The notes under the pieces: generated by a model | What the model saw: the letters and a program-made list of their open reading frames with translations, nothing else | Databases searched by the model: none | Told to the model about the DNA's origin: nothing | Position numbers and translations under genes: made by a program | Assembly (NCBI RefSeq): GCF_001997385.1 | Contig: NZ_CP019633.1 | Coordinates: 2,430,001-2,462,000 of the forward strand | Direction: 5' to 3' | From: Sedimentisphaera cyanobacteriorum | GTDB lineage: Bacteria; Planctomycetota; Phycisphaerae; Sedimentisphaerales; Sedimentisphaeraceae | Length of the DNA stretch: 32,000 nt | Part shown: positions 1 to 32,000 of the stretch, in pieces | How the letters are laid out: every line of letters starts with the position of its first letter | How positions within the stretch are numbered: position 1 is the stretch's first letter

Positions 1-1563
1 ATAGCTGTCTTCGCTGTCTCCAATCGGCCTGTCCAGGCTTATTGGGTGTTTGGATATCTTGAGCACCCTTCTGGCTTCGTTTATTCCGATTTTCAGCTCT
101 TTGGCAATCTCTTCGATGGTGGGCTCGCGGCCCAGCCTCTGAAGCAGGTTCTTGCTTGCGGTTCTCAGCTTGCTCATTGTTTCGATCATATGCACGGGGA
201 TTCTGATTGTGCGCGAGTGGTCTGCGATGGCTCTGGTTATCGCCTGCCTTATCCACCAAGTGGCATAGGTGCTGAATTTGTATCCCCTGCGGTATTCGTA
301 TTTATCCACAGCGCGCATCAGGCCGGTGTTCCCTTCCTGTATTATATCCAGGAAGCTCAGGCCTCTGTTGCGGTATTTCTTTGCGATAGACACAACAAGC
401 CTTAGGTTTCCGCCTGAGAGGTCTCGCTTGGCGTTTTCGTATTCCCTGTAAACCATATCCACAGAGCGGAGCCGCTTTTCGAGCTGCTTGGGAGTTTCCT
501 TCACAAGCTCTATCATTCCGCGAAGCTCTTCAGTCATTGCCATAATGTCTTCTTCAAAGTAGTCTTTGCCCGGGCCTTCGGAGATGATTCTTTCAAGATT
601 TTTCATCTTCTTGAGAAGGCTGCCCAGCTTCCTCCTCATCGGGAGTATTTTGCTGGTTCTGAGGCTGAGTTCTTCAAGCAGGGTAGCGATCTTTCTGCGG
701 TTTCTCTGTATCTGCTTGTGCATAGCGAGTTTTTTGGATTTATCGCCGCTGTCGAGGGCCTCAAGGAACAGCTCGCTGTTTTTCTCGAGCAGCTTTTCCA
801 CTGTTTCAAGATTTTGGGGGAGTCTCTTTTTCACAACCGATCGAATCAGGTTCTCAGCGGTACTCATCTTCATTGTTCTGTCGAAAGGAAGGTCTCCGCT
901 TTCCACCTTTCTGAGTATGGAAACAGCCCTCCTTGCGGCATAGTCGCTTTCGAGCACCCTTCTCCTGAATGCCATTCTGGTAAGCTCAATCTTGCGAGCG
1001 AGGCTGATTTCCTGATCTCGTTTGAGAAGGGGTATCTCACCCATCTGGGAGAGATACATACGTACGGGGTCCTCGATTCTCTTGGCGTCCTGTTCAAGAA
1101 GAGCAGCACTGAACGGATCTACCTCTTCCTGCGCTTCAGGCTCCACTTCTTCAACCTCATCCTCTTCGAATCCCTCTGCGCCTATATCTACACCTTCTCC
1201 CTGCGTCCTTTGCACATCTTCCTCATCAAGGATTTGAACGCCCATTTCATCCAGGGTAACTAGCAAACCGTCGAGGCTGTTGGGCGAGATAGACTCATCA
1301 GGGAGCTCCTCATTCATCTCTTCATAGGTAAGATAGCCCTTCTTCCTGCCCTTTTTTATTATCTCACGGATTTTTTCTTCAATCAGCGTTTCATCCGGAA
1401 CGAGCTTAACAGGCACAGTTTCATGTGCACTGTCTTCGCTTTTCTGCTTCTGTTCGGCCTGCTTGAGTATCTCATCTGCAGCTGCACTGAGCTGTTCAGG
1501 GCTTGCATCCTGTTCGATAGGCTCATTTATATTCTTTTTTTTCTGTTTGCTTTTTTTTGCCAT
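1..1563 (-). CDS. rpoD: RNA polymerase primary sigma factor (sigma-70), C-terminal part cut off by the window edge
   Basis: Absent from the ORF track because there is no stop in the window. My translation of the minus strand from ATG 1563..1561 gives [10 protein letters not shown]..., an acidic N-terminal stretch, then [16 protein letters not shown] (region 1.2). It continues with [75 protein letters not shown] (region 2) and region 3. The frame stays open to position 1. It lies 9 nt downstream of dnaG, the classic dnaG-rpoD arrangement. Confidence 0.92.
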
Positions 1564-1572
1564 ATATTTCTC

Positions 1573-3363
1573 TTAAAACAACCCATTGCGAAGGTTCTTA
1601 TACCTGCTGTTTTCCTGTTTACTTCTTATATTTTCCAAATATTTATCTAATGATTCTGAATCCTCTTGTTCGCTGTCTGATTTATCAAAGTAAATCACTT
1701 CAGCAGCATCCTGAATCCTCTTTTCAAAGTTCTGTTTCTCATTTCCCGAATCAATCATTTCATTTACCAGCCTTATCTCTTTCTCATCAAGGCCGTTAAA
1801 AACAAGGGCGGTTTCTATCGAATCGCCTGATTCGGTTAGCGGGAAGATCTTTTCTGCAAGCTTCTTGAGCACCGGAACGGTGAAATCGTTCGGACAGATG
1901 CGATTTCTGATTTTTCCCGCACATCCCGGACTGCAAAGAAGCACCTCAAGGACTTCCCTCTCCGCTACAGATATATAGTCCCCGCCGGTATTAATTACAT
2001 CAACCGAGCGGTTTTTATCATGAAAAATCCTTTTTGAGCTGATATTTTTATAAATCATCTTATTCACCTGCTCCCTGCTTACGCCTGAAAGCGAGCAGAG
2101 CCGGTTAACTATCAGCCCCTTAGTTATATCATCAACCGAGCCGTTTTCGACAGCTTCGGAAAGAAATTTTACAAATTTTTCCACTAAAAACTTCCCGTCG
2201 GATATTCCGGAGGCCTCAAAATCAGCCTTTAGCTTCTGCCATTTCCATTTTATCCCGTCTTCTGCGGTATTTATAAGCTCAACAAATTTATCCCTTCCCT
2301 CAGAGAGAAGAAATTCGCACGGGTCCATCCCGCCTTCAATGATACAGATCTGAACATCCATACTCTCCCGAAGGCATACCTCAAGAGCCCTCTCAGCGGC
2401 GTTTATCCCCGCCTTGTCTCCGTCCAGCATAATCACCAGCCTGCGTGCATACCGCCTGAGCAGTTTTGCATGGCCTTCGGTGAAGCTCGTGCCCAAAGCA
2501 GCAGCCACATTGTCAATCCCGAACTGATGCGCCATCAGAACATCGGTATATCCCTCCACAAGCACAGAGCGGCCCTCGCGGACTATCCCGTGCCTTGCTT
2601 TGTCTATGCCGTATATGCTTCTGCTCTTATCGAAAACAGGAGTTACCGGCGAATTGATGTATTTGGCATTTTCATCCCCGAGAGTTCTGCCGCCGAAGCC
2701 GATTACGTTTCCGGAAGCATCGAAAATCGGAAACATCAGTCTGTCTCTGAAAGCATCGTAAAGACGTCCGGACTCTTCTCGTTTTTTGCATAGCCCCGCT
2801 TCAATCAGAAGTCTTTCGGAGATCCCTGCTGAAATTGCTGCGTCAGTAAGATTCCTCCAGCCCTCAGGAGCGCAGCCTACAGCCCAGGCCTTTGAAGCCT
2901 CCTCGCCTATCTGCCTTTCTTTGAGGTATTCACGTGCCTTCGCTCCCATCTCGCTTCTCTCAAGCACTCCGCGCCAGTAGTTAAGCGCCCATTTATTGGC
3001 CTTATAAACAAGCCCGCTTGGAGACTCGAAAACCTCTTTCTCTTCTGCCGGGGCCTTCTTTTCGCGCAGAGTAATCCCGGCGCGGTCTGCAAGCCGCTTA
3101 ACTGTTTCAGGAAAGCTCAGGCCTTCCCGCATCTGAATAAACGAAAAAATATCCCCGCCGGCACCGCAGGCAAAGCACTTAAACCTGCCTATCTCGGGAG
3201 TAACAGTAAGGCTTGGTTTGTGGTCATCGTGAAACGGACACAAACCGATAAAATTCCTGCCTTTCCTGTCAAGCTTGAGGTGTTCACCTACAACATCCTC
3301 AATAGAATTGCCGGGGGCATTTCGTATATCATCTATTATTTTGCTGTCGAAATAATAAGACAT
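1573..3363 (-). CDS. dnaG: DNA primase
   Basis: Zinc-finger motif CPFHDDHKPSLTVTPEIGRFKCFACGAGGD and TOPRIM motif VLVEGYTDVLMAHQFG, followed by MLDGDKAGINAA. The track ORF starts at TTG 3369; an ATG two codons downstream (3363) is the more likely start. Confidence 0.93.
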   Translation of the reverse strand: MSYYFDSKIIDDIRNAPGNSIEDVVGEHLKLDRKGRNFIGLCPFHDDHKPSLTVTPEIGRFKCFACGAGGDIFSFIQMREGLSFPETVKRLADRAGITLREKKAPAEEKEVFESPSGLVYKANKWALNYWRGVLERSEMGAKAREYLKERQIGEEASKAWAVGCAPEGWRNLTDAAISAGISERLLIEAGLCKKREESGRLYDAFRDRLMFPIFDASGNVIGFGGRTLGDENAKYINSPVTPVFDKSRSIYGIDKARHGIVREGRSVLVEGYTDVLMAHQFGIDNVAAALGTSFTEGHAKLLRRYARRLVIMLDGDKAGINAAERALEVCLRESMDVQICIIEGGMDPCEFLLSEGRDKFVELINTAEDGIKWKWQKLKADFEASGISDGKFLVEKFVKFLSEAVENGSVDDITKGLIVNRLCSLSGVSREQVNKMIYKNISSKRIFHDKNRSVDVINTGGDYISVAEREVLEVLLCSPGCAGKIRNRICPNDFTVPVLKKLAEKIFPLTESGDSIETALVFNGLDEKEIRLVNEMIDSGNEKQNFEKRIQDAAEVIYFDKSDSEQEDSESLDKYLENIRSKQENSRYKNLRNGLF

Positions 3364-3723
3364 TATCAAAGTTCTGTAATATTCTTTAAGCCCCTTGGTT
3401 TATACAACCGTAAAAGCAAAAAACAAAATAAACTGTATATGTACTGTTAAAGAGCAGGGGGAAAGGATTAAGCGGCTTGGACACTTAGTTTACTGAAACA
3501 TCGCCAGTATCACATCCCCTCTACTATAATAATTGCACAATGAGGGCAATTTTTACACAAAAATTTATTAACGTCCCAAAGTTTGTGGGTTCTGTACTTT
3601 TATAGTCTTTAGAGCAAGCATTACATTGTCCAATAACCTCAGTTTTTCGTGCCAGTATTTTTCCCATTGATTTTCTGAAGTAAATCTCTTAATGATAATT
3701 CTGGCTATCTTTGCCGCTCCTTC

Positions 3724-3738
3724 CTGACTTCGGCGGTA
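3724..3738 (+). repeat. Left terminal inverted repeat of the IS
   Basis: CTGACTTCGGCGGTA is the exact reverse complement of 5579..5593. Confidence 0.85.
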
Positions 3739-3831
3739 TGATTGTGGAAAACTCTGCAAAAAGTGGGTTTTGAGGCTGTTATGAGGGTTTGTTAAGTTCG
3801 GTTCGCTCGTAGTGCCTAATTTTTTATTTTT

Positions 3832-3859
3832 TTGACACAATGTTTTGATTTCGTATAAT
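3832..3859 (+). promoter_or_regulatory. Consensus sigma-70-type promoter inside the IS driving the transposase
   Basis: TTGACA (3832..3837), a 16-nt spacer, then TATAAT (3854..3859). The transposase ATG at 3868 lies only 8 nt after the -10 element, which implies a leaderless or near-leaderless mRNA. Confidence 0.55.
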
Positions 3860-3867
3860 CTGCATTT

Positions 3868-5490
3868 ATGTTTATACGAGTAAAGACATCAAAAAACAGT
3901 CCGAAGCAGTCGGTACAGATTGTAGAGAGTTATCGCAACGAGAAGAACCAGCCTCGTCAGCGTATAGTTCGTCATCTCGGCACAGCCTTCACAGAAGAAG
4001 AGCTTAAGCGGCTCAAGGATTTTGCCGAATTCGAGAAGGCCAAGCTTGAGGCCGAGAAAACGCCGGCACTTTTCAAGCCTGAGCATCTTGCAGAAGCTGC
4101 AATAGATGCCCGCAAAAACATTGATGATAAGCCTTTGCGGGTCAATCTAAAGAATCTCAGGGAACAGGCACGCATAACTACAGGCATCCATGAGGTATTC
4201 GGCAGCATCTACAATGAGCTTGGCTTTAACAATCTTTTCGATAGACGCAAAGAGTCTGCAGGCAAAAACCTTCGTCATATCACAATGGCAAGGCTTGCAA
4301 ACCCAGTGAGCAAACGCAGCAGCGTTCAGGATCTCTCCAAAGACTTCGGCATTAACCTTTCTTTAGACAGCGTTTACCGTATGATGGATAATATCACAGA
4401 TGATATTATCAGCAAGGCTCAAAACTGTGCTCACGGTGCTGCTAAAGGCCTTCTCGGCGAAGAGATAAGTCTTCTTTTCTACGACTGCACCACGCTTTAT
4501 TTTGAATCATTTACAGAAGATGAGCTCAAAAAGAACGGCTACAGCAAGGATATGAAGTTCAATCAGCCGCAGGTTGTCCTTGGTCTTCTGTCCACATCAG
4601 AAGGGCTTCCAGTAGGTTATGAGGTATTCCCCGGCAATCAGTATGAAGGGCATACGCTGCATACTGTAATCCCTAAGATCAAAGAGAAATACAACCTCAA
4701 GCGTGTTATCTTCACCGCAGACAGCGCAATGCTTAGCAAGGCTAATCTTGATTACCTTGAAAAGCAGGGAGTTGAGTATATTGTGGCAGCGAGGCTTAAA
4801 AGCCTCACTGATAAATGGAAAGCAAAGGTTACAGAATCCAATGCCCCGCTTAGAAGCTTTGATTACGGCAAAGATACAAGGCTTATTGTTACCTACAGCG
4901 ATAAACTCGCTAAAAAGAATAAGCACGACAGGGATGAAGCTATAAGAAAGCTCCAGGAGAAGCTTGAAAAGAGCAGCAACCCCAAATCACTTATAAGCAA
5001 CTACGGCTACAAGAAGTTTATGCGTGTTACCGGCGATATAGATTGCCGGATAGATGAAGAGAAATATGAAGAGGCTGCGAATTTTGATGGTCTTCACGGT
5101 GTTATAACGAATGTTAAGGATATGGATGATTCGGCTGTAGTAGATCATTACAGGCAGCTCTGGCTGATTGAAGAGTGCTTCAGGATAAGCAAGCACGATC
5201 TGAAGATACGGCCGATATACCACTGGACGCCGAAACGAATCAAAGCCCATATACTGATATGCTTTATCGCTCTAACCTGCGCGAGAAATCTGGCCTACAG
5301 GGTTCGGCTGAGATTTGAGCCGATGTCTGTGGCGAGGATTGTAAATTCGCTCAACCACGTGCAGCTGAGCATACTCTGGGATAAGAAAACAGAGTGCAGA
5401 TATGTCCTGCCATCAAAGATTAACGAGGACGCAAGAAAACTCTATAAAACAGTTAATCTCAGCACCAATACAACGCCTTACAAAATGTAA
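3868..5490 (+). CDS. IS1634-family DDE transposase
   Basis: The N-terminus MFIRVKTSKNSPKQSVQIVESYRNEKNQPRQRIVRHLG is typical of IS1634-type transposases. DDE-type blocks are LLFYDCTTLYFES, VIFTADSAMLS and WLIEECFRISKHDLKIRPIYHW. Confidence 0.9.
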   Translation: MFIRVKTSKNSPKQSVQIVESYRNEKNQPRQRIVRHLGTAFTEEELKRLKDFAEFEKAKLEAEKTPALFKPEHLAEAAIDARKNIDDKPLRVNLKNLREQARITTGIHEVFGSIYNELGFNNLFDRRKESAGKNLRHITMARLANPVSKRSSVQDLSKDFGINLSLDSVYRMMDNITDDIISKAQNCAHGAAKGLLGEEISLLFYDCTTLYFESFTEDELKKNGYSKDMKFNQPQVVLGLLSTSEGLPVGYEVFPGNQYEGHTLHTVIPKIKEKYNLKRVIFTADSAMLSKANLDYLEKQGVEYIVAARLKSLTDKWKAKVTESNAPLRSFDYGKDTRLIVTYSDKLAKKNKHDRDEAIRKLQEKLEKSSNPKSLISNYGYKKFMRVTGDIDCRIDEEKYEEAANFDGLHGVITNVKDMDDSAVVDHYRQLWLIEECFRISKHDLKIRPIYHWTPKRIKAHILICFIALTCARNLAYRVRLRFEPMSVARIVNSLNHVQLSILWDKKTECRYVLPSKINEDARKLYKTVNLSTNTTPYKM

Positions 5491-5578
5491 TTTCACCCGC
5501 CGAAAAACCTTCCGAAATAGGTTTTGTAGTGCCTGCGCAAAAAATCGAGTCCTTTATTGACAAGGACTTATGAAAATT

Positions 5579-5593
5579 TACCGCCGAAGTCAG
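5579..5593 (-). repeat. Right terminal inverted repeat of the IS
   Basis: TACCGCCGAAGTCAG is the exact reverse complement of 3724..3738. Confidence 0.85.
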
Positions 5594-5977
5594 AAAAAAA
5601 ACACATTTTCCGCATCAGAATAAAATTATGTATTGCGCAGCAACTTAGCTGCCGGCAGAGAGCCCCCCCATTTATGTGCCTGTACCCCTCCAAATGTAAA
5701 TGCAATTTACAATAACGGAGGAAGATGTTGTTATATTATATAAAAACTCTGTGTAATCTGTTGATTAAATATTTCCCCTGCGTCTGTGCGGACAGACTCG
5801 GCTTTAAAAAGCTTTGCCAAAAATATTCTCGCACACTCTGCGGTTTAGCCTGCGATGAAATATTGACAAACTAATCTGAAGCTTTAATTTGAAACCAGTA
5901 AGCTAATTGATTATACTTAACATACAGGGGAAAGCCAAAATTGGCAACTACTAGCAACTGGGATGCAGAACAATATT

Positions 5978-5990
5978 GTAACTGTCCCCC
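5978..5990 (-). repeat. Copy A of the AGGGGACAGTTACC motif (reads GGGGGACAGTTAC on the minus strand)
   Basis: GTAACTGTCCCCC lies 20 nt beyond the esterase stop codon. The shared flank AACAAT(A/TA)TTG is also present next to copy D. Confidence 0.6.
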
Positions 5991-6010
5991 ATTTCCAGAC
6001 GAATTTTCTT

Positions 6011-6931
6011 CTATTCATTTTTGTCCCTTTTGATCTGGTCAAAAGCTTTGGTGATAAAATCGAGCATTATCGGCATTGCATTTTTTTGAGTTTTCCGGCT
6101 CTGATAAAAGAAGCCGTGTCCCAGGCCTTCGAAAAGTTCGATTTGTACATGGGAGCCATTTTGCTTTAAGGCTTTTGCAAACCTGATGGCCTGTTGACAA
6201 TCTATGGTAGTGTCAGCGGTTCCATGCATAAGCAAAACGCGGGGAGGTTTTTGGTGGATGTTATAAATTGCGGAGGCGTTTTTTTTGTCTTTGAGGGTTT
6301 CTATGCCGTAATTTTCACATGTTTTGCCGAATCTGCCCTGGCCTATGTCAACCAGATCATAGAGGCCGCAAAGTCCCACGTAAACTTTGATGTCGGGATT
6401 TTTCTGGGCAAATGTGGAGGAAAGCTGCGCGCCGGCCGAACCCCCTGCCATTGCGATTCTGTTTTTATCGAAACCATAGGTTTGGGCATTATGTTTTACC
6501 CATCTGAGAGCGTCGGCGATATCGGAGGTTGCCCTATCGAACTGGCCTGTTTCAATCTTTTTGGCGTGGCGATCATTTTTCCAGTCGTAGAGTCTGTAGT
6601 CGATACTGACTACTGAGATACCCTTTTGGGCAAGTTCAAGAGCTTTTTGTTTTTCACCTGTGCGTGAGCCCGCAACCCATCCGCCGCCGTGAACCCAGAT
6701 TATGACGGGTCGTTTAGTTTGTTTTTTGCCTTTTGGCCAATAGATGTCTGCGGCAAGTTCGAGTGAGCCGATCTTTTTGTAGATAACAGTATCAAGGCAG
6801 ACGTTGTCATTTAAAACCTGAACGCCTTCAATAACCGGCTGATATTTTAATTTGCGGCCAGGTTTTGAGTAAACCGGGGTCATTAAAAAAAGGATTGTTA
6901 TCAGCAAGAGAGTTTTATTGATAATGCCCAT
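6011..6931 (-). CDS. Secreted alpha/beta-hydrolase (carboxylesterase/lipase-like, HGGG type)
   Basis: N-terminal hydrophobic signal-like segment LLLITILFLMTPVYS. Oxyanion motif WVHGGGW, nucleophile elbow GGSAGA (GxSxG), and the later HGTADTTID and GLGHGF for the Asp/His pair. It ends with TAG. Confidence 0.75.
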   Translation of the reverse strand: MGIINKTLLLITILFLMTPVYSKPGRKLKYQPVIEGVQVLNDNVCLDTVIYKKIGSLELAADIYWPKGKKQTKRPVIIWVHGGGWVAGSRTGEKQKALELAQKGISVVSIDYRLYDWKNDRHAKKIETGQFDRATSDIADALRWVKHNAQTYGFDKNRIAMAGGSAGAQLSSTFAQKNPDIKVYVGLCGLYDLVDIGQGRFGKTCENYGIETLKDKKNASAIYNIHQKPPRVLLMHGTADTTIDCQQAIRFAKALKQNGSHVQIELFEGLGHGFFYQSRKTQKNAMPIMLDFITKAFDQIKRDKNE

Positions 6932-7026
6932 GTGATTCCTTCAAAAAACTAAAGTTGTATATGCATATTAAATTTCACAAACATCTCATAGAAGAGCAAA
7001 ATACAAGATGTTTCTTTAAAATCAGC

Positions 7027-7040
7027 GGGGTATGAGTTAC
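7027..7040 (+). repeat. Possible degenerate fifth copy of the motif (GGGGTATGAGTTAC)
   Basis: Shares GGGG...GTTAC with the motif, with a 2-nt longer centre. It sits 41 nt upstream of the IS4-like stub ATG, where a left IS end would be expected. Confidence 0.25.
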
Positions 7041-7080
7041 ACTAATTTTTCAGTCTAATTAAACAAATTAAGAGTAACCC

Positions 7081-7218
7081 ATGACACCCGCCAAACATCA
7101 ATATATAATTCTTAAGCAAATATGCAAACATTTTACCGCTCATCTTGTCTCAAAATTGTCTCACTCTTTCAAAATAGGGGACAGCATTTACGGACAGAGC
7201 CAGCGGTTCGCTGCTTAA
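7081..7218 (+). pseudogene. Possible N-terminal stub of an IS4-family transposase (only about 30-35 codons recognisable)
   Basis: My translation is MTPAKHQYIILKQICKHFTAHLVSKLSHSFKIGD... From memory, this resembles the conserved N-terminus (ILxQICxxIPxHLVxKLAxxHGVD) of IS4-type transposases common in PVC bacteria. Similarity stops at the motif copy at 7176, and a stop follows at 7216. Confidence 0.3.
7176..7184 (+). repeat. Copy B of the motif (truncated: AGGGGACAG)
   Basis: AAAATAGGGGACAG (7171..7184) forms a 13/14 direct repeat with AAAACAGGGGACAG (7348..7361). The two bracket the GC-rich island. Confidence 0.5.
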
Positions 7219-7352
7219 TAATGCAGCGTCGTACAGCGGTGTTCGCCGTGGCGGACCCGCTAGGATAGCGAAACGTGAAGAGCCGGCAGTAAGCGAAAAA
7301 TCTTTTCGAAAAGAATGCCAGCGGGCGACTTGCGTCGCGCCGCTGTAAAAAC
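7185..7352. ncRNA. GC-rich, stem-rich non-coding island (candidate structured RNA or mobile-element relic; strand unknown)
   Basis: Stops occur in all frames and GC rises sharply against AT-rich flanks. The long-range helix TACAGCGG (7232..7239) / CCGCTGTA (7340..7347) encloses a second helix, TCGCC..TGG (7243..7251) / CCA..GGCGA (7318..7328). Local hairpins are CGCTGC-N8-GCAGCG (7209..7228), CGCTA-GGA-TAGCG, CGAAAA-ATC-TTTTCG and GCGAC-TTGC-GTCGC. Confidence 0.3.
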
Positions 7353-7636
7353 AGGGGACAGTTACCTATTTTTAATAGTAAAAAGCTTTATAAAATAATG
7401 AGATAGGGAATTGGCCGGCATAAGAATTTGGTTGAGATGAGACGGCAAGTGGTTCGTCAAGAGCAGCTGCCGCTCAACAAGCATATTTGCTCGGTTTAAA
7501 GCCTTGGTGAAGCAATTACACAGAAAAAAACTGTCGAGTAAAAGCCTGTGAACAATCAGAAATTGGTTTTCTAAAAAATAATCAAAGAAGCTGAAAACTC
7601 ACATCAGTTGAAAACAATTATTGGTAACTGTCCCCT
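7353..7636. mobile_element. MITE-like 284-bp non-coding element bounded by perfect 14-bp inverted repeats
   Basis: AGGGGACAGTTACC at 7353..7366 and its exact reverse complement GGTAACTGTCCCCT at 7623..7636. The interior is AT-rich and has no ORF of note. Confidence 0.45.
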
Positions 7637-7643
7637 ATTAAAA

Positions 7644-8063
7644 TTAAATTTTTAACGTTTTTATAAAGTCCCTGATCTCATCCCGCACTTTTCTGTAGCA
7701 GTCGAGCTTGAGGTCTTGGTAGTTGTATGCAGAGGCCATAGCTGGGGGATCCGGAAAGCTCTTATGAATAACCTTCACTGCCCCCGGAAACACCGGGCAG
7801 CTCTCTTTCGCATTATCGCAAAGTGTTACTATCAGATCAAATCTCTGCTCAAGAAAAATCTCAAGGGATTTTGAGCTGAGCAGCTGCGTTCCCAGCCCTG
7901 CCTCTTCCATCGCATCGACAGCAAAAGGGTCTATCCCTTTCGGGCTCAGGCCTGCGGAGAACGGCTCAATCGTTTCAGATTTGAGCTCCCTTGCCCAAGC
8001 CTCTGCCATCTGACTGCGACACGAATTACCCGTGCACAGAAAAAGAACTTTCTTTTTCGCCAT
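7644..8063 (-). CDS. arsC: Arsenate reductase, thioredoxin-coupled LMW-PTP type
   Basis: The CX5R P-loop LFLCTGNSCRSQMAEAW plus the second cysteine pair in VTLCDNAKESCPVFPG (C-X7-C spacing as in Gram-positive ArsC). The track ORF begins at TTG 8099; I prefer ATG 8063 (MAKKKVLFLC). Confidence 0.75.
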   Translation of the reverse strand: MAKKKVLFLCTGNSCRSQMAEAWARELKSETIEPFSAGLSPKGIDPFAVDAMEEAGLGTQLLSSKSLEIFLEQRFDLIVTLCDNAKESCPVFPGAVKVIHKSFPDPPAMASAYNYQDLKLDCYRKVRDEIRDFIKTLKI

Positions 8064-8178
8064 TGGTTTTCTCTCTCTATATTTTCTGTAAAATCCCAAA
8101 AAGCCGTAAACAGGGCATCAAGCCCCTGAAGAATGCTCAAACAAGAGCTGCCCGGGCAGCTAAAAAAATAAATCTGTC

Positions 8179-9933
8179 CTACATTTTCTCAGGCACATCT
8201 ATCCGCAGAATCTCCTTCAAACCGTGCCTGAGGGTTTGATGGGTGAGTCTGCAGAGGATAAGTCTTGAGCTTCTGGTAATGCCCTGCGAGCTGAGAACTG
8301 GGCAGTTTGTGTAGAAGGCGCTGAATTTCTGAGCAAGCTCGTAGAGGTAGGCAGTAATGAAGTTCGGCTTGTATTCGGCCAAAGCACCTCTTATAGCGAG
8401 CCCGTATTTGAGCAGGTGCAAAGCCAGATCCCTTTCTGCTTCTTCCGCCAGTTCTATTTTTTGCAGACCTTCTATTTCGCCGTCTGCGTCAATTCCCTTT
8501 TCTTTCGCCTTCTTCTCTATAGATTTAACCCTCGCGCAGGCATACTGCATATAGGGAGCGGTATTCCCGTCCATCGAGAGCATTTTGTCGAAACTGAAGA
8601 TGTAGTCGGTGGTGCGGCTGTTGGAATAGTCTGAATACTTTATCGCCCCGATGCCCACAGCCTCTGCGATTGATTTTTTCTCGTCTTCGCTCAGCCCCGG
8701 ATTCTTCTGATTAACCACAGAATAAGCCCTTTCAACGGCCTCTTCCAGAAGGTCTTTGAGTTTTACGGTATCGCCGGAACGTGTTTTGAAGGGCTTACCG
8801 TCTTCTCCAAGCATCGTTCCGAAGGTTATATGTCTCAGGTTCTGATTTTGGGCTATGCCCGCGAGCCTCGCTGCGGCAAATAGCATCCTAAAATGCAGCA
8901 TCTGCCTCGCATCTGTAACGTAAACAATTTCGTCTGCTCCGAGCTTTTCTATACGGTATTTCAGTGCTGCAAGGTCGGTAGTGGCGTAGAGGAATGCCCC
9001 GTCGCTTTTCTGCACAATAAACGGAAGAGGCGAGCCGTCTTTGCTGGTGAATCCTTCAGGAAAAACGCATACCGCCCCATCAGACTCCTCAGCGCAGCCT
9101 TTCTGCCTGAGCTGCTCAACAATTCCCTGAAGATCCTCGGCATAAGCGCTTTCGCCCCGCTCATCTTCTCTGGTGAGAGTTACATTGAGCCTTTGGTATA
9201 TCTGGGAATAATGCTTTCTGCTCTCTTCGATGATATCAATCCAGCTCTGCTTCCAGAACTGCTCGCCTCTGTGCAGACCTGCTATGGCAGCTCTGGCTGT
9301 CTGGGCAAATTTCTCATCCTCATCGTAAAGCTTTTTTGCCTCCCTGTAAAAGGATTCGAGATCCGAGAGAGCCATCGAAACCTCTTCGCCTGATTCCTTC
9401 TTGCGTTCCAAGAGCGCGCAAAGCATACCGAACTGCGTGCCCCAATCGCCGATATGGTTCTGCCTTACTGCATTATGGCCGGCAAATTCCAGAAGCCGGC
9501 AGATACAGTCTCCAATTATCGTGCTTCTCAAATGGCCTACGTGCATCTCCTTTGCGATATTCGGGCCGGAATAGTCCACAACCACCTTTTTAGGGATCTG
9601 AACCTCATCGATTCCGAGTCTTTCAGGATCTGCTGCCACCTCTAACAGAGCTCTGCTCATGTATTCGGGCTTTATGCGGAAATTTATAAATCCGGGGCCT
9701 GCAATTTCCGGCTTCTCGCATATATCTGATACATCAAGCCTTTCTGCTGCCTTTTCAGCGAGCTGCCTTGGATTCTGCTTTGTTTTTTTGCCCGCTGCCA
9801 TCACGCCGTTAGACTGATAATCGCCGAATTCCGGGTTCGCTGAAGGACGCACTACCGCAGGGAATTCACTGCCGGTTATCTCTTTCAAAACAGAGCTCAG
9901 CCTCTGTTCGAGTATGTCTGCTGTAAACTGCAT
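8179..9933 (-). CDS. argS: Arginine--tRNA ligase
   Basis: 584 aa. It has a class I HIGH-type motif (PNIAKEMHVGHLRS), the IGDWGTQFGML block and a C-terminal DALR-type anticodon-binding region. Confidence 0.93.
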   Translation of the reverse strand: MQFTADILEQRLSSVLKEITGSEFPAVVRPSANPEFGDYQSNGVMAAGKKTKQNPRQLAEKAAERLDVSDICEKPEIAGPGFINFRIKPEYMSRALLEVAADPERLGIDEVQIPKKVVVDYSGPNIAKEMHVGHLRSTIIGDCICRLLEFAGHNAVRQNHIGDWGTQFGMLCALLERKKESGEEVSMALSDLESFYREAKKLYDEDEKFAQTARAAIAGLHRGEQFWKQSWIDIIEESRKHYSQIYQRLNVTLTREDERGESAYAEDLQGIVEQLRQKGCAEESDGAVCVFPEGFTSKDGSPLPFIVQKSDGAFLYATTDLAALKYRIEKLGADEIVYVTDARQMLHFRMLFAAARLAGIAQNQNLRHITFGTMLGEDGKPFKTRSGDTVKLKDLLEEAVERAYSVVNQKNPGLSEDEKKSIAEAVGIGAIKYSDYSNSRTTDYIFSFDKMLSMDGNTAPYMQYACARVKSIEKKAKEKGIDADGEIEGLQKIELAEEAERDLALHLLKYGLAIRGALAEYKPNFITAYLYELAQKFSAFYTNCPVLSSQGITRSSRLILCRLTHQTLRHGLKEILRIDVPEKM

Positions 9934-9938
9934 CTATG

Positions 9939-10322
9939 CTAATTCTCCTGCCACTGAATCTGCTTGGCATCTCCCCAGAGCAGTTCGAGGTCGTAATATT
10001 CTCTGAATTCGCTTTCAAACAAATGCACTACTACATCCACAAAGTCCAGCAGTATCCACCTGCCCTGTTCGCAGCCGGCCTTTCCAAAGGCCTCGAAACC
10101 GGTATGCTTGGCCTCTTTGACCAGCTCCTCTGCAACGCTTCTGGTTTGGCGGTCGCTTGTGCCCGTTGCGATTACTAAATATTCAACTGCCGGATTCTGC
10201 CCGCACAAATCAAGCACAACTACATCTGAGAAGTGCCTGTCTGAGATTAGGCGAGCCATCTCTACGGCAAAATTCTCAGCTTTTTTCTTTTCTTTTTCCG
10301 GTATCAATACAAGAAGCTCCAA
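9939..10322 (-). CDS. rsfS: Ribosomal silencing factor RsfS (iojap-like)
   Basis: VVLDLCGQNPAVEYLVIATGTSDRQTRSVAEEL...WILLDFVDVVVHLF...YYDLELLWGDA matches the RsfS pattern. It sits directly downstream of nadD, a conserved pairing. The start is TTG; the only in-frame ATG would remove the N-terminal helix. Confidence 0.85.
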   Translation of the reverse strand: MELLVLIPEKEKKKAENFAVEMARLISDRHFSDVVVLDLCGQNPAVEYLVIATGTSDRQTRSVAEELVKEAKHTGFEAFGKAGCEQGRWILLDFVDVVVHLFESEFREYYDLELLWGDAKQIQWQEN

Positions 10323-10400
10323 ATTTATCTATTAAATATATGTTTCAAGCTCAGCAGGAAACGCTGCAGGTGTATAATTTTACCTTAATAGCAGTTTATA

Positions 10401-11015
10401 TCAACCTGCTGAGTGAGCGGAGTAAATATTATTTTGTTTTATGTACTGCTCCACAGCTTTCGGGACAAGCCCTGAGATTTCACTTCCTTTTCTCAGCCTG
10501 CGGCGGATTTCTGTACTGCTTATATCGTATATAGGTGAGTCGATAATCATTCTGGGGATATTTTTGCCGAGTTTTGCCTCAATATCCTCGAAATCCGGTT
10601 TTCGGACAGAATCCCTCTTAACCACCGCCAGCGAGGCGAGCTCAATTATCTCATCCGCCCTGTACCACATATGGAATTCTTTTATCACATCCCCGCCGCA
10701 GAGCCAGAAGAGCTCTGAAGAGGGCATCTGACTTTTCAGCTTTTCAAGCGTGTTTACAGTGTAGCTGGGCTGGGGCATATAGAATTCCATATCTGAAATG
10801 CTGCACCATTCTAATCCGGAAAATGCAAGCCTGAGCATTTCAAGCCTCTGGGTATTGGAAGCCTCGGGCGAACCGGGCTTAAAAGGCGATACTGCATTCG
10901 GCAGGACAATCGCTCTGTCGAATCCGCCCTGCTTGTAAGCCGCCTGAAGGATATTTGTATGCCCGTTATGGACAGGGTCGAACGTTCCTCCGAAGAGCAA
11001 TATTTTTTCAGTCAT
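10401..11015 (-). CDS. nadD: Nicotinate-nucleotide adenylyltransferase
   Basis: GGTFDPVHNGH nucleotidyltransferase motif and ISSTEIRRRL near the C-terminus. ATG 11015 overlaps the miaA stop (ATGACTGA); the track start is TTG 11021. Confidence 0.9.
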   Translation of the reverse strand: MTEKILLFGGTFDPVHNGHTNILQAAYKQGGFDRAIVLPNAVSPFKPGSPEASNTQRLEMLRLAFSGLEWCSISDMEFYMPQPSYTVNTLEKLKSQMPSSELFWLCGGDVIKEFHMWYRADEIIELASLAVVKRDSVRKPDFEDIEAKLGKNIPRMIIDSPIYDISSTEIRRRLRKGSEISGLVPKAVEQYIKQNNIYSAHSAG

Positions 11016-11952
11016 CCTCAAGCCCGCCTTCCTGCTCCAAGATCTTCATTGCCCTGTCCATAATAGAGCCCTCGGATTCGTCCTGTTCTGCGTTGATCCA
11101 TTTGATGTTATGGAAATTCTTAAACCAAGTGCGCTGTGATTTAGCGAATTTACGCGTATTAATCTTAATCCGCTCCACAGCTTTTTCGAGCTCCATATTG
11201 CCCCTGAACACCTCAAACAGCTCTGCATAGCCAATCGCTGCTGCAGCCTGCTTGCTTAGCGGCTTATCGAGGTTATAAAGCATTTCGGCCTCTTGCAGGA
11301 GCCCCATTTCCATCATCCGCTTGACCCTTGCATTTATGCGGCGGCTTTCCAGCTCCTTTTCACGCCGAATGCCAATAACAACCCAGCTCGGGTCTGGCGA
11401 GGCATTGAAATTCACCTGAAAAGAGCTTATCGGTCTGCCTGTAAGCTCATAAACCTCCATAGCCCTAATGAGTCTTTTGGTGTCGTTTGGGTGTATTTTC
11501 TCTGCTGCCTGAGGGTCTATTCGGCTCAGTCGCTGATGGAAGGCCTGTTTGCCCTCTGAATAAAGGTTTTCTTTGAGTTTATCCCTGAGCTGGTTGGAGG
11601 TTCCAGGGCCGTCAAAAAGGCCGTAGAGCATATTCTTGAGATACATTGCTGTTCCCCCTGCGCCGATTACTTTCCTGCCCTTTGAATGAATCTGCTCAAC
11701 AGCCCTGTCTTTGAGCTCGAGGAAACTGCTCACGCCAAACTCCTCCCAAGGCTGGACTACATCAATCAGATGGTATTTTATCTCCGCTCTTCTTTCCTGA
11801 GAAGGTTTGGCTGTGCCGATATCCATCTTTTTATAAACCTTCATTGAGTCTATGCTTATAATCTCAGCGCCGATTTTCTGCGCAAGCGAAAAGGCAAGCG
11901 AGCTTTTCCCGCCTGCTGTAACGCCGGTAATTACAATCTTCTTTTCGCTCAA
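11008..11952 (-). CDS. miaA: tRNA dimethylallyltransferase
   Basis: P-loop GVTAGGKSSLA followed by IISIDSMKVYKKMDIGTAKP, typical of MiaA. The TTG start is preceded by AAGGA and by an in-frame stop. Confidence 0.9.
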   Translation of the reverse strand: MSEKKIVITGVTAGGKSSLAFSLAQKIGAEIISIDSMKVYKKMDIGTAKPSQERRAEIKYHLIDVVQPWEEFGVSSFLELKDRAVEQIHSKGRKVIGAGGTAMYLKNMLYGLFDGPGTSNQLRDKLKENLYSEGKQAFHQRLSRIDPQAAEKIHPNDTKRLIRAMEVYELTGRPISSFQVNFNASPDPSWVVIGIRREKELESRRINARVKRMMEMGLLQEAEMLYNLDKPLSKQAAAAIGYAELFEVFRGNMELEKAVERIKINTRKFAKSQRTWFKNFHNIKWINAEQDESEGSIMDRAMKILEQEGGLEDD

Positions 11953-12073
11953 GTTTATCCTTTTATTTTAAGCCTTTGCCGGAAACATTTTTCGTGATAT
12001 TGCTTCTTGCAGGAATATAATATAATGTTTTGGCAGATATTTTCTACCTCTCATTAAAACAAGAGTTTAATAA

Positions 12074-12973
12074 ATGAAAGCTAATACAGACCAGCAGCTG
12101 CAAAAACAGCTTGATGCTGCTGCGAAAATAGTAAACCGGAGAATCAGCGAATATCTTGAAAATCGTGATGATATCCACCCGAAGCTCAAAGAAGCTGTGG
12201 TTTATGCCGCAAGCTCGCCGGGCAAGAGGCTTCGTGCAGCGGTTATTCAGATGGTTTGCAGGCTCTTCAGCGGCAGTATAAATCAGGATGCGGTTACCGC
12301 TGCGTGCAGTGTGGAGATGATGCATGCATATTCGCTTGTGCACGACGATCTACCCTGCATGGATGATGATGAGCTTCGAAGAGGCCAGCCTACAGTTCAT
12401 ATAAAATTTGGCGAAGCAGCGGCAGTTCTTGCGGGAGATGCCCTTCAGAGCCTTGCCTTCGAGATCCTTGCAAAAGAAATCAAGGACAGCAAAAAGGCTG
12501 TTAAGCTTATCGGTATTTTGAGCGGTTTCTCAGGCGCAGGCGGGATGATTTCCGGACAGGCAGCAGATATGGAAGCAGAAAACACGCGTGCAGGCATTGA
12601 AGAGGTGGAATATATCCACAATCACAAAACAGCAATGATGTTTGCGGCCTCAGCAGCGATGGGAGCTGTTTGCGGGGAAGGAAAATCTGAAGACATCCAT
12701 AATATGATGCAGTGGGGGATTTATGCGGGGCTTTGTTTTCAGGTGGCAGATGATCTGCTCGATGAAAGCTCTACTCCCGCTGAGCTCGGCAAATCCATCG
12801 GCAAAGACGCAAAGCAGGGAAAAGCGACATACCCATCGGCATCCGGCAAGGAGAAATCAGAAGAAAGGGCGAAGGCTCTTGCGTGCAAAGCAATAGAAAT
12901 CCTTGAAATATACGGCCAAAAATCAGACAATATGATAGGCCTTACTCAATTACTTTACGACAGAAAAAAATGA
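12074..12973 (+). CDS. ispA: Polyprenyl (farnesyl/geranylgeranyl) diphosphate synthase
   Basis: First Asp-rich motif LVHDDLPCMDDDELRRG and second Asp-rich motif FQVADDLLD. It overlaps dxs by ATGA, matching the conserved ispA-dxs pairing. Confidence 0.88.
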   Translation: MKANTDQQLQKQLDAAAKIVNRRISEYLENRDDIHPKLKEAVVYAASSPGKRLRAAVIQMVCRLFSGSINQDAVTAACSVEMMHAYSLVHDDLPCMDDDELRRGQPTVHIKFGEAAAVLAGDALQSLAFEILAKEIKDSKKAVKLIGILSGFSGAGGMISGQAADMEAENTRAGIEEVEYIHNHKTAMMFAASAAMGAVCGEGKSEDIHNMMQWGIYAGLCFQVADDLLDESSTPAELGKSIGKDAKQGKATYPSASGKEKSEERAKALACKAIEILEIYGQKSDNMIGLTQLLYDRKK

Positions 12974-14895
12974 ACGACAGAGAAACAGAAAAACAAACGC
13001 TGCTTGATAGAATAAACTCCCCTGAGGATCTCAAGCAGCTCTCAATACCTCAGCTCGGTGAACTGGCAGATCAGATCAGGGATTATATAATCAATGCAGT
13101 AAGCGATACTGGCGGGCATCTTGCGAGCAATTTAGGCGCAATAGAAGCCACTCTCGCAATGCATTACGTATTCAATTTTTCCAAAGACTACCTGCTCTGG
13201 GATGTTGGGCATCAGTGCTACGCCCACAAAATTATAACAGGCAGGAAAGACAAATTCAGCCTGCTGCGCAAGGAGGGAGGCGTCAGCGGTTTTCCAGAGC
13301 CGTCCGAGAGCAGATACGACCGCTTCCGCGTGGGGCATGCGGGCACTTCCATAGCCACGGGGCTCGGCATCGGCTGGGGGCTTCTCGATCAGAACAGAGA
13401 TGATAAGGTGGTTTCCTTTGTGGGAGACGGGAGCATTGTAAACGGGGCATCATTCGAGGCTCTGAACAATCTGACCGGCCTGCCAAGGCAGATGCTCGTT
13501 GTGCTCAACGATAACAATATGAGCATCGACGTTACAAGAGGCGCTGTAGCCAAGATATTCTCCAAAATCCGCCTGAACAGCACATACGAAGAACTGAACA
13601 GAACTGCCAAGAATATAATAGAGCATATGCCGCTGATTGGCAAGCAGGTTGAGGAGGCTGTTCAGAGGCTCAAGAAGGCTATCAGGATGCAGCAAAGCGC
13701 CGGGCAGATCTTCGAAAGCCTTAATCTTTCATATTTCGGCCCTGTAAACGGCCACGATATCGGCTCGCTTATTGAGCTGTTCACCGCCCTGAAAGACCTC
13801 GACCACCCTGCGGTTCTTCATATTTACACAAACAAAGGCAAAGGCTATAAACCCGCTGGAGATAATCCCTCAAAATATCATTCCACAGGCCCTTTTTACA
13901 TAAACGGCGAATCGAAGAAATCCGGCAAAAAGAGCTACACGAAGATAATTGGCGAAACACTTTGCGAGATAGCAGCAGAGAAGCAATCCAACATTACCGC
14001 TGTAACAGCAGCTATGCCCGAGGGCACAGGGCTCAATACCTTTCGCGACCATTTTCCTGATAAATACTACGATGTGGGTATATGCGAGAGCGCTGCTGTA
14101 GATATGGCAGCGGGGATGGCCAAAACCGGCCTAACGCCTTTTGTATGCCTGTACTCCACATTCCTCCAGAGGGCCTTCGACCAAATTGCACACGATGTGG
14201 CTCAGCAGAATCTGCATGTTGTATTCTGCATAGACAGGGCTGGGGTTGTGGGCGATGACGGCCCGACTCACCACGGTATGCTAGATATCGGTATGCTCAG
14301 GATGCTGCCTAATATGATACTCTGCGCTCCGGCCTGCGGAGAAGAGCTAAGGCTCGCCCTTATGTATGCAGCGCAAAGGAAAGCCCCTATTGCAATACGC
14401 TACCCGCGGGATGTTCTGCCGGAAAATCTAAGCGGCATAGAAAGCCTGAGTTCAGATTTCATAACCGGCAAGAGCGTTTTAGTCTCGCAGGGCGATGCTG
14501 ATATTGCTCTGGTTTGCTACGGTGCAGTGCTCACAGAGGCTGTGGAAGCGGCAAAGCAGCTCGAAGAGAGCGGCGTTCGGTGCGATGTGGTGAATGCGAG
14601 ATTCGCCAAACCGATAGATGAACAGATCGTTGAGCTTGCAAGAGAGGGGAAAACGGTTTTCTGCCTTGAAGACCACGGGACGGCGGGCGGTTTCTGCTCG
14701 GCTGTGCTGGAGGAGCTTTCGAAGGCGGGCGTTTCTTCTGAAAACGTATTCTGCCTTGCAGCGCCGGATGAATATATAGACAAGGCCTCGAGAAAAACGC
14801 AGCTTGAAAGATGCAATGTAGGCAGCGAACATATCTGCAGAGAGGTTCAGGCAAGGATAAAAGACCGCGATTTGTATGAAAAAGCACATACCTAA
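12970..14895 (+). CDS. dxs: 1-deoxy-D-xylulose-5-phosphate synthase
   Basis: 641 aa. It has GGHLASNLG, the WDVGHQCYAHKIITGR block, the ThDP motif GDGSIVNGASFEALNN and a transketolase-like C-terminal half. Confidence 0.95.
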   Translation: MNDRETEKQTLLDRINSPEDLKQLSIPQLGELADQIRDYIINAVSDTGGHLASNLGAIEATLAMHYVFNFSKDYLLWDVGHQCYAHKIITGRKDKFSLLRKEGGVSGFPEPSESRYDRFRVGHAGTSIATGLGIGWGLLDQNRDDKVVSFVGDGSIVNGASFEALNNLTGLPRQMLVVLNDNNMSIDVTRGAVAKIFSKIRLNSTYEELNRTAKNIIEHMPLIGKQVEEAVQRLKKAIRMQQSAGQIFESLNLSYFGPVNGHDIGSLIELFTALKDLDHPAVLHIYTNKGKGYKPAGDNPSKYHSTGPFYINGESKKSGKKSYTKIIGETLCEIAAEKQSNITAVTAAMPEGTGLNTFRDHFPDKYYDVGICESAAVDMAAGMAKTGLTPFVCLYSTFLQRAFDQIAHDVAQQNLHVVFCIDRAGVVGDDGPTHHGMLDIGMLRMLPNMILCAPACGEELRLALMYAAQRKAPIAIRYPRDVLPENLSGIESLSSDFITGKSVLVSQGDADIALVCYGAVLTEAVEAAKQLEESGVRCDVVNARFAKPIDEQIVELAREGKTVFCLEDHGTAGGFCSAVLEELSKAGVSSENVFCLAAPDEYIDKASRKTQLERCNVGSEHICREVQARIKDRDLYEKAHT

Positions 14896-15487
14896 CATAC
14901 TCACAATTTCCCGAATAGCGCTCACTTTCGTGCTGTTTGCAATATTGCTGACTATAGACTCATCAAACGGGAGTCTGTATTTCTGGTGCTTTGTCTTCTT
15001 CGCTGTTATCTCGGCCACAGACTTTCTCGACGGCTTTCTCGCTCGAAGATGGAAGGTGGAATCAAGGTTTGGGAGGGTGGCAGACCCGTTTGCTGATAAG
15101 ATTTTTATAGCAGGCTGCTTTTTAATTTTCGCATTCGAGCAGATACCAGTAATGGAGAATTTACCTGCAGCAGCAGGGGAAGTGATAAGATGGGGCCTTG
15201 CAGCTGTAATACTGCTTAGAGAATCCGCTGTTACTATTGTAAGGCAGATAGCCGAGAAAAAGGGCTTCGATTTCTCCGCTTCGCAGTTCGGGAAGGTTAA
15301 GATGTTCTCTCAGTGCGTGCTTGGGGCTTATGTGCTGGTGCATTCAGCTTTCTTCGCAGGCTCAGCGGTTTCAGACTGGCTGCTGGCAGCTGGTTTCATT
15401 TTTACTGCCGTTGCCACAGCTGGTTCAGGGATCGAAGCCGCAATACGCCTCTACAAGGCATACAAAAATCAGCACACCCCAGCCTGA
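14876..15487 (+). CDS. pgsA: CDP-alcohol phosphatidyltransferase (phosphatidylglycerophosphate synthase-like)
   Basis: The motif DFLDGFLARRWKVESRFGRVADPFADK fits D-x2-DG-x2-AR-x8-G-x3-D-x3-D. There are multiple hydrophobic segments. The gene overlaps the dxs 3' end by 20 nt. Confidence 0.85.
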   Translation: MKKHIPNILTISRIALTFVLFAILLTIDSSNGSLYFWCFVFFAVISATDFLDGFLARRWKVESRFGRVADPFADKIFIAGCFLIFAFEQIPVMENLPAAAGEVIRWGLAAVILLRESAVTIVRQIAEKKGFDFSASQFGKVKMFSQCVLGAYVLVHSAFFAGSAVSDWLLAAGFIFTAVATAGSGIEAAIRLYKAYKNQHTPA

Positions 15488-15562
15488 GAATTACGCATCT
15501 GAAAGCTTCCTGTTGACCTGTTGAAAAAAATTAAGTAATTTTTTATGCAGGAAGAGATAAAT

Positions 15563-15571
15563 TGTTATAAT
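15563..15571 (+). promoter_or_regulatory. Extended -10 promoter element (TGTTATAAT) for the ATPase/DUF4276 cassette
   Basis: TGnTATAAT lies at 15563..15571 in a very AT-rich spacer, about 60 nt upstream of ATG 15631. A GGAAGG ribosome-binding-like element sits 9 nt before the ATG. Confidence 0.45.
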
Positions 15572-15630
15572 TTGGATGTCTCTATTTAATAATTTATAAA
15601 AAAAAAGCAGCCAATGGAAGGTGTTTTTAC

Positions 15631-16743
15631 ATGGGGCAGCAATTAGATAAATTAACAATAAGAGGATTCAAGTCTATAAGTCAGCTCGAAGATTTCGAGC
15701 TTGGAAATCTCAACGTCCTCATCGGAGCTAACGGGGCTGGCAAGAGTAATTTTGTGGAAATTTTTCGTGTCGTCCGAGCAATGGCAGAAGAAAATTTTGC
15801 CAACTACATTCAAACCAGAGCAACTGCAGATGATTATATGTTTGGCGGTCCGAAAACAACTGAAAAAATAGAAGCTGAATTTGTTTTTGGTGATAATTCT
15901 TATGCCTTAGAGCTCGAGCCAACAGCAAATGGTGAAGAATTTGTAATAATTAACGAATGGCAGAGATATAAAGAAAACAACTGGAGATGTATAGGTTCAG
16001 GCGGCAGGGAAAGCGCTTTAGCTGCTAACAAGAACGAGCGGGCTGTAACAAATCCTAACATCTCGGGAGTTGGCTATTACATATACGAAGCAGTTTCAAA
16101 TTGGGTTGTTTATCATTTTCACGATACAAGCGCAAAATCCCCAATGAGAAGATTTGAAATAACGGCTGATAACAGCAGACTCAGGCCTGACGCAGCAAAT
16201 ATTGCCCCTTTCCTTCTTGGTTTGCGGGAAAACAATGGGCGGTGTTATAAGGAGATAATAGAAGCAGTTAGGATTGTAATTCCTTTCTTTGACGATTTCA
16301 TTCTCAAACCTGTTTACAAAGGCGAAAAGGAAGTTGTCAATCTAAGCTGGAAATAGAAAGGCTCTGATTACCCCATGCAGCCCTATCACCTCTCCGACGG
16401 TTCTATAAGATTCATCTGCCTTGCCGCAGCTTTGCTCCAGCCGGAACCGCCTGCTGCAATTTTGATTGATGAACCTGAATTAGGTATGCACCCCTTTGCG
16501 ATTGGAATTATTGCAGAGATGATGAATTCTGCTTCAAAGCAAACGCAGGTTATTGTGTCCACTCAATCCCCCCACCTGATAGATAATTTCTCGGCAGAGG
16601 ATATCGTAGTTGTAAACCGTGATAAAGGGGCTTCAACTTTCGAAAGGCTCAGCAAGGAAGAGCTCGCAGGCTGGCTGGAAGAATATTCTTTAGGAGAGCT
16701 TTGGAGAAAAAATGTGATACAGGGAGGCCCCCGGTATGAATAA
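15631..16743 (+). pseudogene. ABC/AAA-type ATPase (AAA_15/21/23-like, OLD/AriA-style N-terminal ATPase fold) interrupted by one in-frame TAG at 16354..16356
   Basis: Track ORFs 15631..16356 and 16375..16743 are in the same frame and together make 370 codons. Walker A (LIGANGAGKSN) is in the first piece. The signature-like LSDGSIRF, Walker B (AILIDEPELGMHP) and the TQSPHLID switch are in the second piece. Confidence 0.8.
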
Positions 16744-17413
16744 CACCACTGTTTATGCTGTTGTGGAAGGTCAGACTGAGCAGGCTTTTGTAGATAATGT
16801 TTTAGCTCCGTATCTGGGACATTTCAATGTTTTCATATATGCCAGACTGATTGGCAAACCAGGCCATAAAGGCGGAAACGTCCGGTTTGAAAGAGTTAGG
16901 AAAGATATTGAACATTTTCTCAAGCAAAGAAGGGATACTTATATAACGACAATGTTTGATTATTTTAGGCTCCCTTACGATTGGCCGGGCAGAGGTGAGA
17001 TGCCGGCTAACCTTTCAACGGAAGAAAAGGCAAATCGAATTGAACAGGCAGCATTAAAAGAATTAAAACGTTTATTCCCTGAACACAACCCAGAAGCAAG
17101 ATTAATCCCTTATATTCAAATGCATGAATTTGAAGCACTGTTATTCAGTGATATTTCGATTCTGTCTGATGGATTGGGTATTCAGAACTGTGAAATAGAA
17201 CGCATATTAAATGAGTGCGGCGGGCATGAAGAGATAAATGAAGGTATAGAGACAGCTCCATCAAAGCGTCTGGAAAGGCTCTGCTTGAGGTATAACAAAG
17301 TTGTTAAGGGCAAATCAATATCCGAACAGACAGGGTTAGAGACAATCCGGAAAAGATGTCCGCACTTTGACAGCTGGCTGAGGCGTATGGAAAAACTGGC
17401 ACGGCAAAAATAA
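16736..17413 (+). CDS. DUF4276-family protein (predicted TOPRIM-like effector partner of the ATPase)
   Basis: The N-terminus TVYAVVEGQTEQAFVDNVLAPYLG matches my recollection of the DUF4276 start pattern (hhVEGxTEexFV). There is a later acidic block, MHEFEALLFSD. The start overlaps the ATPase stop by 8 nt (ATGAATAA), which suggests translational coupling. Confidence 0.7.
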   Translation: MNNTTVYAVVEGQTEQAFVDNVLAPYLGHFNVFIYARLIGKPGHKGGNVRFERVRKDIEHFLKQRRDTYITTMFDYFRLPYDWPGRGEMPANLSTEEKANRIEQAALKELKRLFPEHNPEARLIPYIQMHEFEALLFSDISILSDGLGIQNCEIERILNECGGHEEINEGIETAPSKRLERLCLRYNKVVKGKSISEQTGLETIRKRCPHFDSWLRRMEKLARQK

Positions 17414-17436
17414 AACGGAGTTAAAGGCGGCAGTTC

Positions 17437-17469
17437 TCAGCTCACAGCCTCCGGGCAGCTGATTTTTTT
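17437..17469 (+). terminator. Rho-independent terminator after the cassette
   Basis: TCAGCT(caca)GCC-tccg-GGCAGCTGA forms a hairpin that is followed directly by a T7 run (17463..17469). Confidence 0.6.
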
Positions 17470-17545
17470 ATGGAAATCACCCGCTGATTTGATAAGATTT
17501 TCATTCCCGAAAATATGACCGGAAAATAAAGCTCAGAGGAAGTAA

Positions 17546-18811
17546 ATGATTGATATAAAGCTTATTAGAGAAAATCCTGAACACTTTAAGAAGGCTGCTG
17601 CGAATAAGAAGTTTGATGTGGATATAGACAGGCTCGTCGAGCTTGATGAACTTATCCGCAAAACGAAGACGAATATGCAGGAGCTTACTGCTGAGAAAAA
17701 CAGGATAGGCAAACAGATACCGAAGCTCGATGCTGGAGAGAAGCAGGAGGCAATCGGCAAGCTCTCAGAGATAAAGGAATCCGAAGCGGGCTATCAGGAA
17801 AAGCTAAAAGAGCTCCAGCCTGAATTCGAAAGGCTGATGCTGCTTGTCCCGCAGCCGCCGGATGAGGATGTACCGGTAGGCGAGGACGACAGCGAAAACG
17901 TGGAGCTGCGTGTTGAAGGTGCTTTGCCGGAATTCGATTTCGAACCAAAAGACCACGTTGAGCTGGGCAAGGCGCTTGATATAATAGATCTCGAGAGGGG
18001 CGTTAAGCTCGCAGGCACCAGAAACTACTTCCTCAAGGGCGATGGAGCCCTTCTGCACTGGGCTGTGCTGAGGTTTTCTCTGGATTATATGATCAGTCAG
18101 GGCTACAAGCCAATGTGCGTACCTCTTCTTATGCGAGAGGAGGCAATGCGCGGCACGGGCTACTTCCCGGGCGCAGAGGAACAGACATATATGCTCGAGC
18201 GTGATGAGCTGAGCCTCGCGGGTACGGCGGAGGTTCCGCTAACGGCCTACCGCTCCGGCGAGATACTCTCCGAGGATGAGCTGCCGCTGAAATACTGCGC
18301 AATGAGCAGCTGTTTTCGTCGTGAGGCCGGAGCCGCGGGCAAAGACACACACGGGCTCTACCGCATCCATCAGTTCGAGAAGGTTGAGCAGGTGGTAATC
18401 TGCAGGAATGATGAGGCTGAAAGCCGCAAATTCCACGATGAAATCCTTGCCAACTCTGAGGGCGTTATGAAAGCCCTCGGCATACCATACCGCGTGGTGA
18501 GCGTTTGCACGGGCGATCTGGGCAAAGGGCAGGTTGAGAAGTACGACATTGAAAGCTGGATGCCCTCAAGAAACAGCTACGGCGAAACGCATTCTGCAAG
18601 CCGGTTCTACGAATTTCAGGCACGCAGGATGAACCTGAGATACAAGGATTCAAACAAGAAAAACGTATTCTGCCATACGCTGAACAACACCGTAATTGCT
18701 TCGCCGAGAGTGCTTATCCCGCTCATGGAGCTCAATCAGAACCCCGACGGCACAATCACAATACCCGAGCCCCTGAGAGCATATATGGGAGGCAGAGAAA
18801 AGATAGGCTGA
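17546..18811 (+). CDS. serS: Serine--tRNA ligase
   Basis: 421 aa. It has an N-terminal coiled-coil arm (MIDIKLIRENPE...) and class II motifs including FRREAGAAGKDTHGLYRIHQFEKVE and TLNNTVIASPRVLIPLMEL. Confidence 0.95.
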   Translation: MIDIKLIRENPEHFKKAAANKKFDVDIDRLVELDELIRKTKTNMQELTAEKNRIGKQIPKLDAGEKQEAIGKLSEIKESEAGYQEKLKELQPEFERLMLLVPQPPDEDVPVGEDDSENVELRVEGALPEFDFEPKDHVELGKALDIIDLERGVKLAGTRNYFLKGDGALLHWAVLRFSLDYMISQGYKPMCVPLLMREEAMRGTGYFPGAEEQTYMLERDELSLAGTAEVPLTAYRSGEILSEDELPLKYCAMSSCFRREAGAAGKDTHGLYRIHQFEKVEQVVICRNDEAESRKFHDEILANSEGVMKALGIPYRVVSVCTGDLGKGQVEKYDIESWMPSRNSYGETHSASRFYEFQARRMNLRYKDSNKKNVFCHTLNNTVIASPRVLIPLMELNQNPDGTITIPEPLRAYMGGREKIG

Positions 18812-18838
18812 TAACACAAACCCTGCGGGGAAGGCTTT

Positions 18839-21250
18839 GTGAACCGTAAACAGATACAGGCCAATCTGGCATTGGCTGAGGTTTCGCTGGTGCCTGCAGC
18901 TGAGCTGGCTGCTCGGAAGACGAGGCTCTGCCCGCTTTTATTCGCTGCAGCCGGTTTTATTCTCGGCATACTCATCTCCGGCGCTGTAATCCTGCCTGCG
19001 TATTTTTTGCTTTTTCTGTTTTCGGCTTTGCTGGCTCTGAGCTTTCTCCTGCGGAAAAGGGGAGCTGGCTTCGGCTGGTTTGCGGCGATTTTGTTTATCG
19101 CTTCCTCGCTTTTCGGCCTCCAAAGGGCTGCCTGCTTCCGCAGCTTTCCTGAGAATCATATCAATTCGCTTATCACCGAGAAAACCCTCGCGCAGGTTAA
19201 GGCGGAATTCGTTAATAATCCAAGCATAAATGAGCAGGGGGATTTTGCATTCTGCACTCTTAATCTGCTCAGTATAGAATCTGCCGCCGGGGAGTTCAGG
19301 GATATAAAGGGGCGCTCAAACTGCTATATTTCAATAGTAAACAGTAGAGACAAGCTCCCGAAGGCCGGCGACAAGGCGTTTATGTATGCAGTTTTCAAAC
19401 CGATTTCCAAGGCGAAAAATCCAGGTCAGTTTGATTATGCCGGTTATCTCCGCTCCAAAGGCATACAGACAAGCTGCAATGTACGCAGCGACGGAATCGA
19501 GATTCTCCAGCGGGGCAGGCCATCGCTGTTTGATTCACTTGAGAGAATTGCCGTGCGCACTGTAATGTCCCGGGAGGAGAGTCAGGCTTCAGGGCTGCTT
19601 TCTGCCCTTTTGATAGGCAGGCGGGAAAACATCAGCGAGAAAACGTATCAGAATTTCAGAACCACAGGCCTTATGCATCTGCTGAGCCTCTCGGGGATGC
19701 ATATCGGCATTCTCGCCGGCATCGTATGGCTGCTGGTAAGCCTTACAGGTCTCGGCGCCCGCTGGAAATCGGTTATCACTGCTGCATTTCTCATCATCTA
19801 TATGATCGTTATACCGTACAGAAGCCCTGCAATGCGGGCAACGCTTATCTGCCTGCTTTATCTCTCAGCCATTGCACTGGGCAGGAGGGCGAACGCCCTG
19901 AATATGCTTTCGCTTGCATGCCTCGTTACGCTAGGACTCCGCCCGCTCGAGCTCTACAGCGCCGGCTGGCAGCTCTCTTTTGCGAGCGTTTTATCTATTA
20001 TCATATTCACCAAACCCTGCAATCTGCTTTTGAACAAGCTTACAGGATTTCGATTTGCAGGCGCTTCGATTGAGATGCCCGCATCGAAGAGGATTGCTTC
20101 GTGGTTTATAAAGGCTCTTTCTGTGGGGCTTGCGGTGTTTGCTGGCACTTTTCCTGTAATCTGGCTGCATTTTTATGCTGTTTATCCATACTCCGCTTTG
20201 AATACGATTCTCCTCTCGCCTCTTCTTGCGCTGAATCTGGCTTTCGGGCTGATTTCCGCAATCGTTTCTGCGATTATCCCCGCGCTGGATTTTACTCTCT
20301 CGATAAGCCGGCAGCTTACGGGGGCCTTTGCCGAGATTGTGCAAAAATTATCCCTTCTCCCGGGCTCAGAGCTTGTTTTTGGAAGTCCGCCGAAATATGC
20401 GGTCGGGGCGTATTATCCAGCTCTCGGCCTTGCGGCATTCTCACTTTACCGCTCGGGGAGAAAATGGAAATTCGCAGCAGGCGGGGCGGGGCTTTTAGCA
20501 GCAGCTGTGTTTCTATTTCCGATTGCGGAGCGGGCTATTGAAAAGCCCCTGAGGCTAACCGCCCTGTCGGTTGGTGCGGGGCAGGCGATTATGCTGGAAA
20601 TGCCCGAAGGAGAAACCGCAATGCTCGACTGCGGTTCTTCCACATACTCCCGCCCGGGTAAAAAGATTGTCCAGCCATTCCTGAAATATTCGGGCAAAAC
20701 ATCGCTGGATTTTATCTGCCTCAGCCACAACGACAGCGACCATTACAGCGGGGTGGATTATCTTTATGAGAATATCAATGTCGGCCGTATATATTCAGCC
20801 GATATAATCAGCTGCAAAGCTCAGCTGGAGAAAGTTCCGCAAAGCTGCAGGTCAGGCGGATGCAGAATCCTGTTTTGGCAGAATAAGGCTGCTGCGGGAG
20901 ATAACAACCGCTCAATCGTTCAGATTATTCAGTATGCAGGCAAAACGATAGCTGTAACGGGTGATGTGGAGCAGGAGAGTCAGCAGTGGCTGCTCGAGAA
21001 ACTCAAGGCCGAAAAGCTAAGCCCGGATTATCTCATCCTCCCGCATCACGGCCTTCTCACTACACTCGATCTGAGCTTTCCCGAGAAGCTCTCGCCTGAG
21101 GCCTGCGTGGCAAGCTGCGGAGAGCTTCAGGATTTCCGAGGCGTTTATGAATCCGATGATTTTCCAGTATATAAAACCGCTCAGACAGGGGCAGTGCAGA
21201 TTGAAATCACCAGCTCGGGGGAAACTCGAATCCAAACATTCTGCCAATAG
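18839..21250 (+). CDS. comEC: ComEC/Rec2 DNA internalisation channel protein with C-terminal metallo-beta-lactamase domain
   Basis: Polytopic membrane protein with the competence-domain block FRTTGLMHLLSLSGMHIGILAG. The C-terminal MBL signature is LDCGSS...CLSHNDSDHYSG. It has a GTG start preceded by GGAAGG and ends with TAG. Confidence 0.88.
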   Translation: MNRKQIQANLALAEVSLVPAAELAARKTRLCPLLFAAAGFILGILISGAVILPAYFLLFLFSALLALSFLLRKRGAGFGWFAAILFIASSLFGLQRAACFRSFPENHINSLITEKTLAQVKAEFVNNPSINEQGDFAFCTLNLLSIESAAGEFRDIKGRSNCYISIVNSRDKLPKAGDKAFMYAVFKPISKAKNPGQFDYAGYLRSKGIQTSCNVRSDGIEILQRGRPSLFDSLERIAVRTVMSREESQASGLLSALLIGRRENISEKTYQNFRTTGLMHLLSLSGMHIGILAGIVWLLVSLTGLGARWKSVITAAFLIIYMIVIPYRSPAMRATLICLLYLSAIALGRRANALNMLSLACLVTLGLRPLELYSAGWQLSFASVLSIIIFTKPCNLLLNKLTGFRFAGASIEMPASKRIASWFIKALSVGLAVFAGTFPVIWLHFYAVYPYSALNTILLSPLLALNLAFGLISAIVSAIIPALDFTLSISRQLTGAFAEIVQKLSLLPGSELVFGSPPKYAVGAYYPALGLAAFSLYRSGRKWKFAAGGAGLLAAAVFLFPIAERAIEKPLRLTALSVGAGQAIMLEMPEGETAMLDCGSSTYSRPGKKIVQPFLKYSGKTSLDFICLSHNDSDHYSGVDYLYENINVGRIYSADIISCKAQLEKVPQSCRSGGCRILFWQNKAAAGDNNRSIVQIIQYAGKTIAVTGDVEQESQQWLLEKLKAEKLSPDYLILPHHGLLTTLDLSFPEKLSPEACVASCGELQDFRGVYESDDFPVYKTAQTGAVQIEITSSGETRIQTFCQ

Positions 21251-21270
21251 AGAATTCAGCGCTGCTCTAT

Positions 21271-21831
21271 TTATTCATATTTGCCGTAGATGTCATCTTC
21301 GATTTTCTTATATCGTTTTGCAAGGTTGAGGCAGCATCTGAGCACATCCTCTGCGAATTCTCTGTTTTTCACGTCCAGCTCGCGTATTTTATAAACGTCT
21401 TTCTCGCCTGCAATCATCATACCGGAGTCCACGAGGTCGTTGCTTCCGATTTCGATGTTTTCAATTGAGCAGTTGTGTTTTATAACCACCTTCGAGCCCA
21501 CGGTGCAGTTAAAGAGAATCGAGCCGAAGCCAACAGAGCATTTCGCCCCCGTTCTGCATGGTGCGTGGAGCACGACATTATGCCCGAGCGTGCAGTCTTC
21601 GCCCACCTCCACCGAGGAGTTTTCCAGGCAGTGCATTACCACATTATCCTGTATGTTGGAGTTATCGCCAATTGATATGCAGCTCTGCGCCTCATCAGCT
21701 CTCAGCGAGGCATTAGGCCCCACGAAGACGTTCTCGCCTATCTTCACATTCCCGATAATCACTGCGCTTGGGTGAACAAAGGCAGTTTTAGCAATTACCG
21801 GCTCACGGCCGTACGGTCCTTTATGTATCAT
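21271..21831 (-). CDS. Gamma-class carbonic anhydrase-like / hexapeptide-repeat (left-handed beta-helix) protein
   Basis: Repeating [LIV]-G-x4 hexapeptides. The His pattern QDNVVMH ... LGHNVVLHA resembles the gamma-CA/YrdA metal ligands. A helical tail of about 40 aa follows. Confidence 0.7.
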   Translation of the reverse strand: MIHKGPYGREPVIAKTAFVHPSAVIIGNVKIGENVFVGPNASLRADEAQSCISIGDNSNIQDNVVMHCLENSSVEVGEDCTLGHNVVLHAPCRTGAKCSVGFGSILFNCTVGSKVVIKHNCSIENIEIGSNDLVDSGMMIAGEKDVYKIRELDVKNREFAEDVLRCCLNLAKRYKKIEDDIYGKYE

Positions 21832-21863
21832 TTTAAAGCCTTTCCTGCTTTTTTCGCATTATT

Positions 21864-23291
21864 TTAGCATAATGGAGACTCCGGACAGCTCCCGCATACG
21901 AGAAGCTCCGGCTGGTTGTGCTTGTCTTTGAGTTTTGAGGCTGCGTTTCTCAGAGCCGAACGCAAGCCCTCCTCGAGCACGGGATGATAAAACGGAGACT
22001 GAAGCATCTCGAATACGGTCATCTGATTCTGCGCCGCAACAGCGAGCTGGTGGGCGATATGCTCAGCTCCGGGGATTGCCATCTCCGCACCAAGGAAACG
22101 GGCGGTCTGCTTGTCTGCATAGATATGCAGAAGGCCTTTGTTGTTCTGCTCGAGGGCGGCTCTTGCCTGATCGGAGAAATCCTCCCTGCCCACTACAAAC
22201 TCTCTGCCGGTTGATTCGAGCTCCTCGCGCATATATCCCACAGCAGCAATCTGAGGGTCGCTGAAGACAATCCTCAGCGGGACGCGCCTGCAGAAGCAAT
22301 CCTGCTTCCCTGCGGCGGCATTTTTCCCTGCGATAAAGCCTTCGTCGAGCGCTTCGTGGAGTATCGGACGGCATCCGTTTACATCTCCCGCTATAAACAC
22401 CGGCAGATCGGCTATCTGCGCAGTTCTCGGGTTGAAATTCGGCAGTCCTCTCTCATTGAGCTCAACGCCGAGATTCTCAAGCCCGAGCCCTTCGATATTC
22501 GGGCTCACTCCCATAGCTGCAAGCACTGCGTCGTAGCAGTCGCAGTGGTCGCCGTAGCAGACGGTGATTTTGCAGTCTTTGGTTGAGGTGAGTTTGGCGG
22601 CCTCGCCCAGGTGTATCGGAAAATCCTTGCTAACCGCTTCTATTGCCCTTTTCTTCACAGATTCATCGGAAATTCCTCCGAGGGTTTCTTTCATATCAAA
22701 ACCCACTGCTTCCACCCCGATTCTGCTCAAAGCCTGCCCGAGCTCGAGCCCTATCACTCCAAGCCCTATCACGGCAATCTTTTTCGGGATTTGCTTCTGT
22801 TCGAAGATTGTTTCGCTGGTAAGGACTCTTTCGCCGAATTCCCGCCACGGGCCGGGCACGAGCGGGGATGCGCCCGCCGCAATAACAATGCTCTTTGTTT
22901 TTATTTTCTCACCTCCCGCTTCCACCATATCCGGAGCGAGGATCTTTGCCTTCGCCTCAATAAGCTTATCTCCTGCAAGCTTTCTGGTAACCGTTTCCAT
23001 ATTACCTGCAAACTTATCCCGCATACCGCGTACATACTCCATCACCGCATCGGGATTTATGCTGAGGTTTTCAGCTCCGCTTATCCCTTCGCTCTGGAAT
23101 TTATGTCTTCTGTGGAAATCGTTTGCAGCCTTTATCAATGCCTTCGAAGGCATACAGCCCACCCTTGCACATTTCGTTCCAAGCGGGCCGGGGTCTATAA
23201 CAAGATAGTTGTCTGTTGCGTTTTTGATCTGTCTGAGGGCGGAGAGTCCGCCGCTGCCTGAACCTATGATTACTGCGTCTTTCTCTGTCAT
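21864..23291 (-). CDS. Class I pyridine nucleotide-disulfide oxidoreductase (dihydrolipoyl dehydrogenase family)
   Basis: FAD fold VIIGSGSGG, redox-active disulfide GTKCARVGCMPSK, NAD fold IAVIGLGVIGLELG and a C-terminal interface His-Glu block FYHPVLEEG. An extra tail ends in VCGSCPESPLC. Confidence 0.8.
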   Translation of the reverse strand: MTEKDAVIIGSGSGGLSALRQIKNATDNYLVIDPGPLGTKCARVGCMPSKALIKAANDFHRRHKFQSEGISGAENLSINPDAVMEYVRGMRDKFAGNMETVTRKLAGDKLIEAKAKILAPDMVEAGGEKIKTKSIVIAAGASPLVPGPWREFGERVLTSETIFEQKQIPKKIAVIGLGVIGLELGQALSRIGVEAVGFDMKETLGGISDESVKKRAIEAVSKDFPIHLGEAAKLTSTKDCKITVCYGDHCDCYDAVLAAMGVSPNIEGLGLENLGVELNERGLPNFNPRTAQIADLPVFIAGDVNGCRPILHEALDEGFIAGKNAAAGKQDCFCRRVPLRIVFSDPQIAAVGYMREELESTGREFVVGREDFSDQARAALEQNNKGLLHIYADKQTARFLGAEMAIPGAEHIAHQLAVAAQNQMTVFEMLQSPFYHPVLEEGLRSALRNAASKLKDKHNQPELLVCGSCPESPLC

Positions 23292-23317
23292 ACAATCCTC
23301 CGATATCTAAAACAAAT

Positions 23318-24718
23318 TTATTCTTCAGGTTTATTCTTGCTTTTCTTTTTTCTTTTCGTTCTTGGCTTTTTGGCCTTATTCTCAGCCTCTTCGAGGAAGG
23401 CTTTTCTTCTTAGGATGTGGTGGTAGTGCTGGGCGAATCTGTGCGATTCATCACGGATATACTGGAAAAGCTTTCTTACAGGCGAATTTGCCGGCAAGCG
23501 AAGAGGCCTGTCTTTCCCCGATATGTAAATGAGCTCTTCCTTTTTTGCAAGCGAGGCGAGGTAGGGTTTTTGCCCCTCAAACTCATCGAGCACATTCTCC
23601 ACTGCATGCAGCTGGCCGAGGCCGCCGTCGATCAGCAGCATATCAGGCAGAAGCTCGCGGCCGTCCATCGCACGTTTATACCTTCGCCTTATCACCTCCT
23701 GCATTGAGGCGTAGTCGTCTATGCCTTCCACGGTTTTGATCTTGAATCTGCGGTAGCCGTGTTTGAAGGGGCTGCCGTCGATGAATTTAACCAGCGAGCC
23801 CACCGTTTCCGAACCGCCCAGATGAGCGATATCAAAGCCTTCGATAGTTCTTATCGGGTCTGCCGAGCCCAGCATCTCGGCGAGCTTTTGGTTTGCTGCT
23901 GAGAGGTTATGGACAAACAGCTCGGGCTGAACATTTTCGCTCACAGTTCCCCGGCTCTCAAGCTTTGAGATTAGGTTTATCTTATCGCGGTATTCAGCGG
24001 CCTCTTCAAAGCGCAGCCGTGAGGAAGCCTTCTGCATCTTGTCTTTGAGGTCTCTGAGGACAACGCTCCTTTTAGACCGGAGGAATTTTGTGAGCTCTTC
24101 GATTATCTCGCTGTACTCTTCCTTGTTTATCTTTGCAGCGCACGGAGCGGTGCATTGGTTTATGCTGTGCAGAAGGCAGGGACGGAAAAATCTGCGTTTT
24201 TCGTCGTCTGCAGATATCTCCAGCTTGCACGTTCTGAATTTGAATATCTTCTGAAGCAGCACTAAAACTCCCCTGAGCTCTCTGATTGCGGTAAACGGCC
24301 CGAATAGCCGGCAGCGTTTTTCACCCGGGTTGCGGGTTATGTAAACACCCGGGAAGTCTTCGTACGTGGTAATCTGGAGGTACGGGAAGGTTTTATCGTC
24401 CAGCAGGTTGGTATTGTAAGGCGGCCTTATATCCTTTATCAGCCGCGCTTCCTGAAGTATTGCGTCCACTTCGCTTTCTGTTTCAAGGCAGCTCACAGAG
24501 CATACCTGCTCAAGCATTTCTGCAATCTTCGGGCCTCGCGAGGAATAGATGTCGGAGCTGGGGAGAAAGTAGCTCGAAACTCTGGAACGCAGGTTTTTTG
24601 CCTTTCCGATATACAGCACGGCATCTTTGCTGTCTTTCATAAAGTACAGCCCGGGGGAGGCTGGGAACTGCCTTATCTTTTCGCGGATCTTTTCGATTTT
24701 GCCTTTATCTTCTGCCAT
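23318..24718 (-). CDS. uvrC: UvrC-like excinuclease subunit, short form (466 aa) lacking the C-terminal (HhH)2 domain
   Basis: GIY-YIG (GLYFMKDSKDAVLYIGKAKNLRSRVSSY), UVR domain (FEEAAEYRDKINLI) and RNase H-like endonuclease domain (IEGFDIAHLGGSETVGSLV...MLLIDGGLGQLHAV). The protein then ends in the lysine-rich tail NKAKKPRTKRKKKSKNKPEE. Confidence 0.82.
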   Translation of the reverse strand: MAEDKGKIEKIREKIRQFPASPGLYFMKDSKDAVLYIGKAKNLRSRVSSYFLPSSDIYSSRGPKIAEMLEQVCSVSCLETESEVDAILQEARLIKDIRPPYNTNLLDDKTFPYLQITTYEDFPGVYITRNPGEKRCRLFGPFTAIRELRGVLVLLQKIFKFRTCKLEISADDEKRRFFRPCLLHSINQCTAPCAAKINKEEYSEIIEELTKFLRSKRSVVLRDLKDKMQKASSRLRFEEAAEYRDKINLISKLESRGTVSENVQPELFVHNLSAANQKLAEMLGSADPIRTIEGFDIAHLGGSETVGSLVKFIDGSPFKHGYRRFKIKTVEGIDDYASMQEVIRRRYKRAMDGRELLPDMLLIDGGLGQLHAVENVLDEFEGQKPYLASLAKKEELIYISGKDRPLRLPANSPVRKLFQYIRDESHRFAQHYHHILRRKAFLEEAENKAKKPRTKRKKKSKNKPEE

Positions 24719-24724
24719 AGCTTC

Positions 24725-26074
24725 TTAATCATAAACTAAAAGGCAGGATGCTGCAAAGTGCTGGGCATGATAGCCCCTGCCTTGTGAGTCTTTTTTGAAG
24801 TTTGCTGAGTACGGTTCGGCGGTGTAATCCAATTTCAGCGTTTTGCCCGCTTCTGCCGGTACGTCCACGATCCACGGCCTCACAAGACAGCCCGGCCGCC
24901 AGCCGGCTCTGTCTATATGCCATGTACCGCCCTGATGGTCTATGGGGTTGAATTCGCTTTCGTCCTCCCAGAGATAGCTCATAAATTCTTTTCCGCCTGC
25001 GCTGAGCTTTCGCCATTTCCTGATAAATTCAGCTCCGCGGCCTTTATTTCCTTTCCAGCCGTGGCCTGTGAATATACTGAAAAACTCTGCCCTCTCTGCC
25101 CAATCAGGAAGTTTTACCTCTTTTGGCTCTATGCCCTCAAGCCCCTTCACTCCGGGAGGCCCGTAGCGGAATTTTCCGTTCCAGAGAGGCACGATTTTGC
25201 GGGGGATTTCTCGGCCTTCGCCTTTGTAATATCGGAGGGTGATTTGCCAGCCAAAATTCCCGTCAACCTGCATTTTAAGCTTTCTTTCGCCTGTGAGCAG
25301 CTTAGCAAGGGGTGTTATATCCTGCTTCCACCGCCCGCCTGCCTCATTGTAGCTTGTGATGATGCGTGCTATTTCGAAGCTTTTGCCGGCCTGTTCTGAG
25401 AAGAGCCTGTTCACCCTGTCCCAAGGGTCGTCTTTCGGGATAAGCTTCCAGTCCAGAGTTACCCTGCCTATGCCTTCAAGGCTTTTTGGGAGTCTGAGAG
25501 TTTTTGAGCTCCTGTTCCAATACCCCGAGCCCTTCCAGCTCACCTCTGCTGGCTTTGAATTATGAAATCCCCTGCCTGTTTTCTTCACAGCGAAATCTCT
25601 AATCACCGCCTTCTCGCTGAATTTCAGCCTGCTGAGCGGGTAAACAGCATCCGGCAGAAAATAATCGGTGTAAAAGCTGTGTTTTTTTCCGTCTATCGAG
25701 AGAGTTATATTCCTGCCCCCGCATACGGGAGTGAGCTTTATTTCGAATTCCCGCGTGCGGTCAAATTTAAGCGGGCTCGGCCTGTTTTCGAGAATCAGGC
25801 CGCTGCTTGTCAGAAAGATTGACGAGCGTTTCTGCCTGTCGTCTTTTTCTTCGCACTGAAAACCTATGCCGAGGGCGTTTTCAGCTGCTGGTTTTGTGCT
25901 GCTGAATGCAGGGGCATTTTCCCCGCTAAACATAATAAGCCCTATATCTCTGCCTTGCCCGAAATCTGCTTTGAAGCTTATCTCAAATCCGCTGGACTCA
26001 GGCAGTTCAGCGCTCTTGGCAAAACAGGCCAAACCAGTCAAAATTATTGCAGCGGCTGCAGAAAACCTTTTCAT
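24725..26074 (-). CDS. Secreted protein with a PNGase F-like (peptide-N-glycanase F family) C-terminal region and an N-terminal domain of about 190 aa of unknown function
   Basis: Signal peptide MKRFSAAAAIILTGLACFAKSA. The blocks DPWDRVNRLF, FEIARIITSY, RGAEF and DRAGWRPG line up with my recollection of the PNGase F blocks DEWDRYANVYV, YEIGRFITPY, GCAEWC and DRAGWCPG. The start overlaps the upstream gene stop (ATGA). Confidence 0.55.
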   Translation of the reverse strand: MKRFSAAAAIILTGLACFAKSAELPESSGFEISFKADFGQGRDIGLIMFSGENAPAFSSTKPAAENALGIGFQCEEKDDRQKRSSIFLTSSGLILENRPSPLKFDRTREFEIKLTPVCGGRNITLSIDGKKHSFYTDYFLPDAVYPLSRLKFSEKAVIRDFAVKKTGRGFHNSKPAEVSWKGSGYWNRSSKTLRLPKSLEGIGRVTLDWKLIPKDDPWDRVNRLFSEQAGKSFEIARIITSYNEAGGRWKQDITPLAKLLTGERKLKMQVDGNFGWQITLRYYKGEGREIPRKIVPLWNGKFRYGPPGVKGLEGIEPKEVKLPDWAERAEFFSIFTGHGWKGNKGRGAEFIRKWRKLSAGGKEFMSYLWEDESEFNPIDHQGGTWHIDRAGWRPGCLVRPWIVDVPAEAGKTLKLDYTAEPYSANFKKDSQGRGYHAQHFAASCLLVYD

Positions 26075-28308
26075 TTATCTGTTTCCTTTTTTTCAAGCCC
26101 AGAGCTGAGCCTGCTGATATTTTCTTCAATCATTTTGAATTTTTCCCTGCCTATTCTTGAAACAAGCTCTCTATCGGGATAGTTTTTCCTGAATTCCTCT
26201 CTGAACATCAGCTCAATCTTCCTTGCAGCCTTGAATTCCCTGAGTGCCTGCTGATTTTTGCCGAGCTTTTTTAGAGCAAGTGCGTAGTTCAGGTGGATTT
26301 CGCCCTTGCCCGGATATCTCATAATTGCCATCTGATAGTAGCTGAATGCATCCTCGAGATTATCTTTTTTGCCCTTGCTGATAGAATTCTTCGCCTGCAG
26401 CTCGCTTACCTCAGCCAGCCTTAAATAGGGCTTGAAGCTTGCCCTGTTCAGCATTGCCTGTTTTGTGAACATACGGTCTGCCTTTTCGAGCATTTTTTCA
26501 TTTTGTGTTTCTCTGAAATTTCTCAGATAGGCCTTGCCAGCAAGTGATGCCGGCCAGCTGCTGAGCGGGTCTGAATTTGCGAACCTGTTAATCGCAGCAT
26601 CATTCTGAAATCTTGTCTGCAGGGCTCTGGAGAAAGCGCTGTTCATTTTCCAAGCGGGCAGAGCAGCGAAGAATATCGCCCCTGCCAGAATAGCAGCGCC
26701 GGCAGAAAACAAAACCCCTTTAGAGAGCCTGCTCTTCACAGGCTCCGAGTGCTTCTGCCTGCTTATTACAACCTGAAGCCCGCAAGCCGCTGAGAATGCG
26801 AGAAAATTGCCCGTTTCGAAGATTGCAAAATCTATTGTGTTGTGAATCAGAAAGGCAGCTATCCCGCAGATAAGGCCTGTTTTCAGATAGGAAAAATTCA
26901 GCTTCTTCACGCCGTGCTTGGAGAGGAAAAACGCCCAGCCGAAGAATACAACTGCCGGAAAGATGAACATAAAAGCTGCTGCATAGCTGTTAGCCCCTGC
27001 ATTTTCGCTGTACTGCACGGGAATAAGCAGAGGACGGAGAATGAGCATAGCTAAAGCCCCAGCCCCAGCGGTTATGGCTGCCGGTTTGTAGCTCTCTGCC
27101 TGAAGCGGCTGATTATCTCCATCAATTTTGAAGCTCTTCCAGATGGGGAGAAAATATGCAGCCAGAAAAGCCCCCAGACCTAAAATTCCAAACTGGCAGG
27201 CAAGGCTGAGGATGAAGTTATGCGGGTCTGTAACAGTTTCCATAGCCTCAGGCGGCTTGAAATGCGGATAAAAGAAGCGGAAGTTATCCGCCCCGACACC
27301 CCAGATATTATCAGCAAGCATCCTGACGCCACCAAACCAGTACTGCCCGCGTACGTGCATTGACCCGCCGCCCGGGAGGGTTTGATTGAGCGCTGCGTAT
27401 GCCGCAGCTGCCAAAACTGCGCCGAACCCTCCGAGGGCAATGATCCAGAAGGCAAGAATCTTTTTTCTTCCAGAGATTTTGAAAAGCATAGCCCCGCCAA
27501 AGAGAACCAGTCCTGCAAAAAGCGCAAGAAAGCAGCCCTTGCTTGAGGCGAAAACAACCATCGAGAGTATGCACGCTGTTTGAACGCCGAGGAGCAATCG
27601 TGATTTAGTTTCGCTTTTTTCCCGAACGCTCGATAAAAACAAAGCCAGCGAAGGGAAAAAGCAGAGAAGAGCCAAAGACCCCATCGCATTGCTGTTTGTG
27701 AAAAATCCTTTAATCTCGTTTGAATAAAGCCTGTGTTCATACATAAACTCATCAAGCGAGCCGGGAGCGATAGAGAGGGCTTCAAGCTGAGCCTGCGGAT
27801 TTTCCTCGTATGCCTTGATCATATACTCATTGCTCTGGGAGAGCTGAAAGAGCCCTTCTGCAAAATTCACAGCGCACGCCCCGAACAGCACAGCAAGCAG
27901 GAGCTTGCCTGCGAGATTCCTGTCTTTGAGCTGAGTTATAAGGTGAAACAGACAAAGCCCGGAGATAAGCATTAGGCTGTGATTTACAGCAGCCCTCTTC
28001 TCCGAGGCGAAAAAGCAAAGCAAAGCTGCGATTACTGCAAAAATCAGAGCAGGAATTTCTGAGCCGTTTTTTATCCAGCCCGAGGCATTAGAGCCAAGCC
28101 TTGAGAAAAGATAAATGCAGAATGCACTGAGGCATAAAACAGTAATCAGCAGAAAGCTGAAATTTACGGAGATGTCCGTTAGAGGGTCTATTCTGTTTAA
28201 CCCGAGGGCTTCAACAGTAGTAAGCCTGACTGCGGCCATAGCAAGAAAAAATCCGCAGCAGATAAGGAGCATTAATTCACTTGTCTTTTTCTTTTTTTTC
28301 ACTGCCAT
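26071..28308 (-). CDS. Wzy_C-family (O-antigen ligase / O-oligosaccharyltransferase-like) polytopic membrane protein with C-terminal TPR repeats
   Basis: At least 10 hydrophobic segments, the Wzy_C-type block DPHNFILSLACQFGILGLGAF, and a soluble C-terminal TPR-like region (YYQMAIMRYPGKGEIHLNYALALKKLGKNQQALREF). An alternative start at ATG 28272 would remove the overlap with the upstream gene. Confidence 0.75.
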   Translation of the reverse strand: MAVKKKKKTSELMLLICCGFFLAMAAVRLTTVEALGLNRIDPLTDISVNFSFLLITVLCLSAFCIYLFSRLGSNASGWIKNGSEIPALIFAVIAALLCFFASEKRAAVNHSLMLISGLCLFHLITQLKDRNLAGKLLLAVLFGACAVNFAEGLFQLSQSNEYMIKAYEENPQAQLEALSIAPGSLDEFMYEHRLYSNEIKGFFTNSNAMGSLALLCFFPSLALFLSSVREKSETKSRLLLGVQTACILSMVVFASSKGCFLALFAGLVLFGGAMLFKISGRKKILAFWIIALGGFGAVLAAAAYAALNQTLPGGGSMHVRGQYWFGGVRMLADNIWGVGADNFRFFYPHFKPPEAMETVTDPHNFILSLACQFGILGLGAFLAAYFLPIWKSFKIDGDNQPLQAESYKPAAITAGAGALAMLILRPLLIPVQYSENAGANSYAAAFMFIFPAVVFFGWAFFLSKHGVKKLNFSYLKTGLICGIAAFLIHNTIDFAIFETGNFLAFSAACGLQVVISRQKHSEPVKSRLSKGVLFSAGAAILAGAIFFAALPAWKMNSAFSRALQTRFQNDAAINRFANSDPLSSWPASLAGKAYLRNFRETQNEKMLEKADRMFTKQAMLNRASFKPYLRLAEVSELQAKNSISKGKKDNLEDAFSYYQMAIMRYPGKGEIHLNYALALKKLGKNQQALREFKAARKIELMFREEFRKNYPDRELVSRIGREKFKMIEENISRLSSGLEKKETDK

Positions 28309-29341
28309 TTATGCCTGTGTTTTCAATTTTATTGTTTTTTTCGAGGATTGCTATTATACCAAGAATCATCAGAGTTTGAGTGAAAATTACTCCCGCCTGA
28401 ATCAGCGTTGCCCTGCTGAGAAACACAGCCCCGAGGCCAGTGCATATTGTTGCAAGATACAGCGTAAGAGCGGCCTGGGAATCGCTCAGCCCCCTTCGCT
28501 TGAGGCGGTGGGAGAAGTGCTGGGTGTCGCCGAGGAAGGGGCTTCTGCCCTGGCTTATTCGAAGAAGCGTAACGCTGATGAAATCATACAGAGGCACAGC
28601 AACCGCTATTAGCGGAACGAACACAGCAGCCCTGCTGTCTATGGCAGAGGTTTCGTTGTAGTAGGTTATGCGCAGTGTGAGAAGGGCTATCAGAAACCCT
28701 ATAACTAAAGACCCCGCATCGCCCATAAATATCTTCGCAGGCGGGAAGTTGAATATCAGAAAGCCCGAAAGTGTCCCGCAGAGGACGGCGGCAAAGATTG
28801 CGTTCTCCAGATCCCCGCTTATGTATGATGCGCTTCCCAAAACAGCGGATACAATAATCGCTATACCTGCGCTTGCCCCGTCCATATTATCGAGAAAATT
28901 GAAGGAGTTGATCAGCAGTACAATCCAGAAGATGCTCATCACTGCTGTAATAAGCCTGCTTTCGATAAAAAGCTCCACCCTGCCTCCCGCAAAAAATGCG
29001 GCCAAGCCCGCTGCAATTATCTGGAATATAAGCTTCTGCATTGGTGTAAGGCTCTTTATATCGTCTGCAAGGCCGGCGGCGAACAAAAAGACCGCCAAAA
29101 GAGAAATAATAAGCAGTTCGGGATTAAAAGCATTCGCGAGCGGGAAAAAAATCGCAAAACTGATTAGTATTGATATAATTATGGCAATCCCGCCTCCAAG
29201 GGCTATCGAATGCGGATTGTATCTGTCTTCTGACGGGATAGACCTGAAATTGTTTTTAAGAGATATATTTCTTACCAGTACGGTGAGTATTGCAGAGGAA
29301 AAAGCGGAAACCAAGAATGCGGGGATTAAAAATCTGCTCAT
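28277..29341 (-). CDS. Glycosyltransferase family 4 polyprenyl-phosphate HexNAc-1-phosphate transferase (WecA/MraY family)
   Basis: Polytopic membrane protein with the NSFNFLDNMDGASAG and IFMGDAGSL motifs of the MraY/WecA family. The track start is TTG 29347; I prefer ATG 29341. Confidence 0.82.
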   Translation of the reverse strand: MSRFLIPAFLVSAFSSAILTVLVRNISLKNNFRSIPSEDRYNPHSIALGGGIAIIISILISFAIFFPLANAFNPELLIISLLAVFLFAAGLADDIKSLTPMQKLIFQIIAAGLAAFFAGGRVELFIESRLITAVMSIFWIVLLINSFNFLDNMDGASAGIAIIVSAVLGSASYISGDLENAIFAAVLCGTLSGFLIFNFPPAKIFMGDAGSLVIGFLIALLTLRITYYNETSAIDSRAAVFVPLIAVAVPLYDFISVTLLRISQGRSPFLGDTQHFSHRLKRRGLSDSQAALTLYLATICTGLGAVFLSRATLIQAGVIFTQTLMILGIIAILEKNNKIENTGINGSEKKEKDK

Positions 29342-29511
29342 TTTCAAACCGCTAATAAATAATTAACTATTTTGACATAAACTTTTTTTCAGACTTTTGG
29401 TAAATCAGAAGGGCTGATATACAAAAATCGAACTAAGGAAAAGGGTAAAAATATTTCGCTGAATGTCAACAATCTTGCATTCAGCAGTACAATTTAGCTT
29501 AGGATATTATT

Positions 29512-31059
29512 ATGAGAAAAACAATTCTTTTTGCTGCGAGCTTATTGTTATCAGTCTCGGGATTTGCCGCTGAGAAAAGCTGCCAGAATTCCGATTCAGA
29601 AGCGAAGTACATCTTTTACTTTATTGGCGACGGTATGGCCAGCACTCAGGTTTATGCGGCTGAAGCCATGGTAGAGAACGGGCGAATTGAAGATTCGACT
29701 GGCTCTAAGATGAAAAAGCTCGCCATGAGCAATCTCGAGGCAGCCGGGTCTCACAGGAATTACGCCTCAGACAGGCTTATTACAGATTCCGCAGCAGCGG
29801 GCACTGCCATGGCCTGCGGCGAGAAAACTTCGGTAGGAACAATCTCTATGGATTCCCGGCGTGAGAGGAAGCTGCCTTTAATTACAAACGCCCTCAGGGA
29901 AAAGGGACTGAAAATTGGCATTGTTTCTAGTGTATCAATAGACCACGCAACACCCGCATGCTTCTATGCAAACCAGCCCTCGAGAAACAGCTACTGGCAC
30001 ATAGCAAACCAGCTTTCTGAGAGCGGCTTTGAGTATTTCGCAGGAGGCGGGATGAAGGGGGCGAAGGTTAGAAACGGCAAGCGCGTTTATATGCCCGGAG
30101 AAAAAAAGGCATCGCCCGAGAACAACCCAGTGGAAAAGGCGCGCAAAGCAGGCTACAGTATCGCACACAGCAAAGCAGAGCTTAAGGCAGTGAACCCGGG
30201 GGAGAAGGTTTACGCATTCGAGCCGGACACCCTTGACGGAAGTATGGCAATGCCTTACGAGATCGACAGGCCTGAAGGAGCTATGTCTATAGCGGATTAT
30301 ACAAGAGAGGGGATTCGCCTTCTGGACAATCCGAGCGGTTTTTTTCTGATGGTTGAAGGCGGAAAGATAGACTGGTCCTGCCATGCCAACGACGGCTTTA
30401 CAGCTCTCAGAGATGTGATTGCATTGGACGAGGCTGTTGGAGAGGCTGCTGAATTTATGAAAGCCCATCCGGAAGAAACGCTTATCGTTGTAACCGGAGA
30501 CCACGAAACAGGCGGAATGACTATGGGCTGGGCAGGCACCGGCTATAAAACCGCTTGCAGCAGGCTTAATTCTCAAACCGCATCATACCAGAAGTTTAAC
30601 AAAGCGTTCCTATCTGAACACAAGAGAAAAAGGCTCGAACAGACAGGCGGGAAGTGGGAAACTTCTCTTAATATGAACGCAGATATAAAGGAAGCTTTGA
30701 AGGAAGTATTCGGGCTGGCATATTCAGACCTTTCCGACTACGAAAAACAGAAGCTCGAAGATGCTTACGATGCCACAATGGGGAAAAGCAATCTGCACAG
30801 GCAGGAAGCCAGACTCCGCTACGGAGGATACAAGCCGCTCACGGTAGCGGTTACACATATGTTCAATCAGAAGGCAGGGCTCACATGGACGACATTCAGC
30901 CATACTGCAATCCCAGTTCCGATTTATGCATCCGGGGCCGGAGCAGAAAAGTTCGGCGAATATATGGACAACACCAACCTGCCCGTAAAGATTGCTGAAG
31001 CTGCGGGTATAGAAGATTTCCCTGCCGCAGAGAAAAAGATTACAAAACTGGCAAAATGA
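29512..31059 (+). CDS. phoA: Alkaline phosphatase (PhoA family), secreted
   Basis: Signal peptide, metal-site block FIGDGMA, active-site serine block TDSAAAGTAMACGEKT, and the later DHATPA, DWSCHAND and TGDHETGG blocks. Confidence 0.88.
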   Translation: MRKTILFAASLLLSVSGFAAEKSCQNSDSEAKYIFYFIGDGMASTQVYAAEAMVENGRIEDSTGSKMKKLAMSNLEAAGSHRNYASDRLITDSAAAGTAMACGEKTSVGTISMDSRRERKLPLITNALREKGLKIGIVSSVSIDHATPACFYANQPSRNSYWHIANQLSESGFEYFAGGGMKGAKVRNGKRVYMPGEKKASPENNPVEKARKAGYSIAHSKAELKAVNPGEKVYAFEPDTLDGSMAMPYEIDRPEGAMSIADYTREGIRLLDNPSGFFLMVEGGKIDWSCHANDGFTALRDVIALDEAVGEAAEFMKAHPEETLIVVTGDHETGGMTMGWAGTGYKTACSRLNSQTASYQKFNKAFLSEHKRKRLEQTGGKWETSLNMNADIKEALKEVFGLAYSDLSDYEKQKLEDAYDATMGKSNLHRQEARLRYGGYKPLTVAVTHMFNQKAGLTWTTFSHTAIPVPIYASGAGAEKFGEYMDNTNLPVKIAEAAGIEDFPAAEKKITKLAK

Positions 31060-31106
31060 TTCGCAGAAAGGTTTCCAGCCACTGAAATATCGGCATATAA
31101 AGGCCT

Positions 31107-32000
31107 TTACGGGCGGTATCTGTTGCGGTAATCGGCAGGATTCAGCCCCTTTACTGAGCGGAAAAAGGAGGCGATATGGTCTGAGCTTCCGAAACCCAGC
31201 ATTTTTGAGATCTGAGTTATGTTCATATCCGAGTAGAGAAGGAGCTTTTCAATCTCGCCGACGCGTACATTTTTTATGTATCGGTATATGCTTGTTCCAA
31301 GATACAAATTAAACTTCATATAGAGGCTTCTCTTTGAAACAGCTGCAGCCTGAACAACATCGCAGACCTGCACAGGCCTCATTTTGTTATCCAGAATAAA
31401 CCGAACTGCCAATGAAACGTCCGGATCGGGCACAGCAACCGCATCTGAAGAGGTTCTCTCCACTACCTTCATCGGCTCTATGATAATCGTTTTGGGATTT
31501 CTGTTTTCCGATTTGATCATATTGTCGAGGTGTCCGGCGGCCTCGAAGCCCGCCTTTTCCAGGGAAAGAGAAATGCTGGAGAGCTGAGGGTATGCGAGTT
31601 TGCAGATAAATTCATCATTATCAACTCCAAGCACAGCAATCTCGCTTGGAATTGTAATCCGTTCCTGCCTGCAGAGCGAAATAATCTGACTCGCCCTGTC
31701 GTCGTTGCACGCCATTACTGCAGCGGGCTTTTTGAGCTTGCGGAGCCAGTCTGCCAGGAAAAACTGCTCATTGTCCCAAAGCCGGCCGTCCTCGTCCTGA
31801 GGCTGAACGTAGTAAATCACCTCGCATCCGCTTGAAGCGGCCTTCGCCCTGAATCCTTCAAATCGTCTCTGAGACCAGTACATTCCGTCGAAGCCGGCAA
31901 AAGCCAGCCTTTTATGCCCTTTGCTAATAAAGTGTTCAGCTGCCATAACTCCGATTTGATAGTCATCTGTGAGAATAACAGACTTTCCCTCCTTGCCGCC
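31107..32000 (-). CDS. XylR-like regulator: periplasmic-binding-protein (LacI-type) sensor domain fused to a C-terminal AraC-type HTH; N-terminus lies outside the window
   Basis: C-terminal AraC HTH (SLYMKFNLYLGTSIYRYIKNVRVGEIEKLLLYSDMNITQISKMLGFGSSDHIASFFRSVKGLNPADYR). The upstream sugar-binding-like part includes AVMACNDDRASQII. My translation upstream of the track ATG (GGKEGKSVILTDDYQIGV-MAAEHF) stays open to position 32000. Confidence 0.8.
   Translation of the reverse strand, partial: GGKEGKSVILTDDYQIGVMAAEHFISKGHKRLAFAGFDGMYWSQRRFEGFRAKAASSGCEVIYYVQPQDEDGRLWDNEQFFLADWLRKLKKPAAVMACNDDRASQIISLCRQERITIPSEIAVLGVDNDEFICKLAYPQLSSISLSLEKAGFEAAGHLDNMIKSENRNPKTIIIEPMKVVERTSSDAVAVPDPDVSLAVRFILDNKMRPVQVCDVVQAAAVSKRSLYMKFNLYLGTSIYRYIKNVRVGEIEKLLLYSDMNITQISKMLGFGSSDHIASFFRSVKGLNPADYRNRYRP

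Follow-up and report, generated by a model that had tools for sequence, protein, structure and literature searches.

A stand-alone ATPase-DUF4276 cassette of the HEC-01 family, probably inactivated by a nonsense codon, in the pgsA-serS gap of Sedimentisphaera cyanobacteriorum

In Sedimentisphaera cyanobacteriorum, the gap that separates pgsA from serS, analyzed within a stretch of 32,000 nucleotides (referred to here as the window), is filled exactly by a cassette of two genes on the same strand, an ABC ATPase gene (gene 1) located upstream of a DUF4276 gene (gene 2) (Table 1). As the initial annotation of this DNA had stated, the pair sits alone between the two flanking genes. Its neighbors are the housekeeping genes dxs, pgsA, serS, and comEC, and an association with a defense island was not borne out at this locus. 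An Rfam search of the window returned zero structured-RNA matches. The previously noted 8-nt overlap of the two genes, ATGAATAA, was recovered at the expected junction. The homologous cassettes L081, L083, L085, L087, and L088 have overlaps of identical form and length (8 nt), and L089 has one of 7 nt; the overlap is thus conserved across phyla, and the ATPase gene lies directly upstream of the DUF4276 gene in all genomic contexts that were read. Both the pairing and the overlap are therefore established as conserved properties of these loci.

Table 1. Features of the cassette, in positions of the window
Feature	Position	Strand	Remarks
Cassette	15488..17545	+	Fills the gap from the pgsA stop (15487) to the serS start (17546) exactly
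Upstream noncoding region, AT-rich	15488..15630	+	pgsA stop to gene 1 ATG; 28% GC (0.28) vs 0.48 in the window
Extended -10-like element TGTTATAAT, candidate promoter	15563..15571	+	Read from the sequence; 60 nt 5′ of the ATG
HEC-01A-type ABC ATPase gene (gene 1)	15631..16743	+	370 codons with an in-frame stop; probable pseudogene; deposited as the 241-aa fragment AQQ10132.1
In-frame TAG (CAG to TAG), codon 242	16354..16356	+	Replaces an invariant Gln of gene 1
Start/stop overlap ATGAATAA	16736..16743	+	Read from the sequence; predicted to couple gene 2 translation to gene 1
HEC-01B-type DUF4276 protein, Toprim-like predicted nuclease (gene 2)	16736..17413	+	225 aa; AQQ10134.1, L21SP3_01960
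Candidate intrinsic terminator	17437..17469	+	9-bp hairpin with a 4-nt bulge, then U7

Gene 1 had been described as a 370-codon ABC-type ATPase, and all of the motifs on which that description was based were located: GANGAGKSN at residues 32 to 40, LSDGSIRF at 254 to 261, ILIDEPELGMHP at 277 to 288, and TQSP at 311 to 314. Pfam profiles confirmed the assignment (AAA_21 at 2.3e-33, with AAA_15 and AAA_23 also matched), and SMC_N and weak RecF matches were obtained as well. The ATPase structure was modeled by proxy, using the closest intact homolog (P0001, 71% identical to gene 1; pLDDT 88). The proxy model resembles the heads of SMC, Rad50, and RecN, as well as PtuA, OLD (6p74), and GajA.

The proposal that gene 2 encodes a DUF4276 protein was confirmed by Pfam (PF14103; 4.1e-52; 177.7 bits, gathering threshold 30.2; spanning profile positions 1 to 192 of 192). 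Its two named motifs are VVEGQTE (residues 9 to 15) and HEFEALLFSD (130 to 139). The AF2 model of the protein (pLDDT 83.1) shows a three-layer alpha/beta arrangement whose four core strands follow the order b1-a1-b2-a2-b3-a3-b4, and its top Foldseek matches in the PDB were the Toprim regions of OLD (6nk8 and 6njv; probability 1.00, TM 0.45 to 0.50, E 2e-3). The comparison with OLD and PARIS that the initial annotation had suggested thus gave OLD as the best match, with GajA and the PARIS complex (rank 25) below it. The model places gene 2 in the Toprim fold class by a match that is moderate rather than strong. Residues E15, D75, E131, and E133 are invariant among homologs, and E11 is conserved in at least 90% of them. 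E11 and E15 lie within VVEGQTE, past strand 1; D75 directly follows strand 3 and is succeeded by Y-F, so that a literal Toprim DxD is missing; and E131-x-E133 comes after strand 4. No Toprim-family match was found in the Pfam search of gene 2 and no match in a sequence search against the PDB. Alignment by hhalign to the Toprim domain of the window's own DnaG paired VVEGQTE with VLVEGYTD at a probability of 0.5%, which is not significant. On these grounds, we rejected a sequence-level tie between DUF4276 and either solved structures or the DnaG Toprim. DUF4276 was assigned to the Toprim superfamily earlier, and RloB has been classed as Toprim alongside it. The DUF4276 domains of Menshen are reported to have the catalytic residues (PMC12065111), and DUF4276 appears in the ATPase tree of the PARIS paper.

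The initial annotation had suggested an OLD/PARIS/AbiL-style immunity module and, possibly, an undescribed variant. The architectural class and the link of the family to defense held up, and the novelty did not, since the ATPase-DUF4276 pair corresponds to HEC-01, a candidate system already catalogued in PADLOC. With the TAG read as X, gene 1 matched the HEC-01A model (PDLC04175) at 7e-136 and 451 bits, over residues 3 to 367 of 370 and profile positions 4 to 362 of 363. Gene 2 matched HEC-01B (PDLC04188) at 5.2e-76 over residues 4 to 222. Both models were therefore matched end to end, by genes that are adjacent and on the same strand, and by its sequence the cassette is a member of this known candidate family. 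The genes are not both intact, which bears on function and not on ancestry. HEC-01, first published in 2024, stands for Hma-embedded candidate 01 (PADLOC-DB v2; Payne et al., bioRxiv 10.1101/2024.01.29.577857). Embedding in Hma is how the family was discovered and is not needed for the call; at pgsA-serS the pair is embedded neither in Hma nor in another defense system. Payne et al. (10.1101/2024.01.29.577857) show a Toprim metal site for HEC-01, a candidate derived from embedding in defense systems, and report that the representative protected against none of the phages tested. According to a later cold-seep study, E. coli B gained protection from one or more of T4, T5, and T7 through an HEC-01 representative. 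Because Payne et al. saw no protection, the defense role of HEC-01 rests on context and one positive report.

Gene 1 is interrupted at codon 242 by an in-frame TAG, which the initial annotation named merely in passing. The position is occupied by Gln in 119/119 aligned ATPase homologs, within a conserved flanking block (WKQKGSDYPMQPYH). The stop cuts the ATPase ahead of the signature motif, Walker B, D-loop, and H-loop; apart from it, all catalytic motifs of both genes are present. With a TAG at an invariant Gln and these downstream motifs lost, the S. cyanobacteriorum copy is most likely a pseudogene remnant that was inactivated recently. Truncation by the CAG-to-TAG change would also uncouple translation of gene 2. 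TAG is the ordinary stop of four other large open reading frames in the window, in which no tRNA genes, and hence no suppressor tRNA, were found; stop-codon reassignment or suppression was rejected on this basis. Exact-protein look-ups with the N-terminal ATPase fragment and with gene 2 returned no independent assembly, and the TAG is accordingly single-assembly evidence. Gene 1 differs from its homologs at 5/102 near-invariant columns (homolog median, 0) and gene 2 at 3/49. This excess of substitutions in conserved columns is mild and may simply arise because no other sequence compared is as divergent as this copy.

Candidate regulatory signals are located on both sides of the coding region. 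The consensus scan did not list the extended -10-like element, which is missing a -35 element; the homologous cassette L081 has a similar sequence, TGGTATTAT, at the identical offset of -68. The terminator hairpin, when folded in isolation, has a free energy of -12.3 kcal/mol (z = -3.1). The minimum-energy fold of its 76-nt context omits the hairpin (z = -0.89), and the terminator scan did not list it. As read from the DNA, both the promoter and the terminator are plausible. Flanking repeats were considered as scars of mobility and rejected, given that neither the 31-nt inverted repeat (15459-15489 / 17442-17472; 74%) nor D4, a direct repeat of 22 nt, exceeds chance expectation.

The composition of the cassette is foreign to the locus. 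Its GC content is 0.42 (0.36 to 0.45 in 500-nt windows), compared to 0.507 in dxs and a window mean of 0.477. The contrast claimed initially is thus real and smaller than stated, dxs having been put at approximately 0.60. The difference shows best at third codon positions, where the GC content of gene 1 and gene 2 is 0.391 and 0.367, against 0.547±0.047 in 20 neighboring genes (z = -3.3 and -3.8). The nearest homologs of the ATPase and the DUF4276 protein are 71% and 58% identical. Comparison of the pgsA-serS region, as proposed with the initial annotation, detected no cassette near serS in any of 80 serS-bearing relatives; on the pgsA side, no relative exceeded 38% identity in a metagenome scan run with PgsA, which hence gave no empty site for comparison. 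Homologous pairs occupy a different site in each genome examined, and the five closest Planctomycete homologs lie in five different, mostly housekeeping neighborhoods, each pair being AT-richer than its flanks. In one relative, the junction upstream of serS holds different defense-like cargo. Together, the third-position GC content, the distance to the nearest homologs, the absence near serS in the 80 relatives, and the variable sites support the horizontal acquisition that had been suggested for the cassette.

Homologous ATPase-DUF4276 pairs were also found on 13 plasmids. On Aeromonas pHX3, a DNA methyltransferase and a DEAD/DEAH helicase flank the pair, which adjoins an annotated "ATP-dependent endonuclease"; on a small Acinetobacter plasmid it adjoins VapBC, and in another context a relaxase. 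Carriage by phages was rejected: 0 of 50,697 phage records hold the pair, and an IMG/VR search yielded a single 30-residue fragment.

The findings are probably best explained by a horizontally acquired copy of HEC-01, consisting of an ATPase and a translationally coupled DUF4276 protein of Toprim fold, that has been inactivated by the TAG. If the pair works in the manner of PARIS, OLD, and Gabija, its SMC-head-like ATPase (HEC-01A) would act as sensor and regulator, restraining or otherwise controlling a metal-dependent Toprim nuclease (HEC-01B). Infection would activate the nuclease, which would cut nucleic acid (DNA or tRNA) and thereby abort phage replication. The nuclease activity, the sensor-effector logic, and the defense role of HEC-01 should be read as predictions.

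The lesion on which the inactivation hinges may be viewed differently if the cassette still functions and the TAG is an assembly error, is read through, or is bypassed by reinitiation at Met249 that reassembles a split ATPase. It is a single lesion in genes with otherwise intact catalytic motifs, it comes from one assembly without an independent check, and an in-frame ATG (16375, the conserved Met249 codon) follows 19 nt past the stop. This reading is nevertheless unlikely. The assembly is a finished 2.95-Mb isolate genome, in which substitution errors should be uncommon, and other genes of the window, which is without a suppressor tRNA, end ordinarily in TAG. Met249 is ancestral (117/119 homologs) rather than a newly evolved start and has no obvious ribosome-binding site; the N-terminal fragment is without Walker B and the signature motif. 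The mild surplus of changes at conserved columns also points toward inactivation.

Two other roles for the pair were weighed against defense. As a selfish addiction or stabilization module resembling a toxin-antitoxin system, the ATPase would restrain a Toprim nuclease toxin, and the pair would spread via plasmids and islands. Consistent with this role are the Pfam label of AAA_21 (a "putative AbiEii toxin, Type IV TA system" domain), the plasmid-borne pairs with VapBC and a relaxase as neighbors, the stand-alone cassettes among housekeeping genes, the lack of the pair in phage records, and the lack of phage protection reported by Payne et al. However, one HEC-01 representative did give phage protection, one pair sits inside a methylase-helicase defense locus beside an OLD-like endonuclease, and the equivalent ATPase-Toprim architecture is defensive in PARIS, OLD, and Gabija; toxin-antitoxin and abortive-infection roles can, moreover, coexist. 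We regard a module that is not primarily anti-phage as improbable. Far less credible still is a native RecF/SMC-like ATPase that serves DNA repair or chromosome maintenance with an accessory protein. One source labels the homolog P0036 "recombinase RecF," and the SMC_N and weak RecF matches, together with SMC, Rad50, and RecN heads among the best structural matches, go in the same direction. Yet the TIGR RecF score of 23 bits falls short of the cutoff of 172, and the HEC-01 models of PADLOC match far better. Patchy distribution, foreign composition, variable genomic position, plasmid carriage, and a nonsense mutation tolerated in the S. cyanobacteriorum gene are likewise at odds with a housekeeping role, which the curated cutoffs and the distribution effectively refute.

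The locus reveals no new kind of system. It is, rather, a clean example from a cultured Planctomycete of a stand-alone, compositionally foreign HEC-01 copy that one point mutation has probably inactivated. The family is widespread, with approximately 3,500 clusters at 50% identity for its DUF4276 partner alone, and its phage-protection data conflict. The copy is mildly useful as a natural loss-of-function allele and repairable test construct, and also as evidence of a cassette moving as a unit of approximately 2 kb. More speculatively, HEC-01 of Planctomycetes may travel as a minimal, recombinase-less cassette of this size, or the nonsense codon in the ATPase may record selection against an autoimmune or costly system; we think it doubtful that either holds. 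If the former were true, the minimal cassette would extend from promoter to terminator and insert between unrelated housekeeping genes, which would constitute an unrecognized route of defense-gene mobility. Cassettes would then land repeatedly at the junction upstream of serS, given that a relative holds different defense-like cargo there. If the latter were true, an orphan Toprim nuclease would be left that may still act.

Several known systems resemble the cassette without including it. AbiL and RloA-RloB likewise combine an ATPase with a small partner of the Toprim superfamily, and gene 1 has a weak AbiLi match (2.6e-22). Gene 2, in contrast, has neither an RloB nor an AbiLii match, and unlike RloA-RloB the cassette is not embedded in a type I restriction-modification locus. 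In MADS, Mad4 is a DUF4276 homolog, and gene 1 matches the mad3 models (PADLOC, 2.3e-33; NCBIfam, 1.9e-28). At 99.8 bits, however, the NCBIfam MAD3 score (NF047739) stays below the cutoff of 420, and no methyltransferase or other mad gene is adjacent; membership in MADS was rejected for these reasons. OLD and GajA are linked to the cassette by the OLD Toprim regions that best match the gene 2 model and by the resemblance of the P0001 proxy to OLD (6p74) and GajA. ATPase and Toprim are fused in those proteins, whereas they are separate open reading frames in S. cyanobacteriorum, which led us to reject membership in OLD class 1 or 2. The PADLOC Old model covers approximately 65 residues of gene 1 (276 to 339; 1.8e-20), and the helicase partner of Gabija, GajB, has no counterpart in the cassette.

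PARIS (PMC11464382), the best-understood model, pairs an ABC ATPase (AriA) and a small Toprim effector (AriB) as adjacent separate genes, with the ATPase scaffold freeing the nuclease upon sensing of a trigger. Its effector is a DUF4435 protein, whereas gene 2 is DUF4276 and has no AriB match, its PADLOC matches being confined to HEC-01B models and its Pfam matches to DUF4276. The AriA model (PDLC02980) matched gene 1 at 6.1e-33, compared to 7e-136 for HEC-01A; the sequence match to AriA in the PDB is weak (3.8e-4 over approximately 70 residues), and gene 1 encodes 370 aa, compared to approximately 464 aa in deposited AriA chains. With no DUF4435 effector and AriA not the best ATPase match, membership in PARIS was rejected. 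From HEC-01 as originally found, the S. cyanobacteriorum copy differs in standing alone instead of being embedded, in the premature stop of its ATPase, and in belonging to a Planctomycete clade whose cassettes are AT-rich relative to their hosts. It shares with HEC-01 the order of an ABC ATPase gene followed by a Toprim-like DUF4276 gene, and the residues of the Toprim metal site are conserved.

In the Sedimentisphaera cyanobacteriorum window, two plus-strand genes fill the whole interval between the stop codon of the pgsA-like gene and the start of serS (15488..17545), the exact span at which the initial annotation had correctly spotted a two-gene cassette. Its reading of the pair as an ABC ATPase with a DUF4276 protein is borne out by Pfam, in which gene 1 matched AAA_21 (2.3e-33), AAA_15, SMC_N, and AAA_23 and gene 2 matched DUF4276 over its full length (4.1e-52). 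In PADLOC-DB, the two proteins matched HEC-01A (7e-136) and HEC-01B (5.2e-76) end to end, with mad3, AriA, AbiLi, Old, and PtuA far behind (1e-16 to 1e-33, mostly partial). The NCBIfam MAD3 equivalog scored 99.8 bits on gene 1, below its cutoff of 420, and no NCBIfam model matched gene 2. The pair is therefore not the undescribed variant that had been suggested, being already catalogued as HEC-01 (PADLOC-DB; Payne et al.); the cassette adds a new member to that candidate family and is apparently inactivated.

HEC-01 was defined as an ABC ATPase together with a Toprim-like protein embedded in Hma systems; by structure prediction, HEC-01B has a metal site in common with Burkholderia pseudomallei OLD, and the system gave no protection against an E. 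coli phage panel (Payne et al., bioRxiv 10.1101/2024.01.29.577857). One cold-seep representative is reported to have protected E. coli B from one or more of T4, T5, and T7 (10.1101/2024.09.26.614923). DUF4276, placed in the Toprim superfamily with a homolog, Mad4, in MADS (Menshen paper, PMC12065111), comprises 3,491 representative clusters (E ≤ 1e-3), nearly all of them stand-alone proteins of ∼220 to 230 aa. DUF4276-associated ATPases also appear in the AAA15/21 tree of the PARIS paper (PMC11464382).

Features of the cassette, its neighbors, and the corresponding position in the relative L002
Feature	Location	Strand	Remarks
pgsA-like CDP-alcohol phosphatidyltransferase gene	14876..15487		Upstream neighbor of cassette
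Candidate extended −10 element TGTTATAAT	15563..15571		Perfect match, without −35
Gene 1 (HEC-01A-type ATPase)	15631..16743	+	370 codons; in-frame TAG at 16354..16356; Walker A GANGAGKSN, signature LSDGS, Walker B ILIDEPE, TQSPH; AQQ10132.1 is its 241-aa N-terminal fragment
Gene 2 (HEC-01B-type DUF4276 protein)	16736..17413	+	225 aa; AQQ10134.1 (L21SP3_01960); starts within the ATGAATAA overlap with the gene 1 end
Candidate terminator hairpin	17437..17462		9 bp with 4-nt bulge, then U7
serS	17546..18811		Downstream neighbor of cassette
ORC-CDC6-like ATPase	within L002:2016-6305		Pfam 1.4e-110
CARF6-type protein	within L002:2016-6305		PADLOC 'CARF6--CARF_CARF_CARF' 1.6e-79
Type II N6 DNA methyltransferase	within L002:2016-6305		4e-30

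The AlphaFold2 model of gene 2, built from a 60-sequence alignment (mean pLDDT, 83.1; pTM, 0.80), has the order β1-α1-β2-α2-β3-α3-β4, after which its C-terminal half is helical. Its top-ranked Foldseek PDB matches were OLD from B. pseudomallei and X. campestris, in each case the C-terminal region that contains the Toprim domain (probability, 1.00; TM, 0.45 to 0.50; E, 2 to 3e-3); GajA and the PARIS complex came lower. Four acidic residues, E15, D75, E131, and E133, never vary in the alignment, and E11 reaches ≥90% conservation. Because Y-F follows D75, gene 2 has no literal DxD, and none of its sequence-profile links to Toprim is significant, so the predicted Toprim assignment rests on the fold and the acidic constellation. 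The ATPase fold was read from a model of the intact homolog P0001 (71% identical to gene 1; pLDDT, 88.3), which matched the SMC, Rad50, and RecN heads and the defense ATPases PtuA, OLD, and GajA. Judged from this model, gene 1 encodes an SMC-head-like ABC ATPase of generic type that lacks a long coiled coil.

Codon 242 of gene 1, the in-frame TAG, is Gln in 119/119 aligned homologs and lies within the strongly conserved LSWKQKGSDYPMQPYH block, and the lesion is therefore read from the alignment as a single CAG-to-TAG transition. TAG is also the stop of four other large open reading frames (ORFs) in the window, including comEC; no tRNA genes were found within the window. With the signature motif, Walker B, D-loop, and H-loop all lost to the truncation, what is left of the N terminus is predicted to be unable to work as an ATPase, and a stop ∼380 nt upstream should weaken coupling-dependent translation of gene 2. 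Apart from the TAG, both genes look nearly intact, with conservative changes in mild excess where columns are near-invariant: gene 1 differs at 5/102, the stop included (homolog median, 0), and gene 2 at 3/49. This excess fits a recent relaxation of selection, although it could arise only because the S. cyanobacteriorum copy is the most divergent sequence of the set. No second, independent assembly was found in which to check the TAG base call. The S. cyanobacteriorum copy has probably lost its function.

The cassette has a housekeeping neighborhood and a foreign composition. GC at third codon positions is 0.391 in gene 1 and 0.367 in gene 2, compared with 0.547 ± 0.047 in 20 neighboring ORFs (z = −3.3 and −3.8), and the spacer upstream of gene 1 has 28% GC, which supports the horizontal acquisition proposed in the initial annotation; its estimate of about 60% GC for dxs was too high (measured, 50.7%). 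Among 5.8 billion database proteins, the closest homologs are only 71% (ATPase) and 58% (DUF4276) identical. The ispA-like, dxs, and pgsA-like genes are closely packed, with overlaps of 4 nt (12970-12973) and 20 nt (14876-14895), suggesting one operon that ends exactly where the foreign cassette begins. On the question of variable presence, the cassette, pgsA, and dxs were all missing within 7 kb upstream of serS in each of 80 serS-bearing relatives, 22 of which have ≥68% SerS identity. On the pgsA side, a metagenome scan with PgsA yielded no relative above 38% identity. serS-comEC is often kept among these relatives, and the region upstream of serS varies from one close relative to the next. 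L002 (Sedimentisphaeraceae MAG JB056) carries different defense-like cargo directly upstream of serS, on the side that HEC-01 occupies in the window. The closest serS relative, L001 (79% identity), has a third distinct cargo at this junction (L001:5108-6690): judged from translations, an arsR-like regulator together with an ORF resembling an ACR3-type arsenite transporter. The junction upstream of serS may be a recurrent landing site.

Elsewhere in the window, a gene for a 540-aa DDE_Tnp_1 (IS4-type) transposase (3868-5490, +) has dnaG on one side and an esterase gene on the other; GC is low in its flanks (∼0.39), which points to an IS element ∼10 kb away from the cassette. The ∼700 nt (6932-7643) that separate the esterase gene from a 151-aa ORF upstream of argS gave no Rfam match, and neither strand has an ORF of ≥60 aa there. 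A UvrC-like ORF of only 466 aa (23318-24718, −) matched the UVR motif and UvrC RNase H-like domain only, with no GIY-YIG or C-terminal HhH match at E ≤ 1e-5. The ORF could be a Cho-like or truncated form; alternatively, the threshold or the choice of start codon may account for the missing domains.

The HEC-01 pair is obligate and coupled, and its 8-nt overlap (ATGAnTAA or ATGAGTGA) is kept from Planctomycetes to Aeromonas and Desulfotalea. It is also mobile. In five contigs with close homologs, the pair stands alone in five different neighborhoods, adjoining ileS (L081) or an integrase (L083), between coaBC and ptsP (L084), among hydrolase genes (L085), and after an AFOR gene (on the contig with the homolog P0022); in 4/4 contigs with DNA (L081 and L083 to L085), it is AT-richer than its flanks. 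By tblastn, the DUF4276 protein occurs on 13 plasmids and in 0/50,697 phage records. Aeromonas pHX3 has the pair flanked by a DNA methyltransferase and a DEAD/DEAH helicase and adjoining an ATP-dependent endonuclease, an embedded defense context; on Acinetobacter pTR11_2 it follows vapBC, and on a Desulfotalea plasmid it is near traI. L084 (ENA ERZ25039527 contig_69070) has many split genes (TIM, guanylate kinase, glycogen synthase, and the DUF4276 gene) and looks like a frameshift-prone long-read assembly; its broken HEC-01B is therefore not counted as a second natural pseudogene.

The element TGTTATAAT, which the promoter scan did not list because it has no −35, has a counterpart in L081 (Planctomycete MAG GCA_021371795.1), the extended −10-like TGGTATTAT at L081:9933-9941. 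Relative to the ATPase ATG, both have the same offset, −68, and both are preceded by AGATAAAT, which suggests that the putative promoter region travels with the cassette. The hairpin downstream of gene 2 folds alone at −12.3 kcal/mol (z = −3.1); in longer context a different fold is preferred, and the terminator scan missed the hairpin. As a promoter and, with its U7, a terminator, the two signals are plausible candidates.

By analogy, the best-supported reading of the HEC-01 pair is that of an effector, a Toprim nuclease, under the control of a sensor ATPase. HEC-01A would be the sensor and, presumably within an A-B complex, control the putative nuclease HEC-01B; with infection as the likely trigger, the nuclease would be activated and cleave nucleic acid, giving a probable defense phenotype. 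Activation of a nuclease on infection, followed by cutting of nucleic acid, is established for PARIS, which has a separate ATPase and Toprim protein, and also for OLD and Gabija, in which the two are fused.
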